DNA from: Escherichia coli
GTDB lineage: Bacteria; Pseudomonadota; Gammaproteobacteria; Enterobacterales; Enterobacteriaceae
Length of the DNA: 64,000 nt
Reading direction: 5' to 3' (one strand)
Assembly: GCF_024223415.1 (NCBI RefSeq)
Contig: NZ_CP100500.1
Position numbers and translations under genes: made by a program. Positions 1 through 64,000 of this stretch are shown here, piece by piece. Within the stretch, counting starts at the first letter, position 1. The number at the start of each line of letters is the position of its first letter. The notes beneath the pieces were generated by a model, which worked only from the letters and a program-made list of their open reading frames with translations, ran no database searches and had not been told where the DNA came from.

Positions 1-232
1 AACTCGCACATCTTTTTCACGTAAGCTATTGTTTATTCCGTTGAACCTCATTTTGAGGTTGATTGACATACCCGGGGTAAACTCATCTGCGTTGCGGTTG
101 TATATCTGGGTGATTTTATCGCCGCGCGAATACCCCAGCGCAGTAGCCAGCGTTGCGGCGGTGAACCACTGCCTGCCGTTGTGTTCGGTAGTTTCGAGAA
201 CGTGAGATTTGAATACGAGTTGGGTACTCATA
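1..232 (-). CDS. Bro-N / antirepressor-like protein, N-terminal part only (gene runs off the window start)
   Basis: Own translation of the reverse strand from the ATG at 230-232: MSTQLVFKSHVLETTEHNGRQWFTAATLATALGYSRGDKITQIYNRNADEF..., which resembles phage Bro-N domain proteins. Not in the ORF track because it is open-ended. Confidence 0.45.
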
Positions 233-613
233 GTTTTATGTCCTTTGCAATATTTTGAATTCACCCCTTTTGAGAGGGCGGTCAGGCGCTCAAAACCGTG
301 CAAAGTCGGCGGGCGTATTTCCCTTACGGGTATTGTATTAGCCTCACGCCCGACCATTGAATTCTCAATATCGTGGACATAAAAAATCCGCATGTCTGTC
401 GGGTGCGGTTTCCGCTTTGCAAGGTGTTTTGAGCACCATGACGCGGAATATAGCCCCGTTAACGCGACATTGTCAAACTGAAGAATTTTACGGATAGCAA
501 AAACCCCCGAACTGGTGAGGAACAGGGGTTTTTACTTTACTACTGATTTCGCGGTACGCTGATCTCAAACAGACGAGATTATCACCAGACTTGTAAAGTA
601 AGCAATGGGCGGA

Positions 614-1357
614 TTAAGATGAAGCGTTCGCTATCTGAGCGTCGCTGAATGTGAAACCCGCCTGTTTAAGACGCTGGATTAAGCGGGGTACTGTCTCCCG
701 AACATGGTCATTAAAGTTGAGATAAAGAATACCGGCGGCATCAGAAGGCTGCTCAAGGTGTTGTTTCTGCAGGATGACCACGTTACTGCGACCGAGTGAA
801 GATAACAGCATCCCCATTTCTAAAACTACGTTTTGGCGTGCCCTGGGCTGGGCTGCTTCCTGGCCGTCTCTTTTGGCGTATCCCACATCATCGGGAGTGA
901 GGAGAACAATGCCGAAACGCGTCGCTGTCCGTCCCTGACCAATTTCACGTTCAAGCTCTTCAATTATCGTAAGCCCGGTCCCACCGGTATTCTGCAAAAT
1001 AAAATGGTCAGGTAATCCAAGCTTATGAAGAATAAGTTCAAGCTGCTCTTTTGCTACATGATCGTGACCGTGAACGATGAAAATCTTTTTTGCTGGTTCT
1101 TGCATCATGACTGGAGCGTTACCCAGGTGTTCATTAATAATGGCTTCAACCTCAGGTTTTGCCGCTTGTGAACCCTGAATCAAAATCGTTCCGGTGTGGT
1201 AAAGCGTTATGATGGCACCATTACTTAAACGATAACAATCATGACCGGTTTTGTTTTCTTCTCCGGTAACATCAAATCCGGATTCGACTAAAAATTGACG
1301 AAAAGTATCGACAGCGTATGGGTATTTGAGTGCCATTTCATTGAGTTCCTGCATCAT
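614..1357 (-). CDS. Two-domain protein: unknown ~85-aa N-terminal domain plus C-terminal TIR-like domain (FIVHGHD ... LLTPDDVG ... RARQNVVLEMG ... LGR motifs, as in the CAP12/PycTIR-type TIR-like family). Candidate defence/abortive-infection effector
   Basis: 247-aa ORF; motif pattern recalled from the predicted nucleotide-binding TIR-like family; gene is bracketed by an exact 15-bp direct repeat and followed by a hairpin with T-tract. Confidence 0.5.
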   Translation of the reverse strand: MMQELNEMALKYPYAVDTFRQFLVESGFDVTGEENKTGHDCYRLSNGAIITLYHTGTILIQGSQAAKPEVEAIINEHLGNAPVMMQEPAKKIFIVHGHDHVAKEQLELILHKLGLPDHFILQNTGGTGLTIIEELEREIGQGRTATRFGIVLLTPDDVGYAKRDGQEAAQPRARQNVVLEMGMLLSSLGRSNVVILQKQHLEQPSDAAGILYLNFNDHVRETVPRLIQRLKQAGFTFSDAQIANASS

Positions 1358-1410
1358 TGTGTTCCTGTAAAGTAAGCAATAGTTAACAAAGTTGCAACGA
1401 CAACGATCAC

Positions 1411-3477
1411 CTAATCTTTTCTGTAACGGTACGCCTCGAATCCTCCGGCGTTTAGTGGAATGCTCGTGGCCCAGTCAGGAACGGTTGCCAGTAACTGGCT
1501 GAGATGTTCTGCTGAGTAATCGGGTGAGTCAGGGGCCTCACTTATAATTTCATCGTGTACCGTCAGCACAATGCTGTAACCGGCATCTTCGATAAGCGGC
1601 ATGTTTCCGGCCAGAACGTCGCGGGCGGCCGCCTGGGTGACGTTCTCCACCAGCTTTCCGCCGTAGGTTTTGAGTCGTTGCCATTTACGCGAATAAGAGT
1701 TAACACCCATATAGGTGATATCCCCTTTTTCGATAACCGGAGACGGGTAGCATACAGCGCGTCCGGATGGTAGCTGTATGCGCAGCCACGCGCCATCGCG
1801 GCGGATTTTAAGATAACCGCAATACAATGTTTTTTGCGGTGTGGCGATTGCAGTGCGGACGGTGCGCTCCAGTTCGTACCAGAAATCGCAGGTCGCCGGG
1901 TGCGCCCTGCGCCACAGGCGCTTGAGCGAGTCACATGCGATGAATACACGCTCGGACAGGCCAAAGGTCGACTTACGTTTAACCGATTCGTCGTACCAGC
2001 TTTTCGCCTCGCGGATAACATCGCGGGGAATGTTTGGCAGTGCGGCGTTCGCCAGCTCGTCGAGATCGAGACCGTAAACCAGAGCAAAAGTGATGAAAGC
2101 CGATACACCACCTCCATAACCCAGACCGAGTTCCATGACTTTACCGATCTGACGCATGTGTTTATCAACATCATCTGGTGCAATATCGAAAGCTTTTGCA
2201 TACGCCAGTTTATATAAGTCCGGACCCGTTCCGGCGTCGTACTCTCTGAATGCATTCAGTTTCCATTCTTCTCCCGCCAGCCATGCCAGCATACGGCCTT
2301 CAATGTTCGACAAGTCACTTACCACCAGTTTTTTGCCTGTTGGCGCGATAATGCAGCCACGTAACGCTGAACTGGTTAGTTCCATGATATTGTCAAACAG
2401 CAGGTCTGCACATCCGGCTTTCAGTGCTTCGATGCCTTCGTCTATTTGTTCCTGTTTTAGTGAAGGGCGGGGAAGGTTCTGGGGCTGGAATAGCCGTCCG
2501 GCCCAACGACCGGTACGTGACGCCCCGCAGAACTGTAGCGTACCGCGTAAGCGCCCGTCGTGGCTTACGCCTTTCATCAGTGCCTTGTATTTACTGGTGC
2601 TGGTAGTACTGGCCTGCAGGCGGATAGCCAGCAGTTCTTTCACGGCAGATGGTAAATTGGGGTCGGCAATACGACGTTCCAGAGTACTGCGTTGCATGTC
2701 TGGTAGCTCCACACCGTAGGATTCAACAATGTGCTTAATCAACGCGTCCCGTTGTGTGGCTGCCTGCACTTCGCCATCAGTCATTTCCTGTGTACGCTTT
2801 GCCAGGCGCTTTTGCTCCTGGTCTACCGCTTCGATCGCAGCGCGCGCGAGTTGAATGTCCATGCAGACGCCCCGGTCGTTGATCTGCTGATCACGATGCC
2901 AGAGTGCCAGTTCTGTCCCCTGATAATTCCACTTCGGCAGACGTTTATAGACTTCGCGCATTGCCTCGATATCCAGTCCGGCGTAAGCAACAAAGCGCCG
3001 CCATTCTTCCGGGTGGGTTTTGCTGGTGGCCCGGCGCAGTTTGCTGTTTTTCGGGCGTGGTTTGCACAGTAGCTGAATTAGTGACTTGCCTTCTTTATCC
3101 TTCGCTTTGTCCTGCGGGACGCCCAGCACTTCGCAAAGAGCGCCCAGCGCCCCCGGAAGACCATGCGCCAGCGCCTGCACCATTGTGTCGCGCCAGCGTT
3201 CAGTAGCTGGTGACATGTCTGGCATACAATGACGAAGTATCGTGCGGTCAAAGTGCGAATTGTGCGCCCAAACCTCCACATCCGGGTTTTTGAGTGCGAG
3301 ACGTAATTCCGGGGGGATTTTTTCGCCTGCGGTCAGGTCCCACACCTGCACGGGATCGTTATTGATGGCCCAGGCAAAAAGCATAATTTCAGCGCCTTCT
3401 GCATATGCGTGGGTACCGTTTTTTATCGGTATTTCAGAGAAGGTTTCAAGATCGAGCCAGAGAATGTTTGCAGGCAA
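1411..3477 (-). CDS. Phage family-A DNA polymerase with N-terminal DnaQ-like 3'-5' exonuclease
   Basis: 688-aa ORF; exonuclease motif LDLETFS near the N-terminus; polymerase motifs [16 protein letters not shown] (motif B-like K...YG) and VHDEI (motif C-like). Confidence 0.85.
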
Positions 3478-3546
3478 AACAGGACCCTCCGTAAATTAAA
3501 CGGCTACAAAAAGCCCCTGACAGTGCAGGGGCGGGATTGATTTGAA

Positions 3547-4311
3547 TTAACGAGGTAAGGCTGGTGGAATGTATCTGCCGATGCGGTCTTCTATGGTCGG
3601 CAGAATGCACATGCTGTCGCTGAAGCGGTCATGCAACTGGTAAACCAGTTTAGAATCCATTTTTTCGAGAGCAGGCATTAACTGCGCCCGCCAGATTTCG
3701 TTGATGCGCCGGAAGTTATGACAGACGGCGCGGAGATTGTTGATGAACATTTCCTTCTCTGCGTCAGTGACTTCTGTCTGTGTTTTCTGAATACGCTTTG
3801 TGCTGCCATTCCGATAGAAGCGTTCCTGAGCAGCAACAGCCTCATCCACGGTTGGATAGCACCCTACGTAAACGCTCTTCTCTCCGTTCCATGCGTAGGC
3901 TCTGTACGGGTTGTATTTGCTCCGGTGATGGTAAACCATCTTCGGCAGACACTCCCTGTGTGGCGCCAGTATCGTGGAGGATTGCTGGTGCAGTTTGCGT
4001 TCGCACTCGATGAAGTATCGGCGGATCTGGCGGCCTTTTTCGTTGCGCTCCACCATCGCCAGTTCTTTGGCCGTGTCGAGGGTGAGGTGGTAGTCCTTAC
4101 AAAGAACATTTTTACGCTTTCCAGTTTTGGAAAACGTTACGATATAATCCTGATTTTCAACGAATTCATAGTCTGCAATTCGTGATGTAATCCACGCTGC
4201 AAACACTTTCCCTACCCCAAGGAATGCGTGCAGATCGCGAGCATTGCAGAGCAGGGTGGTTTCGTTGGCGATAGCGCCGTTGAAAACGGGGATGAGTTGA
4301 GTTGCCATCAC
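3547..4311 (-). CDS. Protein with AntA/AntB-type antirepressor N-terminal domain
   Basis: 254-aa ORF; N-terminal LIPVFNG ... LHAFLGVGKVFAAWITSRIADYEFVENQDY ... YHLTLDTAKELAMVERNEKGRQIRRYF resembles the AntA/AntB antirepressor domain. Confidence 0.55.
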   Translation of the reverse strand: MMATQLIPVFNGAIANETTLLCNARDLHAFLGVGKVFAAWITSRIADYEFVENQDYIVTFSKTGKRKNVLCKDYHLTLDTAKELAMVERNEKGRQIRRYFIECERKLHQQSSTILAPHRECLPKMVYHHRSKYNPYRAYAWNGEKSVYVGCYPTVDEAVAAQERFYRNGSTKRIQKTQTEVTDAEKEMFINNLRAVCHNFRRINEIWRAQLMPALEKMDSKLVYQLHDRFSDSMCILPTIEDRIGRYIPPALPR

Positions 4312-4469
4312 AGTTACCTCTAACGGTGAAATTCACCGCCACCACTGAGTTGCAAATCTCATATGGGTGGCGAACTGACGAGGTTTGCAATACCGGCGTT
4401 AGAGGAAACCGGCGCGCCGAAGCGCCCCCGCCAGCCCGCCATAATGCGAACGTGGCAAAGCTTGCGACA

Positions 4470-4500
4470 ATAAAAAAGACGCTGGCGCGTCTGGTGTCGC
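4470..4500 (-). terminator. Rho-independent terminator-like hairpin downstream of the DUF2815 gene
   Basis: On the minus strand, AGACGCGCCAGCGTCT hairpin followed by TTTTTTATT (plus-strand aataaaaaagacgctggcgcgtct). Confidence 0.5.
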
Positions 4501-4691
4501 CCCTAACAATTCCGGGTTGCAAATCCCGATCTCCATTTGGGAGATTCGGTGAGCATAAACCGGAAGGGGGCGATGAGTCAATATCGGGGTAGCAGGGCGA
4601 CTGGGTGCTAACCAGAACAATACAGGTAGCTCCGGGCATATTCCCCTTTGCAAAAACACCCGGCGTTTAACCGGGCGTCTGTGAAGCAGGA

Positions 4692-5240
4692 TTAAATCAG
4701 TGCTTCAGCATCAGCACCTTCGCTGATATCGTCGAAATCGTCAGCGCTTGCCACTCCGCCGCCAGCGAATGCATCGCCGTCTCGCAGGAACTGGACTCCG
4801 CCGAGTGAGGCATTAATGCGTTTACCGAAATTATTGTCCTGTGCCCAGATATCGATAACGGCGTTTACATAGCACCCTGCATAGGGACGTCCATCAGCCT
4901 GAGTAAGTGGCGAACGATCGCGATCAAGAACAGCCGGGCGCGCTTTGTTAGCAGCATTCAGGAAGAAATTACCGGGGAAACCTTCATACTCTGCTTTTTC
5001 ATCGCCGTCATGCAGGCACAGATTGAGTTTCTTCTCCAGTTGGTTATAAACAGCCTCCCACTTCTCTCCCCATTTTTCCTTTGCGACCTGCTTCATTGCT
5101 TTACGGATTTCTTCCAGTTGTGGGTGTTCGGGAGACATTAAAAATACAGCGGAGAAACGCGGATCGCCTTCGCCGTTTACAGTTTTAGCTTCAAACAGCG
5201 CAGGAAAAGCCAGACGAACATTGTTCAGCTTCAGTTTCAT
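4692..5240 (-). CDS. DUF2815-type phage protein (putative ssDNA-binding protein of the PolA/DUF2800 replication module)
   Basis: 182-aa ORF starting MKLKLNNVRLAFPALFEAK, acidic C-terminal tail; adjacent to DUF2800-like gene as commonly seen in phages. Confidence 0.55.
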   Translation of the reverse strand: MKLKLNNVRLAFPALFEAKTVNGEGDPRFSAVFLMSPEHPQLEEIRKAMKQVAKEKWGEKWEAVYNQLEKKLNLCLHDGDEKAEYEGFPGNFFLNAANKARPAVLDRDRSPLTQADGRPYAGCYVNAVIDIWAQDNNFGKRINASLGGVQFLRDGDAFAGGGVASADDFDDISEGADAEALI

Positions 5241-5255
5241 TATATGTCTCCTTAA

Positions 5256-6560
5256 TCAGATGAGGTCAGCGGCGAGCGCGTCGTCGGACACGTCATCGAA
5301 ATCATTTACAGGGTTAATATTGAGTGCGGGGCGCGGATCTGAATCAGGAACGACGGTGGGTTTACCGTCCGCTCGTGTTATCAGGGCCTCGACTTTTGGC
5401 CAGCGGCGCGGACTGGCTTTTTTGATGAGTTTTTCTGCTTTGGCAGGGCTAATCAGTTTAAAGTCGAAAACTTCTTCAGTTTTATACCTGAACTGATCCT
5501 TCAGAAGAGCTCGAGCTGCTTCCTCATCACTCCAGGTCCGGTTACCTTGTTTTCCTGTTACCAGTTTAAACCCCGGTACCGTATGCCCGGCATGGAGTTC
5601 ATTGTGAACCCGGTCACGTAGCGCTTTGCAAAAAGACTCAATCAGGTCAACATGGCTGTAAATGTCTGCCAGTTGTTCAGCGGTCAGTAGTGGTACACGC
5701 TTAACGGCATCTGCGAGTTGCTCGCCAACGGGTCTGCTCAGGTCAACGAAGTCGTCCGCAACGGCGTTAAGTCTGGCCTGTGCTTCTGCTGAACACAGCC
5801 CACCTTTTGCTTTACAGAAGAGGCACTGTTTCTCGCCTGGTGTGAAGTTTTCAGGTGGCAGGGTTTCGACGCCTTCGCAATCGGCGATGTTGAACATCAC
5901 GATCACACTGGCGGCAGCTTCCTGCGCCCGTTTGCCGAATGCCTGCAGTTCCTCCACCGTCAGGGACCACTCTGAAACGTGGTTAATCCGCGGCTGGTGG
6001 ATGAACAGGCGCACCGTCTCGAAGTCGTACAGAAGGCTGAACTGCTCGAGCACGCCCAGGGCATACAGCTGCAACTGCTCGTTCTGCTCAGCGTCGACAC
6101 GCACTCCCTTACCGTATTTCAGGTCGTGGATCTGCAGTTCGTTACCCGCGATGATTATGCAGTCGGCAGTTCCGAAAGAGTCTTCCACACCGACGATGTG
6201 GGAGAAGTCTACGCGTTGCTCAACCAGCAGCGTGTTGCCCTGTGCCAGTGACCAGACTGTATCAACATACCGGCCAACGGCTTCGACCATTTCCTCATCC
6301 ACCTGTGGGCCAGATGTATCATCAGGATTTGCGCGAAGGGGGTATGAGCCGAGAAACATAGAAACATTGCATCCGGCGTAGTGTTCCGGGTGACTTTGCC
6401 TGTTTCGCAGGACTTTTTCTGCAAGCGCGTGCGCCGCAGTACCTTCAACAGCAAAGGATGTTTCTTTGTCAGGCTGAGTGGACTCCAGCGCCAGACTGCC
6501 GCTACAACGCATCCATCTGTGGGCGGCTGATGGAGATAATTTTGCATGAACCTCGGGCAT
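5256..6560 (-). CDS. DUF2800-type PD-(D/E)XK nuclease-like phage protein
   Basis: 434-aa ORF; N-terminal [15 protein letters not shown] motif typical of DUF2800; C-terminal cysteines ([11 protein letters not shown]). Confidence 0.6.
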
Positions 6561-6562
6561 AA

Positions 6563-7486
6563 TTAACCCTCCAGCGCTTTTTCAGCAAGGGCTATCACGT
6601 CTGCGAGTTTATCGTCAGCGACTTCACCGAGTTTTCTGGCTCCCTGTTTTTCCAGAATGGCAATAGCTTCTGCCCGGTAACCGCCTTTTGCAAGCTGGAG
6701 GATCAACCCTTCGGCCTGTTTACGCAGTGCAGCAAAATCGGTCTGTTCGCCAGTATCTTCCACGGCATCACCACCAGTTTCGGTACCGCTTTTTGCTGCG
6801 TCTCTGCGTGCAAATTCTTCCTGCAGCTGAAGGTACTCAACACGGTTGATCTCGATATGGCCTTTTTTCAGCATCTCGTTCAACTTGCGTAAGGTGTGGA
6901 GTTCACTGGCTGCTGTGCCGGATACATTTTTGACGTAAAACGGCCCCGTGCGTTCTCCATCTTTGTTACTGGCCTTTTTCGGCTTAACTTCATCACGCCC
7001 ATCTGCAGGTGCATCAAGTAGCTGCTCGGCAAAAGCACGTCGCTCGCCGATAGTTGGCAGGTCGTCCCAGAACTTAAGAATGTTGCGGGACAGGTCCAGA
7101 AGAGCGGGTTTATGCAGTGCCCTGGCTCGTTTGACGCACTGCAATGTGCTGTCGAGAGCATCAATCTGAACTACTCGTTTATCACCTTCAGCATCACGGT
7201 AAGCAACAGCTCGTTGCAGCATGTCTTCAGTAACAGGGGTAGCTGACGGGTAGAAACCAGCCAGTGCGATAACGTCGCTGAACTCCAGATCATCCAGTGT
7301 CATTACCGCTTTATTTTCAGTTTCATCTGCTGTTTCGGTTGCTGTATCCCGACATTCCTGTACTTGTGAAATGGCGTCAGGATGCATAACAATACCTGAT
7401 GCCATTGTGCGGATAAGACGTTCAAGCAGCACATTATGTTGCGCCAGAAGTTGGTTATTAAGTTCGAGACTGGTTTCTAAGCTCAT
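6563..7486 (-). CDS. Hypothetical phage protein
   Basis: 307-aa ORF, tightly packed in the leftward operon (ends 1 bp before the next gene); no motif recognised. Confidence 0.5.
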
Positions 7487-7665
7487 ACTGTGGTCCTCGC
7501 TACAAGGAGAATGAAAGTGATGATCAGGCCAAGTGCAGTGGCAACGACCAGACCTGTCATCAAATCGAAGTGTTTACGGCGATAACGGAGAACATCGCGC
7601 CCCGTCAGTCGATGGATGTGTTCAGGTTTCATCGGTTGTATTCCTTTTTTCATATCGGGGAGCAC
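7483..7665 (-). CDS. Small hypothetical protein with C-terminal hydrophobic helix
   Basis: 60-aa ORF overlapping the start of the downstream gene by 4 bp; C-terminus LVVATALGLIITFILLVA. Confidence 0.35.
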   Translation of the reverse strand: MLPDMKKGIQPMKPEHIHRLTGRDVLRYRRKHFDLMTGLVVATALGLIITFILLVARTTV

Positions 7666-7748
7666 GCTGTTGCGAGTGCGCTTTCAGACATAAAAAAGCC
7701 CGTCACTTGCGGCGGGCAAAGACTACACACAGCAATTACATGGATGAT

Positions 7749-7943
7749 TCAGTTGGTATTGTGCGTACGTGGTACCACGAGGTTGAAGCGGACACGCCAG
7801 TGCGTTGCAATGGTATGCAGGAAAGCACCACATCTAGGGCAGTGCTCATAACATTCGTTGATTTGGTATCGTTTTGGCTTTGGTGTCTGAAGTTGTGTTT
7901 GGCAAGCAGGGCATTCACCTTTGAGCGGTTTATACGTTTTCAC
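7749..7943 (-). CDS. Small zinc-ribbon-like hypothetical protein
   Basis: 64-aa ORF with CPAC ... CPRC cysteine pairs. Confidence 0.35.
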   Translation of the reverse strand: MKTYKPLKGECPACQTQLQTPKPKRYQINECYEHCPRCGAFLHTIATHWRVRFNLVVPRTHNTN

Positions 7944-8224
7944 GCCGTTTCCTCATTCAGTTCACTTTGGTGGTTCGGCGGCTTCGACTTGTATCAGTAG
8001 ACAGTGCTTCGCCGCACCCCAAAGGGAACTTACTGACCCGTATTGCCGACATCCTGTCCCGCCACGGTCCCGACGCATGGTTTAGAGTCGCGCCGTTCGA
8101 CTTGATGAGGGATAAATTACTATGTTTATTGTATTACGTAAACCACAAATATGGTATTTATGGTTGCAAAAATACCATATTATTGATATTTAAGTTAATT
8201 TAGTTGGTAGACAATCGGGGCGGG

Positions 8225-8262
8225 CGGTATGGCGGGAGGGCTTTTTCGCCCTCTTTCTGGAT
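8225..8262. terminator. Hairpin GAGGGC-TTTTTC-GCCCTC with T-rich flank just downstream of the cI-like gene
   Basis: Inverted repeat read directly in gggagggctttttcgccctctttctgg. Confidence 0.4.
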
Positions 8263-8266
8263 GGGA

Positions 8267-8893
8267 TTATCTTTTGCGGCGGTAAATACGATGTTCAATC
8301 ATGACCCCTACGATCTGTAAGGGGACATCTGCACTTCGTAGCACGGGATAGTCGGGATTCAGGGGGACCAGTTCAAAATCATCAACGCCGATACCCAACG
8401 GGCGGTATTTTTTGAAAGTGGCCTCATACCCGTTGTTCTTTGCAACGACGAATTCGCCAGGCATGGGGCATAAATCCGGGTCAATTATTACAATATCGCC
8501 TTCCTTAAACTCCGGTTGCATACTGTCACCATCTATCCGCAGGGCGAAGCAGGACTCAGGTACGTCGGAATCCGCGAGAACGTATTCCATATTTCCATCC
8601 ATGTCCGTAGCGTCTTTTGCTTCCGTTAGCGCACCGGCCTGTACGTAACTGAGGATCGGGATGCGGCGGGTACTTATTTCCGCCAGGGGCATTATATTCC
8701 TGCCATTTAAAAGCCAGTCGGGACTGCATTTCAGTGCCTTTGAAAGCTCTATGATGTTGCGGGGCTTCCGGGTCTTTCCGCTTTCAATAGTCTCAATGGA
8801 TTGCTGGCTGACCCCCGCGATTGCTGCAACTTCTGTTTGTGTCATCCCGAGTTCTGTACGGCGTGCTTTAAAGCGTTCTGCAAGTGACATGGT
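8267..8893 (-). CDS. cI: cI-like prophage repressor (XRE-family HTH plus S24 LexA-like peptidase domain)
   Basis: HTH GMTQTEVAAIAGVSQQSIETIESGK and peptidase region LRIDGDSMQPEFKEGDIVIIDP; start taken at MSLAERF (AGGGGG RBS) rather than the ORF-track start at 8956; divergent from the cro-like gene. Confidence 0.85.
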   Translation of the reverse strand, partial: TMSLAERFKARRTELGMTQTEVAAIAGVSQQSIETIESGKTRKPRNIIELSKALKCSPDWLLNGRNIMPLAEISTRRIPILSYVQAGALTEAKDATDMDGNMEYVLADSDVPESCFALRIDGDSMQPEFKEGDIVIIDPDLCPMPGEFVVAKNNGYEATFKKYRPLGIGVDDFELVPLNPDYPVLRSADVPLQIVGVMIEHRIYRRKR

Positions 8894-9006
8894 GTACCCC
8901 CTGATTCCTGATTTTTTGCTCTCCCTTATTAATACAATTTTTGTTGTAGTTGACAAACATCATTTATTGTCGCTAAATACCACATAAATTGTAGGAGACA
9001 ATAATC
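8894..9006. promoter_or_regulatory. Divergent cI/cro intergenic control region (oR/pRM/pR analogue)
   Basis: 113-bp AT-rich spacer between divergent repressor genes containing ACCACA-type half-site repeats (taccacataaattgtagg) also seen left of cI. Confidence 0.5.
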
Positions 9007-9216
9007 ATGACACTTGCTACCCGAGTAAAAAACCAGCGTAAGGCTCTTGGCCTGACGCAGGTTATGCTGGCAGAACGCACAGGGATTAGCCAGCAGGCCA
9101 TTAACCGCATTGAAAGCGGCCTTATATCCCGTCCCCGTTATCTGCTGGAAATAGCTGTTGCCCTGAACTGCGACCCTAACTGGCTGTTGCATGGTACTCC
9201 CGCGGATAAGACGTAA
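9007..9216 (+). CDS. cro: Cro-like HTH repressor
   Basis: 69-aa ORF with XRE HTH (LGLTQVMLAERTGISQQAINRIESG), first rightward gene. Confidence 0.8.
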   Translation: MTLATRVKNQRKALGLTQVMLAERTGISQQAINRIESGLISRPRYLLEIAVALNCDPNWLLHGTPADKT

Positions 9217-9219
9217 CTT

Positions 9220-11364
9220 ATGGCCCAGATCAATCTCTCATACGGCCGGGAACTGGTAGACAACCTTCCTGTGCCCTGTACTGATGCCGATTTTAACCGG
9301 ACATTTAAGCGTGTTAAAAAGTGGGCTCGTGCTATCGGCGCAACCAAACAGGATACAAAAAGCCAGCTTAACGCCAAAAAAGCGCGTCTGCCCTACATCT
9401 GGCACGCAATGAAGGACGTCACCAAAGGTCGTAACGCTGCTAATGCGGGCAACCGTGATGTGCTCTTCATGGATATGGACGGCTGTAACGCGCCTGCATG
9501 GGGCGCTTTACGCGATGCGCTGGCCTGTTTCTCATGTTTCACCTATTCAACGCCAAGTCATCTGCACCCCACTGCAAACGGGGAACATCGCTGGCGTATC
9601 TGCCTGGAGCTGAGTCGCCAGGTCACGCCCGAAGAGTACAAGCGTCTTGGCCTTGCGGTTGAAAACTGGCTGATGGATTGTATCAGCCTGCTGGACGATT
9701 ACACCGTCAAGTGGGACCACAGCGTTTACAACCCGGACCATATGGTTTTTGCCCCTGATGAAAAGGCCATCTTTGAACGTTTTACCGGGGAACCTGTTGA
9801 CGTTGATATCCTGTTGGCCAGCGCACCGGAAGTTACCATCCCTGAAAAAGCATCTTCCACAGACCGCGATGATTTGTCACGCGCTGTCGAACTGAACGGC
9901 ATCAGTCAGGAAACTTTTGACGACCTGCGCGAAGTGATGTGGCATCCGGCTGTACTGGCAGACGCTGAGCCGGGTTGCGGTAAATACCATAGCTGGGCGG
10001 CGATGGGAAATCGTCTGGCATGGTTTAAGGGAACCGACTGGGAAGACGCAGCCCGTCAGCTTTGGGTCGACTGGTCGATAGCGGGTGGTGGCGATGGCAT
10101 CAGCGCTGAACATAAATGGGACAGTAACCAGCTTACCGCCGAACGAACCGGTTACCAGGCCATTTTCGCCCATGCGCAGAAAGCAGGGGTCGCTAACCCC
10201 GCGACCGACCGTATGCGCGGTTTTGTCGCCGGTGCGAATGACTTCGACGAGTTGCCACCGGAAAAACCGGAGCTGCCAAAGTCCAGACCGCACACAGGCG
10301 GCTACGGTAAGCCGGGAAAGTTCATCATTGAAGGGATGGTGCCGCACGGGGTGACCATGCTCTATGGAGCTTCGTCATCGTTCAAATCCTATGGCGTTAT
10401 CTCCATGCTCTGCCGTGTGGCGACGAAAACTCATCGCTGGGGCGGGCGTAACCTCAAAGGTGGCGCTGTTCTGTATGTTGCCGCTGAGGGTGGCAGCTCC
10501 GTTATGCCGCGTGTCGGCGCATGGGCGGATAAGTACAATGACGGTAAGCCACTGGATTTGTTCTACACCCTGCCACTGGCGGTTGATCTCTCTGTCCCCG
10601 CAAACGTCACAAAGATGGTAAACGAGATTAAGCGCATAGCGTACCACACCGGCGAACCTGTCCGGCTTGTGGCCGTCGACACGCTGTCGCAGTCCATGAT
10701 GCAGGGCGAGGAAAACAGCGCCAGTGATGTGGCAAAATTCATGGCGGGCGCAACCAGGGTGTTCACCGAAACGGGCGCAGCGGTGATTATCGTTCACCAC
10801 AGCGGCAAAGACAGCAGTAAGGGGATGCGTGGCTCTTCTGCTGCCTTTGCTAACGCCGATGCGGTCATTCGCGTGGAACGCATCGGCGACGCGGTGAACC
10901 TGATTAACGAGAAACAGCGTACCGGTCCGGTACAGCCGACCCGCGGTTACATGGTACCGACAGTGCAGCTTCCTGACGACGTTATCGCGGCTAACGAAAC
11001 GTACGATGATGAGTATACCAGCACTGAAGGGGAAGTATATGACCCTGTAAGGCTTACCACCGAGCGCGTGTTTGAAGATGCACCAATGGCGGAGATCACC
11101 CCACTGCTGGTGGATAAGGGCGACGGGAATACCAAAGGCAGCAGCGATGAATCCTGGGTATGGGAAAAGCTGGAGGCCTCCGGCGGCAGCATCAACCGTT
11201 CTGCGCTTCGCGAGTTATGGAAGGATGAAACCGATAAAAGTACCGGTCAGTTACGTGCGGTTCTGGGGCGCATGAAAGAGAAGTATTACATCGTTGAGCG
11301 CGACGGCGTAATCAGGGATCCGCTATGCAATGGCGTACCACCTGGAGGGGATGAAATTGCTTAA
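9220..11364 (+). CDS. Replicative primase-helicase (N-terminal primase-like region, C-terminal RecA-fold AAA_25/RepA-like helicase)
   Basis: 714-aa ORF; C-terminal Walker-type region with LVAVDTLSQS and IIVHHSGKD motifs typical of AAA_25/DnaB-like helicases. Confidence 0.7.
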   Translation: MAQINLSYGRELVDNLPVPCTDADFNRTFKRVKKWARAIGATKQDTKSQLNAKKARLPYIWHAMKDVTKGRNAANAGNRDVLFMDMDGCNAPAWGALRDALACFSCFTYSTPSHLHPTANGEHRWRICLELSRQVTPEEYKRLGLAVENWLMDCISLLDDYTVKWDHSVYNPDHMVFAPDEKAIFERFTGEPVDVDILLASAPEVTIPEKASSTDRDDLSRAVELNGISQETFDDLREVMWHPAVLADAEPGCGKYHSWAAMGNRLAWFKGTDWEDAARQLWVDWSIAGGGDGISAEHKWDSNQLTAERTGYQAIFAHAQKAGVANPATDRMRGFVAGANDFDELPPEKPELPKSRPHTGGYGKPGKFIIEGMVPHGVTMLYGASSSFKSYGVISMLCRVATKTHRWGGRNLKGGAVLYVAAEGGSSVMPRVGAWADKYNDGKPLDLFYTLPLAVDLSVPANVTKMVNEIKRIAYHTGEPVRLVAVDTLSQSMMQGEENSASDVAKFMAGATRVFTETGAAVIIVHHSGKDSSKGMRGSSAAFANADAVIRVERIGDAVNLINEKQRTGPVQPTRGYMVPTVQLPDDVIAANETYDDEYTSTEGEVYDPVRLTTERVFEDAPMAEITPLLVDKGDGNTKGSSDESWVWEKLEASGGSINRSALRELWKDETDKSTGQLRAVLGRMKEKYYIVERDGVIRDPLCNGVPPGGDEIA

Positions 11365-11379
11365 TTTTACCAATTTGCA

Positions 11380-11640
11380 GAAAGCTACAAATTTGCATAA
11401 AAATGCAAAAATAAAATATATGCAATTTATTTGCATAAATAGTCAGCGCAACAAAAATTTTAAGCAGCAAGCGCAACACGATGCGCAACAGCGCAACAAA
11501 AAATGTTGCGCCGCTGATTTTAAAGGCTTTTTTAACCGCAACAAGAGCAACACGACGGCTAGCGTAGTGGCGCAACACAATACCCCTCTCCCCCCTTTAG
11601 GGGGGAGGGGTTTGTTGCGCCCGAGCCGTTGCGGTTTTTA
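11380..11640. repeat. Candidate replication origin: AT-rich tract, multiple GCGCAACA iterons (direct and inverted) and a perfect 12-bp-arm palindrome
   Basis: GCGCAACA or its complement TGTTGCGC occurs repeatedly; palindrome cccctctcccccctttaggggggagggg at 11583..11610; TGCATAAA/TTTGCATAAA repeats at 11391..11445. Confidence 0.5.
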
Positions 11641-11687
11641 TTCATTTAAATGCATATGCAATGCTGGTGAATGATAAGGGGGTGCAG

Positions 11688-12386
11688 ATGCTGACAGCAA
11701 TCAACAACGAAAAAATTGTCATCGCAAGGGACGCGCAGAAACCGGGAATTTTCGCCTGCCCGGAATGTGGTGAAGTTGTCACCCTGCGGAAAGGTTCGGT
11801 GAAAGTTCACCATTTCGCCCATCGCAGCACCACATCCTGCGGTTACGGGAAAGGCGAATCTGAGTTGCACATGGATTTGAAAATGCAGGTCTATGACGCG
11901 TTGAACGCGCATCGTGAGGTGGAATATGTTGCGATGGAGGTCGCAGTCGGTGATGTTCGTCCCGATGTGCTGGCGATTATTCGGGGTCAGAAGGTTGCTT
12001 TTGAGATTCAGGTTAGTTCGCTGAGTATTGAAGACCTCTATCGCCGCACGGTTGCGTACGCAGCTCAGGACATTGCGATGATCTGGATCCTGCACTGGCC
12101 TGAAGGTACTGCACTGGACCGGCTTTATCACCCTGCATCATGGGAGCGATGGTTACATACTTGCGGAATGGCAACTCTGTACTTCTGGGCGGGCGATGGC
12201 TGGGTCAGGCCAGTGCGTCTGGGAAACCGACAACATGGATTACAAAGAGCACCTCGTGCCCATCTGGTTGATGATTTCGAACCAAAGCGAACAGGCGGGT
12301 GGATTAAAGGTGATTTTCTGATACCTGCTCGCTTTATCTGGAATCGTGTGCGACGGCAAAAACGTAGAGGTCAGAGCTATGCGTAA
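11688..12386 (+). CDS. CoiA-like protein (competence protein CoiA-like family, predicted nuclease)
   Basis: Start at ATG 11688 (AAGGGGG RBS); N-terminal CPECGEVVTLRKGSVKVHHFAH zinc-finger-like segment typical of the CoiA-like family. Confidence 0.5.
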   Translation: MLTAINNEKIVIARDAQKPGIFACPECGEVVTLRKGSVKVHHFAHRSTTSCGYGKGESELHMDLKMQVYDALNAHREVEYVAMEVAVGDVRPDVLAIIRGQKVAFEIQVSSLSIEDLYRRTVAYAAQDIAMIWILHWPEGTALDRLYHPASWERWLHTCGMATLYFWAGDGWVRPVRLGNRQHGLQRAPRAHLVDDFEPKRTGGWIKGDFLIPARFIWNRVRRQKRRGQSYA

Positions 12387-12813
12387 TATTCAACAGGTTT
12401 TAGAGCGCTGGGGTGGCTGGGCTGCCAATAGCAACACCACAGTGAGCTGGGCTCCAATAGCGGCGGGATTTAAAGGGCTGGTAGTCAGCAGCCTGCCTGG
12501 CAGGCTGAGTTGCTGCGACGACGATGGCCTGATTATCGATGCTTGCGTCTGTCGGCTGCAGCAGGTCCGTAAGCCTGAGGAACTGGACGTCATTATGCTG
12601 TACTACGTCTACGGGTTAAGCAAACGTGAGATAGGACGGCGGCGTCGATGTTCTGAAGGATTTATCCGCCAGCAGTTGCAGGTAGCTGAGGGATTCATTG
12701 AGGGGTGTCTCTGCATGCTGGGTGTGAGCCTTCAGATGGATCCTGAGGTCGAAATTCAAAGGGATGAAAAAAGTATTAGTGCGCTACGCAAAAACTGCGC
12801 TACGCTGGTATGA
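12379..12813 (+). CDS. Q: Late-gene antiterminator Q (phage 21/82-type Q family)
   Basis: Sequence MRNIQQVLERWGGWAA ... resembles lambdoid Q antiterminators; position immediately upstream of the lysis cassette. Confidence 0.7.
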   Translation: MRNIQQVLERWGGWAANSNTTVSWAPIAAGFKGLVVSSLPGRLSCCDDDGLIIDACVCRLQQVRKPEELDVIMLYYVYGLSKREIGRRRRCSEGFIRQQLQVAEGFIEGCLCMLGVSLQMDPEVEIQRDEKSISALRKNCATLV

Positions 12814-12989
12814 GTTGAATTTCTGACCTCAACGAAGAGCTCCAAATTATTGGGGGTTTTTTGTACGCACAACAGGTAATAGTATTGAACCCGCAGACCT
12901 CGCGGAACTGGTGAAAGGTGCCGCGCAGTGCTCTTATCGTTGTGGTGAAGCTCAATGGCGAGCTAGCAGATAGGCGACAGTGAAAATAC

Positions 12990-13070
12990 TAGTCATGTAT
13001 CTGACCGCCGCGCGTACTGCAATCGGCAGCGCACCGATGGAAGCCGGTTCGATTCCGGCCGCCACAACCC
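12990..13070 (+). other. tRNA-like element (canonical T-arm GCCGG-TTCGATT-CCGGC and a foldable anticodon-like stem) that does not fold as a complete canonical tRNA
   Basis: gaagccggttcgattccggccgccaca read directly; possible anticodon stem atcgg-cagcgca-ccgat; no convincing D-arm or 5' acceptor strand at the correct spacing. Confidence 0.3.
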
Positions 13071-13187
13071 AAACTGAGCCGTAGCCACTGGCTGTCCTGA
13101 ACTCCTCAGTGATAGTTACGCTGCGGCCTTCTTTTTCCCCTTCCTAATACAAGAACTACGCAATCCGTTACTGGCGGAGGCGTTGCT

Positions 13188-13403
13188 ATGAAATCAATGG
13201 ACAAAATCTCAACTGGCATTGCCTACGGAACATCCGCTGGTAGTGCGGGATACTGGTTTTTACAGTGGTTGGATCAGGTCAGTCCGTCACAGTGGGCTGC
13301 TATTGGTGTGCTGGGGAGTCTGGCACTGGGCTTTCTGACTTATCTGACGAATCTGTACTTCAAGATAAAAGAGGACCGTCGCAAGGCGGCGCGGGGAGAG
13401 TAA
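13188..13403 (+). CDS. S: Class II holin, phage 21 S-type (pinholin) with dual starts MKSMDK
   Basis: 71-aa [74 protein letters not shown], closely resembling the phage 21 S holin as recalled; GGAGG RBS. Confidence 0.85.
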
Positions 13404-13536
13404 TTCAATGGAACATAATAATGAAAAATCCAGAGAGCACTCTGGAAACAGCAAACATTATTCCATTGCTCATTCATTCGGCGGCTTTCGTGATGTAGTC
13501 GGACAGGGTGCTGAGAGAGAACAGGAGAGTAATACA

Positions 13537-14343
13537 ATGACTCAAAACCATGAACTGGTTGTTAAAGGAACCCGAAATTTTGAGAATAAAATTGCGGTGA
13601 TTTTAACCCTGCGTGACAAAAAGCGTTTTGCCTGTGAGATATTTGACTTACACATCAACCTTGAACGACAGGAAGGCGCCACTCTGGAGTTTTATGAGTC
13701 AGAGGCAATAAAACGGGCAAAGACATTGTTCCGGGATGTTGCTGCAGGGTTATGTGAAGGGGACGAGCTGTCGCCGGAAAAGCGCCCCATAATTTTACAG
13801 GCGCACAATGTGTGGATAACCTACAAAGGAAAGCTACCGGGAAGAATTACTGGTTCTCTGAAGATGCCGCCGTCAACACTGCGGTCAGAAAAAGAGGCGT
13901 CTTGTCTGCAGTCTGAGTACTCCATTACGGTTAAAAGTGCCGGAGAGGAAGGAAATAAACGTTATTTTATTGCGTCTGCACCTGATAAAGATCAGGAATG
14001 GGAGTGTAACCGGCCATCCTTTGTTGTATACGGAGATGGCGGGAAAATAACCATCTCAGAAAATGGGAAATTAACACCGCCATCGCACCAGCATAGTGAG
14101 GCGCTCATTGAATTTGCCATTGATTACCTGAAGAACAATAAAAAGCAGGGGCTGATGAAGCGCATTGGTCGTTGCATGGGATATCTGCAGGTAGCAGCTG
14201 AGATTGAAATGATGGCCAGTGGTGCTGACAATGATGCAGTTGTGCTGGAGGCTCTTCTGCGTGATTTTGATAATACGCCCTTTAAGAAAGCACCTGTTGA
14301 CTGGATGCAGCCGGGGATGACTTATCTGAAAGGGCGTATATAA
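13537..14343 (+). CDS. Hypothetical protein (moron inserted between holin and endolysin)
   Basis: ORF track frame 13408..14343; preferred start ATG 13537 preceded by AGGAG; no recognised domain. Confidence 0.45.
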   Translation: MTQNHELVVKGTRNFENKIAVILTLRDKKRFACEIFDLHINLERQEGATLEFYESEAIKRAKTLFRDVAAGLCEGDELSPEKRPIILQAHNVWITYKGKLPGRITGSLKMPPSTLRSEKEASCLQSEYSITVKSAGEEGNKRYFIASAPDKDQEWECNRPSFVVYGDGGKITISENGKLTPPSHQHSEALIEFAIDYLKNNKKQGLMKRIGRCMGYLQVAAEIEMMASGADNDAVVLEALLRDFDNTPFKKAPVDWMQPGMTYLKGRI

Positions 14344-14352
14344 GGTGGCTCG

Positions 14353-14667
14353 TTATCTGTTGCTGGATAATCGACTGAAGATGCGTTCTTTTTGTGTTTT
14401 TGCGTAATGATTGTCCCACTCACAATCAAGGTAGCTTAATTCTTCATTCAACCAGTTATTTATATTGGTCTTAATACGCATAAGCATGGGCTGTGTTAAT
14501 GCTCTGGCGATAATGCCGAGAGTCACAGGTGTGAGATGTCCATACGGCTCAGCCTGAATGGATTTTACTGCATCGTGTTCTTGTGGGAGGAGTAAGAGGC
14601 ACTCTGATTTTACCCGCTCATTTATGGCTTGCAGGCATAAATCATAATTATGTTGATCGTTATGCAT
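14353..14667 (-). CDS. Hypothetical protein, convergent partner of the 13537..14343 moron gene
   Basis: 104-aa ORF on the opposite strand to the late operon; no recognised domain. Confidence 0.4.
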   Translation of the reverse strand: MHNDQHNYDLCLQAINERVKSECLLLLPQEHDAVKSIQAEPYGHLTPVTLGIIARALTQPMLMRIKTNINNWLNEELSYLDCEWDNHYAKTQKERIFSRLSSNR

Positions 14668-14795
14668 GGTTAATCCTCTACTGAAATTGTCAGATATATT
14701 TCAGCCATCAGGAAAAACGCCAGTGTCCTACCGCTGGCGGGCTGAAGATTTAACATATCCAGGGATTCGGAACCGATAAATCCTGATAAATATCC

Positions 14796-15329
14796 ATGAA
14801 CACCAAAATCAAATATGGCCTGTCGGCTGCCGTTCTGGCACTGATTGCCGTCGGTGCGCCTGCGCCTGATATTCTCGACCAGTTTCTGGATGAAAAAGAA
14901 GGTAACCACACAACGGCATACCGCGATGGTTCCGGTATATGGACCATCTGTCGTGGTGCCACAATGGTGGATGGTAAGCCCGTCATACCGGGAATGAAGC
15001 TGTCGAAGGAAAAATGCGTTCAGGTTAATGCCATTGAGCGTGATAGGGCGCTGGCATGGGTGGAGCGCAATATTAAAGTACCTCTGACCGAAGCACAGAA
15101 AGCGGGTATTGCGTCATTCTGTCCCTATAACATTGGCCCCGGTAAGTGTTTCCCGTCGACGTTTTATAAGCGGCTTAATGCCGGTGATCGTAAAGGTGCC
15201 TGTGAGTCGATTCGCTGGTGGATTAAGGACGGTGGGCGTGATTGCCGCACACGTTCAAATAACTGCTACGGACAGGTTATTCGTCGTGACCAGGAAGCAG
15301 CACTTGTGTGCTGGGATATCGACAGATGA
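14796..15329 (+). CDS. R: SAR-endolysin (T4-lysozyme-like muramidase with N-terminal signal-anchor-release domain)
   Basis: N-terminal GLSAAVLALIAVGAPAP SAR-like segment; E...D...T catalytic spacing (DEKEGN, YRDGSG, WTICRG). Confidence 0.8.
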   Translation: MNTKIKYGLSAAVLALIAVGAPAPDILDQFLDEKEGNHTTAYRDGSGIWTICRGATMVDGKPVIPGMKLSKEKCVQVNAIERDRALAWVERNIKVPLTEAQKAGIASFCPYNIGPGKCFPSTFYKRLNAGDRKGACESIRWWIKDGGRDCRTRSNNCYGQVIRRDQEAALVCWDIDR

Positions 15330-15419
15330 GCAGAATATTTTGCTGAAAAATGACGTTGGCCAACGCGGACGGATAACACGATATTCGACATAAATGAATT
15401 TAAATAGTGAATAAAAGCA

Positions 15420-15460
15420 GAAACCCCGATTGTTGGTCGCAATCGGGGTTTTGTGTTTCT
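15420..15460 (+). terminator. Strong hairpin (12-bp stem AAACCCCGATTG / CAATCGGGGTTT) followed by T-rich tract, downstream of the endolysin gene
   Basis: aaaccccgattgttggtcgcaatcggggttttgtgtttc read directly. Confidence 0.55.
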
Positions 15461-15644
15461 GGCAGTAAGTTATGGGAGGCTGCCTTGATTAATTTTAGCG
15501 GAGGAGACTGGATTGTGGAAGCTCTGAAATTGCTCGAAAGAAGTCCGGTTCTGAGAAGAATGTTTTATATAGCTCTTATAGTTATCGGAGCATTCGCCGT
15601 TGCGAAATCACTTCCGGGAATAGCTGAAATCATAAAGGCGCTGA

Positions 15645-15818
15645 ATGCATAAAGAATACCTGGCTGAGGCTGACAAACAGGTCTCTGAATTGAAAGCTCC
15701 GGTAACCGATGACATCAGCGGAGCGGTGGCTTTTGCCATTAAGTGGGTGGCAGTCGGCGTTGCTATATCACCGGTACTGTATGGGCTGGCAAAGCTGGTT
15801 ATTGCGTTGAAATCATAA
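15645..15818 (+). CDS. Small hydrophobic protein (57 aa, one predicted TM helix) within the endolysin-Rz insertion
   Basis: Own translation MHKEYLAEADKQVSELKAPVTDDISGAVAFAIKWVAVGVAISPVLYGLAKLVIALKS; below the ORF-track size cutoff. Confidence 0.3.
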   Translation: MHKEYLAEADKQVSELKAPVTDDISGAVAFAIKWVAVGVAISPVLYGLAKLVIALKS

Positions 15819-15819
15819 C

Positions 15820-15884
15820 TGTTACGGCCAGGTTATTCGTCGTGACCAGGAAAGTGCATTAGCCTGTTGGGGGATAGATCAGTG
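15820..15884 (+). pseudogene. Duplicated 3' end of an endolysin gene (remnant coding ...[20 protein letters not shown]), marking an insertion boundary
   Basis: ctgttacggccaggttattcgtcgtgaccaggaa at 15820 nearly repeats ctgctacggacaggttattcgtcgtgaccaggaa at the 3' end of R (about 15268..15301). Confidence 0.6.
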
Positions 15885-16349
15885 AGCAGAGTCGCCGCGA
15901 TTATTTATGCTCTGGTTATCTGCATCATCGTCTGCCTGTCGTGGGCGGTCAATCATTACCGTGATAACGCCATCGCCTACAAAGAACAGCGTGATAAAAA
16001 AGTCAGTGAGCTGAAGCAGGCGACCGCCACCATTACTGACATGCAGCAACGCCAGCGTGCTGCTGATGTACTCGATGCTAAATACACGAAGGAGTTGGCT
16101 GATGCGAAAGCTGAAAATGATGCTCTTCGGCGCAAGCTTGATAATGGTGGTCGGGTGCTCGTCAAAGGAAAATGCTCTGTGCCATCCTCAGCCGAAACCT
16201 CCAGCGCCTCCGGCATGGGCAATGATGCCACCGTCGAACTCTCTCCAGTTGCTGGACGAAACGTTCTCGGTATCCGGGACGGAATCATCAGAGACCAGAC
16301 AGCACTGAGAACGCTTCAGGAATATATCAGGACGCAATGCCTTCGATGA
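15867..16349 (+). CDS. Rz: Rz i-spanin (inner-membrane spanin subunit); true start probably GTG at 15882
   Basis: [33 protein letters not shown] ... closely resembles lambda Rz as recalled. Confidence 0.8.
16102..16308 (+). CDS. Rz1: Rz1 o-spanin lipoprotein embedded in the +1 frame of Rz
   Basis: [21 protein letters not shown] lipobox and proline-rich [11 protein letters not shown] segment inside the Rz gene. Confidence 0.7.
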
Positions 16350-16550
16350 TAGCGATAATTTTACTGATCATCCTTCACATCTGGCTCTGTAGACAGGGTG
16401 GTGATCACTTCTGGAGTGAATCCAGATTAAACATCTCATTGCTGATGCTTGAAGTTGAGCATCTGGCGCGCGGTAAGGGGCTGCGTTGAAATAAGAGCCA
16501 GTCATTAAAAATACCTGGATTTAGCCTCGCATTCGCGGGGCTTTTTATTG

Positions 16551-16774
16551 CCATTACAAAAGCCACTCCCTACAGAGTGGCTTTGATAATGGCTTATACC
16601 CTACACGGGATAACTTAACTGATATCCCTTTTAACGGATAAAGGTATTCAAGCCTGACACATCATGCGCTGTATCGTCGCCGTATTCCCGTATTAACAGA
16701 GACCGTAGCCCGACGGGGAACTCCTTCTGCGAGAGTGTGCGGGAATAATCAAAAACGATGCACACCGGGTTTTT
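16551..16774. repeat. Direct repeat copy 1 (~224 bp) upstream of the two-gene cassette
   Basis: Near-identical to 18338..18560, with only a few mismatches by eye. Confidence 0.8.
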
Positions 16775-16899
16775 ACCGCGCTAATGATTCGCGGGTTTGT
16801 CCCTCATGCTCGCCAGTCCTGTGCGAGGGTGGAAGAAACAGGGCATGTATTCAGGAGCGTGCGACCGTGGTCGCACGGTATCTTTGTCAGGAGGTTTTG

Positions 16900-17760
16900 A
16901 TGAAAGAGTTGCAAAAAATTAATTCAATAATGGAAAGGTTAAGTGCTCTTGAGCGTAAGCTGGACGATTGTGGAAAGCTGTGTGTTGAAAAGCAAAATGA
17001 GCTTTACCGGGAATTTTTTACAATCGTAAGTGAGCTGATGCCAATTGTTAATAACTGCCTGATGACATCCAGATTTTTTAATGTCGATGCTACTACATCC
17101 AGAAAATTTTCTGTGAAAATTCAAGAAAGAGTTTCTGGTAGTGTGACAAGAGAGATGGCTGAACAGTTGGTGGCAATGAGCAATAAAACAAAAAGAAAAA
17201 AGGCATTGCTTGTAACAGCAAATCAGCTTTCAGGGCGCGTTGACTTTCAGGTCAGACAGGGTGGGCGTGTACTGGTAAATGATGCGTTCGTTGGACGTAG
17301 CTTTAGTCCTTACTCGATAAAATATGATGTTGATGCAGATGATCAGGATATCAGCATTTCCTGGAAATCTGAGACAGCAGGGATTGTATTAACAGCAGAG
17401 TTGTTGAGTGATGATAAAAATGATGTCCAGCATCATTTGGACGAAAAGAATCATATTTCTGAAATTTGTATGAAGCCACGCAGCGGAATGACTTTATTGT
17501 CACGCACTCTTGCTGCTGGCTTTTCTGCACCGGAAAAACGTGTGCTTCTGGTAGTGCCTGAAGATGCAGATATTCGACCACTGAATGGCTGTGATGTTAT
17601 TAGTGCAAAAACATTGCATACCCGCGTCATTCCTGTACCGGATGTGGTCATTATTGATGATGTTGAGAAATGCAAGTCTGTTTCCTCAACTGCCACAATC
17701 AAGCGAATTTTACGTTGTAGCACGTCGGCTGTTGTATTCCGGAAGCAGTTACATAACTAA
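16900..17760 (+). CDS. Hypothetical soluble protein (~286 aa), first gene of the repeat-flanked cassette
   Basis: ORF-track frame 16735..17760; preferred start ATG 16900 with AGGAGG RBS; N-terminal coiled-coil-like segment. Confidence 0.5.
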   Translation: MKELQKINSIMERLSALERKLDDCGKLCVEKQNELYREFFTIVSELMPIVNNCLMTSRFFNVDATTSRKFSVKIQERVSGSVTREMAEQLVAMSNKTKRKKALLVTANQLSGRVDFQVRQGGRVLVNDAFVGRSFSPYSIKYDVDADDQDISISWKSETAGIVLTAELLSDDKNDVQHHLDEKNHISEICMKPRSGMTLLSRTLAAGFSAPEKRVLLVVPEDADIRPLNGCDVISAKTLHTRVIPVPDVVIIDDVEKCKSVSSTATIKRILRCSTSAVVFRKQLHN

Positions 17761-17886
17761 CCAGTTTTGTTTTGCAGAACATCCTCAACTAAAAGCTTAT
17801 AGAAAGAGAGCCTGAGATATTTTTTCTGTCTCTCGTAGTTGTTTGTTTTTTTTTTCGAACAGGCTTACAACTTACAGGATATAAAC

Positions 17887-18336
17887 ATGCAAGAAGAAGC
17901 AAATAAAATTCTTGTTGATTTATTGAAGAAGGCCAGCGATGGAATTGATTCCGCCATTGCATTCAGTCAGGCTCAGATTCCGGATGTTGTTCATCAGTTG
18001 CTGGTATGGAATATGGTTGATAGCCTGATTAAAACATTAATAGCCATTTCAACAATCCCTCTGGTTTTCTGGTTTATGAAGAAGCAGTGCCAAAGAGTTG
18101 AGACAGGTAAAATCGGTGATGAAGGATATTCATGGGAGAAGGGAAATCCCAAATACAGGCCGACAATGGTTTGGGATAGCAAAGGTGATATTAATCTTCT
18201 TATCGTGCCATTGGTTGGAGTTTTGACTATGTGGGGGATTTTTATTATTTGTGCAGTAACCAATATGACATGGTTAAAAATCTGGCTGGCACCTAAGTTA
18301 TATCTAATCGAATACGCAGCATCACTAATTAAATAG
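17887..18336 (+). CDS. Small membrane protein (~150 aa, two predicted TM helices), second gene of the repeat-flanked cassette
   Basis: ORF-track frame 17839..18336; start ATG 17887; hydrophobic segments LIKTLIAISTIPLVFWFM and LLIVPLVGVLTMWGIFIICAV. Confidence 0.5.
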   Translation: MQEEANKILVDLLKKASDGIDSAIAFSQAQIPDVVHQLLVWNMVDSLIKTLIAISTIPLVFWFMKKQCQRVETGKIGDEGYSWEKGNPKYRPTMVWDSKGDINLLIVPLVGVLTMWGIFIICAVTNMTWLKIWLAPKLYLIEYAASLIK

Positions 18337-18337
18337 T

Positions 18338-18560
18338 CCATTACAAAAGCCATTCGCTACAGAGTGGCTTTGATAATGGTTTATACCCTGTACGGGATAA
18401 CTTAACTGATATCCCTTTTAACGGATAAAGGTATTCAAGCCTGACACATCATGCGCTGTATCGTCGCCGTATTCCCGTATTAACAGAGACCGTAGCCCGA
18501 CGGGGAACTCCTTCTGCGCGAGTGTGCGGGAATAATCAAAAACGATGCACACCGGGTTTT
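18338..18560. repeat. Direct repeat copy 2 (~223 bp), immediately after the membrane-protein stop codon
   Basis: Near-identical to 16551..16774. Confidence 0.8.
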
Positions 18561-18631
18561 ACTGTGCTGACAGACGCAGGGTTACTCTCATAGTCGCTTT
18601 TCCGGTGCGATGGTGGAAGAAACCGGGATGT

Positions 18632-18826
18632 TTATTCATCATCTATTTGGATTGATGTATATGCTCTCTTTTCTGACGTTAGTCTCCGACGGCAGGCTTC
18701 AATGACCCAGGCTGAGAAATTCCCGGACCCTTTTTGCTCAAGAGCGATGTTAATTTGTTCAATCATTTGGTTAGGAAAGCGGATGTTGCGGGTTGTTGTT
18801 CTGCGGGTTTTGTTCTTCGTTGACAT
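18632..18826 (-). CDS. Small DNA-binding-like protein (possible ribbon-helix-helix fold) with basic N-terminal tail
   Basis: 64-aa ORF MSTKNKTRRTTTRNIRFPNQMIEQINIALEQKGSGNFSAWVIEACRRRL...; fold assignment is inference. Confidence 0.35.
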   Translation of the reverse strand: MSTKNKTRRTTTRNIRFPNQMIEQINIALEQKGSGNFSAWVIEACRRRLTSEKRAYTSIQIDDE

Positions 18827-19014
18827 GAGGTTGCCCCGTATTCAGTGTCGCTGATTTGTATTGTCTGAAGTTGTTTTTACGTTAAGTTGATGCAGATCAA
18901 TTAATACGATACCTGCGTCATAATTTATTATTTGACGTGGTTTGATGGCGTAGATGCACGTTGTGACATGTAGATGATAATTATTATCATTTTGCGGGTC
19001 CTTTCCGGCATGTG

Positions 19015-19060
19015 GACCGTTACGGGGCGTCGACCTCGCGGTTTTTCGCTATTTATGAGA
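19015..19060. other. cos site (cosN with lambda-like cohesive-end sequence, start of cosB)
   Basis: ggggcgtcgacctcgcggtttttcgctatttatga closely resembles the lambda cos sequence GGGCGGCGACCTCGCGGGTTTTCGCTATTTATGA as recalled; located ~200 bp upstream of Nu1. Confidence 0.8.
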
Positions 19061-19252
19061 TTTTTTGAGGGGGTGGTTGTTGTTTAATTGTTTGGTATAT
19101 CTAATTGATAAGTAAGGTGAAAATAAAATAAATACAACAACCTTACGATGTGCTTTGATGTCATTAATGTGAAAAAATTAAATGATATCAAATGGTTTTG
19201 TAAAAACACATGGTTGTTGTATCGCTTTTTATCGATGACTTATGGAGAGGAG

Positions 19253-19759
19253 ATGGCCTTTTTATTGAATAAAAGTGATATGGCCTCCTCCATCGGTATC
19301 TCTGTTCAGGCATTTGATAAATGGGGTGTTCCTCCTGTCGAGCGTCGGGGGAGGGAAGTTTTTTATGACGTTAAAACTGTACTGGAGATAGATCGCGAGC
19401 GGCGACAACACAATCATAGAACACCTGATGACGGGGGCGATCTGGAGGAAAGGCTGCTTCGGGCCAGAGCTGAACTGACAGAAGAACAGGCCGTAGCTCA
19501 AAAACTTAAAAATCAGGTAACCGAAGGTAAGCTCATCGATTCAGACTTCTGCGTTTTCGCCCTCAGCAAGCTGGCGATGGCATTGTCCAGTACGCTTGAT
19601 TCTATTCCGTTATCCATGCAGCGACAGTTCCCGGATTTAACGCCACGTCATCTTGACCATCTGAAAACCCTTATTGCGAAGGGCGCAAATCAGTGTGCGC
19701 GGGCAGGGGATAAATTACCGGATTTGCTGGATGAATATATCAGAGCAACAACTGAATAA
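19253..19759 (+). CDS. nu1: Terminase small subunit (lambda Nu1-like)
   Basis: FCVFALSKLAMALSSTLDSIPLSMQRQFPDLTPRHLDHLK resembles lambda Nu1; start at ATG 19253 (GGAGAGGAG RBS). Confidence 0.8.
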   Translation: MAFLLNKSDMASSIGISVQAFDKWGVPPVERRGREVFYDVKTVLEIDRERRQHNHRTPDDGGDLEERLLRARAELTEEQAVAQKLKNQVTEGKLIDSDFCVFALSKLAMALSSTLDSIPLSMQRQFPDLTPRHLDHLKTLIAKGANQCARAGDKLPDLLDEYIRATTE

Positions 19760-21659
19760 TCTGATGGCTGCCGTTTCGGTTGCGCTGCAGCCTCTGGTCA
19801 GGGTTGTACCGATGACGGCAGTTGAATGGGCTGATCAAAATTATTATCTGCCGAAAGAATCCTCATACGGTGACGGCGAATGGAAAACGCTGCCGTTCCA
19901 GATCGCCATCATGAACAGTATGGGGAATGATCAGGTCCGCACTGTTAATCTGATTAAATCTGCCCGTATTGGTTATACAAAGATGTTGCTGGGGGTGGTC
20001 GGGTATTTTATTGAGCATAAATCCCGAAACAGTCTGCTTTTTCAGCCCACGGATTCTGCCGCTGAAGATTTTATGAAGTCTCACGTGGAGACGACGATTA
20101 GGGACGTGCCATGCCTGAAAGACCTTTCCCCATGGCTGGGTCGTAAACATCGTGATAATACCCTCACGCTGAAACGCTTTTCATCGGGCGTCGGTTTCTG
20201 GTGCCTGGGCGGCGCTGCCGCCAAAAACTACCGTGAAAAATCCGTGGACGTGGTCTGCTATGACGAACTCTCATCGTTTGAACCTGATGTTGAAAAAGAG
20301 GGCTCGCCAACCCTGCTGGGGGATAAGCGTATTGAGGGCTCTGTATGGCCAAAATCCATTCGCGGCTCGACGCCTAAAATCAAAGGCTCCTGCCAGATCG
20401 AAAAAGCCGCTAACGAGTCGGCACATTTCATGCGTTTTTATGTGCCCTGTCCGCACTGTGGGGAGGAGCAGTATCTGAAATTTGGTGATGATGCCTCGGC
20501 TTTCGGTCTTAAGTGGGAGAAGAATAAGCCAGAAAGTGTTTTCTACCTTTGTGAGCATCATGGCTGTGTGATCCATCAGTCTGAGCTTGACCAGAGTAAC
20601 GGGCGGTGGATCTGTGAAAACACGGGGATGTGGACCCGTGACGGTCTGACGTTTTTCAGCGCCCGGGGTGATGAAATTCCGCCGCCGCGCTCCATCACTT
20701 TCCATATCTGGACGGCGTACAGTCCGTTCACCACCTGGGTACAGATAGTCTATGACTGGCTGGATGCACTGAAAGATCCCAACGGCCTGAAAACCTTTGT
20801 GAACACCACGCTGGGCGAGACCTGGGAAGAGGCCGTGGGCGAAAAACTCGATCACCAGGTACTGATGGATAAGGTTGTGCGTTACACGGCGGCGGTGCCT
20901 GCCCGGGTGGTTTATCTGACGGCGGGCATTGACTCGCAGCGAAACCGTTTTGAGATGTATGTCTGGGGATGGGCTCCGGGAGAGGAAGCCTTTCTGGTGG
21001 ATAAAATCATCATTATGGGACGTCCCGATGAGGAAGAGACGCTGTTACGTGTGGATGCGGCGATCAACAAAAAATACTGCCATGCAGACGGAACCGAAAT
21101 GACCATTTCCCGTGTCTGCTGGGACATCGGGGGGATCGATGGCGAAATCGTTTATCAGAGGTCAAAAAAACACGGTGTTTTCCGGGTGCTGCCGGTAAAA
21201 GGCGCATCTGTCTATGGCAAGCCGGTGATCACCATGCCAAAAACCCGCAATCAGCGGGGCGTGTATCTGTGTGAAGTGGGGACGGACACCGCAAAAGAAA
21301 TTCTCTATGCCCGTATGAAAGCCGCTCCCACGCCTGCGGATGAATCCACGTCGTATGCCATCCGTTTTCCTGATGATCCGGAGATTTTTTCGCAGACAGA
21401 GGCGCAGCAACTGGTCGCGGAAGAGCTTGTGGAGAAGTGGGAAAAAGGAAAGATGCGTCTGCTGTGGGATAACAAAAAGCGGCGTAACGAAGCGCTGGAC
21501 TGCCTGGTGTATGCCTACGCGGCATTACGTGTGTCCGTGCAACGCTGGCAGCTTGATCTGGCTGTACTGGCAAAATCCCGGGAAGAAGAGACGACCCGGC
21601 CAACCCTTAAAGAACTGGCAGCGAAGCTGTCCGGAGGAGTGAATGGTTACAGTCGCTGA
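19731..21659 (+). CDS. A: Terminase large subunit (lambda gpA-like)
   Basis: MNISEQQLNNLMAAV ... TAVEWADQNYYLPKES ... closely resembles lambda A; overlaps the Nu1 end. Confidence 0.9.
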   Translation: MNISEQQLNNLMAAVSVALQPLVRVVPMTAVEWADQNYYLPKESSYGDGEWKTLPFQIAIMNSMGNDQVRTVNLIKSARIGYTKMLLGVVGYFIEHKSRNSLLFQPTDSAAEDFMKSHVETTIRDVPCLKDLSPWLGRKHRDNTLTLKRFSSGVGFWCLGGAAAKNYREKSVDVVCYDELSSFEPDVEKEGSPTLLGDKRIEGSVWPKSIRGSTPKIKGSCQIEKAANESAHFMRFYVPCPHCGEEQYLKFGDDASAFGLKWEKNKPESVFYLCEHHGCVIHQSELDQSNGRWICENTGMWTRDGLTFFSARGDEIPPPRSITFHIWTAYSPFTTWVQIVYDWLDALKDPNGLKTFVNTTLGETWEEAVGEKLDHQVLMDKVVRYTAAVPARVVYLTAGIDSQRNRFEMYVWGWAPGEEAFLVDKIIIMGRPDEEETLLRVDAAINKKYCHADGTEMTISRVCWDIGGIDGEIVYQRSKKHGVFRVLPVKGASVYGKPVITMPKTRNQRGVYLCEVGTDTAKEILYARMKAAPTPADESTSYAIRFPDDPEIFSQTEAQQLVAEELVEKWEKGKMRLLWDNKKRRNEALDCLVYAYAALRVSVQRWQLDLAVLAKSREEETTRPTLKELAAKLSGGVNGYSR

Positions 21660-21849
21660 ACTGCAGGCGCTGCGTCAGGCGCGCCTTGATTTATTAACCG
21701 GTAAACGGGTGGTGTCTGTCCAGAAAGATGGTCGCAGAATTGAATATACGGCGGCTTCTCTGGATGAGCTTAACCGGGCGATCAATGATGCGGAGTCGGT
21801 ACTGGGGACAACCCGACGTCGCCGTCGTCCGCTGGGAGTGAGGTTATGA
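21643..21849 (+). CDS. W: Head-tail joining protein W
   Basis: 68-aa ORF with LTGKRVVSVQKDGRRIEYTAAS resembling lambda gpW. Confidence 0.8.
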   Translation: MVTVAELQALRQARLDLLTGKRVVSVQKDGRRIEYTAASLDELNRAINDAESVLGTTRRRRRPLGVRL

Positions 21850-23438
21850 AAAGAACGCCTGTCCTGATTGATGTGAACGGCGTTCCGCTTCGTGAGAGTC
21901 TCAGCTACAACGGGGGCGGCGCAGGATTTGGCGGGCAAATGGCGGAGTGGTTGCCACCGGCGCAGAGTGTCGATGCGGCCCTGCTGCCCGCGTTGCGTCT
22001 GGGGAATGCCCGGGCAGATGATCTGGTGCGCAATAACGGAATAGCGGCTAATGCGGTGGCCCTGCATAAGGATCACATAGTCGGGCATATGTTTCTGATC
22101 AGCTACCGTCCGAACTGGCGCTGGCTGGGGATGCGGGAGACCGCAGCAAAAAGCTTTGTCGATGAGGTGGAGGCGGCCTGGTCGGAATACGCCGAAGGGA
22201 TGTCTGGCGAGATCGACGTGGAAGGAAAACGCACGTTCACGGAATTTATCCGTGAAGGTGTGGGCGTTCATGCGTTTAACGGCGAAATCTTTGTGCAGCC
22301 GGTCTGGGATACGGAAACCACGCAGTTATTCCGTACGCGTTTTAAAGCCGTGAGTCCGAAACGGGTGGACACGCCTGGACACGGTATGGGGAACCGCTTT
22401 CTGCGGGCCGGGGTGGAGGTCGATCGGCATGGACGGGCCGTTGCGTACCATATCTGTGAGGATGATTTTCCGCTCTCTGGTAGTGGACGATGGGAACGGA
22501 TCCCGCGTGAACTTCCCACCGGGCGTCCGGCCATGCTGCATATTTTCGAGCCGGTTGAGGACGGGCAGACCCGTGGGGCTAATCAGTTTTACAGCGTCAT
22601 GGAACGGCTGAAAATGCTCGATTCCCTGCAGGCAACACAGCTTCAGTCAGCCATAGTGAAGGCGATGTATGCAGCGACGATTGAAAGTGAACTTGATACC
22701 GAAAAGGCCTTTGAATATATCGCCGGTGCGCCGGAGGGGCAGAAGGATAATCCGCTTATTAATATTCTGGAGAAGTTCTCCAGCTGGTATGACACGAATA
22801 ACGTGACACTGGGCGGTGTCAAAATTCCGCACCTTTTCCCCGGTGATGATCTGAAACTACAGACTGCGCAGGATTCAGACAATGGATTTTCTGCGCTTGA
22901 ACAGGCGCTGCTGCGGTATATCGCCGCCGGTCTTGGCGTTTCCTACGAACAGTTGTCCCGTGATTACTCGAAGGTCAGTTATTCAAGTGCCCGCGCCTCC
23001 GCCAATGAGTCGTGGCGCTATTTTATGGGGCGGCGAAAATTTATTGCGGCCCGGCTGGCCACGCAGATGTTTTCCTGCTGGCTGGAAGAGGCTCTTCTGC
23101 GGGGGATTATTCGTCCGCCACGGGCGCGTTTTGATTTTTATCAGGCGCGTTCATCCTGGTCACGGGCAGAGTGGATTGGAGCCGGAAGAATGGCCATTGA
23201 CGGGCTCAAGGAGGTCCAGGAATCGGTGATGCGCATTGAGGCCGGACTGAGCACGTATGAGAAAGAGCTGGCGCTGATGGGTGAGGATTATCAGGACATT
23301 TTCCGCCAGCAGGTCAGGGAATCTGCAGAGCGGGAAAAAGCCGGACTCTCACGTCCGGTGTGGATAGCGCAGGCGTATCAGCAGCAGATAGCGGCGAGTC
23401 GCAGGCCGGAAGAGGAGACAACACCACGTGAGACGTAA
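21846..23438 (+). CDS. B: Portal protein (lambda gpB-like)
   Basis: 530-aa ORF in the lambda B position. Confidence 0.85.
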   Translation: MKRTPVLIDVNGVPLRESLSYNGGGAGFGGQMAEWLPPAQSVDAALLPALRLGNARADDLVRNNGIAANAVALHKDHIVGHMFLISYRPNWRWLGMRETAAKSFVDEVEAAWSEYAEGMSGEIDVEGKRTFTEFIREGVGVHAFNGEIFVQPVWDTETTQLFRTRFKAVSPKRVDTPGHGMGNRFLRAGVEVDRHGRAVAYHICEDDFPLSGSGRWERIPRELPTGRPAMLHIFEPVEDGQTRGANQFYSVMERLKMLDSLQATQLQSAIVKAMYAATIESELDTEKAFEYIAGAPEGQKDNPLINILEKFSSWYDTNNVTLGGVKIPHLFPGDDLKLQTAQDSDNGFSALEQALLRYIAAGLGVSYEQLSRDYSKVSYSSARASANESWRYFMGRRKFIAARLATQMFSCWLEEALLRGIIRPPRARFDFYQARSSWSRAEWIGAGRMAIDGLKEVQESVMRIEAGLSTYEKELALMGEDYQDIFRQQVRESAEREKAGLSRPVWIAQAYQQQIAASRRPEEETTPRET

Positions 23439-24933
23439 TCTTTCACACATTATTGCCGCAGCATTCAATGAACCGCTGCTTCTGGAGCCCGCCTATGCGC
23501 GGGTTTTCTTTTGCGCGCTCGGGCGCGAGATGGGGGCAGCAAGTCTTTCGGTACCACAACAGCAGGTACAGCTTGATGCTCCCGGAATGCTGGCTGAAAC
23601 GGACGAGTACATGGCCGGAGGTAAACGACCGGCCCGTGTTTACCGGGTGGTGAACGGTATTGCTGTACTGCCGGTGACCGGCATGCTGGTGCACCGGCTG
23701 GGTGGTATGCGGCCATTTTCCGGAATGACAGGCTATGACGGCATTGTCGCCTGTCTTCAGCAGGCAATGGCGGACACCGCTGTCCGGGGCGTACTGCTGG
23801 ACATTGACAGTCCGGGCGGGCAGGTCGCAGGCGCGTTTGACTGCGCTGACATGATTTACCGCCTCCGTCAGCAGAAGCCGGTCTGGGCACTGTGCAATGA
23901 CACGGCCTGTTCTGCAGCCATGCTGCTGGCGTCGGCCTGCTCCCGACGGCTGGTTACCCAGACATCCCGTATCGGCTCCATTGGCGTGATGATGAGCCAT
24001 CTCAGCTATGCCGGTCATCTGGCGCAGGCCGGTGTGGATATCACGCTGATTTATGCCGGGGCGCACAAGGTGGATGGCAATCAGTTTGAAGCCTTACCGG
24101 AAGAGGTGCGTCAGGACATGCAGCAGCGCATTGATGCGGCACACCGGATGTTTGCCGAAAAAGTGGCGATGTATACCGGGCTGTCTGTGGATGTGGTCAC
24201 GGGAACAGAGGCCGCCGTTTTTGAAGGTCAGTCCGGCATTGAGGCCGGGCTGGCGGATGAATTAGTCAATGCGTCGGATGCCATCAGTGTGATGACCACG
24301 GCGCTGTACACACATGATACAGGAGGCACTATGCCGCAATTAACTGCAACGGAAGCCGCCGCGCAGGAGAACCAGCGAGTGATGGGGATCCTGACGAGTA
24401 AGGAAGCGAAAGGACGTGAACAGCTTGCCACGATGCTGGCGGGACAACAGGGCATGAGCGTTGAACAGGCCCGGGAGATCCTGGCCGCGGCGGCACCACA
24501 GCAGCCGGTGGCATCCGCGCAGAGTGAAGCCGATCGCATTATGGCGTGTGAAGAGGCGAAAGGTCGTGAACAACTGGCGGCAACGCTGGCGGCGATGCCG
24601 GAGATGACGGTGGAAAAAGCCCGCCCGATCCTGGCAGCTTCACCGCAGGCGGATGCCGGACCATCACTCCGTGATCAGATCATGGCCCTGGATGAGGCAA
24701 AAGGGGCTGAGGCGCAGGCTGAACAGCTGGCTGCCTGCCCGGGAATGACCGTGGAGAACGCCCGGGCTGTGCTGGCTGCGGGATCAGGTAAGGCAGAACC
24801 GGTCTCTGCATCCACAACCGCCATGTTTGAACATTTCATGGCGAACCATTCACCGGCAGCGGTACAGGGTGGCGTGCCACAGACGTCAGCAGACGGTGAT
24901 GCGGACGTGAAAATGCTCATGGCCATGCCATGA
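23428..24933 (+). CDS. C: Head maturation protease / scaffold (lambda gpC-like, S49 peptidase family) with three C-terminal ~40-aa tandem repeats
   Basis: 501-aa ORF in the lambda C position; repeats of the form EAKGREQLA...M..E.AR.ILAA. Confidence 0.8.
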   Translation: MRRNLSHIIAAAFNEPLLLEPAYARVFFCALGREMGAASLSVPQQQVQLDAPGMLAETDEYMAGGKRPARVYRVVNGIAVLPVTGMLVHRLGGMRPFSGMTGYDGIVACLQQAMADTAVRGVLLDIDSPGGQVAGAFDCADMIYRLRQQKPVWALCNDTACSAAMLLASACSRRLVTQTSRIGSIGVMMSHLSYAGHLAQAGVDITLIYAGAHKVDGNQFEALPEEVRQDMQQRIDAAHRMFAEKVAMYTGLSVDVVTGTEAAVFEGQSGIEAGLADELVNASDAISVMTTALYTHDTGGTMPQLTATEAAAQENQRVMGILTSKEAKGREQLATMLAGQQGMSVEQAREILAAAAPQQPVASAQSEADRIMACEEAKGREQLAATLAAMPEMTVEKARPILAASPQADAGPSLRDQIMALDEAKGAEAQAEQLAACPGMTVENARAVLAAGSGKAEPVSASTTAMFEHFMANHSPAAVQGGVPQTSADGDADVKMLMAMP

Positions 24934-24969
24934 AGCCAGTGCTGACCATCAATAGGAGGTTTTTACAAT

Positions 24970-25317
24970 ATGGTAACGAAAACCATCACTGAACAGCGTG
25001 CGGAAGTACGTATTTTTGCCGGTAATGATCCGGCTCATACCGCCACAGGCAGCAGCGGGATTTCCTCGCCAACACCGGCACTGACGCCCCTGATGCTGGA
25101 TGAAGCCACCGGGAAACTGGTGGTCTGGGACGGACAGAAAGCCGGTAGTGCGGTTGGCATACTGGTACTGCCGCTTGAAGGCACAGAGACGGTGCTGACG
25201 TATTACAAGTCGGGAACCTTTGCGACGGAGGCAATCCGCTGGCCTGACAGTGTGGATGAACACAAAAAGGCCAACGCCTTTGCCGGTAGTGCCCTGAGTC
25301 ACGCGGCGCTGCCGTAA
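24970..25317 (+). CDS. D: Head decoration protein (lambda gpD-like)
   Basis: DPAHTATG ... TPLMLD ... WDG ... YKSGTF ... FAG motifs shared with lambda D. Confidence 0.85.
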   Translation: MVTKTITEQRAEVRIFAGNDPAHTATGSSGISSPTPALTPLMLDEATGKLVVWDGQKAGSAVGILVLPLEGTETVLTYYKSGTFATEAIRWPDSVDEHKKANAFAGSALSHAALP

Positions 25318-25374
25318 CACGTTATCAGGCCACCGCGGTGGCCTGACTGATTTCTGAATGAAAGGAACTGATTT

Positions 25375-26403
25375 ATGGGATTGTTTACGACCCGCCAGTT
25401 ACTCGGTTATACCGAACAAAAAGTGAAATTTCGTGCGCTGTTTCTGGAGCTGTTTTTCCGTCGTACGGTGAATTTCCATACCGAAGAGGTGATGCTGGAC
25501 AAAATTACCGGAAAAACGCCGGTGGCGGCCTATGTCTCCCCGGTTGTTGAAGGAAAAGTGCTGCGTCATCGTGGTGGTGAAACCCGCGTGTTGCGTCCGG
25601 GCTACGTCAAGCCGAAACACGAATTTAATTCCCGGCAGGCGGTTGAGCGCCTTCCTGGTGAAGATCCGGCTCAACTGAACGATCCGGCTTACCGCCGTCT
25701 GCGTATCATTACCGATAACCTCAAACAGGAAGAGCACGCGATTGTCCAGGTGGAAGAAATGCAGGCGGTAAATGCCGTGCTGTATGGCAAATACACCATG
25801 GAAGGAGACCAGTTCGAGAAAATTGAGGTCGATTTTGGCAGGTCGACGAAGAATAACATTACGCAGGCCAGTGGTAAAAAATGGTCTGAGCACGATCGTG
25901 ACACGTTCGATCCTGCGCATGATATTGACCTCTACTGCGACCAGGCCAGCGGCCTTGTGAATATTGCCATTATGGACGGTACCGTCTGGCGTCTGCTGAA
26001 TGGTTTTAAGCTGTTCCGCGAAAAACTGGATACCCGTCGCGGTTCAAATTCGCAACTCGAAACGGCAGTGAAAGACCTGGGGGCGGTGGTGTCTTTCAAA
26101 GGGTATTACGGTGATCTGGCCATTGTGGTGGCGAAAACGTCTTATGTGGCAGAGGACGGTACCGAAAAACGTTATCTGCCAGACGGCACGCTGGTCCTGG
26201 GGAATACTGCTGCAGATGGGATCCGTTGTTACGGTGCCATTCAGGATGCACAGGCGTTGTCTGAAGGAGTGGTGGCCTCTTCCCGTTATCCGAAACACTG
26301 GCTGACGGTGGGGGATCCCGCCCGTGAATTTACCATGACGCAGTCCGCGCCGCTGATGGTGTTGCCGGACCCGGATGAGTTTGTGGTGGTACAGGTGAAA
26401 TAA
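25375..26403 (+). CDS. E: Major capsid protein (lambda gpE-like)
   Basis: PGYVKPKHE ... QVEEMQAV ... KLDTRRGSNS ... TGDPAREFTM ... SAPLM resemble lambda E. Confidence 0.9.
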   Translation: MGLFTTRQLLGYTEQKVKFRALFLELFFRRTVNFHTEEVMLDKITGKTPVAAYVSPVVEGKVLRHRGGETRVLRPGYVKPKHEFNSRQAVERLPGEDPAQLNDPAYRRLRIITDNLKQEEHAIVQVEEMQAVNAVLYGKYTMEGDQFEKIEVDFGRSTKNNITQASGKKWSEHDRDTFDPAHDIDLYCDQASGLVNIAIMDGTVWRLLNGFKLFREKLDTRRGSNSQLETAVKDLGAVVSFKGYYGDLAIVVAKTSYVAEDGTEKRYLPDGTLVLGNTAADGIRCYGAIQDAQALSEGVVASSRYPKHWLTVGDPAREFTMTQSAPLMVLPDPDEFVVVQVK

Positions 26404-26454
26404 TCCGTGAGCGGGGGCGAAATGCCCCCGTGTCTTTTTTCACAGGGGGCTGAT

Positions 26455-26817
26455 ATGGCAACGAAAGAGCAAAATCTGAAACGGCTTGATGAACTGGCCC
26501 TGATTCTGGGGCGTGAGCCGGATATATCCGGGAGTGCCGCAGAGATAGCGCAGCGGGTGGCGGAATGGGAAGAGGAAGCAGAGGACAAAAACCAGGAGAG
26601 TGATGAGAACGAAAGGCATTTGATGACGTATAGCCACTCCACTGGCGGGGATGAAATGAGCACTGTTCGTGTACTCAAAACCCTGCATGTGGCGGGAAAA
26701 CATCCGCATGATGACAGTGATATGGAGATTGTTGTTACAGGTATGACTGTCAGAGTTGATCCAGTGAATGTTGCGGAACTTGTCCTGGAGGGGCTTGTTA
26801 CAGATGAAAGTTATTAA
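26455..26817 (+). CDS. FI: DNA-packaging protein (lambda FI-like)
   Basis: Position between E and FII; start taken at MATKEQNLKRL. Confidence 0.6.
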   Translation: MATKEQNLKRLDELALILGREPDISGSAAEIAQRVAEWEEEAEDKNQESDENERHLMTYSHSTGGDEMSTVRVLKTLHVAGKHPHDDSDMEIVVTGMTVRVDPVNVAELVLEGLVTDESY

Positions 26818-27166
26818 TATCAGGGATAACGGTTTTGATACAGCCATTGCCCGGGCTGATGAAACGATACGCGGGCATATGGGAACGTCAGCCACCATTA
26901 CATCCGGTGAGCAGCCCGGCGCAGTAATACGTGGTGTTTTTGATGACCCTGAAAATATCAGCTATGCCGGACAGGGCGTGCGCGTTGAAGGCTCCAGCCC
27001 GTCCCTGTTTGTCCGGACTGATGATGTGCGGCAACTGCGGCGTGGAGACACGCTGACCATCGGTGAGGAAAACTTCTGGATAGACCGGGTTTCGCCGGAT
27101 GATGGCGGAAGCTGTCATCTCTGGCTTGGGCGGGGCGTACCGCCTGCCGTTAATCGTCGCCGCTGA
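26804..27166 (+). CDS. FII: Head-tail connector protein (lambda FII-like)
   Basis: FDTAIARADETIRGHMGTSATITSGEQPGAVIRGVFDDPENISYAGQGVRVEGSSPSLFVRTDD closely resembles lambda FII. Confidence 0.85.
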   Translation: MKVINIRDNGFDTAIARADETIRGHMGTSATITSGEQPGAVIRGVFDDPENISYAGQGVRVEGSSPSLFVRTDDVRQLRRGDTLTIGEENFWIDRVSPDDGGSCHLWLGRGVPPAVNRRR

Positions 27167-27177
27167 AAGGGGGATGT

Positions 27178-27753
27178 ATGGCCATACAGGGTCTTGAGCA
27201 GGCCGTTGAAAACCTCAGCCGTATCAGCAGAACGGCGGTGCCTGGTGCCGCCGCAATGGCCATTAACCGCGTGGCCACAACGGCGATTAATCAGTCTTCG
27301 TCTCAGGTCGCCCGTGAAACCCGGGTGCCGAGAAAACTTGTTAAAGAGCGATCCAGACTGAAACGGGCTACGGTCAGAAATCCGAACGCAAAAATTATCG
27401 TTAACCGCGGCGATCTTCCTGTGATTAAGCTGGGGATCAGGATGCTGGGACGTCGCCCGAACAGCATACTCAAAGCCGGTCAGCATCGTTATCAGCGGGC
27501 ATTCATCCAGCGACTGAATAATGGGCGCTGGCATGTTATGCAACGTCTGCCAGAAGCCAGGTATGCGAAGGGCAATGACGATAAGGGAAGGAAAAAGCGT
27601 AATCGTCTTCCCATTCAGGTGGTGAAAATTCCGATGTCGGCCCCACTGAAACAGGCTTTTGATGAGAACGTTAACCGTATCCGACGCGAACGTCTGCCAA
27701 AAGAACTGAGCTATGCGCTGAAACAACAACTGAGGATTGTGATAAAGCGATGA
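27178..27753 (+). CDS. Z: Tail completion protein (lambda gpZ-like)
   Basis: 191-aa ORF in the lambda Z position. Confidence 0.8.
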   Translation: MAIQGLEQAVENLSRISRTAVPGAAAMAINRVATTAINQSSSQVARETRVPRKLVKERSRLKRATVRNPNAKIIVNRGDLPVIKLGIRMLGRRPNSILKAGQHRYQRAFIQRLNNGRWHVMQRLPEARYAKGNDDKGRKKRNRLPIQVVKIPMSAPLKQAFDENVNRIRRERLPKELSYALKQQLRIVIKR

Positions 27754-28145
27754 AAAATACTGATATCCGTACAGCCGTACTGGATGCACTGGAGAAGCAT
27801 GACACCGGGGCGACGTTTTTTGATGGTCGCCCCGCTGTTTTTGATGAGGCGGATTTTCCGGCAGTTGCCGTTTATCTCACCGGCGCTGAATACACGGGCG
27901 AAGAGCTGGACAGCGATACCTGGCAGGCGGAGCTGCATATTGAAGTTTTCCTGCCTGCTCAGGTGCCGGATTCAGAGCTGGATTCGTGGATGGAGTCCCG
28001 GATTTATCCGGTGATGAGCGATATCCCGGCACTGTCAGATTTGATCACCAGTATGGTGGCCAGTGGCTATGACTACCGGCGCGACGATGATGCGGGCCTG
28101 TGGAGTTCAGCCGATCTGACTTATGTCATTACCTATGAAATGTGA
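27750..28145 (+). CDS. U: Tail terminator protein (lambda gpU-like)
   Basis: [55 protein letters not shown] closely resembles lambda U. Confidence 0.9.
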
Positions 28146-28152
28146 GGACGAT

Positions 28153-28905
28153 ATGCCAACACCAAATCCTCTGGCACCGGTGAAAGGGGCCGGGACCACA
28201 CTGTGGGTTTATAAGGGGAACGGTGACCCTTATGCGAATCCGCTTTCAGACAATGACTGGTCGCGTCTGGCTAAAGTTAAAGACCTGACGCCCGGCGAAC
28301 TGACCGCTGAGTCCTATGACGACAGTTATCTCGATGATGAAGATGCGGACTGGGCCGCGACCGGACAGGGGCAGAAATCCGCCGGAGATACCAGCTTCAC
28401 GCTGGCGTGGATGCCCGGAGAGCAGGGGCAGCAGGCGCTGCTGGCGTGGTTTAATGAAGGTGATACCCGTGCCTATAAAATCCGCTTCCCGAACGGCACG
28501 GTCGATGTGTTCCGCGGCTGGGTCAGCAGCATCGGTAAGGCGGTGACAGCGAAGGAAGTGATCACCCGCACGGTGAAAGTCACTAACGTGGGTAAACCTT
28601 CTGTAGCGGAAGAACGCAGCAAAATTACGCCGGTCAGTGCGATTAAGGTGACGCCGACATCCGGTACGGTGGCAAAAGGGAAAACAACCACCCTGACGGT
28701 TTCTTTTGAGCCGGAAAGTGCAACCGACAAGACGTTCAGAGCGGTTTCCGCCGATCCGTCGAAAGCCACCATTAGTGTGAAAGATATGACAATTACGGTA
28801 AACGGCGTGGCGACAGGTAAGGTGCAGATCCCTGTGGTGAGCGGAAATGGTCAGTTCGCCGCAGTGGCTGAAGTCACCGTTACTGAAGCGGGCGCTGCAG
28901 GGTAA
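28153..28905 (+). CDS. V: Major tail tube protein (lambda gpV-like) with C-terminal Ig-like domain
   Basis: [13 protein letters not shown] ... DPYANPLSD ... closely resembles lambda V; start ATG 28153. Confidence 0.9.
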
Positions 28906-28918
28906 ACGGAGGTAATAC

Positions 28919-29341
28919 ATGTTTCTGAAAACAGAACAATTTGAATATAACGGTGTGTCTGTCACGCTTTCCGAATTGTCTGCGCTGCAGCGTATCGAGC
29001 ATCTTGCCCTCCTGAAACGGCGTGCAGAACAGGCAGAATCCAGCGGCAACCTGCAGGTAAGCGTGGAAGATCTCGTCAGAACCGGCGCGTTTCTGGTGGC
29101 GATGTCCCTGTGGCATAACCATCCACAGAAAACGCAGATGCCGTCCATGAATGAAGCCGTTAAACAGATTGAGCAGGAAGTGCTTACCACCTGGCCCACG
29201 CAGGCAATTTCTCATGCTCAAAACGTGGTGTACCGGCTGTCCGGAATGTATGAGTTTGTGGTGAATAATGCCCCTGAACAGACAGAGGACGCCGGGCCCG
29301 CAGAGCCTGTTTCTGCGGGAAAGTGTTCGACGGTGAGCTGA
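28919..29341 (+). CDS. G: Tail assembly chaperone G
   Basis: 140-aa ORF in the lambda G position. Confidence 0.8.
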   Translation: MFLKTEQFEYNGVSVTLSELSALQRIEHLALLKRRAEQAESSGNLQVSVEDLVRTGAFLVAMSLWHNHPQKTQMPSMNEAVKQIEQEVLTTWPTQAISHAQNVVYRLSGMYEFVVNNAPEQTEDAGPAEPVSAGKCSTVS

Positions 29342-29757
29342 GTTTTGCCCTGAAACTGGCGCGCGAGATGGGGCGACCCGACTGGCGCGCCATGCTTGCC
29401 GGGATGTCATCCACGGAGTATGCCGACTGGCACCGCTTTTACAGTACCCATTATTTTCATGATGTTCTGCTGGATATGCACTTTTCCGGGCTGACGTACA
29501 CCGTGCTCAGCCTGTTTTTCAGCGATCCGGATATGCATCCGCTGGATTTCAGTCTGCTGAACCGGCGCGAGGCTGACGAAGAGCCTGAAGATGATGTGCT
29601 GATGCAGAAAGCGGCAGGGCTTGCCGGAGGCGTCCGCTTTGGCCCGGACGGGAATGAAGTTATCCCTGCATCCCCGGATGTGGCGGACATGACGGAGGAT
29701 GACGTAATGCTGATGACAGTATCAGAAGGGATCGCAGGAGGAGTCCGGTATGGCTGA
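28919..29757 (+). CDS. T: Tail assembly chaperone G-T fusion made by programmed -1 ribosomal frameshift at GGGAAAG (29312..29318)
   Basis: Slippery heptamer GGGAAAG near the end of G, with the -1 frame open through 29757 (ORF track 29323..29757), as for the lambda G/gpGT frameshift. Confidence 0.7.
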
Positions 29758-32329
29758 ACCGGTAGGCGATCTGGTCGTTGATTTAAGTCTGGATGCGGCC
29801 AGGTTTGACGAGCAGATGGCCAGAGTCAGGCGTCATTTTTCCGGTACGGAAAGTGATGCGAAAAAAACAGCGGCAGTCGTTGAACAGTCAATGAACCGGC
29901 AGGCGCTGGCTGCACAGAAAGCGGGGATTTCCGTCGGACAGTATAAAGCCGCCATGCGTATGCTGCCTGCACAGTTCACCGACGTGGCCACACAGCTTGC
30001 AGGCGGGCAGAGTCCGTGGCTGATCCTGCTGCAACAGGGTGGTCAGGTGAAGGACTCCTTCGGCGGGATGATCCCCATGTTCAGGGGGCTTGCCGGTGCG
30101 ATCACCCTGCCGATGGTCGGGGCCACCTCGCTGGCGGTGGCGACCGGTGCGCTGGCGTATGCCTGGTATCAGGGCAACTCAACCCTGTCCGATTTCAACA
30201 AAACGCTGGTCCTTTCCGGCAATCAGGCGGGACTGACGGCAGATCGTATGCTGGTCCTGTCCAGAGCCGGGCAGGCGGCAGGGCTGACGTTTAACCAGAC
30301 CAGCGAGTCACTCAGCGCACTGGTTAAGGCGGGGGTAAGCGGTGAGGCTCAGATTGCGTCCATCAGCCAGAGTGTGGCGCGTTTCTCCTCTGCATCCGGC
30401 GTGGAGGTGGACAAGGTCGCTGAAGCCTTCGGGAAGCTGACCACAGACCCGACGTCGGGGCTGACGGCGATGGCGCGCCAGTTCCATAACGTGACGGCGG
30501 AGCAGATTGCGTATGTTGCTCAGTTGCAGCGTTCCGGCGATGAGGCAGGGGCATTGCAGGCGGCGAACGAGGCCGCAACGAAAGGGTTTGATGACCAGAC
30601 CCGCCGCCTGAAAGAGAACATGGGCACGCTGGAGACCTGGGCAGACAGGACAGCGCGGGCATTCAAATCCATGTGGGATGCGGTGCTGGATATTGGTCGC
30701 CCGGACACTGCCCGGGAAATGCTGGAGAAAGCAGAAAAGGCTTTTGATGAGGCGGACAAAAAATGGCAGTGGTATCAGAGCCGGAGCCACCGGCGCGGTA
30801 AAGCCTCAGCATTTCTTGCCAATCTCCGGGGAGCATGGGAGGACAGAGCGAATGCGCAACTTGGGCTTTCAGCCGCCACGTTGCAGGCCGATCTTGAAAA
30901 GGCCAGAGAGATGGCAGCAAAGGACTGGGCCGACTCTGAGGCATCACGGCTGAAATATACCGAAGAGGCGCAGAAGGCTTACGAACGCCTGCAGACGCCG
31001 CTGGAGAAATATACCGCCCGTCAGGAAGAACTGAACAAGGCACTGAAAGACGGAAAAATCCTGCAGGCAGATTACAACACGCTGATGGCGGCGGCGAAAA
31101 AGGATTATGAAGCGACGCTGAAAAAGCCGAAACAGTCCGGCGTGAAGGTGTCTGCGGGCGATCGTCAGGAAGACAGTGCTCATGCCGCCCTGCTGACGCT
31201 TCAGGCAGAACTCCGGACGCTGGAGAAGCATGCCGGAGCAAATGAGAAAATCAGCCAGCAGCGCCGGGATTTGTGGAAGGCGGAGAGTCAGTTCGCGGTA
31301 CTGGAGGAGGCGGCGCAACGTCGCCAGCTGTCTGCACAGGAGAAATCCCTGCTGGCGCATAAAGATGAGACGCTGGAGTACAAACGCCAGCTGGCTGCAC
31401 TTGGCGACAAGGTTACGTATCAGGAGCGCCTGAACGCGCTGGCGCAGCAGGCGGATAAATTCGCACAGCAGCAACGGGCAAAACGGGCCGCCATTGATGC
31501 GAAAAGCCGGGGGCTGACTGACCGGCAGACAGAACGGGAAGCCACGGAACAGCGCCTGAAGGAACAGTATGGCGATAATCCGCTGGCGCTGAATAACGTC
31601 ATGTCAGAGCAGAAAAAGACCTGGGCGGCTGAAGACCAGCTTCGCGGGAACTGGATGGCAGGCCTGAAGTCCGGCTGGAGTGAGTGGGAAGAGAGCGCCA
31701 CGGACAGTATGTCGCAGGTAAAAAGTGCAGCCACGCAGACCTTTGATGGAATTGCACAGAATATGGCGGCGATGCTGACCGGCAGTGAGCAGAACTGGCG
31801 CAGCTTCACCCGTTCCGTGCTGTCCATGATGACAGAAATTCTGCTTAAGCAGGCAATGGTGGGGATTGTCGGGAGTATCGGCAGCGTCATTGGCGGTGCT
31901 GCCGGTGGTGGCGCATCAGTGTCAGGCGGTACAGCCATTCAGGCTGCTGCGGCAAAATTCCATTTTGCGACCGGAGGATTTACGGGAACCGGCGGCAAAT
32001 ATGAGCCAGCGGGGATTGTTCACCGTGGTGAATTTGTCTTCACGAAGGAGGCAACCAGCCGGATTGGCGTGGGGAATCTCTACCGGCTGATGCGCGGCTA
32101 TGCCACTGGTGGTTATGTCGGTGGCACCGGAAGTCCGGCGCAGATGCGGCGGGCTGAAGGCATTAATTTTAATCAGAACAATCACGTGGTGATTCAGAAC
32201 GACGGTACGAATGGTCTGCCAGGTCCACAGATGATGAAGGCAGTGTATGACATGGCCCGCAAGGGTGCCCGTGATGAAATTCAGGCACAGATGCGCGATG
32301 GTGGTCTGTTCTCCGGAGGTGGACGATGA
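29750..32329 (+). CDS. H: Tail tape-measure protein (lambda gpH-like)
   Basis: 859-aa ORF in the lambda H position with coiled-coil-rich middle and Gly-rich C-terminal region. Confidence 0.9.
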   Translation: MAEPVGDLVVDLSLDAARFDEQMARVRRHFSGTESDAKKTAAVVEQSMNRQALAAQKAGISVGQYKAAMRMLPAQFTDVATQLAGGQSPWLILLQQGGQVKDSFGGMIPMFRGLAGAITLPMVGATSLAVATGALAYAWYQGNSTLSDFNKTLVLSGNQAGLTADRMLVLSRAGQAAGLTFNQTSESLSALVKAGVSGEAQIASISQSVARFSSASGVEVDKVAEAFGKLTTDPTSGLTAMARQFHNVTAEQIAYVAQLQRSGDEAGALQAANEAATKGFDDQTRRLKENMGTLETWADRTARAFKSMWDAVLDIGRPDTAREMLEKAEKAFDEADKKWQWYQSRSHRRGKASAFLANLRGAWEDRANAQLGLSAATLQADLEKAREMAAKDWADSEASRLKYTEEAQKAYERLQTPLEKYTARQEELNKALKDGKILQADYNTLMAAAKKDYEATLKKPKQSGVKVSAGDRQEDSAHAALLTLQAELRTLEKHAGANEKISQQRRDLWKAESQFAVLEEAAQRRQLSAQEKSLLAHKDETLEYKRQLAALGDKVTYQERLNALAQQADKFAQQQRAKRAAIDAKSRGLTDRQTEREATEQRLKEQYGDNPLALNNVMSEQKKTWAAEDQLRGNWMAGLKSGWSEWEESATDSMSQVKSAATQTFDGIAQNMAAMLTGSEQNWRSFTRSVLSMMTEILLKQAMVGIVGSIGSVIGGAAGGGASVSGGTAIQAAAAKFHFATGGFTGTGGKYEPAGIVHRGEFVFTKEATSRIGVGNLYRLMRGYATGGYVGGTGSPAQMRRAEGINFNQNNHVVIQNDGTNGLPGPQMMKAVYDMARKGARDEIQAQMRDGGLFSGGGR

Positions 32330-32655
32330 AGACCTTCCGCTGGAAAGTGAAACCCGGTATGGATGTGGCTTCGGCCCCTTCCGTCAGGAAAGTGCGCTTT
32401 GGTGATGGCTATTCCCAGCGAGCGCCTGCCGGGCTGAATGCCGACCTGAAAACGTACAGCGTGACGCTTTCTGTCCCCCGTGAGGAGGCCACGGCGCTGG
32501 AGTCGTTTCTGGCTGAGCACGGGGGCTGGAAGGCCTTTCTGTGGACGCCGCCTTATGAGTGGCGGCAGATAAAGGTGACCTGCGCAAAATGGTCGTCGCG
32601 GGTCAGTATGCTGCGTGTTGAGTTCAGCGCAGAGTTTGAACAGGTGGTGAACTGA
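32326..32655 (+). CDS. M: Minor tail protein M
   Basis: 109-aa ORF in the lambda M position. Confidence 0.8.
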   Translation: MKTFRWKVKPGMDVASAPSVRKVRFGDGYSQRAPAGLNADLKTYSVTLSVPREEATALESFLAEHGGWKAFLWTPPYEWRQIKVTCAKWSSRVSMLRVEFSAEFEQVVN

Positions 32656-33353
32656 TGCAGGATATCCGGCAGGAAACACTGAATGAATGCACCCGTGCGG
32701 AGCAGTCGGCCAGCGTGGTGCTCTGGGAAATCGATCTGACAGAGGTCGGTGGCGAACGTTATTTTTTCTGTAATGAGCAGAACGAAAAAGGTGAGCCGGT
32801 CACCTGGCAGGAGCGGCAGTATCAGCCGTATCCCATTCAGGGGAGTGGTTTTGAACTGAATGGCAAAGGCACCAGTACGCGCCCCACGCTGACGGTTTCT
32901 AACCTGTACGGTATGGTCACCGGTATGGTGGAAGATATGCAGAGTCTGGTCGGCGGAACGGTGGTCCGGCGTAAAGTTTATGCCCGTTTTCTGGATGCGG
33001 TGAACTTCGTCAACGGAAACAGTGACGCCGATCCGGAGCAGGAGGTTATCAGCCGCTGGCGCATCGAGCAGTGCAGTGATTTGACAGCGGTCAGCGCGAC
33101 CTTTGTACTGGCCACGCCGACGGAAACGGACGGCGCTGTTTTTCCGGGACGTATTATGCTGGCCAACACCTGCACCTGGACCTATCGCGGTGACGAGTGC
33201 GGTTATAGCGGTCCGGCGGTCGCGGATGAATATGATCAGCCGACGTCCGATATCACGAAGGATAAATGCAGCAAATGCCTGAGCGGCTGTAAGTTTCGCA
33301 ATAACGTCGGCAACTTTGGCGGCTTCCTTTCCATTCACAAACTTTCGCAGTAA
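32655..33353 (+). CDS. L: Minor tail protein L
   Basis: 232-aa ORF with C-terminal cysteine cluster, lambda L position. Confidence 0.8.
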   Translation: MQDIRQETLNECTRAEQSASVVLWEIDLTEVGGERYFFCNEQNEKGEPVTWQERQYQPYPIQGSGFELNGKGTSTRPTLTVSNLYGMVTGMVEDMQSLVGGTVVRRKVYARFLDAVNFVNGNSDADPEQEVISRWRIEQCSDLTAVSATFVLATPTETDGAVFPGRIMLANTCTWTYRGDECGYSGPAVADEYDQPTSDITKDKCSKCLSGCKFRNNVGNFGGFLSIHKLSQ

Positions 33354-33357
33354 TTCC

Positions 33358-34101
33358 ATGACAGAGACAGAATCAGCGATTCTGGCGCACGCCCGGCGAT
33401 GTGCGCCAGCGGAGTCGTGCGGCTTCGTGGTGAGAGCGCCGGAGGGGGAAAGATATTTCCCCTGCGTGAATATCTCCGGTGAGCCGGAGGCGTATTTCCG
33501 GATGTCGCCGGAGGACTGGCTGCAGGCAGAGATGCAGGGTGAGATTGTGGCGCTGGTCCACAGTCACCCCGGTGGTCTGCCCTGGCTGAGTGAGGCCGAC
33601 CGGCGGCTGCAGGTGCAGAGTGATTTGCCGTGGTGGCTGGTCTGCCGGGGGGCGATTCACAAGTTCCGCTGTGTGCCGCATCTCACCGGGCGGTGCTTTG
33701 AGCACGGGGTGACGGACTGTTACACGCTGTTCCGGGATGCTTACCATCTGGCGGGAATTGAGATGCCGGATTTTCATCGCGGGGATGACTGGTGGCGTAA
33801 CGGTCAGAATCTCTATCTTGACAATATGGAGGCGACTGGTTTTTACCGTGTCGCACTGACAGAGGCGCAGCCCGGCGACGTGCTGCTGTGCTGTTTTGGT
33901 TCATCGGTGCCGAATCATGCCGCCATTTACTGCGGCGACGGCGGGCTGCTGCACCATATTCCTGAACAACTGAGCAAACGAGAGAGGTATACCGACAAAT
34001 GGCAGCGACGCACACACTCCCTCTGGCGTCACCGGGCATGGCACGCATCTGCCTTTACGGGGATTTGCAACGATTTGGCCGCCGCATCGACCTTCGTGTG
34101 A
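33358..34101 (+). CDS. K: Tail assembly protein K (JAB/MPN plus NlpC/P60-like domains)
   Basis: HSHP motif (JAB) and later Cys/His region; lambda K position; start ATG 33358. Confidence 0.8.
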   Translation: MTETESAILAHARRCAPAESCGFVVRAPEGERYFPCVNISGEPEAYFRMSPEDWLQAEMQGEIVALVHSHPGGLPWLSEADRRLQVQSDLPWWLVCRGAIHKFRCVPHLTGRCFEHGVTDCYTLFRDAYHLAGIEMPDFHRGDDWWRNGQNLYLDNMEATGFYRVALTEAQPGDVLLCCFGSSVPNHAAIYCGDGGLLHHIPEQLSKRERYTDKWQRRTHSLWRHRAWHASAFTGICNDLAAASTFV

Positions 34102-34646
34102 AAACGGGAGCCGAAGCCATCCGGGCGCTGGCCACGCAGCTCCCTGCGTTTCGTCAGAAACTGAGCGACGGCTGGTATCAGGTGCGTATTGCCGGGCGTG
34201 ATACAGGCGAAAACGAATTATCAGCCCGTCTTAATGAACCGCTGGCAAATGGTGCCGTGATCCACATCGTGCCGCGTCTGGCGGGAGCCAAACGTGGTGG
34301 TGTGTTTCAGGCAGTGCTGGGCGCGGCGCTGATTGCGGTGGCATGGTGGAACCCTGCAGGCTGGCTGGGGGCTGCGGCTTTATCGGGCATGTATGCGGCA
34401 GGGGCCAGTATGGTGCTCGGTGGTGTGGCGCAGATGCTGGCACCGAAAGCCAGAATGCCCGGAGTATCAGCCACGGATAACGGCAAACAGAACACCTATT
34501 TCTCCTCACTGGAAAACATGGTTGCCCAGGGGAATGCTCTGCCCGTTCTGTACGGTGAAATGCGCGTGGGGTCACGGGTAATTTCGCAGGAGATCAGCAC
34601 AGCGGATGAGGGGGATGGCGTCCGGGTTGTGGTGATTGGTCGCTGA
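33999..34646 (+). CDS. I: Tail assembly protein I
   Basis: 215-aa ORF in the lambda I position. Confidence 0.75.
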   Translation: MAATHTLPLASPGMARICLYGDLQRFGRRIDLRVKTGAEAIRALATQLPAFRQKLSDGWYQVRIAGRDTGENELSARLNEPLANGAVIHIVPRLAGAKRGGVFQAVLGAALIAVAWWNPAGWLGAAALSGMYAAGASMVLGGVAQMLAPKARMPGVSATDNGKQNTYFSSLENMVAQGNALPVLYGEMRVGSRVISQEISTADEGDGVRVVVIGR

Positions 34647-34706
34647 TGAAAAACGTTTTATGTGAAACCGCCTCCGGGCGGTTTTGTCGTTTATGGAGCG
34701 TGAGGA

Positions 34707-37700
34707 ATGGGTAAAGGCAGCAGTAAGGGGCATACCCCGCGCGAAGCGAAGGACAACCTGAAGTCCACGCAGTTGCTGAGTGTGATCGATGTCATCAGCG
34801 AAGGGCCGATACAAGGACCGGTGGATGGATTAAAAAGCGTGCTGCTGAACGGTACGCCGGTGCTGGACAGTGAGGGGAATACCAATATATCCGGCGTCAC
34901 GGTGGTATTCCGGGCCGGTGAGCAGGAGCAGACGCCGCCGGAGGGATTTGAATCCTCCGGCTCCGAGACGGTGCTGGGTACGGAAGTGAAGTACGACACG
35001 CCGATTACCCGGACCATCACGTCGGCAAACATCGACCGTCTGCGCCTGACCTTCGGTGTGCAGGCACTGGTGGAAACCACCTCAAAGGGGGACCGGAATC
35101 CGTCGGAAGTCCGCCTGCTGGTTCAGATACAGCGTAACGGTCGCTGGTTAACGGAAAAAGACATCACCATTAAGGGAAAAACCACTTCACAGTATCTGGC
35201 TTCGGTGGTGGTGGATAACCTGCCGCCGCGCCCGTTCAGTATCCGGATGCGCAGGATGACACCGGACAGCACCACAGACCAGCTGCAGAACAAAACGCTC
35301 TGGTCGTCATACACCGAAATCATCGATGTGAAACAGTGCTACCCGAACACGGCACTGGTCGGTGTGCAGGTGGATTCGGAGGAGTTCGGCAGCCAGCAGG
35401 TGAGCCGTAATTATCATTTTCGCGGGCGCATTCTGCAGGTGCCGTCGAACTATAACCCGCAGACGCGGCAATACAGCGGTATCTGGGACGGAACGTTTAA
35501 ACCGGCATACAGCGATAACCCGGCCTGGTGTCTGTGGGATATGCTGACCCACCCGCGCTACGGCATGGGGAAACGTGTTGGCGCAGCGGATGTGGACAAA
35601 TGGGCGCTGTATGTCATCGGCCAGTACTGCGACCAGTCGGTGCCGGACGGCTCTGGTGGCACGGAGCCGCGCATCACCTGTAATGCCTGGCTGACCAGGC
35701 AGCGTAAGGCGTGGGATGTGCTCAGTGATTTCTGCTCGGCGATGCGCTGTATGCCGGTATGGAACGGGCAGACGCTGACGTTCGTGCAGGACCGACCGTC
35801 GGATAAGGTGTGGACCTATAACCGCAGTAATGTGGTGATGCCGGATGATGGCGCGCCGTTCCGCTACAGCTTCAGCGCCCTGAAGGACCGCCATAATGCC
35901 GTTGAGGTGAACTGGAGTGACCCGGATAACGGCCAGGAGACGGCGACAGAGCTTGTGGAGGACACGCAGGCCATTGCCCGTTACGGTCGTAACGTCACGA
36001 AGATGGATGCCTTTGGCTGTACCAGCCGGGGGCAGGCACACCGCGCCGGGCTGTGGCTGATTAAAACAGAACTGCTGGAGACGCAGACCGTGGATTTCAG
36101 CGTGGGTGCTGAAGGGCTTCGCCATGTACCGGGCGATGTCATTGAAATCTGTGATGATGACTATGCCGGTATCAGCACCGGTGGTCGTGTGCTGGCGGTG
36201 AACAGCCAGACCCGGACGCTGACGCTCGACCGTGAAATCACGCTGCCATCCTCCGGTACCACGCTGATAAGTCTGGTTGACGGAAGTGGCAATCCGGTCA
36301 GCGTGGAGGTTCAGTCCGTCACCGACGGCGTGAAGGTAAAAGTGAGCCGGGTTCCTGACGGCGTTGCCGAGTACAGCGTGTGGGGGCTGAAGCTGCCGAC
36401 GCTGCGCCAGCGCCTGTTCCGCTGCGTGAGTATCCGTGAGAACGACGACGGCACGTATGCCATCACTGCCGTGCAGCATGTACCGGAAAAAGAGGCCATC
36501 GTGGATAACGGGGCGCACTTTGACGGCGACCAGAGCGGAACGGTGAATGGTGTCACGCCGCCAGCGGTGCAGCACCTGACCGCAGAAGTCACCGCAGACA
36601 GCGGGGAATATCAGGTGCTGGCGCGCTGGGACACGCCGAAGGTGGTGAAGGGCGTGAGCTTCCTGCTTCGCCTGACCGTGGCCGCGGATGACGGCAGTGA
36701 GCGGCTGGTCAGCACGGCCCGGACGACGGAAACCACATACCGCTTCAGGCAGCTGGCGCCGGGGAACTACAGGCTGACAGTCCGGGCAGTAAATTCCCGG
36801 GGGCAGCAGGGAGACCCGGCGTCGGTATCGTTCCGGATTGCCGCACCGGCAGCGCCGTCGCGGATTGAGCTGACGCCGGGCTATTTTCAGATAACCGCCA
36901 CGCCGCATCTTGCCGTTTATGATCCGACGGTACAGTTTGAGTTCTGGTTTTCGGAAAAGCGGATTACCGATATCAGGCAGGTTGAAACCACAGCCCGTTA
37001 TCTTGGTACCGGAAGTCAGTGGCTTGTCTCCGGCCAGAATATTAAACCTGGCCATGATTATTACTTTTATATCCGCAGTGTTAACACTGTCGGTAAATCG
37101 GCATTCGTGGAGGCAGTCGGTCGGGCGAGTAATGATCCTGCCGGTTACCTTAATTTTTTCAGGGGGGCGATAAATAAAACGCATCTGGGACGGGAGATCA
37201 ATGAACGCATTGATGCCTCTGCACTGCGCACTGAAGTTGAGCAACTGGAGAATGAGATTAACCGCGAAATGACGCAGCTGGAGAAAGATGTGAGGCAGCG
37301 TGCGGAGCGTGATATCGCCGAGGTGACGAAAAAAATCACGGCGTCTGAAAACAGCATAACGGAACTGGTGGCGAAAAAGAGCGGTGAACAGTCGCTGGCC
37401 ATTGCGAAAGTCGACAGGAAAGTTGACAGCGTGAGCAGTGAAATCCGGCAGACAGTGAGCAGGAGCACGGAGGAGAACAGCCGACAGATAGCGCAGGTCA
37501 GGCAGTATGTTGATGATAAAAGTGCGCAAATAAGTACTGTTGTGGCGAAAAAGAGCGCTGAACAGTCAATGGCCATTGCGGAAGTTGACAGAAAAGTTGA
37601 CAGGATGGGAAGCGAAATCCGGCAGACAGTAAGCAGGAGCACGGAGGAGAACAGCCGACAGATAGCGCAGATCAGACAGTATGTTGATGATAAGGGAAGT

Positions 37701-38216
37701 CAGATCAAACAGAGCACGGATAAAAAACTGGGATCCTGGAATGCCAGCATTGAGCAGATACAGAAAGTTCAGGAGGACACGCGCCGGAACCTGAACAGCA
37801 TGTGGGCTGTGAAGCTGCAGCAGACACGGGATGGACGTCTCTATATTGCAGGTATTGGTGCCGGAATCGAAAATACGTCTGACGGAATTCAGAGTCAGAT
37901 CCTGATGCAGGCAGATCGTATTGCGATGATTAACCCGGAAAATGGCAATACAACACCTTTGTTTGTGGCTCAGGGTGATCAGCTGTTCATGAATGATGTT
38001 TTCATGAAAAAACTGACCGTGGATTTTGCCAGAGTGACGGGAGATATCCGGTCAGATAATTTTCATTCCGGTAGTCCGGGGTGGCGTTTATCAAGAAACG
38101 GCAGCCTTGAAATTAACTCAGGAAGGCCCGGCGCAGGCCGCCTGTTTTTCAATGGCGAGCGAATCGACGTATATGACGATAACAATGTGTTAAGAGTACG
38201 ACTGGGGAGACTGTAA
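34707..38216 (+). CDS. J: Central tail fibre / host-specificity protein (lambda gpJ-like) with an internal ~174-bp tandem duplication (about 37368..37716) and a C-terminal region I cannot match to lambda J
   Basis: 1169-aa ORF in the lambda J position; tandem repeat read directly. Confidence 0.85.
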
Positions 38217-38476
38217 TGTTCGGAGTCCGGGTATGGCGCAAAGGGCGCCTTGTGACACATGAAATAAACCCAACAGGGGTGCTGGATGTGATCACTGAAG
38301 GGACGGGGCAGCGTTCTTATACTCCTTTGCAGGGCTGGCGTCTGGAAGTCTGTTCACCGGCCATTCTGATTAACGGTCAGGGAAGTCATACCAGTGCCAG
38401 TGTATCCGGCTGGACAGTGCACTATGCCAACACAAGCTGGCTAAGACCCGTGCTGGTCATGATAAGGGGGATCTGA
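38216..38476 (+). CDS. Hypothetical protein downstream of J
   Basis: 86-aa ORF, start overlapping the J stop. Confidence 0.4.
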   Translation: MFGVRVWRKGRLVTHEINPTGVLDVITEGTGQRSYTPLQGWRLEVCSPAILINGQGSHTSASVSGWTVHYANTSWLRPVLVMIRGI

Positions 38477-39138
38477 TGTTTGCACTTAAATTAACTGATG
38501 AGCGGGGGAGAGAATGGATATCACCTGTTGCGCCGCCACTGAACCTTGTGCGCCGTTTTCATTTCACACTGAGTGCGCGTGATGCGGTGATGCAGTTTAT
38601 CGACACCGGGGTGCCGACGAATTATCGTTGCGTGATTTTTATTAAACAGATAAGCGGTAATCAGTCCTTCCATGGTGAAATGGTTCAGCTTAACGGTACC
38701 TGGCAGTATGACATTTTCAGCGCTGGTACAGGGCAGGAGCCGGGCATGGAACAGGACAGCACATATGTTGTTTATGTTTTTGCCAACATGGTGAATGTAT
38801 GGCCGCAATGGGGAATACAGTTGTGCGACAGTCATGGCAGGGTGGTCTGGAACACGGAAATGCTGCCACTGGAAGTAAAAATGACGCGAATATGGGAAAA
38901 GGATGTACCGATCAGTGTGGGACATGATGTGGCCGTAATGCCGGGGTGTACCCAGTGGACGACAGTTCAGGAAGGGGAGAGTTATTACTGGTATACCGCC
39001 AGTTTTAATGCCAGAAACTCACAGTTATGGCGTCAGTCAACTTTTGCTGAAGATAACGTAGCGGCGCCCAATGATAATTCAGGTGTTGTTAATAACCTCT
39101 GTTATTACATAAATGCAGAAATTTATGATGCGTACTGA
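38476..39138 (+). CDS. Hypothetical protein downstream of J
   Basis: 220-aa ORF, translationally coupled to the upstream ORF. Confidence 0.45.
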   Translation: MFALKLTDERGREWISPVAPPLNLVRRFHFTLSARDAVMQFIDTGVPTNYRCVIFIKQISGNQSFHGEMVQLNGTWQYDIFSAGTGQEPGMEQDSTYVVYVFANMVNVWPQWGIQLCDSHGRVVWNTEMLPLEVKMTRIWEKDVPISVGHDVAVMPGCTQWTTVQEGESYYWYTASFNARNSQLWRQSTFAEDNVAAPNDNSGVVNNLCYYINAEIYDAY

Positions 39139-39159
39139 TAGTTATGTTGAGGGCATGTA

Positions 39160-39405
39160 ATGAAAATAATCGTCTGCACTTTTTTGCTGTTTCTTGTATC
39201 AGGTTGCGCGGGGTACCGTTCAGTTACGGAGAGAGTCCGGTGCACCGGTGTGCTGAGTCCCGGGGTTTTACAGCGAGCTTATACGGTAGATCTTACAGGG
39301 AAAATAGAAACGAAAAGCGGCACTGTGTATAAAGTATCAGCTCCGAGATTTTATGGTCAGTGGGTGAGTGAAGATATGTTTACGAAAGTTTCGTGCGTGA
39401 AGTAA
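39160..39405 (+). CDS. Small lipoprotein, Cor-like candidate (superinfection exclusion against FhuA-dependent phages)
   Basis: Signal peptide with lipobox (FLVSGC); ~80-aa lipoprotein between J and side tail fibre gene, the position cor occupies in phi80/N15/HK022-type phages as recalled. Confidence 0.4.
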   Translation: MKIIVCTFLLFLVSGCAGYRSVTERVRCTGVLSPGVLQRAYTVDLTGKIETKSGTVYKVSAPRFYGQWVSEDMFTKVSCVK

Positions 39406-39477
39406 TCATAAAAACACCCGATTGTAAATGAATGACGACGCCCGCAATTTTGCGGGATTATTTTTTATGGAGCGAGT

Positions 39478-41292
39478 ATGGCGGCTGTAAAAATTTCAGG
39501 CGTGCTGAGGGACGGAACCGGAAAACCGGTACCGGGATGCATTATTGAGCTGAAAGCGAAGAGAACCAGCGAGACAGTCATCGCCACGACAGTGGCTTAT
39601 GGCATGCCGGAAGAGACGGGGAGTTACAGTATGGATGTGGAGCCAGGAATATACAGGGTGACACTCAATACAGAAGGTTACCGTCCTTCGTATGTGGGAG
39701 ATATCGTGGTCAGGGAGGATTCTTCACCGGGAACACTGAATAAATTTCTGATGGAGATGGAAGATGCTCCTTATTATCCGAAGGCGTTGTCAGAGCTGGA
39801 GGCTGTGGTGCAGTCCATACTGCACAGAGCAGAGTCCGCGGCATCTGAGGCGGAGGAAGCCCGGAAACGAGCAGCATCTGCCCGGGGACCACGAGGAGAG
39901 AAAGGGGATACCGGCGCTCGTGGTGAAAGAGGCATTACCGGGCCACAGGGGCCAAAAGGTGAAACAGGAGCACGTGGCCCGGCAGGACCACAGGGACCAA
40001 AAGGTGAAACAGGTGAACGCGGTCCGGCAGGTCCACAGGGACTAAAGGGCGATACAGGTGAACGCGGCCCGGCAGGTCCACAGGGACCAAAGGGTGAAAC
40101 AGGTGCACGCGGCCCGGCAGGTCCACAGGGAGCAAAGGGCGAAACAGGTGAACGCGGCCCGGCAGGTCCACAGGGAGCAAAGGGCGAAACAGGTGCACGT
40201 GGTCCGGAAGGCCCTCAGGGTCTGAAGGGAGAAAAGGGTGAGCGAGGAGAAAAAGGCCCTAAGGGGGATAAAGGAGATCCGGGAGGTCCACAGGGACCAA
40301 AGGGGGATACAGGTGAACGCGGCCCGGCAGGTCCACAGGGATCAAAGGGCGATACAGGTGAACGTGGCCCGGCAGGTCCTCAGGGACCAAAGGGGGATAC
40401 AGGTGAACGTGGCCCGGAAGGTCCACAGGGAGCAAAGGGTGAAACAGGTGAACGCGGCCCGGCAGGACCACAGGGACCAAAAGGTGAAACAGGTGAACGC
40501 GGTCCGACAGGTCCACAGGGAGCAAAAGGTGAAACAGGAGCACGCGGTCCGGCAGGTCCTCAGGGACCAAGAGGAGAGTCAGCCCGTGGACAACTGCTGA
40601 ATGGTGATCTGAACCGACTGGGACGAGTGACCGATCAGGGTGATTATTATCAGCCATCAGACAGTGGGGCTACACGAGAAAATAATTATCCGATTCAGAG
40701 AGCGGGTTATCTTCAGGTAAGAGTTGGTGCATGGGGATATTGCCAGCATGAATATACAACCTGGAACCCACCACGAAAGTTCGTAAGAACTGTTACTGGT
40801 AATTTTACCGGTAATGGCCCCTGGTCTGAATGGAAAGAGCTGGGAGCCCAGGGGGAGCGTGGTCCACAGGGACCAAAAGGTGAAACAGGTGCACGCGGTC
40901 CGGCAGGTCCACAGGGACTAAAGGGCGAAACAGGTGCACGTGGCCTGGCAGGTCCTCGGGGGCCAAGAGGGTATACAGGTGAACGCGGCCCGGCAGGTCC
41001 ACAGGGGCCAAGAGGAGAAGCGGGGCGGCCAGCGAGCGTCGGAAGTGTTTATTCCGTGGGGTCTTATGTTCTGGGGATCATAGAACGAAATCATGAGATA
41101 ACAAATACCCGTCAAATACCCGGGTATCGTATCAGACAGGCCGTTATTGTGTCGTCGTCATCGGATAAACTTACAGATATCCGCTTTTTATTTGGCAATC
41201 CTATGCTTGGTACATGGATGTTATGCACAACTAACATGACGGTGAATAATATCAGTGGGACGATTTGGGGCCTGTTTCAGAGAATACTGTGA
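39478..41292 (+). CDS. stf: Side tail fibre protein (Stf-like N-terminus) with long collagen-like Gly-X-Y repeat region
   Basis: N-terminus [18 protein letters not shown] resembles lambda Stf; two blocks of GXY triplets ([19 protein letters not shown]...). Confidence 0.8.
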
Positions 41293-41307
41293 CAGGGGGA
41301 GAAATGA

Positions 41308-41883
41308 ATGAAGGTCGATAAAATCACGTCACCAGTGTGGGCTGACAGGGGTCATACGACCATAAACTGTATAGTGAAGTTTTCAGACGCGGAAACAGAA
41401 TGTGTATTTACAGCAAGTGCGGATGATCCTGAGTCTTACGGTCGTGAAATATTTGAAGCCTGCATAAGAGGTGATGCAGGGCCGGTAGGTGAGTACCGGG
41501 CAAATGATGATATGGCTGTGGAAGAAGCACGCAGGATGAAAAACGCGGAGATAAATGCCTGGCGTGATGCGATGGAGGCGTCAGGGTATGTTTTTGAGCA
41601 CAGAGGACGGAAATGGGATTATGGAAAGGAAACCATGACACGTCTTGGAATGTCGGCATCAGCGGCCAGAGGCGGTGTGTTGCCGGAAGGATTTTTCTGG
41701 ACGGACGCAGAGAATAATGATGTACCGATGACGGCAGATGAACTGATATCCCTGAGTGATGCTGCTGGTAAAGCGATGTTCAGGAAAGGCCTTGAAATAC
41801 ATATAAGGCAAAGGGAGATGAAAAAGGCAATAGCAGAACTGAGTGACAGTGAAACCATTCTGGCGTACAGGGTTGGATGGTGA
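41308..41883 (+). CDS. tfa: Tail fibre assembly/chaperone-like protein
   Basis: 191-aa ORF immediately after the fibre gene; assignment by position and weak similarity. Confidence 0.45.
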   Translation: MKVDKITSPVWADRGHTTINCIVKFSDAETECVFTASADDPESYGREIFEACIRGDAGPVGEYRANDDMAVEEARRMKNAEINAWRDAMEASGYVFEHRGRKWDYGKETMTRLGMSASAARGGVLPEGFFWTDAENNDVPMTADELISLSDAAGKAMFRKGLEIHIRQREMKKAIAELSDSETILAYRVGW

Positions 41884-41892
41884 AACTGATAA

Positions 41893-41930
41893 AAAAACCC
41901 CTCTGAAAATTCTGTCAGAGGGGTGTAGTC
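41893..41930. terminator. Hairpin CCCCTCTGA ... TCAGAGGGG flanked by an A-tract upstream; likely end of the late operon
   Basis: aaaaaaacccctctgaaaattctgtcagaggggtg read directly. Confidence 0.4.
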
Positions 41931-42321
41931 AATAAGGGAATAATATTCAACATGAAGATGTCTTCTGGGAATGTTTACATAGCAAATGCTTTCACTCCGG
42001 TAATTAATTTCTGTGATTAACTGCTTTCGATCAATAAAGGAATTGCAAAAAAGGTGAACTGATTCACAATTGAGTCTGTGATGAATGTAGACTGATGTAG
42101 GAAACGGTTATTCTGACAGCTATATCTGAATGCTCTGCTGACATATGGGGACAAGAACGCTCATATTGTTTTATCGGGGTGCATTTATCCTATAATTCCA
42201 TGTTAACTGTATTGATTGTTAAAATCAATGCAGTGGTGACTCTGAAAGGTATCCTGGAAAAGAATCTCGCCTGCTTATTCAGGGGGGGTTACAGTTTAAT
42301 CTTCTTAACAGGATATACCAT

Positions 42322-43731
42322 ATGAAATTTATAATGGCAAAGAATGTATTGGCAATGGCGGTTACCGGTGCGCTGTTATGTTACTCTGTGGGGGTTATGG
42401 CAGAAGAGAGTTTTAATGTAGATGGATATGAGGTTACTCTGTATGATAATGGTGCGGCAGTAATATCAAAAGGTAATGATGTTAATCTTATTAATACTAT
42501 TACTGGAGCTAATACAGGGCGTATTGTCCCGAATGATTCTATTACGCGTGCTATATTAGCAGCTCCTGAGAATGCTAGGCATATTGTTGCTCAGGATTTG
42601 CTAACTTACCCCATCTACTCAGATGCATTAAAAGCCGAAAACATCAGAAATATAAAAGCAGAAGATATAAAGTCCATTGTTGATACAAAAGAATCACTAC
42701 AAAAAATAATCAAGCCAGAAAACAAGGATGATTATATCGCCGCTGTTAATGCTGGTGGTACCGCTGAGGATTTTATTAAAATTAGTAATACAACATCGGG
42801 ATTGTCATCATTGTATAAAAATGTAGTTGAAGGCCAGAATTTTGTTCTGGATTCATCAGGCCGAATCACTGCTGACGGAAGGGCTGACGGAAATGCTCAG
42901 ACAGTCCCTGTTAAAGAATTCGTCGTGGAGCTGGATAATCGTACCCGCAACCTTGGGGTTGAAGTGAAATCACAGGGAGACAGTCTGCGTGGTGAGATAG
43001 GTGGTGTATACAGAGATGCCCGTGCTCATACTGACAGTCAGGTCACAGCAGTACGTGATGAACTGAAGGCAGAGGGAGACAGTCTGCGCGGTGAGATAGG
43101 CGGTGTATACAGAGATGCCCGTGCTCATACTGACAGTCAGGTTACAGCAGTACGTGATGAACTCAGCAGGGATATTATTGCAGGCACATCGGCAGCGGTG
43201 GCGTATACGGATGCATCTTCTCTTGCTCTTCAGGATGAAATAAAAGAAAAAGCGGATGAAACAGTTCAGGTTTCCCGGGCTTATACAGATAAAAGTGTAC
43301 GGGATGCCCGTAAAGAAGCGAAAAGCCAGGCAGAACATCTCAGCGATGTGCTTGTGAAGAACAGGGCGCAGACGGATGCAGCAATAGCCTCAAATACAGC
43401 AGCGATAAGGAATAACAGTCATCGTCTGGATTTGACGGAAGCCTGGCAGAAGATGGCGACAGAGAGAATGAATAATATGCAGGAGCAGATTAAAGAGAAC
43501 CGGAAGGAGTTAAGGGAGAGTGCAGCCCAGAGCGCGGCACTGGCCGGTCTTTTCCAGCCATACAGTGTTGGAAAATTTAACGCGACAGCAGCCGTTGGTG
43601 GTTACCGTGATGAGCAGGCCATTGCGGTGGGCGTGGGCTACCGTTTCACAGAGAATGTGGCAGGAAAAGTTGCAGTTGCTGCAGGTGGGTCATCCGCATC
43701 GTGGAATGCTGGTGTGAATTTTGAGTTCTGA
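42322..43731 (+). CDS. Trimeric autotransporter adhesin-like protein (YadA-like C-terminal anchor); resembles prophage-encoded Eib immunoglobulin-binding proteins
   Basis: Signal peptide; coiled-coil stalk with 33-aa tandem repeat; C-terminal anchor [10 protein letters not shown] ... [20 protein letters not shown]. Confidence 0.7.
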
Positions 43732-43791
43732 CAGGTCAGGATTTAGATATCTGTCCCGGGGGAGTCCCCCGGGATATAATGAGGTACAGAG

Positions 43792-44247
43792 ATGCTGGAT
43801 ATAATCCTGGCGACGAGAGATATTTATTTTGAAAAAGCCCTGCGAGAGATATTTGGAACCGTAAGCAGTCGAATCAGATATATAGAAGATGCCATATCAG
43901 ACAGAAGAAGGGTGCAGTCAGGCAGGTCATTCAGATATTATTTTGTATTCTGTGATGATGAGTATACAGATATTGTTCGTATTCTTTTTACCGGAGAGGC
44001 CTGCTGTATTCTGAATAAGTCGATGCTGAATCTGAGAGCGGCCGGAGGTGTGTTGACGCTGGAAGAGCGCAGAGCGGTACTGAACCGGTATTACAGAGGT
44101 TTAAGTATTGCGGAGATTACAGAAGAGACGGGGCAGAATGACAAGACGGTATACGGTCATCTTCGTCGTGCACTGCAGCGGTCTGGATTCCGGAAGGGGC
44201 GTTTTATAAAGGGGAGAGAAGCTGCGGGGGATTCAGGTGTTGAATAA
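43792..44247 (+). CDS. Putative LuxR/GerE-type HTH transcriptional regulator
   Basis: C-terminal LTLEERRAVLNRYYRGLSIAEITEETGQNDKTVYGHLRRALQ fits a LuxR-type HTH. Confidence 0.4.
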   Translation: MLDIILATRDIYFEKALREIFGTVSSRIRYIEDAISDRRRVQSGRSFRYYFVFCDDEYTDIVRILFTGEACCILNKSMLNLRAAGGVLTLEERRAVLNRYYRGLSIAEITEETGQNDKTVYGHLRRALQRSGFRKGRFIKGREAAGDSGVE

Positions 44248-44358
44248 TGTATCTTATATTGTGATATCGGTGCTGCTGCTGTTATTTTTTGTTGTATTTG
44301 TGACGAATGGTTAAGAATAAAACATGAGTTGGTGATTATCAGGACAGGTTGCTTGTAT

Positions 44359-44454
44359 ATGAAGATAACAAAGGCGGCATTTATTTTTGCGCTGTCAGTG
44401 TGGAGTGTTGCTGTGATATGTCTTTTATTATTTGTACTGGTTGTTCTGGGATAG
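44359..44454 (+). CDS. Very small hydrophobic peptide (31 aa), possible small membrane protein
   Basis: Own translation MKITKAAFIFALSVWSVAVICLLLFVLVVLG in an AT-rich spacer. Confidence 0.2.
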   Translation: MKITKAAFIFALSVWSVAVICLLLFVLVVLG

Positions 44455-44630
44455 CTATAGTGGAATTATTATTTTTTTAAGACTATGGTTTATATTTTTA
44501 TTCGGCAATATTTCTGTAAACAATTAAATATCAGAAAGGCGTGTTGTATGCGTGAACACGCCTGAGTATGTATACAGAGATTGTTAATTTGGAGAGAATA
44601 ATTACAGTTGTTATTTATTTGACGTCCTGA

Positions 44631-44879
44631 TTAGTGAAAAAACCAGTCATCAGCAGTTTCCCAGACTTCCTGCAGCGTTTCCTGTATGAACTTCTGAGCG
44701 TTTTCTTTATCTACGGCTCTTAAAATTGTCAGTCCGTCATTACTGGCGGATTTTACTATAACCTCCACATCGTCATATCGTTTTCTGATACGGCGAGACA
44801 TTTCCTGTTGTAGAGCAGGTACAGAGCCTTTTGGCATTTTGCTGAATTTTTCTTTAGCGATACAGATCTCAATACGCAT
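44631..44879 (-). CDS. DinI-like protein (prophage-encoded DinI family)
   Basis: [35 protein letters not shown] ... [14 protein letters not shown] resembles E. coli DinI as recalled. Confidence 0.7.
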
Positions 44880-45184
44880 AAAAGTCCCTCTACACTGTGT
44901 TTGTATACAGTATTATTTTTAACTGTATGGATAAACAGTGTCAAGGTTTTCAATTTCGAAGCGGGAGTCAAGGGCTTTGTGTTGCTGAACTTATGCAAAA
45001 TTTTTTTGCATCATAAATCCAACAACACATTCAATAACACATTACTGCATAACCATGAAAATAAATGTATTTTTATTTAATTTCACACATATCACAATTG
45101 ATGCATTTTTTAGTGATTAACAGCGCCATAAGGAAACTCTCAAAACAACACAAACCGGGCGGGCATTATACGCGCATTCTTTAC

Positions 45185-46033
45185 TCAAACCAGTTTTTTC
45201 ACCAGTGCCTCGCTGTGACGAATGCGCTCAGGGGCCAGTTCGAGATCCTGCTGGATTAGCGCAATGAACAGCAAATCTGTAAGCATTCCCTGAGCGTGAC
45301 AAGCGGAGATCGACGCACTATTCGTCGCCTGTTCTTCGGCAATAGTATACAGGCAATGGGATGCTCGTTGTTGCAGAGCATTCGGCGTGAAACCGGTAAT
45401 TGCCAGCACCTTTCCACCCACGCGCAGCATCTCATCCGCCGCGAGATTCAACTCACGTCGTACACCAGTGTAAGAGATGGCTAATAACAGATCGTCCGGT
45501 GAGGATGCCTGTACAGTAGCGAGCAACGCATGCATATCGCGTTCTGCGGCAGCATTGAAACCAATCTTCATCAGTTTCCAGGCAAAGTTTTGCGCTACCA
45601 GACCCGAAGCGCCAATGCCAGTCAAAATAATCCGCCGTGCAGAACGCAACATCACCACGCATTCATGTAATTTCTCTTCACTGTTAACGTTCAGTGTCGC
45701 ATACATGGCAGCCGTGTTTTCTTTTATGAGCTTTTCACCCACCAGTCGCAGCGGATCATCACCGCGAATTTGGTTATGAATGGGGACAGAAGGGGATTCC
45801 GGCTGGCTCGCCAGAGCTTCGCTTAACGCGAGTTTTAAGGCAGGAAAACCTTTATAGCCGAGTTTTTGCGCGAACTTCACGACGCTGGACTGACTGACTC
45901 CGGCTTCGTTGGCCAGTTGCTGAGAGCTTAAATGGCGCGCCGTATCAGGTTGTAGCAGCAGATAATCCGCCAGTTTTTTATCACTCTGGGCAAGCCCCTG
46001 GTAACGCTGACGGATACGAAGTAAGCCGTTCAT
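45185..46033 (-). CDS. yfhH: RpiR-family transcriptional regulator (HTH plus SIS domain), YfhH-like
   Basis: HTH SQQLANEAGVSQSSVVKFAQKLGYKGF and SIS-domain region; conserved neighbour of pgpC/tadA; start taken at MNGLLRIRQ. Confidence 0.85.
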   Translation of the reverse strand: MNGLLRIRQRYQGLAQSDKKLADYLLLQPDTARHLSSQQLANEAGVSQSSVVKFAQKLGYKGFPALKLALSEALASQPESPSVPIHNQIRGDDPLRLVGEKLIKENTAAMYATLNVNSEEKLHECVVMLRSARRIILTGIGASGLVAQNFAWKLMKIGFNAAAERDMHALLATVQASSPDDLLLAISYTGVRRELNLAADEMLRVGGKVLAITGFTPNALQQRASHCLYTIAEEQATNSASISACHAQGMLTDLLFIALIQQDLELAPERIRHSEALVKKLV

Positions 46034-46241
46034 ATCTTTCCTCGCGATGAAATAGTGGCGACAACAGGCAATATGAGACACACGCGAGTGAATTTTATAT
46101 TCCATTGCCGCTAATTGCCATGAATTAAAAATTCCAGTTAGCCATGATGCGGTCGATTGTTGCCGGAAAAGTGATGATCTATCTGTTAGGCTATGTAGTA
46201 GCGAAAATTAATCAGGATGTTTCAGTCCAGAGGAGTATGGT

Positions 46242-46877
46242 TTGGCAACTCACGAGCGTCGTGTGGTGTTTTTTGACTTAGATGGAACATTGCATCAGCA
46301 GGATATGTTCGGCAGTTTTCTGCGCTATTTACTGCGTCGCCAACCGCTGAATGCGTTACTTGTCCTGCCGTTGTTGCCGATTATAGCCATTGCGTTATTG
46401 ATAAAAGGTCGTGCGGCACGCTGGCCGATGAGTCTGCTTCTGTGGGGATGCACTTTTGGTCACAATGAAGCGCGTTTGCAGGCGTTGCAGGCCGATTTCG
46501 TACGCTGGTTTCGTGACAATGTTACCGCCTTTCCGCTGGTTCAGGAGCGATTAACCACCTACCTGTTAAGTTCTGATGCTGATATCTGGTTGATTACCGG
46601 CTCTCCGCAGCCGCTGGTTGAAGCGGTTTATTTCGATACGCCCTGGCTGCCGCGAGTTAATCTTATCGCCAGCCAAATTCAGCGTGGCTATGGTGGTTGG
46701 GTATTGACGATGCGTTGTCTGGGACATGAAAAGGTCGCACAACTGGAGCGCAAAATCGGCACGCCGCTGCGGCTGTACAGTGGCTATAGCGACAGTAATC
46801 AGGACAATCCGCTGCTTTATTTCTGTCAGCATCGTTGGCGAGTAACCCCGCGCGGTGAACTCCAGCAACTGGAATAG
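46242..46877 (+). CDS. pgpC: Phosphatidylglycerophosphatase C (HAD-family)
   Basis: FFDLDGTL HAD motif I, TM helix; conserved position next to tadA. Confidence 0.85.
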   Translation: MATHERRVVFFDLDGTLHQQDMFGSFLRYLLRRQPLNALLVLPLLPIIAIALLIKGRAARWPMSLLLWGCTFGHNEARLQALQADFVRWFRDNVTAFPLVQERLTTYLLSSDADIWLITGSPQPLVEAVYFDTPWLPRVNLIASQIQRGYGGWVLTMRCLGHEKVAQLERKIGTPLRLYSGYSDSNQDNPLLYFCQHRWRVTPRGELQQLE

Positions 46878-46889
46878 AGTAAAGCATAG

Positions 46890-48991
<2,102 letters not shown>

Positions 48992-49156
48992 TTAGTTAAT
49001 TCTCTGTGTCGTGCGCGTCCCAGCTTGAAAAAACGTAATAATAGTGAAAGGTTTACTCATAAATGAGCGGCATTTTGCGTAAACCTGCGCCAGATGGCAA
49101 CTTATTACAGCCATTGGCGGCACGCGTTGCTAATTCACGATGGTGATTTTATTTCC

Positions 49157-49172
49157 ACGCAAACGGTTTCGT
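49157..49172. promoter_or_regulatory. PurR operator box upstream of purL, with a TATAAT -10 element at 49190..49195
   Basis: acgcaaacggtttcgt resembles the PurR box consensus (ACGCAAACGTTTGCGT). Confidence 0.75.
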
Positions 49173-49248
49173 CAGCGCATCAGATTCTTTATAATGACGC
49201 CCGTTTCCCCCCCTTGGGTACACCGAAAGCTTAGAAGACGAGAGACTT

Positions 49249-52200
49249 ATGATGGAAATTCTGCGTGGTTCGCCTGCATTGTCGGCATTCCGAATCAACA
49301 AACTGCTGGCACGTTTTCAGGCTGCCAGGCTCCCGGTTCACAATATTTACGCCGAGTATGTCCATTTTGCTGACCTCAATGCGCCGTTAAACGATGATGA
49401 GCACGCACAACTTGAACGCCTGCTGAAATATGGCCCGGCACTCGCCAGCCACGCCCCGCAAGGCAAACTCCTGCTGGTGACCCCGCGTCCTGGCACCATC
49501 TCTCCCTGGTCTTCGAAAGCGACCGATATTGCCCATAACTGCGGGCTACAACAGGTAAACCGCCTTGAGCGCGGCGTTGCTTACTATATAGAAGCCGGTA
49601 CGCTGACCAATGAACAATGGCAGCAGGTTACCGCTGAACTGCACGACCGCATGATGGAAACGGTCTTTTTTGCTTTAGATGATGCAGAGCAGTTGTTTGC
49701 CCACCATCAACCGACTCCGGTTACCAGCGTTGATTTGCTGGGGCAGGGCCGTCAGGCGCTGATCGACGCTAACCTGCGTCTTGGCCTGGCTCTGGCGGAA
49801 GATGAAATTGACTATCTGCAGGATGCTTTCACAAAGCTTGGTCGTAACCCGAACGACATCGAGCTGTATATGTTCGCTCAGGCGAACTCCGAGCACTGCC
49901 GCCACAAAATTTTTAACGCCGACTGGATTATCGACGGTGAACAACAGCCGAAATCGCTGTTCAGGATGATCAAAAATACTTTCGAAACCACGCCAGATCA
50001 CGTTCTCTCTGCTTATAAAGATAACGCCGCCGTAATGGAAGGTTCTGAAGTGGGCCGCTACTTTGCTGACCACGAAACGGGCCGCTACGATTTCCATCAG
50101 GAACCGGCGCATATTCTGATGAAAGTCGAAACTCACAACCACCCGACGGCGATTTCTCCGTGGCCGGGCGCGGCGACCGGTTCTGGCGGCGAAATTCGTG
50201 ATGAAGGCGCCACCGGACGCGGTGCGAAACCGAAGGCTGGTCTGGTTGGTTTCTCCGTATCCAACCTGCGAATTCCTGGCTTCGAACAGCCGTGGGAAGA
50301 AGATTTCGGTAAGCCTGAGCGCATTGTCACCGCGCTGGACATCATGACCGAAGGCCCGCTGGGCGGTGCGGCGTTTAACAACGAATTTGGTCGTCCGGCA
50401 CTGAACGGCTACTTCCGTACTTATGAAGAAAAAGTGAACAGCCACAATGGCGAAGAGCTGCGCGGTTATCACAAACCGATCATGCTGGCGGGCGGGATCG
50501 GCAACATTCGCGCCGATCACGTACAAAAAGGCGAGATCAACGTCGGTGCGAAGCTGGTCGTTCTCGGCGGCCCGGCAATGAACATCGGTCTTGGCGGCGG
50601 AGCGGCGTCTTCCATGGCGTCAGGTCAGTCTGATGCCGACCTCGACTTTGCTTCCGTACAGCGCGACAACCCGGAGATGGAGCGTCGCTGCCAGGAAGTG
50701 ATCGACCGTTGCTGGCAGCTTGGTGATGCCAACCCAATCCTGTTTATCCACGACGTCGGCGCTGGCGGTCTTTCTAACGCGATGCCGGAACTGGTGAGCG
50801 ATGGCGGGCGCGGCGGTAAATTTGAACTGCGCGATATTCTAAGCGACGAACCGGGCATGAGCCCGCTGGAAATCTGGTGTAACGAATCCCAGGAACGCTA
50901 CGTGCTGGCGGTTGCTGCCGATCAATTACCGCTGTTTGACGAACTGTGTAAGCGTGAGCGCGCACCCTACGCGGTGATTGGTGAAGCGACCGAAGAACTG
51001 CATCTTTCTCTGCACGATCGTCATTTTGATAATCAGCCGATCGATCTGCCGCTGGACGTCCTGCTTGGTAAAACGCCGAAGATGACCCGCGATGTACAAA
51101 CGCTGAAAGCGAAGGGCGATGCGCTGGTCCGTGAAGGGATCACCATTGCAGACGCGGTGAAACGCGTACTGCATCTGCCGACCGTGGCGGAGAAAACTTT
51201 CCTGGTGACCATCGGTGACCGCAGCGTAACCGGCATGGTGGCGCGCGATCAGATGGTGGGGCCGTGGCAGGTGCCGGTCGCTAACTGCGCGGTCACTACC
51301 GCCAGCCTCGACAGCTACTACGGTGAAGCGATGGCGATTGGCGAGCGTGCGCCGGTTGCGCTGCTGGATTTCGCCGCCTCTGCCCGTCTGGCGGTCGGTG
51401 AAGCGTTAACCAATATTGCCGCAACACAGATTGGCGATATCAAACGCATTAAACTTTCCGCCAACTGGATGGCGGCGGCAGGCCACCCTGGTGAAGATGC
51501 GGGCCTGTATGAAGCCGTTAAAGCCGTGGGCGAAGAGCTTTGTCCGGCGCTGGGCCTGACGATCCCGGTGGGTAAAGACTCTATGTCGATGAAAACCCGC
51601 TGGCAGGAAGGTAACGAAGAGCGCGAAATGACGTCGCCGCTGTCGCTGGTGATTTCTGCATTTGCCCGCGTGGAAGATGTACGTCACACCATCACGCCGC
51701 AGCTTTCTACCGAAGATAACGCACTGCTGCTGATTGATTTGGGCAAAGGCAATAACGCGCTGGGCGCAACGGCGCTGGCGCAGGTTTATCGTCAGCTTGG
51801 CGACAAACCGGCAGATGTACGCGATGTCGCGCAACTGAAAGGCTTCTATGACGCGATTCAGGCGCTGGTTGCACAGCGTAAGCTGCTGGCGTATCACGAC
51901 CGCTCTGATGGCGGTCTGCTGGTAACGCTGGCGGAAATGGCCTTTGCTGGTCATTGTGGCATTGACGCGGATATCGCCACTCTGGGTGACGATCGCCTGG
52001 CGGCGTTGTTTAACGAAGAACTGGGTGCGGTGATTCAGGTTCGTGCCGCTGACCGTGAAGCGGTCGAGTCCGTACTGGCACAGCATGGGCTTGCGGATTG
52101 CGTCCATTATGTTGGGCAGGCGGTTTCCGGTGACCGTTTTGTGATTACCGCCAACGGGCAGACTGTATTCAGCGAAAGCCGCACTACGTTGCGTGTCTGG

Positions 52201-53136
52201 TGGGCAGAAACTACCTGGCAGATGCAGCGCCTGCGTGACAACCCGGAGTGTGCCGACCAGGAGCACCAGGCGAAATCAAACGACGCCGATCCTGGCCTGA
52301 ATGTGAAACTGTCGTTCGATATCAACGAAGATGTGGCAGCACCGTATATTGCCACTGGCGCACGTCCGAAAGTTGCCGTGCTGCGTGAGCAGGGCGTGAA
52401 CTCGCATGTTGAAATGGCGGCAGCTTTCCACCGTGCGGGCTTCGATGCTATCGACGTGCATATGAGTGACCTGCTGACTGGACGCACGGGACTGGAGGAT
52501 TTTCACGCCCTGGTCGCGTGCGGAGGTTTCTCCTACGGTGATGTGCTGGGTGCCGGTGAAGGTTGGGCGAAGTCTATCCTGTTCAATGACCGTGTACGCG
52601 ATGAGTTTGCAACCTTCTTCCATCGTCCGCAAACGCTGGCTCTGGGGGTATGTAACGGTTGCCAGATGATGTCTAACCTGCGTGAACTGATCCCGGGGAG
52701 CGAGTTGTGGCCACGTTTTGTGCGCAATACCTCCGATCGCTTTGAAGCGCGTTTCAGCCTGGTAGAAGTAACCCAAAGCCCGTCTCTGCTGTTGCAGGGG
52801 ATGGTGGGCTCGCAAATGCCGATTGCTGTCTCTCACGGTGAAGGGCGCGTTGAAGTACGCGATGCGGCGCATCTGGCGGCGCTGGAAAGCAAAGGGCTGG
52901 TGGCGCTGCGCTACGTCGATAACTTCGGCAAAGTCACCGAAACCTACCCGGCTAACCCGAACGGTTCCCCGAACGGTATTACTGCGGTCACTACCGAAAG
53001 CGGTCGTGTCACCATTATGATGCCGCACCCGGAACGTGTATTCCGTACCGTCAGCAACTCCTGGCATCCGGAAAACTGGGGGGAAGATGGTCCGTGGATG
53101 CGCATTTTCCGCAATGCGCGTAAGCAGCTGGGGTAA
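49249..53136 (+). CDS. purL: Phosphoribosylformylglycinamidine synthase
   Basis: 1295-aa ORF starting [26 protein letters not shown]; C-terminal glutamine amidotransferase region. Confidence 0.95.
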
Positions 53137-53199
53137 GCCGTCAAACTCATTGGTTTTGCAGCCCGGATGAGGCATGGCATTAAATACAACCGCTATTAT

Positions 53200-53228
53200 A
53201 AGCTCCCAACTTCGGGAGCTTTTTTGTG
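53200..53228 (+). terminator. purL rho-independent terminator
   Basis: gctcccaacttcgggagc hairpin followed by TTTTTTG. Confidence 0.75.
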
Positions 53229-53340
53229 TCTGTAAATCACGACAATGGGTGGTTTGCCGTGTCGCTTTTTGGTGACACTTAACTGATTGATTTTAATGTG
53301 ATCTAATAAGTTTTTCTTAAGTTGTCTCTTTTTAGCGACA
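53227..53340. promoter_or_regulatory. Three TGTC-N10-GACA boxes (GlrR activator binding sites) upstream of glmY
   Basis: tgtctgtaaatcacgaca (53227..53244), tgtcgctttttggtgaca (53260..53277), tgtctctttttagcgaca (53323..53340). Confidence 0.8.
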
Positions 53341-53429
53341 TAGTGGCTGATTTACATTCAAATAGCGGGGAAGCCATAAACCCCTCAAAGCAACGTATAA
53401 TCAGTACGTTACCAAACTATTTTCTTTAT

Positions 53430-53445
53430 TGGCACAGTTACTGCA
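53430..53445 (+). promoter_or_regulatory. Sigma-54 promoter of glmY (TGGCAC-N5-CTGCA)
   Basis: tggcacagttactgcat read directly. Confidence 0.75.
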
Positions 53446-53456
53446 TAATAGTAACC

Positions 53457-53642
53457 AGTGGCTCATTCACCGACTTATGTCAGCCCCTTCGGGACGTGCT
53501 ACATAAAATTCGAATGACGCACAACAAGGTGCCTGCCGTCCAACTTCTGATATCAGCGTAGCTATATCAACCATCGGGCGAAACGTCGAGTTAGGCACCG
53601 CCTTATTCCATAACAAAGCCGGGTAATTCCCGGCTTTGTTGT
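53457..53642 (+). ncRNA. glmY: GlmY small regulatory RNA
   Basis: Begins agtggctcattcaccgacttatgtcagcccc downstream of the sigma-54 promoter, ends at terminator aaagccgggtaattcccggctttgttgt; located between purL and glrK as in E. coli K-12. Confidence 0.8.
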
Positions 53643-53698
53643 ATCTGAACTTCCCCTCGGTTAGCATCAGGCTATTCGCGTCTGACGAGAGTAACACC

Positions 53699-55126
53699 TT
53701 GAAACGCTGGCCCGTTTTTCCCCGCTCATTACGACAACTGGTAATGCTGGCATTTTTGCTGATTCTGCTGCCCCTGTTGGTGCTGGCATGGCAAGCCTGG
53801 CAAAGCCTGAATGCGCTTAGCGACCAGGCGGCGCTGGTCAACCGCACCACGCTTATCGATGCCCGGCGCAGCGAAGCAATGACCAACGCGGCGCTGGAGA
53901 TGGAGCGTAGCTACCGTCAGTATTGCGTGCTGGACGACCCTACGCTTGCGAAGGTTTATCAAAGCCAGCGCAAGCGTTACAGCGAAATGCTCGATGCCCA
54001 CGCAGGCGTACTGCCAGACGATAAACTTTACCAGGCATTGCGTCAGGACTTGAACAATCTGGCCCAACTTCAGTGCAACAACAGTGGTCCCGATGCTGCT
54101 GCTGCCGCGCGTCTGGAAGCCTTTGCCAGTGCCAATACCGAAATGGTACAGGCCACGCGCACAGTAGTGTTCTCTCGTGGGCAGCAACTTCAGCGTGAAA
54201 TCGCCGAACGTGGGCAATATTTTGGTTGGCAATCGCTGGTGCTATTTCTGGTGAGTCTGGTAATGGTACTGCTTTTCACGCGGATGATTATTGGTCCGGT
54301 GAAAAATATCGAGAGGATGATCAACCGGTTGGGGGAAGGGCGTTCTCTGGGCAATAGCGTTTCGTTCAGTGGACCGAGCGAGTTACGCTCGGTTGGGCAA
54401 CGTATTCTTTGGTTAAGTGAGCGCCTGTCATGGCTGGAATCCCAACGCCATCAATTTTTAAGACATTTATCTCATGAATTAAAAACGCCACTGGCGAGTA
54501 TGCGCGAGGGCACTGAATTACTGGCTGATCAGGTTGTCGGGCCGCTTACGCCAGAGCAAAAAGAGGTGGTGAGCATTCTTGATAGCAGCAGCCGCAATTT
54601 GCAAAAACTGATCGAACAACTGCTTGATTACAACCGTAAACAGGCGGACAGTGCGGTGGAACTGGAGAATGTTGAATTAGCACCGCTGGTGGAGACAGTG
54701 GTTTCTGCTCATAGCCTGCCCGCACGGGCTAAAATGATGCATACCGACGTCGATCTCAAAGCAACAGCTTGCCTGGCGGAGCCAATGCTGCTGATGAGCG
54801 TACTGGATAATCTTTACTCCAATGCGGTGCACTACGGGGCTGAATCCGGTAACATTTGCCTTCGCAGCAGTTTACATGGTGCGCGGGTTTATATTGATGT
54901 CATCAATACAGGCACGCCCATTCCGCAAGAGGAACGCGCCATGATCTTCGAACCCTTTTTTCAGGGAAGCCACCAGCGAAAAGGGGCGGTGAAGGGCAGC
55001 GGTCTGGGATTAAGCATTGCCAGGGATTGTATTCGCCGTATGCAAGGGGAACTGTATCTGGTCGACGAGAGCGGGCAAGACGTTTGTTTCCGCATTGAAT
55101 TACCGTCGTCGAAAAACACGAAATAA
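53699..55126 (+). CDS. glrK: Sensor histidine kinase GlrK
   Basis: TM helix, HAMP and HisKA (LSHELKTPLASM) / HATPase regions; start taken at the TTG preceding KRWPVFPRSL. Confidence 0.9.
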   Translation: MKRWPVFPRSLRQLVMLAFLLILLPLLVLAWQAWQSLNALSDQAALVNRTTLIDARRSEAMTNAALEMERSYRQYCVLDDPTLAKVYQSQRKRYSEMLDAHAGVLPDDKLYQALRQDLNNLAQLQCNNSGPDAAAAARLEAFASANTEMVQATRTVVFSRGQQLQREIAERGQYFGWQSLVLFLVSLVMVLLFTRMIIGPVKNIERMINRLGEGRSLGNSVSFSGPSELRSVGQRILWLSERLSWLESQRHQFLRHLSHELKTPLASMREGTELLADQVVGPLTPEQKEVVSILDSSSRNLQKLIEQLLDYNRKQADSAVELENVELAPLVETVVSAHSLPARAKMMHTDVDLKATACLAEPMLLMSVLDNLYSNAVHYGAESGNICLRSSLHGARVYIDVINTGTPIPQEERAMIFEPFFQGSHQRKGAVKGSGLGLSIARDCIRRMQGELYLVDESGQDVCFRIELPSSKNTK

Positions 55127-55290
55127 TGCTAACAGCCTATCCCATCAGGCTATTTTATTTGTCAGTTCGGCCCCGGGCAGTGCTCGAAATCCTCACGTAC
55201 GACATGTACGCTCCGGTTTCTCCGCGCTGTCCATGTCCAAACTGTCTGCAACAATTACGCCCACTGGGATAGGCTTTAAGTCTGGTGAAT

Positions 55291-56004
55291 ATGCGACACA
55301 TTTTTCAACGATTATTGCCCCGACGGCTGTGGCTGGCAGGGCTGCCATGTCTGGCATTGCTGGGTTGCGTGCAGAATCACAATAAGCCAGCCATTGATAC
55401 GCCAGCAGAAGAAAAAATTCCGGTTTATCAACTGGCTGACTATCTTTCTACTGAATGTAGCGACATCTGGGCGCTGCAAGGTAAATCAACCGAAACCAAT
55501 CCGCTTTACTGGCTGCGGGCGATGGATTGTGCTGATCGTTTAATGCCTGCGCAGTCGCGTCAGCAAGCTCGCCAATATGACGACGGCAGCTGTCAAAATA
55601 CCTTTAAACAAGGGATTTTGCTCGCCGACGCCAAAATTACGCCGTATGAGCGCCGCCAGCTGGTCGCGCGCATTGATGCGTTAAGTACCGAGATCCCGGC
55701 ACAGGTTCGCCCTCTGTATCAACTCTGGCGCGACGGTCAGGCGCTACAACTGCAACTGGCGGAAGAGCGCCAACGCTACGGCAAACTCCAGCAATCCAGC
55801 GACAGCGAGCTGGATACATTGCGCCAGCAACATCACGTTCTACAACAGCAGCTGGAACTCACCACCCGCAAGCTGGAAAACCTGACCGATATTGAACGCC
55901 AGCTCTCGACCCGCAAACCGGCTGGAAATTTCTCGCCGGATACGCCGCACGAGGGTGAAAAGCCCGCGCCATCCACCCATGAGGTCACTCCTGATGAGCC
56001 ATAA
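55291..56004 (+). CDS. qseG: Outer-membrane lipoprotein QseG
   Basis: MRHIFQRLLPRRLWLAGLPCLALLGC lipoprotein signal; conserved between glrK and glrR. Confidence 0.85.
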   Translation: MRHIFQRLLPRRLWLAGLPCLALLGCVQNHNKPAIDTPAEEKIPVYQLADYLSTECSDIWALQGKSTETNPLYWLRAMDCADRLMPAQSRQQARQYDDGSCQNTFKQGILLADAKITPYERRQLVARIDALSTEIPAQVRPLYQLWRDGQALQLQLAEERQRYGKLQQSSDSELDTLRQQHHVLQQQLELTTRKLENLTDIERQLSTRKPAGNFSPDTPHEGEKPAPSTHEVTPDEP

Positions 56005-57328
56005 ACCTGCGCATTTATTATTGGTCGATGACGATCCGGGATTGCTGAAACTGCTTGGCCTGCGCCTGACCAGCGAAGGCTACAGTGTGGTCACGGCGGA
56101 AAGTGGCGCTGAAGGATTACGGGTACTGAATCGCGAAAAAGTAGATTTAGTTATCAGCGACCTGCGGATGGATGAAATGGACGGTATGCAGCTGTTTGCT
56201 GAAATCCAGAAAGTGCAGCCGGGAATGCCGGTAATTATTCTTACCGCGCATGGTTCTATTCCCGATGCCGTTGCTGCAACACAGCAGGGCGTTTTTAGTT
56301 TCCTCACCAAGCCTGTCGATAAAGACGCGCTATATCAGGCAATTGATGATGCGCTGGAACAATCCGCGCCAGCCACCGACGAACGCTGGCGCGAGGCGAT
56401 TGTCACCCGCAGCCCGCTGATGCTGCGTTTGCTGGAACAGGCGCGGCTGGTGGCGCAATCAGACGTCAGCGTTTTGATTAATGGCCAGAGCGGCACCGGG
56501 AAAGAGATTTTCGCCCAGGCTATCCACAACGCCAGCCCGCGCAATAGCAAACCATTTATTGCTATTAACTGTGGTGCATTGCCTGAGCAATTGCTGGAGT
56601 CGGAGCTGTTTGGTCATGCGCGTGGCGCGTTTACTGGCGCTGTCAGCAATCGCGAAGGTTTATTCCAGGCAGCGGAAGGCGGAACGCTATTTCTCGATGA
56701 GATTGGCGATATGCCTGCGCCGTTGCAGGTCAAACTGTTGCGCGTGTTGCAGGAGCGTAAAGTGCGCCCGCTGGGCAGTAACCGCGATATTGATATCAAT
56801 GTGCGGATTATTTCTGCCACTCACCGTGATCTGCCAAAAGCGATGGCGCGCGGGGAATTCCGCGAAGATCTCTATTACCGCCTCAACGTTGTCAGCCTGA
56901 AAATTCCGGCACTGGCGGAGCGCACAGAAGACATTCCGCTACTGGCAAATCACCTGTTGCGCCAGGCGGCAGAGCGACATAAACCGTTTGTCCGCGCGTT
57001 TTCCACCGATGCGATGAAACGCCTGATGACCGCGAGCTGGCCGGGTAATGTGCGCCAGTTGGTCAACGTGATTGAACAGTGCGTGGCGCTGACCTCATCT
57101 CCGGTGATTAGCGATGCATTAGTAGAGCAGGCGCTGGAGGGTGAAAATACGGCGCTGCCAACCTTTGTTGAGGCACGTAATCAGTTTGAACTCAACTATT
57201 TGCGTAAGCTGCTGCAAATTACCAAAGGCAACGTCACCCACGCGGCGAGAATGGCGGGGCGCAACCGGACAGAATTTTATAAACTGCTTTCCCGACACGA
57301 GCTGGATGCAAACGATTTCAAGGAATGA
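55994..57328 (+). CDS. glrR: Sigma-54-dependent response regulator GlrR
   Basis: Receiver domain (LLVDDDPGL ... DLRMDEMDG), AAA+ sigma-54 interaction domain ([14 protein letters not shown]) and C-terminal HTH. Confidence 0.95.
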
Positions 57329-57352
57329 ATTGGCGTTATGTGTTACGTTTAG

Positions 57353-57727
<375 letters not shown>

Positions 57728-57738
57728 ACCGCGTCAAG

Positions 57739-57764
57739 GGTTGCCGGATGTTTCCATCCGGCAA
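57739..57764. terminator. Bidirectional terminator hairpin between glnB and hmp
   Basis: gttgccggatg tttc catccggcaac, a perfect 11-bp stem. Confidence 0.7.
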
Positions 57765-57771
57765 CATCAAA

Positions 57772-58962
57772 TCACAGCACCTTATGCGGGCCAAAGCATT
57801 CGTAATGAATGTTTTCCTGCTTCACGCCCAGATCCACTAACTGTTTCGCGGCAAACTGCATGAAGCCAACCGGGCCGCAGAGATAGAACTGCATTGTCGG
57901 ATCGCTGAACGCACCTTCCAGTTTGCTCAAATCCATCAGACCTTCGCTATCAAACTGACCTTTAGCGCGATCGGCTTCGCTCGGCTGACGATACCAGGTG
58001 TGCGCGGTAAAGCGCGGCAGTGACTGCCCCAGTTCCTTAACTTCATCGGCAAAGGCGTGAACATCGCCATTTTCTGCCGCATGGAACCAGTTCACTTGTG
58101 CTGTGTGGCCTGCTTTTGCCAGCGTGTCGAGCATTGCCAGCATTGGCGTTTGACCAACACCGGCAGAGATTAACGTCACTGGTGTGTCATCTGCGACAGC
58201 CATAAAGAAATCACCTGCCGGAGCGACCAGTTTCACGACATCGCCAACATTGGCGTGATTGTGCAACCAGTTGGATACCTGCCCACCCTCTTCGCGTTTC
58301 ACCGCAATACGATAGCCTTTGCCATCCGGTTTGCGAGTCAAAGAGTACTGACGAATTTCCTGATGCGGGAAACCTTCCGGCTTCAGCCAGACGCCGAGAT
58401 ATTGCCCCGGACGGTATTCTGCCACTGCGCCACCGTCGACCGGCTCCAGTTCGAAGCTGGTGATAAGCGCGCTGCGCGGTGTTTTAGCCACAATGCGGAA
58501 ATCGCGAGTACCTTCCCAACCACCGGCTTTGCTGGCGTTTTCGTTATAGATTTCCGCCTCGCGATTGATAAATACATTAGCCAGTACGCCATAGGCTTTA
58601 CCCCACGCGTCCAGCACTTCCTGCCCCGGGCTGAACATTTCGTCCAGCGTTGCCAACAGGTGTTCACCGACGATGTTGTACTGTTCCGGTTTGATCTGGA
58701 AACTGGTGTGCTTCTGCGCGATTTTTTCTACCGCTGGCAGCAGTGCAGGCAGGTTTTCAATATTACTGGCGTAGGCGGCAATAGCGTTAAACAGGGCTTC
58801 ACGTTGATCGCCATTACGCTGGTTACTCATGTTAAAAATTTCTTTGAGTTCTGGGTTATGAGTAAACATACGGTCGTAGAAATGGGCGGTTAACTTTGGC
58901 CCCGTTTCCACCAGTAAAGGGATGGTGGCTTTTACTGTAGCGATGGTTTGAGCGTCAAGCAT
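57772..58962 (-). CDS. hmp: Flavohaemoprotein (nitric oxide dioxygenase)
   Basis: Start taken at [17 protein letters not shown]; globin, FAD- and NAD-binding regions. Confidence 0.95.
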
Positions 58963-59291
58963 ATGGTCTTCCTTTTTTTGCATCTTAATTGATGTATTTC
59001 AAATGCATCTTATAAAAAATAGCCCTGCAATGTAAATGGTTCTTTGGTGTTTTTCAGAAAGAATGTGATGAAGTGAAAAATTTGCATCACAAACCTGAAA
59101 AGAAATCCGTTTCCGGTTGCAAGCTCTTTATTCTCCAAAGCCTTGCGTAGCCTGAAGGTAATCGTTTGCGTAAATTCCTTTGTCAAGACCTGTTATCGCA
59201 CAATGATTCGGTTATACTGTTCGCCGTTGTCCATCAGGACCGCCAAAATTAGGCGAAAAAATTTTATTGTTAGCTGAGTCAGGAGATGCGG

Positions 59292-60545
59292 ATGTTAAAG
59301 CGTGAAATGAACATTGCCGATTATGATGCCGAACTGTGGCAGGCTATGGAGCAGGAAAAAGTACGTCAGGAAGAGCACATCGAACTGATCGCCTCCGAAA
59401 ACTACACCAGCCCGCGCGTAATGCAGGCGCAGGGTTCTCAGCTGACCAACAAATATGCTGAAGGTTATCCGGGCAAACGCTACTACGGCGGTTGCGAGTA
59501 TGTTGATATCGTTGAACAACTGGCGATCGATCGTGCGAAAGAACTGTTCGGCGCTGACTACGCTAACGTCCAGCCGCACTCCGGCTCCCAGGCTAACTTT
59601 GCGGTCTACACCGCGCTGCTGGAACCAGGTGATACCGTTCTGGGTATGAACCTGGCGCATGGCGGTCACCTGACTCACGGTTCTCCGGTTAACTTCTCCG
59701 GTAAACTGTACAACATCGTTCCTTACGGTATCGATGCTACCGGTCATATCGACTACGCCGATCTGGAAAAACAAGCCAAAGAACACAAGCCGAAAATGAT
59801 TATCGGTGGTTTCTCTGCATATTCCGGCGTGGTTGACTGGGCGAAAATGCGTGAAATCGCTGACAGCATCGGTGCTTACCTGTTCGTTGATATGGCGCAC
59901 GTTGCGGGCCTGGTTGCTGCTGGCGTCTACCCGAACCCGGTTCCTCATGCTCACGTTGTTACTACCACCACTCACAAAACCCTGGCGGGTCCGCGCGGCG
60001 GCCTGATCCTGGCGAAAGGTGGTAGCGAAGAGCTGTACAAAAAACTGAACTCTGCCGTTTTCCCTGGTGGTCAGGGCGGTCCGTTGATGCACGTAATCGC
60101 CGGTAAAGCGGTTGCTCTGAAAGAAGCGATGGAGCCTGAGTTCAAAACTTACCAGCAGCAGGTCGCTAAAAACGCTAAAGCGATGGTAGAAGTGTTCCTG
60201 GAACGCGGCTACAAAGTGGTTTCCGGCGGCACTGATAACCACCTGTTCCTGGTTGATCTGGTTGATAAAAACCTGACCGGTAAAGAAGCAGACGCCGCTC
60301 TGGGCCGTGCTAATATCACCGTCAACAAAAACAGCGTACCGAACGATCCGAAGAGCCCGTTTGTGACCTCCGGTATTCGCGTGGGTACTCCGGCGATTAC
60401 GCGTCGCGGCTTCAAAGAAGCAGAAGCGAAAGAACTGGCTGGCTGGATGTGTGACGTGCTGGACAGCATCAATGATGAAGCCGTTATCGAGCGCATCAAA
60501 GGTAAAGTTCTCGACATCTGCGCACGTTACCCGGTTTACGCATAA
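59292..60545 (+). CDS. glyA: Serine hydroxymethyltransferase
   Basis: Start at [12 protein letters not shown]; PLP-lysine region [15 protein letters not shown]. Confidence 0.95.
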
Positions 60546-60564
60546 GCGAAACGGTTAATCTGTT

Positions 60565-60595
60565 GAAAAAAGGCTTCCTTCGGGAAGCCTTTCTA
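60565..60595. terminator. Bidirectional terminator between glyA and yphH
   Basis: aaaaaaggcttccttcgggaagcctttct hairpin with A-tract and T-tract flanks. Confidence 0.75.
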
Positions 60596-60608
60596 CGTTA
60601 TCGCGCCA

Positions 60609-61802
60609 TCAAATCTGTCGTAACTGCGCCTCAACATACAAATAGCCAATTCCCAGCACCTGTTGTGCGCGGCTTAATTGCCCGAAGCCAATTTGCGTCG
60701 CTTTCACGCTCGGTCCTTCGTCGCGGTCGAACGGGTTAAATCCCGTCTGGCGAATAATGGTATTAAGCCAGTGCTCACCAAAGGCACAACTGCGACCGTA
60801 CAACCAAATCTGATTAATATTGAGGATGTTGAGGAAGTTATACAGACTCAAACCAATGGCATTGGCACTGCGGTCAACCCAGCTGGTGATCCACGGTTCT
60901 CCACTCTGCCAGGCAGCGATTAACTGCGCTGTAGTCAGTTTTTCAGGATCAAGCTGAGTATTAACCGGTTGTGATTTTAGCCATACCCGCGCCTGTTTTT
61001 TTAAAGCACTTAACGAGGCGACGGTTTCCAGGCAGCCGTAACGTCCACAGTCGCAGACGACGCCATCCGGATTAACGATGGTGTGACCAATCTGTCCGCT
61101 ACCATACAAACTGCCGCGATAAATTTGCTCGTTAATCACGAACGACGAGCCAATGCCGTAATCAACGTTGATCACGCAGAAATCCCGTTCCTGCGAATTA
61201 TTTTGCCATTTCTCCGCCAGCGCCAGCATCACGCAGTCATTATCGACCATCACCCGAATGCCGAGCTTCTCTTCCAGCAGATACTTCACCTCAACCGGCG
61301 TTGTCCAGGGCGCTTGCGGCATGGTTTGCGACACTCCGGTCACAGGATCAACCTGACCGTGGATTGCCAGCGCCAGATTGATGGCGCGGTCCGGCCACAA
61401 TTTACGGTGGCGATGCCAGCATTTTTCGATTTCGGACAGCAGCGCCTGCGGCGTCGGTGCATCAATCTGTAAATACTCAAATTCACCTTTCGGACTTAAA
61501 CAAGCATTAGCAACCTGACACTCAATACTGGTGGGCGTCACGTTCAGACACAGCGTCCAGTCACCTTCCGGCGCAATCAGCCATGTACCGCTACTATGCC
61601 CGCGCGTCTGGCTTTCATCGTCGATATTCACCACCCGTTTTTCGCTTTCCAGTTCCTGCAAAATATTACTGACTGCCGGAATCGAAATTTGCGCCAGCCG
61701 GGCCAGCGTTGATTTATTGGCGCGCTTTTGCCGGTACAGCAGTTCCAGAATCACGCATTTGTTATGGTGGCGAATCTGTTGATTGTTAATGCAGGCTCTC
61801 AT
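60609..61802 (-). CDS. yphH: ROK-family (NagC/XylR-type) transcriptional regulator
   Basis: N-terminal HTH, ROK glucokinase-like core with CDCGRYGCLE zinc motif; conserved neighbour of glyA. Confidence 0.85.
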   Translation of the reverse strand: MRACINNQQIRHHNKCVILELLYRQKRANKSTLARLAQISIPAVSNILQELESEKRVVNIDDESQTRGHSSGTWLIAPEGDWTLCLNVTPTSIECQVANACLSPKGEFEYLQIDAPTPQALLSEIEKCWHRHRKLWPDRAINLALAIHGQVDPVTGVSQTMPQAPWTTPVEVKYLLEEKLGIRVMVDNDCVMLALAEKWQNNSQERDFCVINVDYGIGSSFVINEQIYRGSLYGSGQIGHTIVNPDGVVCDCGRYGCLETVASLSALKKQARVWLKSQPVNTQLDPEKLTTAQLIAAWQSGEPWITSWVDRSANAIGLSLYNFLNILNINQIWLYGRSCAFGEHWLNTIIRQTGFNPFDRDEGPSVKATQIGFGQLSRAQQVLGIGYLYVEAQLRQI

Positions 61803-61919
61803 CTTCACTAAACCTTGTTTAGTTAATTGCGTGATTATTCCGCGAAAACATTGCCAGATTGTTCAATACACTGCCACAAATCTTTTAATTCAGTATGTCT
61901 TGTTAATATTGAGGGCACC

Positions 61920-64000
61920 ATGACTCCAGTAAAAGTGTGGCAAGAGCGCGTTGAGATCCCGACCTATGAAACCGGGCCGCAGGATATACATCCCATGTTC
62001 CTGGAAAATCGCGTTTATCAGGGATCGTCCGGCGCGGTTTATCCCTACGGCGTGACCGATACGCTGAGCGAGCAGAAAACCCTGAAATCCTGGCAGGCGG
62101 TGTGGCTGGAAAACGACTACATCAAAGTGATGATCCTGCCGGAATTGGGCGGTCGGGTGCATCGCGCATGGGATAAAGTGAAACAACGCGATTTTGTCTA
62201 TCACAATGAAGTCATTAAACCTGCGCTGGTGGGGCTGCTGGGACCGTGGATCTCTGGCGGGATTGAGTTTAACTGGCCGCAACACCATCGCCCGACCACC
62301 TTTATGCCCGTTGATTTCACCCTCGAAGCCCATGAAGACGGTGCACAGACGGTGTGGGTCGGCGAAACGGAGCCGATGCATGGTTTACAGGTGATGACAG
62401 GTTTCACCCTGCGCCCTGACCGGGCGGCGCTGGAAATCGCCAGCCGCGTCTATAACGGCAACGCCACACCGCGTCATTTCTTGTGGTGGGCCAACCCGGC
62501 AGTGAAAGGGGGTGAAGGGCATCAGAGCGTTTTCCCGCCGGATGTGACTGCGGTGTTTGATCACGGCAAACGGGCCGTCTCCGCTTTCCCCATCGCCACC
62601 GGCACTTACTACAAAGTGGACTACTCCGCTGGAGTGGACATTTCTCGCTATAAAAATGTGCCTGTTCCAACCTCATATATGGCCGAAAAATCGCAGTACG
62701 ATTTTGTCGGCGCGTGGTGTCACGATGAAGATGGTGGTTTGCTGCACGTTGCCAACCACCATATTGCGCCAGGTAAAAAACAGTGGAGTTGGGGACACAG
62801 TGAATTTGGCCAGGCGTGGGATAAGAGTCTGACCGACAATAACGGCCCGTATATCGAACTGATGACCGGTATTTTTGCCGATAACCAGCCTGATTTTACC
62901 TGGCTTGATGCTTACGAAGAGAAGCGTTTCGAGCAGTATTTCCTGCCTTATCATTCTCTGGGCATGGTGCAAAATGCCTCCCGCGATGCGGTGATAAAAC
63001 TCCAGCGTAGTGAGCGGGGGATTGAGTGGGGGCTGTATGCCATCTCTCCGTTGAACGGATACCGCCTGGCGATCCGCGAAATCGGCAAATGCAACGCGTT
63101 ACTTGATGATGCCGTGGCACTGATGCCTGCGACCGCCATCCAGGGCGTGTTGCACGGTATCAATCCTGAAAGGCTGACCATTGAGCTCTCCGATGCCGAC
63201 GGCAATATTGTACTGAGTTATCAGGAACATCAGCCGCAAGAGTTGCCGTTGCCGGACGTCGCCAAAGCGCCACTGGCAGCACAAGACATTACCAGTACAG
63301 ATGAAGCCTGGTTTATCGGTCAGCATCTGGAGCAATATCATCACGCCAGCCGTTCACCGTTCGATTACTACCTGCGCGGCGTGGCGCTGGATCCGCTGGA
63401 TTACCGCTGTAACCTGGCGCTGGCGATGCTGGAGTATAACCGCGCAGATTTCCCGCAAGCGGTGGCGTATGCCACTCAGGCTCTGAAACGCGCACATGCG
63501 CTGAACAAAAATCCGCAGTGCGGACAGGCGAGTTTGATTCGCGCCAGTGCTTACGAACGTCAGGGACAATATCAACAAGCCGAAGAGGATTTCTGGCGTG
63601 CGGTCTGGAGCGGCAACAGTAAAGCCGGAGGCTATTATGGTCTGGCACGACTGGCGGCGCGTAATGGTAACTTCGACGCGGGTCTGGATTTTTGCCAACA
63701 AAGTCTTCGCGCCTGCCCAACCAATCAGGAAGTGCTTTGCCTGCATAATCTGCTGCTGGTGTTAAGTGGTCGTCAGGACAACGCGCGTTTGCAGCGCGAG
63801 AAACTGCTGCGCGATTATCCGCTGAACGCCACTCTGTGGTGGCTGAACTGGTTCGATGGTCGTAGCGAATCAGCTCTCGCGCAGTGGCGCGGTCTGTGTC
63901 AGGGACGCGACGTTAACGCCCTGATGACCGCCGGGCAACTGATTAACTGGGGAATGCCCACCCTGGCGGCAGAGATGCTGAACGCACTGGACTGCCAGCG
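61920..64000 (+). CDS. yphG: Large DUF4380/TPR-repeat protein, YphG-like; partial, continues beyond the window end
   Basis: Open frame from ATG 61920 (MTPVKVWQERVEIPTYETGP...) with no long ORFs in other frames; TPR-like C-terminal region; absent from the ORF track because it is open-ended. Confidence 0.8.
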   Translation, partial: MTPVKVWQERVEIPTYETGPQDIHPMFLENRVYQGSSGAVYPYGVTDTLSEQKTLKSWQAVWLENDYIKVMILPELGGRVHRAWDKVKQRDFVYHNEVIKPALVGLLGPWISGGIEFNWPQHHRPTTFMPVDFTLEAHEDGAQTVWVGETEPMHGLQVMTGFTLRPDRAALEIASRVYNGNATPRHFLWWANPAVKGGEGHQSVFPPDVTAVFDHGKRAVSAFPIATGTYYKVDYSAGVDISRYKNVPVPTSYMAEKSQYDFVGAWCHDEDGGLLHVANHHIAPGKKQWSWGHSEFGQAWDKSLTDNNGPYIELMTGIFADNQPDFTWLDAYEEKRFEQYFLPYHSLGMVQNASRDAVIKLQRSERGIEWGLYAISPLNGYRLAIREIGKCNALLDDAVALMPATAIQGVLHGINPERLTIELSDADGNIVLSYQEHQPQELPLPDVAKAPLAAQDITSTDEAWFIGQHLEQYHHASRSPFDYYLRGVALDPLDYRCNLALAMLEYNRADFPQAVAYATQALKRAHALNKNPQCGQASLIRASAYERQGQYQQAEEDFWRAVWSGNSKAGGYYGLARLAARNGNFDAGLDFCQQSLRACPTNQEVLCLHNLLLVLSGRQDNARLQREKLLRDYPLNATLWWLNWFDGRSESALAQWRGLCQGRDVNALMTAGQLINWGMPTLAAEMLNALDCQ

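What the first reader, a model, noticed from the sequence alone, without database searches (positions are those of the whole stretch)
592..1380. Single TIR-like-domain gene bracketed by an exact 15-bp direct repeat (TGTAAAGTAAGCAAT)
The 247-aa ORF has a C-terminal domain matching the TIR-like family seen in CBASS Cap12 and Pycsar PycTIR effectors (FIVHGHD, LLTPDDVG, RARQNVVLEMG, LGR) and an unassigned ~85-aa N-terminal domain. The same 15-mer lies immediately downstream of its stop (592..606) and immediately upstream of its start (1366..1380), a cassette-insertion signature. No partner cyclase is visible nearby, so it may be a stand-alone sensor-effector (NADase-type abortive infection) or an orphan effector.
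Basis: partly seen in the sequence, partly recalled or inferred. Interest (0 to 1): 0.75.

Follow-up and report, generated by a model that had tools for sequence, protein, structure and literature searches.

The report
Prophage stand-alone TIR-like defence candidate gene
An E. coli prophage carries, just after its DNA polymerase gene, a single gene that joins an RNase-HIII-type nucleic-acid-binding domain to a TIR-like NAD-cleaving domain; it belongs to a catalogued but untested phage-defence candidate family, and the 15-base repeat around it is real but does not mark a cassette insertion site.

The parts
614..1357 (-). 247-aa ORF: TBP-like N-domain, variable linker and PF10137 TIR-like domain. 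A member of PADLOC candidate PDC-S35 and of phrog_16442.
   Evidence: an identical 246-aa protein (second ATG) is on 27 E. coli contigs
1124..1333 (-). N-terminal domain (residues 9-78), beta-alpha-beta4-alpha TBP-like fold with the invariant motif TGT.x.QG (G47, Q61, G62). Putative nucleic-acid sensor.
710..1087 (-). TIR-like domain (Pfam residues 91-216; the conserved core extends to about residue 235).
   Evidence: PF10137 E 1e-30. PDB profile hits are Cap12 TIR-STING 9lmq/7un8 and PycTIR 8jsj. Foldseek top hits are TIR-STING, SPARTA TIR and SARM1. Mean pairwise identity is 75% across phyla.
818..820 (-). Codon of invariant Glu180 in the motif RQNVVLEMG. It aligns with the Glu of RDNVVFEFG in Cap12 and of RDNVHLEFG in PycTIR; presumed catalytic residue.
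   Evidence: the catalytic role in Cap12 comes from my own knowledge and was not tested here
1366..1380 (.). Upstream copy of the 15-mer, inside the 53-nt polymerase-TIR intergenic leader, 8 nt before the ATG and abutting the AGGAA ribosome-binding site.
   Evidence: 13/15 conserved in L004, L103, L104, L105
592..606 (.). Downstream copy of the 15-mer, 7 nt past the stop codon, at the junction with the upstream end of an antirepressor module. Found only in this allele lineage.
1411..3477 (-). Family A DNA polymerase (688 aa), immediately upstream on the same strand.
   Evidence: phrog_17 E 1e-127; annotated as DNA polymerase in relatives
494..569 (-). Intrinsic terminator with an ohsC-like sRNA element that ends the TIR transcript. 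It belongs to the antirepressor module, not to TIR.
   Evidence: Rfam ohsC 44.5 bits, below the gathering score of 50. Terminator scan and fold. The same element lies upstream of Ant in L005 and is absent from TIR-bearing L004, L104 and L105.
447..476 (-). Strong sigma-70-like promoter (TTGACA-18-TATATT, 11/12) of the downstream antirepressor-like gene.
1..231 (-). 5' part of an Ant/Rha-type antirepressor gene, cut by the window edge. Its leader carries an sRNA-Xcc1 match at 272-355.

Best explanation
The gene is a real, intact accessory gene of an E. coli prophage replication module (exonuclease, single-strand-binding protein, variable slot, PolA, TIR, variable slot, ANR, VRR-NUC ... helicase, integrase). 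It encodes a two-domain, stand-alone protein of the catalogued but uncharacterised candidate defence family PDC-S35. The N-terminal 80 residues form a TBP-like fold closest to the duplex (RNA/DNA hybrid)-binding domain of RNase HIII. A variable linker joins it to a very conserved Cap12/PycTIR-type TIR domain with the invariant Glu. Proposed mechanism (inferred, not shown): the N-domain recognises a nucleic-acid structure or another cue produced by an infecting phage; this clusters the TIR domains, which then hydrolyse NAD+ and abort the infection, protecting the lysogen population. No second-messenger cyclase is required. The 15-bp direct repeat is a genuine, recent feature of one allele lineage. 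Its upstream copy is the ordinary conserved leader of the gene. Its downstream copy sits at the recombination junction where an antirepressor module (terminator, promoter, sRNA leader, Ant/Bro/Rha gene) replaced the gene's native terminator. It is a mosaic-junction scar of unresolved origin, not the boundary of a mobile cassette.
Against: No experiment on this family was found: PDC-S35 gave no literature hit. NADase activity, the trigger and any defence phenotype are all inferred. Sequence similarity of the N-domain to RNase HIII is below threshold (E 0.03-0.2), and Pfam DUF3378 is not detected in the bridging protein P0190, so the link rests on fold and architecture. TBP-like folds also bind proteins and small ligands. 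The gene lies 53 nt after PolA with no promoter call, so it may be transcribed only with the early lytic operon. That would fit a phage-serving role better than lysogen defence. The full-length model is only moderately confident in the TIR half (pLDDT 50-80). How the exact 15-nt duplication arose is not explained.
Confidence: 0.55

Rival explanations
1. Orphan effector: the protein is switched on by a nucleotide second messenger made by a cyclase or TIR encoded elsewhere in the host (CBASS, Pycsar or Thoeris type), and the N-domain is the ligand receptor.
For: The closest characterised relatives of the TIR domain, Cap12 and PycTIR, are signal-activated effectors.
Against: The N-domain is not a STING, SAVED, cNMP-binding, SLOG or Macro fold; its best matches are nucleic-acid-binding TBP-like domains. 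No cyclase lies within 10 kb in 8 loci or in six other contexts across taxa. The family travels as a single gene, including as a one-gene integron cassette. The NCBIfam Cap12 models score 33 bits against a cut-off of 450.
Confidence: 0.08
2. Phage-serving enzyme: the gene is part of the early replication operon and acts during the phage's own lytic cycle. It might remodel nucleotide or NAD pools, act as an N-glycosidase at RNA/DNA hybrid primers, or destroy host immune signals.
For: It lies 53 nt after PolA on the same strand with no consensus promoter between them. It is syntenic with PolA in many E. coli prophages and in the isolated phage vB_EcoM-689R2. The N-domain resembles the hybrid-binding domain of a replication-associated RNase. 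The wider TIR/DrHyd/SLOG class includes nucleotide N-glycosidases (PMC9503650).
Against: Many relatives of the same prophage family lack the gene, or carry it in another slot. Homologues thrive outside phages, in defence islands and integron arrays. The same N-domain is fused to a validated anti-phage effector family. In Salmonella the gene follows an opposite-strand gene and so needs its own promoter.
Confidence: 0.17
3. The two 15-mers are true insertion boundaries: a target-site or att duplication made when a TIR cassette entered a PolA-Ant junction.
For: The repeat is exact, sharply bounded, and lies within 8 nt of both ORF ends. It is far beyond chance. The gene does occupy different slots in related prophages, and it is a bona fide integron cassette in Vibrio.
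Against: Homology with TIR-bearing relatives runs uninterrupted from PolA through the upstream 15-mer position into the gene. More divergent alleles lack the downstream copy, so the repeat is derived. TIR-less relatives have no single copy. The Klebsiella remnant carries the gene together with 440 nt of PolA and with ANR, so transfer boundaries lie elsewhere. There is no recombinase, transposase or terminal inverted repeat, and the 15-mer recurs at no other module junction. No empty site was found in four collections.
Confidence: 0.12
4. The 15-mer copies are cis-regulatory. The downstream copy would supply a -35-like TTGCTT, 16 nt before GATAAT, for the ohsC-like sRNA. Nine nucleotides of the 15-mer (UUACUUUAC, next to the TIR ribosome-binding site) are complementary to GUAAAGUAA in that sRNA. 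This suggests antisense control of TIR translation, as in a type I toxin-antitoxin pair.
For: There is an ohsC-like element with both hairpins at 494-569. The promoter geometry and the 9-nt complementarity can be read directly from the sequence. I estimate the chance of such a 9-mer match at about 0.002-0.004; this is a post hoc estimate.
Against: The ohsC-like element travels with Ant modules and is absent from TIR-bearing L004, L104 and L105. It sits at a different locus in L005, so TIR does not need it. GUAAAGUAA is also part of the chromosomal ohsC terminator stem. The Rfam score is below the gathering threshold. The minimum-energy fold does not use this pairing.
Confidence: 0.08

Closest known systems
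PADLOC phage-defence candidate PDC-S35 (single-gene candidate; PADLOC-DB v2)
   Same: Full-length match to model PDLC05003 (positions 3-245 of 245, E 9e-107), with weaker matches to the four other PDC-S35 models. It is a single gene with no partner.
   Different: Nothing structural differs. The family has no described mechanism or published test that I could find, so membership says little about function.
CBASS Cap12 (TIR-STING) effectors
   Same: Same Pfam TIR subfamily (PF10137). Shared R-NVV-E-G and PSD-G motifs. Best PDB sequence and fold matches.
   Different: No STING domain and no CD-NTase nearby. The NCBIfam Cap12 equivalog models score 33 bits against a cut-off of 450. The sensor is N-terminal and TBP-like.
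Pycsar PycTIR effector
   Same: Same TIR subfamily; PADLOC PycTIR hit over residues 126-227 (E 1e-8) and PDB 8jsj.
   Different: No cyclic-nucleotide-binding domain and no pyrimidine cyclase gene.
SPARTA (short prokaryotic Argonaute with TIR-APAZ)
   Same: This is a 'works like' comparison. There, nucleic-acid recognition directly triggers TIR oligomerisation and NAD+ depletion, which is the mechanism proposed here. The SPARTA TIR is among the fold matches.
   Different: No Argonaute or APAZ; a different TIR subfamily; no guide RNA. Here the trigger is only inferred.
RNase HIII N-terminal TBP-like substrate-binding domain (Pfam DUF3378)
   Different: Sequence similarity is below significance (E 0.03-0.2). 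It is fused to TIR rather than to an RNase H domain. Substrate binding is untested.
Anti-phage dCTP deaminase (NCBIfam NF041025; PADLOC dCTPase)
   Same: A subset (for example P0224 and P0245) carries the same N-terminal domain in place of its usual N-terminus. This indicates a shared, portable sensor.
   Different: The effector chemistry differs: dCTP deamination rather than NAD+ cleavage.
Phage morons and mosaic junctions of lambdoid prophages
   Same: A low-GC accessory gene in a variable slot, present or absent among otherwise collinear relatives. The neighbouring Ant module has the classic terminator-promoter-gene layout.
   Different: An exact 15-nt duplication bracketing the gene is not a usual moron feature, and TIR itself shows no promoter call of its own.

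Membership tests
Pfam PF10137 CAP12/PycTIR TIR domain | Significant full-length match to the family HMM | tested here: met
   E 1e-30, 106.6 bits, model positions 1-118 of 119, residues 91-216
Pfam PF10137 CAP12/PycTIR TIR domain | Conserved Glu in the NVxxExG motif (presumed catalytic) | tested here: met
   E180 is invariant in 46 homologues and aligns with the Glu of Cap12 and PycTIR chains. Catalysis itself was not tested.
PADLOC PDC-S35 | Full-length match to a PDC-S35 HMM, as a single gene | tested here: met
   PDLC05003 E 9e-107, positions 3-245 of 245; no conserved neighbour
PADLOC PDC-S35 | Demonstrated anti-phage activity | not testable with these tools
   No paper in the searchable library mentions PDC-S35
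CBASS Cap12 effector | Cyclic-dinucleotide sensor domain (STING or similar) fused to the TIR domain | tested here: not met
   Only PF10137 plus a TBP-like N-domain; Cap12 equivalog models score 33 bits against a cut-off of 450
CBASS Cap12 effector | Adjacent CD-NTase gene | tested here: not met
   No such Pfam family within 10 kb on either side in 8 loci with the identical allele; window neighbours give no PADLOC hit
Pycsar PycTIR | Cyclic-nucleotide-binding domain and an adjacent pyrimidine cyclase | tested here: not met
   The PycTIR model matches only the TIR core, residues 126-227; no cyclase nearby
Thoeris ThsB | ThsB-type TIR (PF08937) with a neighbouring ThsA effector | tested here: not met
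   Pfam reports only PF10137. No SIR2/SLOG or Macro ThsA lies beside the gene in the window lineage.
RNase HIII N-terminal domain (DUF3378, TBP-like) | Significant sequence match to PF11858 or to the N-terminal part of TIGR00716 | tested here: inconclusive
   E 0.046 (Pfam), 0.026 (TIGR00716, residues 15-67), 0.21 (PDB 3vn5). All are sub-threshold but positionally consistent.
RNase HIII N-terminal domain (DUF3378, TBP-like) | Beta-alpha-beta4-alpha TBP-like fold | tested here: met
RNase HIII N-terminal domain (DUF3378, TBP-like) | Binds RNA/DNA hybrid or other duplex nucleic acid | not testable with these tools
   Needs a binding assay
Mobile gene cassette bounded by a duplicated target or att site | Related genomes lacking the gene keep one copy of the repeat at the empty site | tested here: not met
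   TIR-less L002, L003 and L014 have no copy with up to 3 mismatches. No hit to junction or empty-site patterns in four collections.
Mobile gene cassette bounded by a duplicated target or att site | The repeats coincide with the limits of homology between genomes with and without the gene | tested here: not met
   The limits are at about 455 and 1411-1413 against TIR-less relatives, and at 612 against TIR-bearing relatives
Integron gene cassette | An attC recombination site at the cassette end, within an array next to an integron integrase | tested here: not met
   Not met in the window: no attC-like repeat family. Met for the Vibrio parahaemolyticus homologue, which lies between attC-type repeats at 5877-5999 and 6756-6907 of L095.

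The most novel reading that the evidence does not exclude
The roughly 75-residue N-terminal domain may be a portable pattern-recognition module of the RNase HIII type. It would detect RNA/DNA hybrids or another phage replication or transcription intermediate directly, and would switch on whichever effector it is fused to: TIR-like NADase here, dCTP deaminase, membrane proteins or Schlafen-type nucleases elsewhere. That would define a new class of direct nucleic-acid sensing in bacterial immunity. This prophage, which encodes its own PolA-based replication, would carry it to exclude competitors.
Probability: 0.3. Interest if true: 0.75.

Novelty: new member of a known kind. Interest (0 to 1): 0.42.

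Why it matters
If the proposed mechanism holds, this would be one of the simplest bacterial immune proteins. A small nucleic-acid-binding domain borrowed from RNase HIII would be wired directly to an NAD+-destroying TIR domain, with no signalling partner. The same sensor domain on a validated anti-phage dCTP deaminase gives a directly testable hypothesis about what these effectors detect, and the trigger of many single-protein defence systems is still unknown. It also adds to the picture of prophage replication modules as hotspots for defence genes. For the scan itself, the result is a caution: an exact repeat bracketing a gene can be a junction scar of phage mosaicism rather than a mobile-element boundary.

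Tried and rejected
1. Empty-site search. I searched exact junction patterns (flank plus 15-mer, both sides) in IMG/VR and in JGI metagenomes. I also ran blastn of 440-700 against complete E. coli genomes and of 456-660 against GenBank phages. Nothing carried the junction, so the allele is confined to a few draft E. coli genomes.

2. The 15-mer as a recurrent module-boundary 'linker'. Rejected: no further copy with up to 3 mismatches in the window or in 17 related E. coli loci, apart from the 13/15 leader version.

3. Bracketing repeats as a family-wide property. Rejected: the flanks of 65 homologue loci share only 5-9 nt, with one case of 11 and the exception of the Vibrio attC case.

4. An ohsC-like sRNA as a dedicated antitoxin for TIR. 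Rejected as a general feature, because the element travels with Ant modules and is missing from other TIR-bearing prophages.

5. Chaining the N-domain to Pfam DUF3378 through the RNase HIII-like protein P0190. Pfam sees only the RNase_HII core there, so homology stays inferred from fold, motif and architecture.

6. Literature. No paper names PDC-S35. Searches for TIR with TBP-like or RNase HIII domains, or for prophage TIR-like NADases, found only general background.

7. Klebsiella context. I first read it as an independent P4-satellite hotspot. Blast shows it is a remnant of the same prophage module lying beside a P4-like element.

8. Other defence genes among the window neighbours. No PADLOC hits, except weak HTH-type matches of the repressor.

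Full report
OBSERVATION. The window carries a 247-aa ORF at 614..1357 on the minus strand, with an ATG-ATG start and a TAA stop at 614-616. TGTAAAGTAAGCAAT occurs exactly twice in 64 kb, at 592-606 and 1366-1380, which is 7 nt after the stop and 8 nt before the start. No further copy appears with up to two mismatches, and the identity ends sharply on both sides. A handful of unrelated exact 15-17-mer pairs exist elsewhere in the window, so a 15-mer pair as such is not remarkable. Its position is. Only 1 of 20,000 shuffles of the two 100-nt flanks shared 15 nt. Among 65 loci that encode homologues, the flanks normally share only 5-9 nt, with one case of 11.

WHAT THE GENE IS. Pfam assigns residues 91-216 to PF10137, the Cap12/Pycsar-effector TIR domain (E 1e-30). 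The PADLOC model PDC-S35 (PDLC05003) matches the protein from end to end (E 9e-107), whereas the CBASS TIR-effector and PycTIR models match only the TIR core. NCBIfam's Cap12 equivalog models score 33 bits against a cut-off of 450. PHROGs places the protein in phrog_16442, of unknown function. A profile of 46 homologues hits only Cap12 TIR-STING (9lmq, 7un8) and PycTIR (8jsj) in the PDB, through the shared R-NVV-E-G...LG...PSD-G core. The invariant Glu180 aligns with their Glu. The AlphaFold model is moderate (pLDDT 75) and finds TIR-STING, SPARTA TIR and SARM1 as best folds.

A profile of the N-domain searched against 1.84 billion representative proteins found 953 proteins with E at or below 1e-3. 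Of 52 of the listed matches of 140 residues or more that I scanned with Pfam, 18 carry PF10137. P0224 and P0245 carry the domain in front of an anti-phage dCTP deaminase (NF041025 at 488 bits against a cut-off of 400; PADLOC dCTPase at 7e-173). P0216 carries it in front of a multi-pass membrane region. P0190 has two copies directly before an RNase HIII catalytic core and a DinG-type helicase. I read the domain as a portable, RNase-HIII-type nucleic-acid-binding module used as a sensor by several effectors. Two further points fit this. The N-domain is far more variable than the TIR domain (34% against 75% mean pairwise identity). TBP-like domains are also listed among the fusion partners of prokaryotic Schlafen defence nucleases (PMC13056530). 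Homology to RNase HIII stays an inference: Pfam does not see DUF3378 in P0190.

GENOMIC CONTEXT. The gene sits in the leftward early/replication module of an E. coli prophage. The order is CI-like repressor, unknown gene, DUF2800 exonuclease, Gp2.5-like single-strand-binding protein, Ant, family A DNA polymerase, TIR, then an Ant/Rha-type gene. Eight draft-genome loci with the identical protein continue with ANR, VRR-NUC, Arc, SNF2 helicase and an integrase beside yfhL-shoB-acpS. None has a cyclase within 10 kb.

Related prophages differ at this position:
- Some have TIR at the same place (L001 from the isolated phage vB_EcoM-689R2, plus L004, L005 and L103-L105).
- Some lack it: L002 and L014 run from PolA straight into an Ant leader, and L003 runs from PolA into ANR.
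- A Salmonella relative carries a 60%-identical copy upstream of PolA.
- The variable slots also hold SIR2, Nmad5, HNH endonucleases and a methyltransferase.

Outside this phage family, homologues occur in several other settings:
- As a one-gene, attC-flanked cassette in a Vibrio parahaemolyticus chromosomal integron.
- Beside an integrase, Mrr and PemK.
- Beside DUF4062, a reverse transcriptase and two toxin-antitoxin pairs in Halomonas.
- Near a serine recombinase and T6SS/Rhs genes in Ralstonia.
- In a degraded remnant of the prophage module in Klebsiella.

No neighbour is conserved. The gene's GC content is 46%, against 54% for PolA.

THE 15-MER. On the gene strand the arrangement reads: PolA stop, 30 nt, ATTGCTTACTTTACA, GGAACACA, ATG...TAA, TCCGCCC, ATTGCTTACTTTACA, AGTCTGGT, then the upstream end of an antirepressor module. 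That module consists of an ohsC-like terminator at 494-569, the promoter TTGACA-18-TATATT at 476-447, an sRNA-Xcc1 leader at 272-355, and the gene at 1-231.

- Relatives at 82-93% identity (L004, L103-L105) are collinear from PolA through the leader into TIR. They have ATTGCTTATTTTATA (13/15) at the upstream position. Downstream they have their own hairpin terminator and then ANR, with no second copy.
- The more divergent L001/L005 type also has TIR, a terminator and ANR. That arrangement is therefore ancestral, and the downstream copy is a derived feature of the window lineage, created where an Ant module replaced the native terminator.
- Against TIR-less relatives, homology ends at the PolA stop (1411-1413) and resumes near 455. 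Both repeats therefore lie inside the indel, and those genomes hold no copy at all.
- The Klebsiella remnant carries the gene together with 440 nt of PolA and with ANR.
- No junction or empty-site sequence turned up in IMG/VR, JGI metagenomes, GenBank phages or 5,426 complete E. coli genomes.

The repeat is real and recent, but it is not a cassette boundary. How 15 nt of the leader were copied to the junction is unresolved. I looked at one regulatory idea. The downstream copy could give a -35-like hexamer for the ohsC-like RNA, and 9 nt of the 15-mer are complementary to that RNA. But the ohsC-like element travels with Ant modules and is absent from other TIR-bearing prophages.

MECHANISM.
Shown here:
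- The domain identities.
- The conserved Glu.
- The single-gene status.
- The mobile-element and defence-island contexts.
- The modular reuse of the N-domain.
Inferred:
- The N-domain binds a nucleic-acid structure or another infection cue.
- Binding clusters the TIR domains.
- The TIR domains then cleave NAD+ and abort the infection, as nucleic-acid-triggered SPARTA and ligand-triggered Cap12/PycTIR do.

The main rival is a phage-serving role in the lytic cycle. The gene follows PolA by 53 nt with no promoter call. A weak TTGCAA-17-TACTTT can be read in the leader, and the Salmonella copy must have its own promoter because it follows an opposite-strand gene. An orphan second-messenger effector is unlikely, given the fold of the N-domain and the lack of any recurring cyclase.

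NOVELTY AND VERDICT. The protein is 100% identical to database entries annotated only as a nucleotide-binding or TIR-domain protein. It is a full-length member of PADLOC's candidate family PDC-S35, for which I found no publication. I therefore rate it a new member of a known, catalogued but uncharacterised, kind. The added value here is threefold: the assignment of the N-domain, its reuse on other defence effectors, and the rejection of the cassette-boundary reading. Interest is moderate at 0.42. It would be higher (0.75) if the N-domain proves to be a general hybrid or nucleic-acid sensor, to which I give a probability of about 0.3.

Noticed in passing
window 494-569 (-); L006 18069-18145: There is an ohsC-like sRNA/terminator (Rfam RF02495, 44.5 bits, below the gathering score of 50) directly after the downstream 15-mer. 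The genuine ohsC (101.7 bits) and shoB lie in the chromosome about 1 kb beyond the prophage integrase end in related loci. The phage copy travels with antirepressor modules (also L005 5928-6003).
   Followed up: partly
window 272-355 (-), 4363-4446 (-), 4472-4545 (-): The leaders of the two antirepressor genes carry known sRNA families above their gathering scores. sRNA-Xcc1 (79.8 bits) lies before the gene at 1-231. isrK (50.9 bits) and C4 antisense RNA (70.6 bits), together with a1/b1 target sites, lie before Ant at 3547-4311. This is a P1 immI-like control arrangement.
   Followed up: partly
window 16551-16773 and 18338-18560: A direct repeat of about 225 bp (exact blocks of 127, 41 and 23 nt) brackets two genes of unknown function (phrog_2571, 341 aa; phrog_3054, 165 aa). 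They lie between the Rz spanin and the small terminase subunit. There is no PADLOC or NCBIfam hit. This is a much longer gene-bracketing repeat than the one in the finding.
   Followed up: partly
L002 2709-3580 and L003 (corresponds to window 2121/2131): The family A DNA polymerase of some related prophages is 944 aa instead of 688 aa. The cause is an in-frame insertion of about 870 bp that splits the Pfam DNA_pol_A match. The insert has no Pfam hit; it could be an intein or a homing element.
   Followed up: partly
L095 5877-6907 (Vibrio parahaemolyticus contig): A 53%-identical homologue is a single-gene cassette in a chromosomal integron array. At least 19 attC-type repeats lie in 12.7 kb, and one flanks each side of the gene.
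   Followed up: yes
proteins P0224, P0245, P0216, P0190 (metagenomic representatives): The N-terminal domain of the TIR protein also occurs fused to an anti-phage dCTP deaminase and to a multi-pass membrane protein. In two to four copies it precedes an RNase HIII catalytic core joined to a DinG-type helicase.
   Followed up: yes
L004 5970-7472; L012/L013 6495-7819; L014 1519-2547: The variable slots of this prophage family's replication module hold other defence-like or DNA-modification genes. Examples are a SIR2-family protein, Nmad5 with a UCP028583 gene, HNH endonucleases and a cytosine methyltransferase. The module behaves as an accessory-gene hotspot.
   Followed up: no
L106 4567-5301 (Salmonella enterica contig): In a Salmonella prophage of the same family the TIR homologue (60% identity) lies upstream of the polymerase. 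It is followed by DUF2335 and a Bro-N gene, so it sits in a different slot from the E. coli copy.
   Followed up: partly
window 7688-7797 (-): There is an RprA-like match (48.9 bits, below the gathering score of 70) in the intergenic region between the CI-like repressor and the early operon. A similar match occurs in phage vB_EcoM-689R2 (L001 9695-9808).
   Followed up: no
window 39955-40923: Dense short direct repeats encoding collagen-like Gly-X-Y triplets lie within a 604-aa ORF (39478-41292) in the tail-fibre region.
   Followed up: no

Follow-up and report, generated by a model that had tools for sequence, protein, structure and literature searches.

The window, a stretch of 64,000 nucleotides of Escherichia coli DNA, very probably carries most of one intact lambdoid prophage, which would copy its DNA by means of its own polymerase, primase-helicase and protein for binding single-stranded DNA (SSB) instead of lambda O/P. 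Its early region can be read as 'APSE type', composed of two separable units, an initiator-origin cassette and a leftward replisome/recombination operon. This reading is based on gene content, intact motifs, folds, synteny and the co-variation of iterons with a recognition helix, while the biochemical activities, the origin role and the independence from host replication proteins are each predicted from sequence. Host-independent replication of the prophage is plausible. The layout itself is already known from APSE-1 (1999) and many enterobacterial prophages.

Lambdoid frame of the prophage

A cI-type repressor gene and a cro-type gene diverge, with early operons running leftward and rightward from them as in lambdoid phages. 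The genes that frame the early region are the following.

8267-8956, minus strand: CI-type repressor with HTH and S24 self-cleaving domain (family profile match)
9007-9216, plus strand: Cro-like HTH protein (HTH_3 match)
11661-12386, plus strand: CoiA-like nuclease (PF06054 / PF25164)
12346-12813, plus strand: Q antiterminator (PF06530, 2.5e-50), the end marker of the early-right region

Q is followed by a lysis cassette with lysozyme and Rz in the lambda gene order. The Nu1/gpA terminase, lambda portal B, capsid E, tape measure H and J were all found, with about 94% DNA identity between the morphogenesis genes and those of phage 21/lambda-type phages, and both the lysis and the morphogenesis modules are complete. 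An earlier note on this DNA had called immunity, Q, lysis and morphogenesis lambda-like, which the cI/cro pair, the PF06530 Q protein and the Nu1/A-to-J genes bear out, and every gene that it named lies where it had placed it. From about 45083 onward lies the host flank (purL, mltF, glrK and others), which matches E. coli at 99.9% identity. The prophage's left end and the leftmost third of its early region fall outside the window.

The interval from cro to Q holds only a 714-aa protein, a 300-nt repeat-rich gap and the CoiA-like nuclease. Among its open reading frames (ORFs) no family match to O/P, DnaB or DnaC homologues was obtained, so that the lambda-type arrangement, an O gene with internal origin plus P or a DnaB/DnaC-type loader, is absent from this interval, as the earlier note had said. 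The same note was right that this mosaic is not classic lambda, but the unusualness it implied did not survive comparison with phage genomes: the early region of APSE-1 is syntenic gene for gene, related E. coli phages exist, and, of 5426 complete E. coli genomes, a few hundred have early-region matches.

The leftward operon

Five conserved genes are read leftward.

1411-3477, minus strand: family-A DNA polymerase, 688 aa (PF00476 DNA_pol_A, phrog_17)
4692-5240, minus strand: gp2.5-like ssDNA-binding / annealing protein (DUF2815, Enc34 ORF6 family; PF10991, phrog_112)
5256-6560, minus strand: DUF2800 PD-(D/E)XK nuclease (PF10926, 3.6e-104; PDDEXK_1; phrog_69 exonuclease)
6563-7486, minus strand: conserved 307-aa protein with no assigned function (phrog_6784, 5.3e-170)
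7483-7665, minus strand: small conserved ORF, 60 aa (phrog_11981, 1.1e-34)

The polymerase scores 53.9 bits against PF00476 (cut-off 34.3) and 1.3e-127 against the phrog_17 DNA polymerase family. It has a 3'-5' proofreading domain and lacks the 5'-3' exonuclease domain. All exonuclease motifs are kept (Exo I D9/E11, Exo II N73/D77, Exo III Y165/D169), and motifs A (D388), B (R442/K446/Y454) and C (H641-D642-E643) are complete, in agreement with the earlier description of a DnaQ-PolA polymerase. Identity is 90.8% to the polymerase of phage 606R2, 65-71% to APSE-1 P45 and 30-44% to the polymerases of other carriers of the duf2800-gp2.5-polA module. The earlier assignments of the DUF2815 and DUF2800 products likewise hold. 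The former matches PF10991 (formerly DUF2815) at 1.4e-44 and phrog_112 at 2.1e-57 and ends in an acidic C-terminal tail; in this family, Enc34 ORF6 is an SSB characterised by experiment (PMC5686142). The nuclease has the motif residues D133, D146-x-K148 and QxxxY, a Cas4-like Fe-S cysteine pattern (C19 and C246-x2-C249-x5-C255) and an acidic tail of the same kind as the SSB, and is 60% identical to APSE-1 P51. The 307-aa protein has no matches in Pfam, NCBIfam or PADLOC, always adjoins DUF2800, and occurs in Serratia, Xenorhabdus, Salmonella and APSE-1 (P53). Within the 60-aa ORF the real gene spans about 49 aa, a 49-aa gene being called at the same place in relatives; among the conserved genes of the operon it comes first.

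The DUF2800, DUF2815 and polymerase genes are neighbours on one strand, their adjacency broken by a 1.2-kb AntA cassette. A terminator-like hairpin lies at 4659-4675, 3' of the SSB gene, and expression of the polymerase from pL therefore requires antitermination or another promoter. The span 1411-11364 proposed earlier for the module contains an intact operon, but in relatives the module continues past the left edge of the window with VRR-NUC or other small genes, a SNF2 helicase, xis and int. Genes for a clamp, a ligase or a 5'-flap nuclease are missing from the visible early region, so the phage must still draw on the host for some functions.

The operon appears to occupy the place of the lambda Red genes as a combined replisome and recombination operon. 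Its parts would be the proofreading family-A polymerase, the gp2.5-like SSB/annealase, the Cas4-like DUF2800 nuclease and the 307-aa protein, joined beyond the window, judging from relatives, by a VRR-NUC nuclease and a SNF2 helicase; functionally it may resemble a T7-type minimal replisome together with recombination-dependent replication. It is unlikely, though by no means negligible, that DUF2800 and DUF2815 instead form mainly a Red-like recombination module, the polymerase serving recombination-dependent or repair synthesis and host Pol III carrying out bulk replication after loading of the phage helicase. Lambdoid Rec modules occupy the part of the pL operon that separates the immunity region from int (PMC12315714), and the pair sits there, where lambda keeps exo/bet. 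PHROGs names the two families 'ssDNA binding and annealing protein' (phrog_112) and 'exonuclease' (phrog_69), PMC8093625 counts DUF2815/gp2.5 among the single-strand annealing protein families, and no processivity factor is recognisable. Against this, the polymerase is invariably linked to the DUF2800 and DUF2815 genes in 1726 phage records, including virulent phages that have no other polymerase, and its catalytic and proofreading motifs are complete. The visible early region also has no other SSB: a separate ssb gene is absent from positions 1-13000 of the window, beyond whose left edge the early region continues. The replication and recombination roles are moreover compatible rather than exclusive; T7 gp2.5 performs both.

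The initiator and its putative origin

On the rightward side, the initiator and the probable origin are organised as follows.

9220-11364, plus strand: replication initiator / primase-helicase, 714 aa (AAA_25 plus motif and domain analysis)
residues ~1-205: AEP prim-pol domain (D85, D87, S113, H114, H116, D166)
residues ~225-330: PriCT-like helical domain
residues ~365-600: RepA-type SF4 helicase domain (K389/S390, D487)
residues ~642-700: winged helix (R679, R684)
11365-11660, no strand: probable origin of replication (repeats, AT-rich DNA, hairpin)
11365-11445, inside the putative origin: AT-rich stretch with TTGCA repeats
11447-11619, inside the putative origin: eight CGCAACA iterons, six direct and two inverted
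11583-11610, inside the putative origin: C/G hairpin

Domain searches, which the earlier note had set as the test of its polymerase and primase-helicase assignments, uphold both, the 714-aa protein matching AAA_25 with 98.9 bits (3.9e-28). Its residues 1-347 give no Pfam match even at E values up to 10, and the PriCT_2 profile matches only the Xenorhabdus homologues. The AEP catalytic fold is present, and motifs I (DxD; D85-x-D87), II (sxH; S113-H114-x-H116) and III (hD; W165-D166) are invariant among 13-14 homologues of 46-85% identity. In the helicase domain, Walker A K389/S390 and Walker B D487 are invariant in the family, as is the atypical form of Walker A, GASSSFKS, with F replacing the usual G. 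RSF1010 RepA is the sole credible PDB match by sequence for this domain.

In the proposed cassette, the 714-aa protein is read rightward after cro and is followed by its own origin. The winged helix would bind the CGCAACA iterons, the helicase would self-load on the AT-rich stretch with no need of DnaA, DnaB or DnaC, and primers would be made by the AEP domain in place of DnaG. Several lines of evidence suggest that 11365-11660, directly 3' of the initiator gene, is probably the origin of replication. The octamer GCGCAACA occurs 11 times in the window, seven of these within 175 nt, and a count of 11 was reached in none of 100 shuffles. The iteron outnumbers every other 7-mer of the origin region in all seven initiator/origin pairs compared, and its five variants (CGCAACA, CGTAACA, CGTGACA, CGTGGCA and CGGGACA) never cross-occur. 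Across six relatives the origin scaffold is conserved in register, while the iteron core changes in every copy at once. Two recognition-helix residues of the winged helix, directly after the invariant R679, change together with the core: AV, TV and TV go with CAA, VT with TAA, TT with TGA, KE with TGG and RE with GGA. A natural chimera has a similar primase half (86% identity), a VapE-type C-terminal half and unrelated iterons, GTCCCAACC, which rules out the primase half as the iteron determinant. The CoiA-like nuclease is kept beside the origin in most relatives that have a RepA-type initiator.

It is improbable that the segment is instead a small protein gene (a 114-aa ORF at 11330-11674) or serves to control transcription of CoiA/Q. 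RefSeq and some gene callers do place a hypothetical protein of 104-117 aa over the proposed origin, of 107 aa in the RefSeq annotation of strain F1022, and the segment is directly upstream of CoiA and Q. However, the product of the 114-aa ORF is of low complexity, its family search gave no credible family, and no ORF is called at this place in Serratia and Xenorhabdus. A kept DNA scaffold with all iteron copies swapped together is what an array of protein-binding sites would show, unlike coding sequence. The unrelated VapE-type and Prim-Pol+DUF5906-type initiators each have their own block of iterons, AT-rich DNA and inverted iterons at the same place, with or without CoiA following.

With the segment taken as an origin, a broader proposal may be put forward tentatively, with the chances slightly against it: that the leftward operon is a generic host-independent replisome which serves at least three unrelated, exchangeable initiator-origin cassettes (RepA, VapE and Prim-Pol+DUF5906), combined with a winged-helix/iteron code in which, for the RepA type, two recognition-helix residues pair with the central NNN of the CG-NNN-CA iteron. 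If true, lambdoid prophages could switch replicon specificity with the replisome untouched, co-resident prophages could avoid cross-activation or competition, and nature would offer a few origin/initiator pairs that are orthogonal to one another.

Cargo and integrity of the module

The minus strand carries the following further elements.

1-231, minus strand: 5' part of a Bro-N-type gene (minus-strand translation), running off the left edge of the window
272-355, minus strand: sRNA-Xcc1-family (C4-like) small RNA, full length (Rfam RF02221, 79.8 bits, gathering score 53)
614-1357, minus strand: TIR-domain protein, 247 aa (PF10137, 5.6e-31; PADLOC PDC-S35, 8.9e-107)
3547-4311, minus strand: AntA/AntB-type antirepressor, 254 aa (PF08346, 9.6e-25; phrog_377)
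4363-4446, minus strand: C4 antisense RNA (Rfam RF01695, 70.6 bits, gathering score 45)
4545-4472, minus strand: isrK-family leader RNA (Rfam RF01394, 50.9 bits, gathering score 50)
4581-4552, minus strand: promoter-like TTGACT-18-TATGCT, upstream of the isrK-family leader

The AntA-like protein had been counted by the earlier note as part of the leftward operon; its identity stands, a replication role does not. As in P1 immI, a C4 RNA lies upstream of the ant gene on the same strand, with the AntA start at 4311. AntA with its C4 and isrK RNAs is a self-contained, P1 immI-like antirepressor cassette, that is, cargo at a variable hotspot of the operon, and AntA is 83% identical in DNA to a copy located elsewhere in relatives. 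The c4 a1/b1 target family (RF03163) matches the isrK leader region (4472-4581) weakly, with 29.8 bits, under its gathering score of 46.7. A 157-aa ORF at 4166-4639 overlaps the C4 and isrK RNAs and has no family matches, and is thus probably no gene. The TIR gene lies downstream of the polymerase, at the same position as in phage 606R2 and strain ECONIH2, and is cargo and a candidate defence gene, not a replication gene. The Bro-N-type gene prolongs the operon, directly downstream of the Xcc1-family RNA; where relatives share an identical TIR protein, a Bro-N gene of 258 aa occupies this position.

That the module is a non-functional remnant of a defective prophage is the least probable reading: int, xis and the SNF2 helicase of the left end lie outside the visible window, the AntA and TIR insertions interrupt the operon, and a terminator-like hairpin lies 3' of the SSB gene, but all module genes are full length (687-688, 433-434, 182 and 713-714 aa in relatives, which these match) with no frameshifts seen and catalytic residues intact. 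The initiator recurs at 100% identity in a cluster that counts 60 member sequences, and more than 200 assembly blocks have the TIR protein within an unbroken int-to-capsid context. Neither the morphogenesis nor the lysis module lacks a part, and close relatives were deposited as complete phage genomes.

Comparison with known systems

The closest described layout is that of APSE-1, a Hamiltonella phage (Sendosyvirus; van der Wilk et al. 1999) termed lambdoid in the literature (PMC7313666). Its right side has a repressor and cro-like gene, the P3 initiator, origin-like iterons and Q. Leftward follow P53, a relative of the 307-aa protein, P51 (DUF2800), P50 (gp2.5-like), a variable spot and the P45 polymerase, and beyond these VRR-NUC, Ant, SNF2 helicase, xis and int. 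Also shared are the three RNAs (c4, isrK and Xcc1) and the variability of the region beside the polymerase. APSE-1 differs in its P22-like (podovirus) virion module, lambda-like here; in P3, of which only the primase half is shared (48% identity), with a VapE-type instead of a RepA-type ATPase; in its iterons, GTAACAACC as against CGCAACA; in a polymerase intein; and in toxin cargo. Prophages of Serratia, Xenorhabdus and Salmonella are syntenic in the early region and have P22-like or Mu-F-type heads.

Nearer relatives are Escherichia phages vB_EcoM-606R2, 689R2 and 611R5 (ON470579 etc.), deposited as complete phage genomes, and the prophages of E. coli F1022, ECONIH2 and O55:H7 CB9615. Their DNA from polymerase to DUF2800 is 87-92% identical, the induced phage vB_EcoM-606R2 standing at 90%, with the TIR gene in the same place. 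The F1022 prophage has the same initiator and chromosomal site, and its origin is one base off over the aligned stretch. In contrast, the 606R2 group and ECONIH2 have Prim-Pol+DUF5906 or VapE initiators, other iterons, Mu-F/Pa193-type heads instead of lambda-type ones, and different hotspot cargo (SIR2, Nmad5, a plus-strand ORF).

The duf2800-gp2.5-polA module has been named and described for tailed phages (PMC8093625). It has the same three families adjacent, without a separate ssb gene, in Enc34, Chi-like and Jersey-like/Kagunavirus phages and in temperate phages of Staphylococcus and Streptococcus. The carriers described so far are for the most part virulent siphoviruses or temperate phages of Gram-positive hosts, whereas here the regulatory frame around the module is lambda-type and an antirepressor cassette splits it.

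The T7 replisome (gp5, gp4, gp2.5, gp6, gp3) is similar: its polymerase is of family A, its primase and helicase are fused, the helicase belonging to the RecA-fold hexameric class, its SSB is of the gp2.5 family and ends in an acidic C-terminal tail, and nucleases act as accessory factors. Its primase is Toprim/zinc-finger rather than AEP, and its nuclease FEN-like rather than Cas4-like. Unlike T7, the prophage is temperate under cI/cro control, with no RNA polymerase-driven origin and no evidence of a thioredoxin-type processivity factor.

In the SaPI/PICI pri-rep-ori and P4 alpha with ori/crr systems, the initiator unites primase, helicase and a sequence-specific DNA-binding domain, and an iteron origin directly 3' of its gene is recognised with allele-matched specificity. 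The present cassette shares the multi-domain initiator, the putative iteron origin immediately 3' and the allele-matched specificity, but it is built from other protein families (Toprim plus SF3 in P4 alpha, SF3-like in SaPI Rep), and it resides in a complete phage that brings its own polymerase. RSF1010 divides these tasks among three proteins, the helicase RepA, the primase RepB' and the initiator RepC, whereas here helicase and primase are fused with a winged helix. Finally, P1/P7 immI (c4 RNA-icd-ant) and the Gifsy-1 isrK locus (PMC4825925) have the same order of isrK-family leader, C4 and antirepressor. Unlike in P1/P7 immI, the antirepressor of this prophage is AntA-type and its cassette is embedded in a replication operon.

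Layout of the prophage

The 64-kb window belongs to the E. coli chromosome. From ~45083 rightward it is host flank, which matches many strains at 99.9% identity across purL-mltF-glrK; everything left of that point is prophage, which extends past the left window edge. The late half of the prophage carries a Q antiterminator, lysozyme, Rz, the Nu1 and gpA terminase, a lambda-family portal, capsid E, tape measure H and tip protein J. When 25 kb of it served as query, ~64-66% of the length aligned with phage 21 and lambda-type phages, at ~94% DNA identity. Two cargo genes stand at the right prophage end, encoding a trimeric autotransporter of 469 aa, possibly Eib-like, that has a YadA-type membrane anchor (42322-43731, +), and a 151-aa sigma-70 region-4-like HTH protein (43792-44247, +).

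An earlier note had described a lambda-like prophage with a non-lambda replication module. Profile searches recovered every gene that it named at the positions it gave, and found no homologue of O, P, DnaB or DnaC among the ORFs up to Q. The annotation is correct in outline, and the finding is real.

Genes of the early region
614-1357, minus strand: TIR-domain protein (PF10137; PADLOC PDC-S35, 8.9e-107)
1411-3477, minus strand: family-A DNA polymerase (53.9 bits vs cut-off 34.3; phrog_17, 1.3e-127)
3547-4311, minus strand: AntA
4692-5240, minus strand: DUF2815, the Enc34 ssDNA-binding family (1.4e-44; PHROG 'Gp2.5-like')
5256-6560, minus strand: DUF2800, PD-(D/E)XK (3.6e-104)
6563-7486, minus strand: 307-aa protein with no known domain
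7483-7665, minus strand: small conserved ORF
8267-8956, minus strand: CI-type repressor (HTH and S24), facing the Cro-like gene
9007-9216, plus strand: Cro-like gene, followed by the initiator gene
9220-11364, plus strand: 714-aa initiator with AAA_25 domain (profile search)
11661-12386, plus strand: CoiA-like nuclease, 3' of the origin

The initiator protein

Profile searches detect the helicase half of the initiator only (AAA_25), and its sole credible PDB match by sequence, RSF1010 RepA, is marginal and confined to the same half. The primase half gave nothing in Pfam, NCBIfam or PDB sequence searches; a fold comparison was needed. The protein reads as an AEP primase, a PriCT-like domain, a RepA-like helicase and a winged helix, in that order. 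Its Walker A motif (residues 382-390; 10363-10389) is GASSSFKS, in which F replaces the G of the usual GK[ST], and is invariant in 13 homologues.

The primase and PriCT-like half (9220-10250) was compared with P0107-P0120 and, separately, with P3 of the Hamiltonella phage APSE. This half, up to 86% identical, is shared by prophages that differ in the ATPase joined to it, which is RepA-like (AAA_25) in some and of the VapE type in others. The natural exchange of domains is clean, with its boundary at about residue 345. The initiator allele is rare in E. coli, since a distant DNA search matched one of 5426 complete genomes, that of F1022; a protein search found it to be common in Salmonella. Such initiators are routinely labelled merely 'AAA family ATPase'.

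The probable origin of replication

The 300 nt directly after the initiator stop codon contain an AT-rich stretch with TTGCA repeats, eight CGCAACA iterons (11447-11619) and, between inverted iterons, a C/G hairpin (11583-11610). The octamer GCGCAACA occurs 11 times in the whole window, with seven copies inside 175 nt, and no shuffle reached eleven.

An ORF of 114 aa (11330-11674, +) crosses this segment and is improbable as a gene, its product being of low complexity and the ORF not conserved in Serratia or Xenorhabdus. In F1022, the RefSeq 107-aa hypothetical protein WP_029490148.1 (13273-13596 of the fetched locus L001) covers the iteron array. For these same two reasons it is probably an annotation artefact. 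The 'hypothetical proteins' of 104-117 aa called over the origin segment are probably not genes. Origins of this prophage type are often annotated in this way. The CoiA-like gene follows the origin in the E. coli, Klebsiella, Serratia and Xenorhabdus relatives with this initiator type; it is missing in Arsenophonus (L019) and in a further assembly (L018), and a short remnant of its start is left in Salmonella (L007).

Iteron specificity

The segment after the initiator gene was compared in six relatives whose initiators are 53-77% identical to that of the window. In each of them the iteron is the commonest 7-mer of this segment, and the five iteron variants show no cross-occurrence. The two residues that follow the invariant R679 in the recognition helix track the iteron centre.

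Iterons, copy numbers, iteron centres and the two residues after R679
CGCAACA: E. coli window, 8 copies; Salmonella L007, 9 copies; Arsenophonus L019, 7 copies; centre CAA; residues AV, TV and TV
CGTAACA: Serratia L003, 7 copies; centre TAA; residues VT
CGTGACA: Xenorhabdus L005, 9 copies; centre TGA; residues TT
CGTGGCA: Klebsiella L017, 9 copies; centre TGG; residues KE
CGGGACA: L018, 6 copies; centre GGA; residues RE

In five of the seven sequences (E. coli, Salmonella, Arsenophonus, Klebsiella and L018), the scaffold around the iterons, comprising GATTTTAAAGG, the hairpin and the AT-rich part, stays in register and all iteron copies are replaced. These in-register swaps are ready-made material for studying the evolution of origin specificity.

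A similar GTAACA core in APSE-1 and Serratia had prompted the idea that specificity resides in the shared primase half. This was rejected on two relatives. In the Salmonella chimera L015, an 86%-identical primase half is fused to a VapE ATPase and the iterons, GTCCCAACC, are unrelated, so the primase half does not set specificity. In Klebsiella L017 the helicase is near-identical, the winged helix is divergent and the iterons are CGTGGCA.

Where prophages are otherwise related but their initiators are not (ECONIH2 and APSE-1 have the VapE type, phage 606R2 the Prim-Pol and DUF5906 type), each initiator has at the same position its own block of iterons, AT-rich DNA and inverted iterons. The comparative evidence for one cassette of initiator and origin is strong; in such a cassette the initiator would bind the iterons and fire the origin. 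Among the additions made here, only the probable origin and the recognition helix that co-varies with it were not found described elsewhere.

The leftward replication operon

The polymerase retains Exo I-III and motifs A, B and C, and is without a 5'-3' exonuclease domain. The DUF2800 protein has D133, D146-x-K148 and QxxxY, together with cysteines (C19 and C246-x2-C249-x5-C255) like those of Cas4-type iron-sulfur nucleases. The 307-aa protein matched no family in Pfam, NCBIfam or PADLOC, and in PHROG only families of unknown function. It is modular, with an N-terminal coiled segment, a central domain and a C-terminal helical domain of ~55 aa, all three of which are kept as far as APSE-1 P53; its 'GPFY...VEYLQLQEE' segment is absent in Xenorhabdus and shifted near the N-terminus in Serratia.

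In the window and in relatives L003, L005, L007, L009 and L010, the C-termini of DUF2815 (4692-4740) and DUF2800 (5256-5300) were compared and carry the same kind of acidic tail, ..DDFDD[IV]S..A[ED]LI. Both tails are altered together in Serratia, to ..EF[VI]. Because the tails are alike and change together, they suggest a single docking partner in common, an arrangement that may be likened to the acidic tails of T7 gp2.5 and gp4. The predicted partner is the polymerase or the helicase.

A promoter and terminator scan of 7400-9400 gave nothing above shuffles. An RprA-like Rfam match at 7688-7797 (-) is probably chance, at 48.9 bits, below the gathering score of 70.

Cargo genes and regulatory RNAs

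Both AntA and the TIR protein are cargo. The gap between the DUF2815 and polymerase genes (3478-4691) is an insertion hotspot, occupied by AntA in the window. Across relatives L001, L002, L003, L005, L007, L009 and L011-L014, the site holds SIR2, Nmad5, UCP028583, Band_7, HNH endonucleases or ORFs of the opposite (plus) strand.

Regulatory RNAs of the early region
272-355, minus strand: sRNA-Xcc1-family (C4-like) RNA (79.8 bits)
4363-4446, minus strand: C4 antisense RNA (Rfam, 70.6 bits, full length)
4472-4545, minus strand: isrK-family RNA (Rfam, 50.9 bits)

The C4 and isrK RNAs lie just upstream of AntA and are preceded by a promoter-like TTGACT-18-TATGCT, while the SSB gene is followed by a terminator-like hairpin (4659-4675). 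The antirepressor control region immI of P1 is laid out in this way. A 157-aa ORF (4166-4639) that overlaps both RNAs and the AntA start belongs to no family and is probably spurious. The sRNA-Xcc1 RNA, just upstream of a Bro-N gene (1-231, -) that leaves the window at its left edge, looks like part of a second antisense-RNA and antirepressor-like pair.

PDC-S35 is a single-gene defence candidate. The TIR gene lies within the replication operon, immediately downstream of the polymerase gene, and has the same position in phage vB_EcoM-606R2 and in E. coli ECONIH2, where SIR2 occupies the nearby hotspot. An ohsC-like Rfam match at 494-569 (-; 44.5 bits, below the gathering score of 50) is probably chance. 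In relatives, the prophage attachment region adjoins shoB/ohsC.

Proposed mechanism and host independence

From what is known of these protein families, the following course can be proposed. Upon induction, transcription from pR would yield the initiator, whose winged helix would bind the iterons; its RepA-like ring would open and load at the AT-rich DNA, and its AEP domain would prime. The pL operon would provide a proofreading polymerase, a gp2.5-like SSB and nucleases. Relatives suggest that it may also encode a VRR-NUC nuclease and an SNF2 helicase, which would serve recombination-dependent replication and the processing of branches. The whole is proposed to work like a T7-type replisome, here in a lambda regulatory frame.

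Independence from DnaB, DnaC, DnaG and Pol III is plausible. Once induced, a prophage that supplies polymerase, primase-helicase and SSB itself may be able to replicate without these host proteins, which, if true, would have consequences for takeover of the host, for superinfection and for how co-resident prophages behave. This independence cannot be complete, because the part of the prophage inside the window has no gene for a ligase, a clamp or a flap nuclease.

Relatives and known systems

Among complete E. coli genomes, 373 of 5426 match some part of window positions 1-12000, and 292 of the 373 have a best match of 80% identity or more. The 25 matches listed all cover the polymerase and DUF2800, and also the DUF2815 gene where feature lists show it. 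The prophage of F1022 is of the same type, occupies the same site and shares the initiator and origin of the window prophage. The E. coli phages vB_EcoM-606R2, 689R2 and 611R5 are 90% identical across the polymerase-to-DUF2800 stretch; a literature search found no paper on 606R2. The early region occurs with a lambda-like virion module (window), a P22-like one (Serratia, APSE) or a Mu-F/Pa193-type one (Xenorhabdus, Salmonella, 606R2), which is ordinary lambdoid mosaicism.

The prophage belongs to a known, common kind, and nothing here would surprise a phage genomics specialist; lambdoid prophages of this type, lacking O and P, are common in E. coli, Salmonella, Klebsiella, Serratia and insect symbionts. 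The polymerase family counts 1726 phage records. The duf2800-gp2.5-polA module has been named as such in phages of Gram-positive and Gram-negative bacteria (PMC8093625), and Enc34 ORF6 is a characterised SSB (PMC5686142). APSE-1, called lambdoid in the literature, matches this early region gene by gene (the polymerase is 65-71% identical, DUF2800 60% and the primase half 48%), and a comparative study of APSE phages describes c4, isrK and Xcc1 RNAs as found here, with a variable region next to the polymerase gene (PMC7313666).

Follow-up and report, generated by a model that had tools for sequence, protein, structure and literature searches.

Spacer upstream of a prophage antirepressor gene in Escherichia coli as the probable control region of an IsrK-C4-type RNA cassette

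The association of an IsrK-like with a C4-like RNA has already been recognized and named as one phage immunity system (PMC3632133), and two of its representatives provide the closest points of comparison for the locus analysed here. In bacteriophage P1, the immI region is annotated in the order a1, b1, c4, a2, b2 (NC_005856; Citron and Schuster 1990), and the GenBank record states that the C4 RNA represses translation of icd and ant at a2/b2 (NC_005856). The site names used throughout this study, i.e., a1 and a2 for the sites in hairpin loops and b1 and b2 for those at the ribosome-binding sequence, are taken from the same record. In Gifsy-1 of Salmonella, the isrK-orf45(STnc1160)-anrP locus was studied experimentally by Hershko-Shalev et al. 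2016 (PMC4825925), who reported the compensatory mutations G28A/C162U and G31A/C159U together with trans-activation by IsrK; mapped by coordinates in the present work, these mutations would fall on a1 and a' positions. The model put forward for Gifsy-1 holds that IsrK opens an inactive mRNA fold and that translation of the orf45 leader is needed for coupling (PMC4825925). An RNA of the Gifsy-1 IsrK type would also be expected to bind Hfq and to end at a leaky Rho-independent terminator, which yields a short and a read-through form. The two models disagree—with C4 as the repressor in P1 and an inactive mRNA fold, opened by IsrK, in Gifsy-1. Finally, the literature describes CI of the satellite phage P4, with seqA/seqC, and the corresponding elements of N15 as structural homologues, CI matching C4 and seqA matching IsrK (PMC4825925, PMC3632133); as in the locus reported below, a processed antisense RNA is flanked on both sides by copies of its target.

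When we scanned the Gifsy-1 locus with Rfam covariance models, matches to isrK (79.3 bits), c4-a1b1 (48 bits) and C4 (69 bits) were found in succession, followed by the antirepressor gene. This is also the order seen in the locus reported below. A C4-type RNA therefore lies where orf45 and the stable RNA STnc1160 are placed in Gifsy-1.

The locus under study is a further copy of this known IsrK-C4 system, which has already been described in P1, P7, P4, N15 and Gifsy-1. It belongs to an E. coli prophage contained in the window, i.e., the whole 64-kb stretch of DNA that was analysed, and occupies a spacer of ~380 bp between a DUF2815 gene and a gene encoding an AntA-domain protein (Table 1). The spacer extends from 4309 to 4691 if the latter gene starts at the ATG at 4308, or from 4312 to 4691 if it starts at the GTG at 4311; RefSeq places the start at the ATG equivalent to 4308 in a copy that is 99.8% identical, where the product is named 'phage antirepressor Ant'. 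The product was also assigned to the PHROG family anti-repressor Ant (E=5e-51), and the gene is referred to as ant hereafter. A preliminary description of this stretch had drawn attention to four TTGCAA-like motifs and a terminator in a spacer that it regarded as free of genes, and had suggested an internal regulatory site. All four strings that it quoted are present on the plus strand, with TTGCAA starting at positions 4350, 4385, 4517 and 4648 (irregular spacings of 35, 132 and 131 bp), and an exact 10-mer repeat, GATTTGCAAC, occupies 4349-4358 and 4516-4525. Across the whole 64-kb window the hexamer is rarer than expected, with 18 copies vs 30.9 in shuffled sequences. Finding four of them within 380 bp is accordingly improbable, whether judged against the whole window (Poisson P ~5e-6) or against the first 9 kb, where copies are more closely spaced (P ~2e-3).

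Table 1. Elements of the antirepressor locus and its flanks, listed in the direction of transcription; positions are those of the window.
Feature	Position	Strand	Basis or detail
DUF2815 / Enc34 ssDNA-binding gene, upstream	4692-5240	minus	Pfam, 152 bits
Terminator-like hairpin and U-run after the DUF2815 stop	~4651-4683	minus	-17.9 kcal/mol, z=-3.4
Sigma-70-like promoter, TTGACT-18 nt-TATGCT	4552-4581	minus	Consensus match
IsrK-like short RNA	4471-4545	minus	Rfam isrK (RF01394), full model at 4545-4472
Hairpin 1 of the IsrK-like RNA	4545-4529	minus	
a1 hairpin, CGGG-AUUUGCAA-CCCG	4528-4513	minus	Loop core UUUGCAA at 4523-4517
b1 site, GUUAGGGG	4507-4500	minus	
Rho-independent-type terminator of the IsrK-like RNA	4492-4471	minus	Hairpin and T-run
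C4 antisense RNA	4363-4446	minus	Rfam C4 (RF01695), full model 1-87
b' site, CCUCUAAC	4405-4398	minus	10-nt loop of C4 hairpin 2
a' site, UUGCAAA	4390-4384	minus	8-nt unpaired junction of C4
a2 hairpin, UGAG-AUUUGCAA-CUCA	4346-4361	minus	Core UUUGCAA at 4356-4350, complementary to a'
b2 target, CGUUAGAGG(UAAC), core GUUAGAGG	4313-4325 (CGUUAGAGG at 4325-4317)	minus	
ant, antirepressor gene with AntA N-terminal domain	3547-4308	minus	Pfam AntA, 87 bits
Terminator-like hairpin and T-run after ant	3503-3532	minus	Closes the cassette

Analysis of the spacer with covariance models identified two RNA genes, so that the stretch cannot be called gene-free, although no convincing protein gene was found in it. 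The first of these is an IsrK-like RNA, for which the isrK model gave 50.9 bits, just 0.9 bits over its gathering threshold of 50. The match begins just downstream of the sigma-70-like promoter, from which transcription is predicted to start near A4545. The c4-a1b1 model also aligned to this region (4558-4509), with a score of 29.8 bits that lies below its cutoff of 46.7. Only one promoter-like site was detected between 3400 and 5400, against 1.6 expected in shuffled sequences, and both the promoter and the terminators of this locus are consensus matches only. The promoter sequence is identical across three sister copies, its position matches that of the Gifsy-1 isrK and P1 P1c4 promoters, and the promoter-like and terminator-like sites of the IsrK type are both correctly placed. 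Within the RNA, the stem of the a1 hairpin is paired in 97.8% of cases among 45 relatives, and the terminator stem begins 7 nt past the end of b1. The terminator mentioned in the preliminary description has two counterparts, namely the hairpin with its T-run at 4492-4471 and a second hairpin at ~4683-4651; together with the promoter-like element, they bear out the suggestion of an internal regulatory site with signals of its own.

The second RNA gene is a C4 antisense RNA, for which the C4 model gave 70.6 bits (gathering score, 45; E=1e-11). Its minimum-energy fold has -43.3 kcal/mol (z=-4.1) and is identical to the centroid fold. As expected for C4, a long stem encloses two hairpins, and a' and b' remain unpaired in the segments UUCCUCUAAC (loop) and AUUGCAAA (junction). 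The conserved AU|GG context at the 5' end and the CCACC at the 3' end resemble those of P1; with the annotated P1 RNA as a guide, the mature C4 RNA is predicted to span ~4440-4366. From this predicted 3' end to the ATG of ant there are 57 nt, which hold no ORF and accommodate the a2 hairpin and b2. The stem of the a2 hairpin covaries among relatives (79% paired), and its 10-mer is the same as that of a1. The Shine-Dalgarno sequence of ant, GAGG (4320-4317), lies inside b2, 8 nt before the ATG at 4308. Additionally, a candidate helix between the 3' strand of C4 (4372-4366) and GGUGGCG (4343-4337) would enclose the a2 hairpin; complementarity at this place is visible by eye in many relatives, though counting of pairs gave an ambiguous result, with 57% paired and an equally good register shifted by 3.

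RefSeq annotations of sister genomes fill the same stretch with protein-coding genes, which might suggest that the spacer encodes a small protein. One copy has a PGAP call of 58 aa ('hypothetical protein') at the place matching ~4359-4535, and another has a 45-aa product matching ~4399-4536. However, these calls lie in different frames of nearly identical DNA, such that a 1-nt indel switches one to the other, and both overlap the isrK and C4 matches. Of the three candidate products, the 27-aa ORF overlapping C4 was scanned against PHROG and matched no family. We regard a protein-coding spacer as highly improbable.

Three of the four hexamers correspond to the RNA recognition sites a1, a' and a2. 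The first lies in the hairpin loop of the IsrK-like RNA, the second in the unpaired junction of C4 and the third in the hairpin just past C4. In related loci, a' is complementary to both a1 and a2, and the three change together; in P1, for instance, the equivalents of the three sites read TTGACAG, CTGTCAA and TTGACAG. The resemblance of a', a1 and a2 to direct repeats in the window follows from TTGCAA being its own reverse complement. Four similar motifs within 380 bp near a promoter, based on a palindromic hexamer of the kind typical for protein binding, would also suit sites in the DNA. The preliminary description had proposed operators in an array, which a regulatory protein would bind, or a second origin, of which the motifs would be the iterons. 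Yet the motifs are found in unpaired parts of RNAs matching curated models, and in relatives the copy inside the C4 fold is invariably complementary to the other two, i.e., the sites co-vary as complements. Moreover, a G.U-type substitution is tolerated at b1, the spacing is irregular, the fourth copy does not follow the changes of the others, and the spacer is not A+T-rich, with a G+C content of 55% vs 52% for the window. Hence, we give hardly any credence to either form of the DNA-site explanation.

As for the fourth copy (4648-4653), the hexamer covers the last part of the U-run that belongs to the hairpin after the DUF2815 stop and extends slightly beyond this run. This hairpin ends the upstream replication-gene unit and belongs to the flank, outside the cassette. 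The hexamer is unchanged in a sister locus in which all a-sites are altered, and it is absent from a copy of the cassette in an O121 prophage. We considered the possibility of a further upstream target ('a0', the fifth) and inspected 93 distinct upstream flanks of related modules. Cognate a-sites were present in 4 of them, against 1.0 +/- 1.0 expected, and three of these four represent one conserved flank that also occurs beside modules of another a-type; non-cognate sites numbered 20, against 16.5 +/- 4 expected. With neither co-change nor a convincing excess of a-sites in the flanks, this candidate was rejected, and the fourth copy is most likely due to chance. The functional role attributed to the repeats in the preliminary description would therefore hold for the three RNA sites and not for the copy at 4648-4653, which lies outside the system. 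A search beyond the spacer gave a similar outcome: apart from the scattered hexamers counted above, the 10-mer GATTTGCAAC recurs at 34062, where no b-like site was found nearby, and this copy was treated as chance instead of a further C4 target.

An unbiased repeat search returned, as its top inverted repeats, the pairs b'/b2, a'/a2 and a'/a1. The first of these joins 4313-4325 to 4397-4409 (13 nt, 92%), the second joins 4350-4360 to 4380-4390 (11 nt, 91%), and the third extends over 12 nt (83%). The 9-nt exact complement between b' and b2 was reproduced in 0.2% of shuffles. The perfect core of a':a2 is just 7 bp and, taken alone, appeared in 3% of shuffles; the leader matches to a' and b' occurred jointly in 5e-5 of shuffles. 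Pairing of the upstream site b1 (GUUAGGGG) with b' includes one G.U. At this single b1 position, a G.U wobble replaces an A-U pair both in the window and in 14 of 45 modules, which fits pairing at the RNA level on the minus strand.

Further evidence was obtained from a sister prophage in E. coli 89-3156. Here, promoter, terminator and scaffold are identical to those of the window, while all six sites are altered in concert: the a sites read UUAGCAC with GUGCUAA as a', and the b sites read GUUAAGAGG with CCUCUUAAC as b'. Duplex energies between C4 and the targets of the sister locus, calculated as a predictor of cross-immunity, were dominated by alternative sites and thus uninformative.

To survey the family more widely, we scanned IMG/VR with an 18-base pattern, which yielded 106 unique modules. 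This pattern replaced an earlier one of 14 bases that proved too loose, with real C4 genes at 11 of 120 loci, and an nhmmer search with a single module recovered 9 loci only—a DNA-level search being too weak for the C4-module family. The 106 modules contain 33 types of b' and 24 types of a'. A perfect a'-a2 complement of at least 7 nt was found in 98% of cognate vs 2% of non-cognate combinations, and a perfect b'-b2 complement of at least 8 nt in 87% of cognate vs 1.3% of non-cognate combinations. Formal pair counts were made on 45 modules, P1 and Gifsy-1 included. The b':b2 helices are 81-90% paired in this set, with UA, AU, GC and CG all occurring at single positions, and their covariation score was 0.370; shuffled sequences gave 0.156 and slid partners 0.10-0.16. 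The pairings that involve a1 and b1 gave a score of 0.289 vs 0.120. For a':a2, the formal count amounts to 69% paired in an alignment where MAFFT shifts some subfamilies by one column, and the per-sequence complement search is the fairer measure for this pair.

As in P1 and P7 immI, the window has a C4 RNA of the same fold, with a1/b1 upstream and a2/b2 downstream and with b2 lying on a ribosome-binding site; a terminator-like hairpin separates b1 from c4. Even in sequence, the b sites of P1 (GUUAGUGAGG) and of the window (GUUAGAGG) are similar. The likeness to Gifsy-1 extends along the entire unit—from the promoter through a first hairpin, the a1 hairpin, b1, the terminator and a ~25-nt spacer to the C4-type RNA, the a2 hairpin, b2 on the ribosome-binding site and the antirepressor gene. 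The isrK, c4-a1b1 and C4 models match both loci (with c4-a1b1 below cutoff in the window), and icd is absent from both. P1 differs in having b2 on the ribosome-binding site of icd, a leader gene on which ant expression depends by coupling; in the window b2 covers that of ant directly and there is no icd. P1 also possesses another promoter, which is repressed by C1 and has an operator; no such promoter is evident in the window. The a sites of P1 read UUGACAG. In Gifsy-1, the a and b sites are AUUGGCGU and AUCACCGG, respectively, and a 45-codon ORF runs over C4 with its stop overlapping the start of anrP, compared with an ORF of 27 codons in the window. The two loci also differ in genomic position (just past antQ in Gifsy-1, between DUF2815 and PolA in the window) and in the antirepressor protein itself, the Ant of the window having an AntA N-terminal domain.

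Taken together, we consider it very likely that the spacer contains the RNA elements that control a self-contained IsrK-C4 antirepressor cassette resembling P1 immI. By analogy with P1 and Gifsy-1, base-pairing by the IsrK-like and C4 RNAs probably keeps ant silent, and from the same two systems we infer how transcription, processing, translational block, decoy role and the effect on lysogeny might follow one another. Transcription would start near 4545 from a constitutive-looking promoter, and most transcripts would end at 4492-4471, giving an IsrK-like RNA of ~75 nt that carries a1 and b1. Read-through transcripts would continue into C4 (~4440-4366) and then into a2, b2 and ant, and C4 would be excised from them, possibly with a 5' cut by RNase P as in P1; C4 RNAs of the P1 type measure ~77 nt. 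The a' segment (UUGCAAA) would then pair with the a2 loop (UUUGCAA) and b' (CCUCUAAC) with b2 (GUUAGAGG). Because b2 contains the ribosome-binding site of ant, ribosomes would be excluded and no antirepressor produced, leaving the prophage repressor active; an incoming phage sharing the same a/b code would be silenced as well. The IsrK-like RNA, which would mimic both targets, is most likely a decoy that titrates C4, and the IsrK:C4 ratio would decide Ant production. This decoy role is our synthesis of the trans-activation data for Gifsy-1, and it leaves unexplained the raised basal expression seen with cis a1 mutations in Gifsy-1. The leader ORFs icd and orf45 are both missing here, and part of either published mechanism can therefore not apply. 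Moreover, C4-C4 pairing or loop-loop pairing between a1 and a2 could compete with the proposed contacts, the TTGCAA core being palindromic.

An alternative follows the Gifsy-1 model more literally: a1 would pair with a' in cis and thereby silence the read-through mRNA, the IsrK-like RNA would open this structure in trans, and translation of a leader ORF would be coupled into ant. The architecture is the same as that of the locus where this mechanism was demonstrated (PMC4825925), and an ORF does begin at the conserved AUGG of C4 (ATG at 4442). However, this ORF has just 27 codons and stops at 4359, i.e., 47 nt before the ant ATG, without the ATGA stop-start overlap of Gifsy-1, which makes the coupling step unlikely in the window. 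The length and end of the ORF vary widely in relatives, and no PHROG family was matched; a conserved leader peptide was accordingly rejected for this locus. According to the Gifsy-1 authors, as summarised in a passage of PMC12197685, the nucleotide sequence is conserved and the amino-acid sequence variable. Furthermore, b2 is placed directly on the ribosome-binding site of ant. We therefore judge a mechanism of this kind to be distinctly unlikely here.

A second alternative borrows from P4, where control would be exerted on transcription: C4 binding to nascent a1/b1 would promote the stop at 4492-4471, or a Rho-dependent stop would occur in the untranslated ant leader. The 7-nt distance between the end of b1 and the terminator stem is compatible with such a role, and the neighbourhood of b1 and terminator is kept in P1, Gifsy-1 and most of the 45 aligned modules. 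A block of icd translation probably halts ant transcription through polarity in P1. P4 CI/seqA/seqC have, moreover, been described as a structural homologue of IsrK-C4 (PMC4825925, PMC3632133). Against this, the sequence gives no sign that pairing alters formation of the terminator, and the strongest and longest complementarity is that to the ribosome-binding site. Termination of this type, which we regard as unlikely to be the main mode of control, may act alongside the translational block instead of replacing it.

Returning to the IsrK-C4 antirepressor switch, the arrangement in the window allows a more specific, tentative reading: a minimal version without a leader ORF, in which C4 blocks the ant ribosome-binding site directly and the IsrK-like RNA is a pure mimic. 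Across the family, the a and b sites may form an exchangeable two-part RNA 'immunity barcode'. The palindromic UUGCAA of the window would also allow C4-C4 pairing or loop-loop pairing of a1 with a2. In keeping with this possibility, the a' and b' types (at least 24 and at least 33, respectively) occur in many combinations, and the window and 89-3156 share one scaffold with different codes. No statement of a minimal switch or barcode of this kind was found in the searchable papers, which by itself does not establish that the idea is new.

The extent of the unit was examined by comparison with sister prophages. The block 3508-4599, comprising promoter, both RNAs, ant and terminator, recurs at 94.7% identity in the O121 prophage, where it stands beside a different polymerase gene. 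In a sister prophage carrying SIR2, similarity to the window ends at 4659, and the place between the genes for DUF2815 and DNA polymerase is taken by the SIR2 gene. In E. coli 89-3156, the equivalent RNA module precedes a protein with a BRO-N N-terminal domain, whose C-terminal half is shared with the window Ant. These comparisons indicate that ~3508-4599 is a mobile accessory cassette in a variable slot of the replication gene row, and that it would control the adjacent ant and not PolA/TIR—a terminator (3532-3513) follows ant and the shared cassette ends at ~3508. The earlier proposal that the spacer governs the distal PolA/TIR end of the operon is not supported.

These observations have several implications. 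An apparently empty stretch, filled inconsistently with 'hypothetical proteins' in RefSeq, can be annotated with two RNA genes that probably decide Ant production and hence prophage silence. The locus offers a natural example without a leader ORF, and together with 89-3156 it forms a natural pair—shared scaffold, different codes—suited to comparisons of specificity, within a family whose recognition codes display a large combinatorial variety. Moreover, the comparisons point to movement of the entire unit as a cassette, into a position where a sister prophage has a SIR2 defence-type gene. The surrounding prophage encodes a LexA-like repressor (8956-8267), a Q antiterminator (12346-12813) and lysis genes, but there is no space for stx beyond Q. 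Shiga toxin 2b (stx2b) is carried by the closest relative of the prophage, and switches of the IsrK-C4 type therefore bear on the induction of toxin phages.

Comparison of the window prophage with its sister in E. coli 89-3156, which has the same scaffold with all six recognition sites changed together, revealed a swap of the N-terminal domain downstream of the same RNA module. The protein encoded downstream of the module in E. coli 89-3156 (locus L122, 2209-2973) carries a BRO-N domain at its N-terminus; its C-terminal half matches the AntA-type antirepressor Ant of the window, with approximately 91% identity at the DNA level (against window positions 3465-3985). Gene content also varies in this neighborhood: a SIR2-family gene (L124, 1441-2943) occupies the slot of the window's ant cassette in the sister prophage ECONIH2, and a TIR-domain gene follows the DNA polymerase gene in the window. 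Accessory or defence-type genes seem to use the replication gene row as an insertion site. Near the left end of the window, a match to sRNA-Xcc1 was also observed just past this TIR-domain gene.

Features in the window outside the RNA module (window coordinates)
Feature	Position	Strand	Remarks
sRNA-Xcc1	272-355	minus	Rfam 79.8 bits, cutoff 53
CAP12/Pycsar-type TIR-domain protein gene	614-1357	minus	after DNA polymerase gene
Hairpin CUGG-UUAGCAC-CCAG	4601-4615	minus	upstream of module promoter
Q antiterminator, then DUF1327 gene, lysozyme, Rz	12346-16349		
GlmY sRNA	53457-53604		marks chromosomal flank

Within the module, the 3' strand of the closing stem of the C4 antisense RNA (CGCCACC, 4366-4372, minus strand) is also complementary to GGUGGCG (4337-4343), located downstream of the hairpin that bears target site a2, and an unprocessed transcript could therefore adopt either of two folds—C4 itself or a long hairpin presenting a2. 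Complementarity of this type was seen by eye in many relatives, with ambiguous pair counts.

The RNA genes are also overlaid by reading frames. RefSeq lists hypothetical proteins of 58 aa (L001, 12160-12336) and 45 aa (L123, 3200-3337) across isrK and the C4 gene in two sister copies of the module; both calls correspond to window positions ~4359-4536 and lie in different frames of nearly identical DNA, and they are probably spurious. Among 106 related modules from IMG/VR (e.g., loci L008, L051 and L106), the frame that starts from the conserved AUGG at the 5' end of C4 runs without a stop through the extracted piece in 79, continuing in frame into the downstream gene in 61 of those, with 'MAT...P.HPQF' as the N-terminus of the through-running frame. 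This openness may reflect common descent rather than selection, many of the modules being closely related.

Two further occurrences of a-type sequences were noted. The flank bearing the hairpin upstream of the module promoter is common to the window and E. coli 89-3156 loci, and the hairpin could be coincidental or a relic left by an earlier module; foreign a-sites showed no enrichment upstream of modules in the family as a whole (20 observed versus 16.5 +/- 4 expected). The 7-nt loop of the hairpin equals the a-site of the E. coli 89-3156 variant module (a1 loop AUUAGCAC) and differs from that of the window's own module. A third exact copy of the a1/a2 10-mer, GATTTGCAAC, lies far from the module (34062-34071, plus strand); since no b-like site was found near it, this copy is probably due to chance (~0.1 expected).

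Finally, the genes that follow Q in the window prophage leave no space for a toxin gene there, the position at which the closest relative of this prophage, in E. coli JNEC-KY203 at yfhL, carries stx2b.

What the first reader, a model, noticed from the sequence alone, without database searches (positions are those of the whole stretch)
7950..9006. Shared ACCACA-type operator-like repeats on both sides of the cI-like gene
The region left of cI (about 8100..8200; accacaaatatggta, tggttgcaaaaatacca) and the cI/cro spacer (ataccacataaattgtagg) carry related partially palindromic motifs, consistent with oL and oR operator sets. The small ORFs between cI and the 307-aa gene (7483..7943) occupy the place where lambda has N, but neither resembles N.
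Basis: partly seen in the sequence, partly recalled or inferred. Interest (0 to 1): 0.3.

Follow-up and report, generated by a model that had tools for sequence, protein, structure and literature searches.

The report
434-type phage operators plus put RNA
The repeats on both sides of this E. coli prophage's repressor gene are real left and right operator sets built like those of phage 434, and the "missing N protein" is explained by an HK022-type antiterminator RNA, so the region is an ordinary mix of well-known phage modules.

Summary
The real motif is the phage 434 type 14-mer, AC(A/C)A-N6-T(G/T)GT, not "ACCACA".

- **Right set:** three sites (OR3 8934-8947, OR2 8957-8970, OR1 8979-8992) are interleaved with pR and pRM at exactly the spacing of phage 434.
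- **Left set:** three sites (OL1 8119-8132, OL2 8142-8155, OL3 8174-8187) overlap a 434-like pL.
- **Third quoted string:** "tggttgcaaaaatacca" is only the variable OL2-OL3 spacer plus neighbouring half-sites.

Support:
- The closest solved structures to both regulators are 434 Cro and 434 repressor.
- A matrix built only from 434's annotated operators ranks four of the sites within the top 14 of about 64,000 positions.
- Relatives about 85% identical keep all six sites while the flanks diverge.
- A 62%-identity clade has switched all six sites to ACAG-N6-CTGT together with its recognition helix.

No N is needed. The pL transcript starts at about 8106 and immediately encodes an HK022-type putL antiterminator RNA (8031-8103). 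Then come a 64-aa zinc-ribbon ORF and an intrinsic terminator.

In passing, that terminator carries a 24-nt copy of the processed-RprA seed. It is conserved across many prophages and plasmids and appears undescribed.

Binding and transcript starts are inferred, not measured.

The parts
8119..8132 (.). OL1, ACTATGTTTATTGT (16-mer 8118-8133). It lies in the pL spacer and abuts the -10.
   Evidence: Ranked first of 63,987 positions with the 434-derived matrix. It occupies the same position as annotated 434 oL1. It reads ACAATTTGAGTTGT in the ~85% relatives.
8142..8155 (.). OL2, ACCACAAATATGGT. It lies 9 nt from OL1, as in 434.
   Evidence: Conservation to the window is 0.91 across 39 distinct relatives. 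It ranks 59th with the 434 matrix because of its ACCA half-sites.
8174..8187 (.). OL3, ACCATATTATTGAT. It lies 18 nt from OL2, against 17 nt in 434.
   Evidence: conservation 0.83. It scores weakly with the 434 matrix, ranking 321st.
8156..8173 (.). OL2-OL3 spacer.
   Evidence: The centre of the spacer varies among relatives. The 34-bp palindrome (I4) arises from the facing half-sites TGGTA and TACCA.
8114..8142 (-). Predicted pL. The -35 is TTTACG (8142..8137), the spacer is 17 nt, the -10 is TAATTT (8119..8114), and the start is at about 8106.
   Evidence: 434 reads TTTACA-17-TAATTT at the aligned position; its record annotates the pL -10 one base upstream (GTAATT) and marks the start of the left transcript. 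The boundary between mosaic modules falls at 8104/8105. This is inferred by homology. The generic promoter scan did not call it.
8031..8103 (-). putL-type antiterminator RNA: two stem-loops and the -10-like AACCAT at 8080..8075.
   Evidence: 82% identity over 72-74 nt to HK022/HK75/O276 putL, annotated as antiterminator RNA. The covariance model scores 89 bits, E=1.5e-17. 10 of 13 pairs show compensatory changes, and 92.6% of cells are paired against 51% or less for slid controls.
7749..7943 (-). 64-aa zinc-ribbon ORF (CxxC...CxxC), the first gene of the pL operon. It occupies the position of HK022 nun or lambda N.
   Evidence: Sub-threshold zinc-ribbon Pfam hits. There are three homologues down to 76% identity with all Cys conserved. 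It is not annotated by PGAP in relatives. It shows no similarity to N.
7692..7737 (-). RprA-like module: seed AAUUGCUGUGUGUAGUCUUUGCCC (7737..7714), terminator hairpin (7717..7698) and U6. It is the likely tL1 read through by put-modified RNA polymerase.
   Evidence: Rfam RprA scores 48.9 bits against a gathering threshold of 70. It is 24/24 identical to K-12 rprA. See also the fold and the conservation in 32 contexts.
8236..8253 (-). GC hairpin just downstream of the cI stop codon. It is probably a cI 3' end or insulator structure between cI and pL.
   Evidence: Fold gives -12.6 kcal/mol, z=-2.4. The hairpin position is kept in relatives, and the 62% clade has a canonical terminator there. 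It has no U-tract on the cI strand.
8267..8890 (-). cI-like repressor, 207 aa. It has a 434-type HTH (recognition helix SQQSIET) and a LexA-like S24 domain (QAG cleavage site, GDSM Ser, FKK Lys).
   Evidence: Pfam HTH_3 and Peptidase_S24. The best PDB matches are 434 Cro, 434 repressor and lambda repressor.
8928..8956 (-). Predicted pRM. The -35 is TTGTCA (8956..8951), the spacer is 17 nt, and the -10 is ATTAAT (8933..8928).
   Evidence: The positions are homologous to the annotated 434 pRM. This is inferred.
8934..8947 (.). OR3, ACAATTTTTGTTGT.
   Evidence: Ranked second with the 434 matrix. It is 100% conserved in 35 distinct relatives. It aligns with 434 OR3.
8957..8970 (.). OR2, ACATCATTTATTGT, inside the pR spacer.
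   Evidence: Ranked seventh. It aligns with 434 OR2. The outer bases are conserved and the centre is variable.
8979..8992 (.). OR1, ACCACATAAATTGT. It lies immediately after the pR -10.
   Evidence: Ranked fourteenth. It aligns with 434 OR1.
8950..8978 (+). Predicted pR. The -35 is TTGACA (8950-8955), the spacer is 17 nt, and the -10 is CTAAAT (8973-8978).
   Evidence: The spacing is identical to the annotated 434 pR, TTGACA-17-GAAAAT. Both hexamers are 100% conserved in relatives.
9007..9216 (+). cro-like gene, 69 aa, with a 434 Cro-type HTH.
   Evidence: Pfam HTH_3. The best PDB hit is 434 Cro, E=6.6e-19.

Best explanation
This is the lysis-lysogeny switch of an E. coli prophage. It is built from a phage 434-family immunity cassette (about 8105-9216) joined to an HK022-type putL leader.

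**Right side.** Dimers of the 207-aa repressor, and of the 69-aa Cro, bind 14-bp dyads AC(A/C)A-N6-T(G/T)GT.
- OR1 and OR2 cover the -10/start and the spacer of pR, so a bound repressor shuts off cro and the replication genes.
- By analogy with 434, repressor at OR2 supports pRM.
- OR3 overlaps the pRM -10 and gives negative autoregulation and the Cro target.

**Left side.** OL1-OL3 cover pL. After DNA damage, RecA-stimulated self-cleavage at the QAG site of the S24 domain releases both promoters.

**Left transcript.** It starts at about 8106 and immediately folds into the put RNA. That RNA binds the elongating RNA polymerase and lets it read through the intrinsic terminator at 7692-7717 into the recombination and replication genes. 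No N-like protein is therefore needed.

**Shown here:**
- the sequence features and their positions;
- homology to 434 repressor and Cro, and to putL;
- covariation in the put stems;
- co-variation of the operators with the recognition helix across clades.

**Inferred:**
- actual binding and the affinity order of the sites;
- the transcription start points;
- activation of pRM;
- put activity on this terminator.
For: - **Proteins.** The closest solved structures are 434 Cro and 434 repressor, and the QQS recognition-helix core is retained. An S24 domain is present.
- **OR architecture.** 434 reads ACAAGAAAAACTGT-AT-TTGACA-A-ACAAGATACATTGT-AT-GAAAAT-ACAAGAAAGTTTGT. The window reads ACAATTTTTGTTGT-AG-TTGACA-A-ACATCATTTATTGT-CG-CTAAAT-ACCACATAAATTGT. 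The spacing is the same at every element.
- **OL architecture.** The spacings are 9 and 18 nt, against 9 and 17 in 434. pL is TTTACG-17-TAATTT, against TTTACA-17-TAATTT.
- **Independent scan.** The 434-only matrix puts four sites in the top 14 of 63,987 positions.
- **Conservation.** OR3, the -35 and the -10 are 1.0 conserved, against 0.34 for the cI leader. Changes within operators fall in the central bases, which are not contacted in 434 (PMC1636474).
- **Covariation.** The 62% clade has ACAG-N6-CTGT in 11 of 12 half-sites at the same six positions, together with helix QQSWQS instead of QQSIE(T/S).
- **Module boundary.** The mosaic junction at 8104/8105 coincides with the predicted pL start, as the imm434/lambda junction does.
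- **put.** Its biology is described in PMC9378689.
- **No N-type features.** There is no boxA near pL or pR, and no N-like protein.
Against: - There are no binding or transcript data.
- The generic sigma-70 scan did not call pR, pRM or pL. Their hexamers are weak, as they are in 434.
- Only 5 of 12 half-sites are the canonical ACAA, and 4 are ACCA. OL2 and OL3 score poorly with the 434 matrix, so specificity differs from 434 and OL3 may bind weakly.
- No second put (putR) was found in 64 kb, unlike HK022.
- The single-sequence fold of the put region is no better than shuffled sequence, z=0.56. Support for the structure comes from covariation only.
Confidence: 0.85

Rival explanations
1. The shared motifs are chance similarities in AT-rich intergenic DNA and have no regulatory role.
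For: The self-derived pattern has 3 other hits in the window, and 4 of 100 shuffles reach 8 hits.
Against: An independent 434-derived matrix ranks the sites 1, 2, 7 and 14 of 63,987. The spacing matches 434 exactly. The sites are conserved against diverged flanks. A related clade shows a coordinated switch at all six sites.
Confidence: 0.02
2. Only the cI/cro spacer sites are functional. The left sites are vestigial, or serve something else, such as a cI 3' hairpin formed by the 34-bp palindrome 8148-8181.
For: OL2 and OL3 score low with the 434 matrix. The window's OL1 has an ACTA half-site. The palindrome arms are 93% complementary (I4). The cI terminator is not canonical.
Against: The OL half-sites are conserved while the palindrome centre varies. 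In the 62% clade the three left sites changed to ACAG together with the right sites. The left sites overlap a pL that matches 434's. A strong put element directly downstream implies an active, regulated promoter.
Confidence: 0.06
3. One of the small ORFs, the 64-aa zinc-ribbon or the 49-aa membrane peptide, is a new protein antiterminator that replaces N.
For: They sit where N sits. The zinc-ribbon ORF is conserved with its cysteines intact. Its function is unknown.
Against: A full-length putL homologue already accounts for antitermination without a protein (PMC9378689). There is no boxA or nut-like site. The same put element precedes unrelated first genes in other phages. The 49-aa gene lies downstream of the terminator.
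Confidence: 0.05

Closest known systems
Phage 434 immunity region: cI, cro, OR1-3, OL1-3, pR, pRM, pL (OL657226.1)
   Same: - The repressor and Cro DNA-binding domains are the closest to 434's among solved structures.
- There are three 14-bp dyads on each side.
- The OR elements are interleaved at identical spacing.
- pL has a near-identical -35 and an identical TAATTT hexamer at the aligned position.
- The left module boundary falls at the pL start.
- cI carries a leader with an SD downstream of pRM.

   Different: - The half-sites are AC(A/C)A rather than the almost invariant ACAA. Only 5 of 12 are ACAA and 4 are ACCA.
- The recognition helix is SQQSIET, against TQQSIEQ in 434.
- The DNA-binding domain aligns with 434's but is clearly diverged from it (alignment).
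- There is no hex gene between cI and OL.
- The OL2-OL3 spacer is 18 nt, not 17.
- Downstream of pL there is put, not nutL/N.
- The switch sits in a phage with non-lambda replication and recombination genes (DUF2800 exonuclease, Gp2.5-like SSB, AAA_25/VapE-type primase-helicase).
- It is probably heteroimmune to 434, but this was not tested.
HK022 putL antiterminator RNA (also HK75, O276, HK639)
   Same: - 82% identity over about 73 nt.
- Two stem-loops supported by covariation.
- It lies directly after the pL start.
- The putL-specific -10-like NANNAT is present.
- It is followed by a first gene and then terminator(s).
(PMC9378689)
   Different: - Stem II is shorter by two nucleotides and has compensatory changes.
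- No putR was detected anywhere in the 64-kb window.
- The first gene is a zinc-ribbon ORF, not nun.
- It is combined with a 434-type rather than an HK022-type repressor and operator set.
Lambda OL/OR with N-nut antitermination
   Same: The overall logic is shared: divergent cI/cro, tripartite operators on both sides, an S24 self-cleaving repressor, and a pL operon needing terminator readthrough.
   Different: - The operator family is different (17-bp lambda sites).
- There is no N homologue, boxA or boxB.
- The cI mRNA has a leader.
Enterobacter phage CobraSix-type immunity (the 62% clade, L052-L082)
   Same: The architecture and spacing are the same, and the repressor is 60-63% identical. 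It is the closest repressor in any isolated phage genome.
   Different: The operators are ACAG-N6-CTGT, the recognition helix is (R/T)QQSWQS, and a canonical terminator follows cI.
RprA sRNA (Rfam RF00034), processed 47-nt form
   Same: The 24-nt stretch AAUUGCUGUGUGUAGUCUUUGCCC is identical to K-12 rprA and begins exactly where processed RprA begins. It is followed by a terminator hairpin and a U-tract (PMC9262595).
   Different: - The 5' half is not conserved.
- It scores 48.9 bits against a gathering threshold of 70.
- It lies in the 3' UTR of a phage gene as the first pL terminator.
- It has no recognisable own promoter.
- It is also found on plasmids.

Membership tests
Phage 434-type immunity region | Repressor with a 434-like HTH N-terminal domain and a LexA-like S24 C-terminal domain | tested here: met
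   Pfam HTH_3 and Peptidase_S24. PDB matches to 434 Cro (2.6e-15), 434 repressor (9.5e-15) and lambda repressor CTD. The QAG, GDSM and FKK motifs were read in the translation.
Phage 434-type immunity region | Divergently transcribed small Cro with a 434 Cro-like HTH | tested here: met
   434 Cro is the best PDB hit, E=6.6e-19, over residues 2-68.
Phage 434-type immunity region | Three 14-bp dyad operators in the cI/cro spacer, interleaved with pR and pRM | tested here: met
   Element-by-element identical spacing with the annotated 434 OR. Matrix ranks 2, 7 and 14.
Phage 434-type immunity region | Three operators left of cI overlapping pL | tested here: met
   OL1-3 have 9 and 18 nt spacers, against 9 and 17 in 434, and a homologous pL. 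They are conserved in relatives.
Phage 434-type immunity region | Outer 4+4 bases ACAA/TTGT conserved with a single exception (434 specificity, PMC1636474) | tested here: not met
   The half-sites are ACAA x5, ACCA x4, ACAT, ACTA and ATCA. It is therefore the same architecture family but a different or relaxed specificity, and should not be called imm434.
Phage 434-type immunity region | Repressor and Cro physically bind these sites and repress pL and pR | not testable with these tools
   Needs EMSA or footprinting and reporter assays.
HK022-type put antiterminator RNA | An RNA of about 70 nt with two stem-loops and the conserved put sequence | tested here: met
   blastn gives 82% identity to annotated putL. 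The covariance model scores 89 bits. 92.6% of cells are paired, covariation is 0.598 against 0.166 or less for slid controls, and 10 of 13 pairs have compensatory changes.
HK022-type put antiterminator RNA | putL lies just downstream of the pL start and carries the -10-like NANNAT | tested here: met
   put begins 3-4 nt after the predicted start at about 8106. AACCAT lies at 8080..8075 (PMC9378689). The start site is inferred.
HK022-type put antiterminator RNA | A second element, putR, downstream of pR | tested here: not met
   With filters off, the covariance-model search of the whole window gives a next-best hit of 15.7 bits inside a structural ORF.
HK022-type put antiterminator RNA | Protein-independent readthrough of terminators that depends on the RNA polymerase beta' zinc-binding domain | not testable with these tools
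   A suitable intrinsic terminator is present downstream at 7692-7717.
Lambda N/nut antitermination | An N-like arginine-rich protein, and boxA/boxB sites after pL and pR | tested here: not met
   There is no Pfam or PHROG match to N for the 64-aa or 49-aa ORFs. No GCTCTTWA occurs within 6.5-12 kb.
RprA sRNA (RF00034) | Reaches the Rfam gathering score over the full model | tested here: not met
   48.9 bits in the window and 55-60 bits in relatives, against a threshold of 70. The true rprA scores 118.5.
RprA sRNA (RF00034) | The conserved 3' seed and terminator of processed RprA | tested here: met
   24/24 identity with K-12 rprA from the first base of the 47-nt processed form, followed by a hairpin and U6 (PMC9262595).

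The most novel reading that the evidence does not exclude
The first terminator of the pL operon (7692-7737, minus strand) may double as a mobile-element copy of processed RprA.

Its 22-24-nt single-stranded seed is identical to the chromosomal sRNA. The seed is invariant in 30 of 32 distinct prophage and plasmid contexts, while the hairpin and the upstream gene change.

If transcripts ending there bind Hfq, induced prophages (and plasmids carrying the module) would inject an RprA mimic into the host's RprA regulon. That regulon covers biofilm, conjugation-control and nitrate-response targets. Alternatively, rprA itself may descend from such a phage terminator module.
Probability: 0.3. Interest if true: 0.6.

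Novelty: new member of a known kind. Interest (0 to 1): 0.3.

Why it matters
For the finding as given, the value is mainly annotation.
- It gives exact coordinates for six operators, three promoters and a put RNA in a prophage family whose 630-bp region between the early-left genes and the repressor gene is left blank by standard pipelines.
- It shows that a 434-type switch has diversified into at least three operator specificities (ACAA, AC(A/C)A, ACAG) with matching recognition-helix changes. That is a natural series for studying how repressor specificity and heteroimmunity evolve.
- It documents that put-type RNA antitermination is shuffled as a cassette, exactly at the pL start, among prophages with unrelated immunity regions.

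The side observation of an RprA-seed terminator module on prophages and plasmids is the only part that could be new biology.

Tried and rejected
- **Promoter and terminator scan of 7400-9300.** It called none of pR, pRM or pL, and only one plus-strand hairpin. It is too strict for these 434-like weak hexamers, so I relied on homology to the annotated 434 record instead.
- **An alternative pL.** I first considered the -10 TAAATA at 8155-8160. I rejected it because no -35 lies upstream, and because 434, the 85% clade and the 62% clade all keep a TA..TT -10 abutting OL1.
- **Single-sequence folding of the put region.** It is uninformative, z=0.56.
- **Search for a second put.** Negative. The 15.7-bit hit at 28486-28548 lies inside a 260-aa ORF.
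- **Megablast of the immunity region against isolated phages.** Only the left 346 nt matched.
- **Complete E. coli genomes.** They hold only a 76%-identical version, or just the left 205 nt.
- **boxA search.** Negative near the switch.
- **The relatives' alternative leader with boxA-like CGCTCTTTAACAA.** I suspected N-type antitermination, but the first ORF downstream is not N-like. I make no such claim.
- **Literature searches for a prophage RprA homologue.** They found nothing.
- **Plus-strand ORFs in the leader (for example 7967-8203, 78 aa).** I treat these as spurious, because they overlap put and OL on the wrong strand.
Full report
**Setting.** The window is E. coli chromosome carrying a prophage. 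Its right flank is the core yphG-glyA-hmpA-glnB region, present in 5425 of 5426 complete genomes. The finding covers the prophage's immunity region.
- The repressor gene is 8267-8890 on the minus strand. It encodes 207 aa with HTH_3 and Peptidase_S24 domains.
- The cro-like gene is 9007-9216 on the plus strand, 69 aa, HTH_3.
- To the left lie a 64-aa ORF, a terminator, a 49-aa ORF, a 307-aa ORF, a DUF2800 exonuclease and a Gp2.5-like SSB.
- To the right lies a primase-helicase (AAA_25 domain; the relatives' homologue is annotated VapE).

**Observation.** The three quoted strings are present at 8142-8156, 8161-8177 and 8976-8994. The repeat finder links 8142-8156 to 8979-8993 at 80% identity.

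Reading both intergenic regions shows a longer dyad, TAC(A/C)A-N6-T(G/T)GTA.
- **Self-derived pattern.** With one mismatch or fewer it has 8 hits in 64 kb, and five of them lie in the two clusters beside the repressor gene. That pattern came from the window itself, so I sought independent tests.
- **Independent matrix.** A matrix built only from phage 434's six annotated operators ranks the window's sites 1 (OL1), 2 (OR3), 7 (OR2), 14 (OR1), 59 (OL2) and 321 (OL3) of 63,987 positions.

**What it is: a 434-family switch.** The best solved-structure matches for both proteins are 434 Cro and the 434 repressor DNA-binding domain. The recognition helices are SQQSIET for the repressor, against TQQSIEQ in 434. 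For Cro they are SQQAINR, against KQQSIQL.

The phage 434 genome record (OL657226.1) annotates OR1-3, OL1-3, pR, pRM, pL and the start points of the pRM and pL transcripts. In the window's orientation the two OR regions read:

| | OR3 | | -35 | | OR2 | | -10 | OR1 |
|---|---|---|---|---|---|---|---|---|
| 434 | ACAAGAAAAACTGT | AT | TTGACA | A | ACAAGATACATTGT | AT | GAAAAT | ACAAGAAAGTTTGT |
| window | ACAATTTTTGTTGT | AG | TTGACA | A | ACATCATTTATTGT | CG | CTAAAT | ACCACATAAATTGT |

Every element has the same length and order.

On the left, 434 has OL1-9 nt-OL2-17 nt-OL3, and TTTACA-17-TAATTT lies where its pL is annotated. The window has OL1 (8119-8132)-9 nt-OL2 (8142-8155)-18 nt-OL3 (8174-8187) with TTTACG-17-TAATTT. 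By homology, the pL start is at about 8106, pRM is TTGTCA-17-ATTAAT (8956..8928), and pR is 8950-8978. The literature describes 434 as having six 14-bp sites with outer ACAA/TTGT conserved except for one base (PMC1636474).

**Comparative evidence.** A scan of viral contigs with the repressor returned 80 loci in three identity classes: 100%, about 85% and about 62%.
- **The 85% class.** OR3, the pR -35 and the pR -10 are identical to the window in all 35 distinct sequences. The cI leader is only 0.34 conserved. Differences inside operators fall in the central bases, which are not contacted in 434. The OL half-sites are kept, while the middle of the OL2-OL3 spacer varies freely. The 34-bp palindrome there is a by-product of the facing half-sites TGGTA and TACCA.
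- **The 62% class.** The nearest isolated phage is Enterobacter phage CobraSix. Its six equivalent positions all read ACAG-N6-CTGT, in 11 of 12 half-sites. The recognition helix is (R/T)QQSWQS. A simultaneous change on both sides of the gene, together with the helix, is the strongest available evidence that both sets are read by the repressor.

**Difference from 434.** Only 5 of 12 half-sites are ACAA, and 4 are ACCA. The ACCA sites are conserved at the same places in the 85% class (OR1 left, OL2 both halves, OL3 left). Specificity at position 3 is therefore different or relaxed. This should be called a 434-family switch, not imm434. From my own knowledge of the 434 co-crystal structures, residues 27 and 33 (Thr and Gln in 434, Ser and Thr here) lie at the DNA interface. 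Linking them to position 3 is conjecture.

**The place of N.** The sequence left of 8104 is nearly 100% identical in E. coli prophages with unrelated repressors. The module boundary therefore sits at the pL start, as in imm434/lambda hybrids.

The first 73 nt of the predicted transcript (8103..8031) match HK022, HK75 and O276 putL at 82% identity. Those records annotate it as antiterminator RNA. Further support:
- An alignment of 14 distinct putL and putR sequences gives two stem-loops, with compensatory changes in 10 of 13 pairs.
- 92.6% of cells are paired, against 51% or less when partners are slid.
- The covariation score is 0.598, against 0.166 or less.
- A covariance model scores the window element at 89 bits.
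- It carries the putL-specific -10-like AACCAT (PMC9378689).

put RNA binds the beta' zinc-binding domain of RNA polymerase and suppresses intrinsic and Rho-dependent terminators without any phage protein (PMC9378689).

Downstream lie a conserved 64-aa zinc-ribbon ORF and an intrinsic terminator at 7692-7717. After that come the recombination and replication genes. This is the same pL-putL-first gene-terminator layout as HK75. No boxA lies near the switch, no N-like protein is present, and no putR was found.

**Mechanism.**
- *Inferred from 434 and lambda:* repressor dimers at OR1 and OR2 block pR and support pRM. OR3 limits pRM. OL1-3 block pL. Cro uses the same sites in the opposite order.
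- *Read from the sequence:* the motifs for RecA-stimulated self-cleavage, QAG with GDSM and FKK.
- *Inferred from HK022:* put-modified polymerase reads through the 7692-7717 terminator.

None of these steps is measured here.

**Side observation.** The terminator module matches Rfam RprA below threshold, at 48.9 bits against 70.
- The stretch AATTGCTGTGTGTAGTCTTTGCCC is 24/24 identical to K-12 rprA.
- It begins exactly at the 5' end of the 47-nt processed RprA, which is active in vivo (PMC9262595).
- The 22-nt core is unchanged in 30 of 32 distinct contexts from about 55 prophage and plasmid loci. The hairpin sequence and the upstream gene differ among them.
- It occurs in 178 of 5426 E. coli genomes, including 27 places on plasmids.
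- No variant reaches the Rfam threshold, and I found no paper describing it.

Whether it acts as an sRNA is untested.

**Verdict.** The region is a new member of well-known kinds: a 434-family operator and promoter set, plus an HK022-type putL. Interest is low to moderate.

Noticed in passing
window 7692-7737 (minus strand); also L083 2515-2561, L084 3009-3060, and L005-L049 at about 3500-4200: The first pL terminator carries a 24-nt stretch identical to the seed of processed RprA (AAUUGCUGUGUGUAGUCUUUGCCC), followed by its own hairpin and U-tract. The 22-nt core is invariant in 30 of 32 prophage and plasmid contexts while the hairpins and upstream genes vary. All copies score below the Rfam gathering score, so pipelines do not annotate them. 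No paper describing it was found.
   Followed up: partly
window 8188-8210: An AT-rich block (ATTTAAGTTAATTTAGTTGGTAG) just right of OL3 is 0.83 conserved among 39 distinct relatives, while the next 55 bp are only 0.42 conserved. Its function is unknown. It could be an architectural-protein site or part of the cI 3' end.
   Followed up: no
window 7953-7970 and 8019-8036: An 18-nt inverted repeat, 83% complementary, lies in the pL leader between put and the zinc-ribbon ORF. Its 3' arm abuts the Shine-Dalgarno GAGGA, so it might gate translation. All available copies are identical, so covariation cannot be assessed.
   Followed up: no
window 8236-8253: A GC hairpin (-12.6 kcal/mol, z=-2.4) lies right after the cI stop codon, with no U-tract on the cI strand but a T-rich run on the plus strand. 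The 62% clade has a canonical bidirectional terminator at this position.
   Followed up: partly
L007-L017, L020 and others, just downstream of pL (window-equivalent position below 8105): Relatives with the same operator set carry a different leader in place of put, with a boxA-like CGCTCTTTAACAA right after pL. The first downstream ORF (170 aa in L010) is not N-like. Antitermination cassettes therefore appear to be swapped at the pL start.
   Followed up: partly
window 7749-7943 (minus strand): A 64-aa CxxC...CxxC zinc-ribbon ORF with a good SD is not annotated by PGAP in related complete genomes. Homologues down to 76% identity keep all the cysteines.
   Followed up: partly
L083 1516-1694: The plasmid that carries an RprA-like module (pABWA45_1) also has a sok antitoxin RNA match above the Rfam threshold about 0.8 kb away. 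This is incidental.
   Followed up: no
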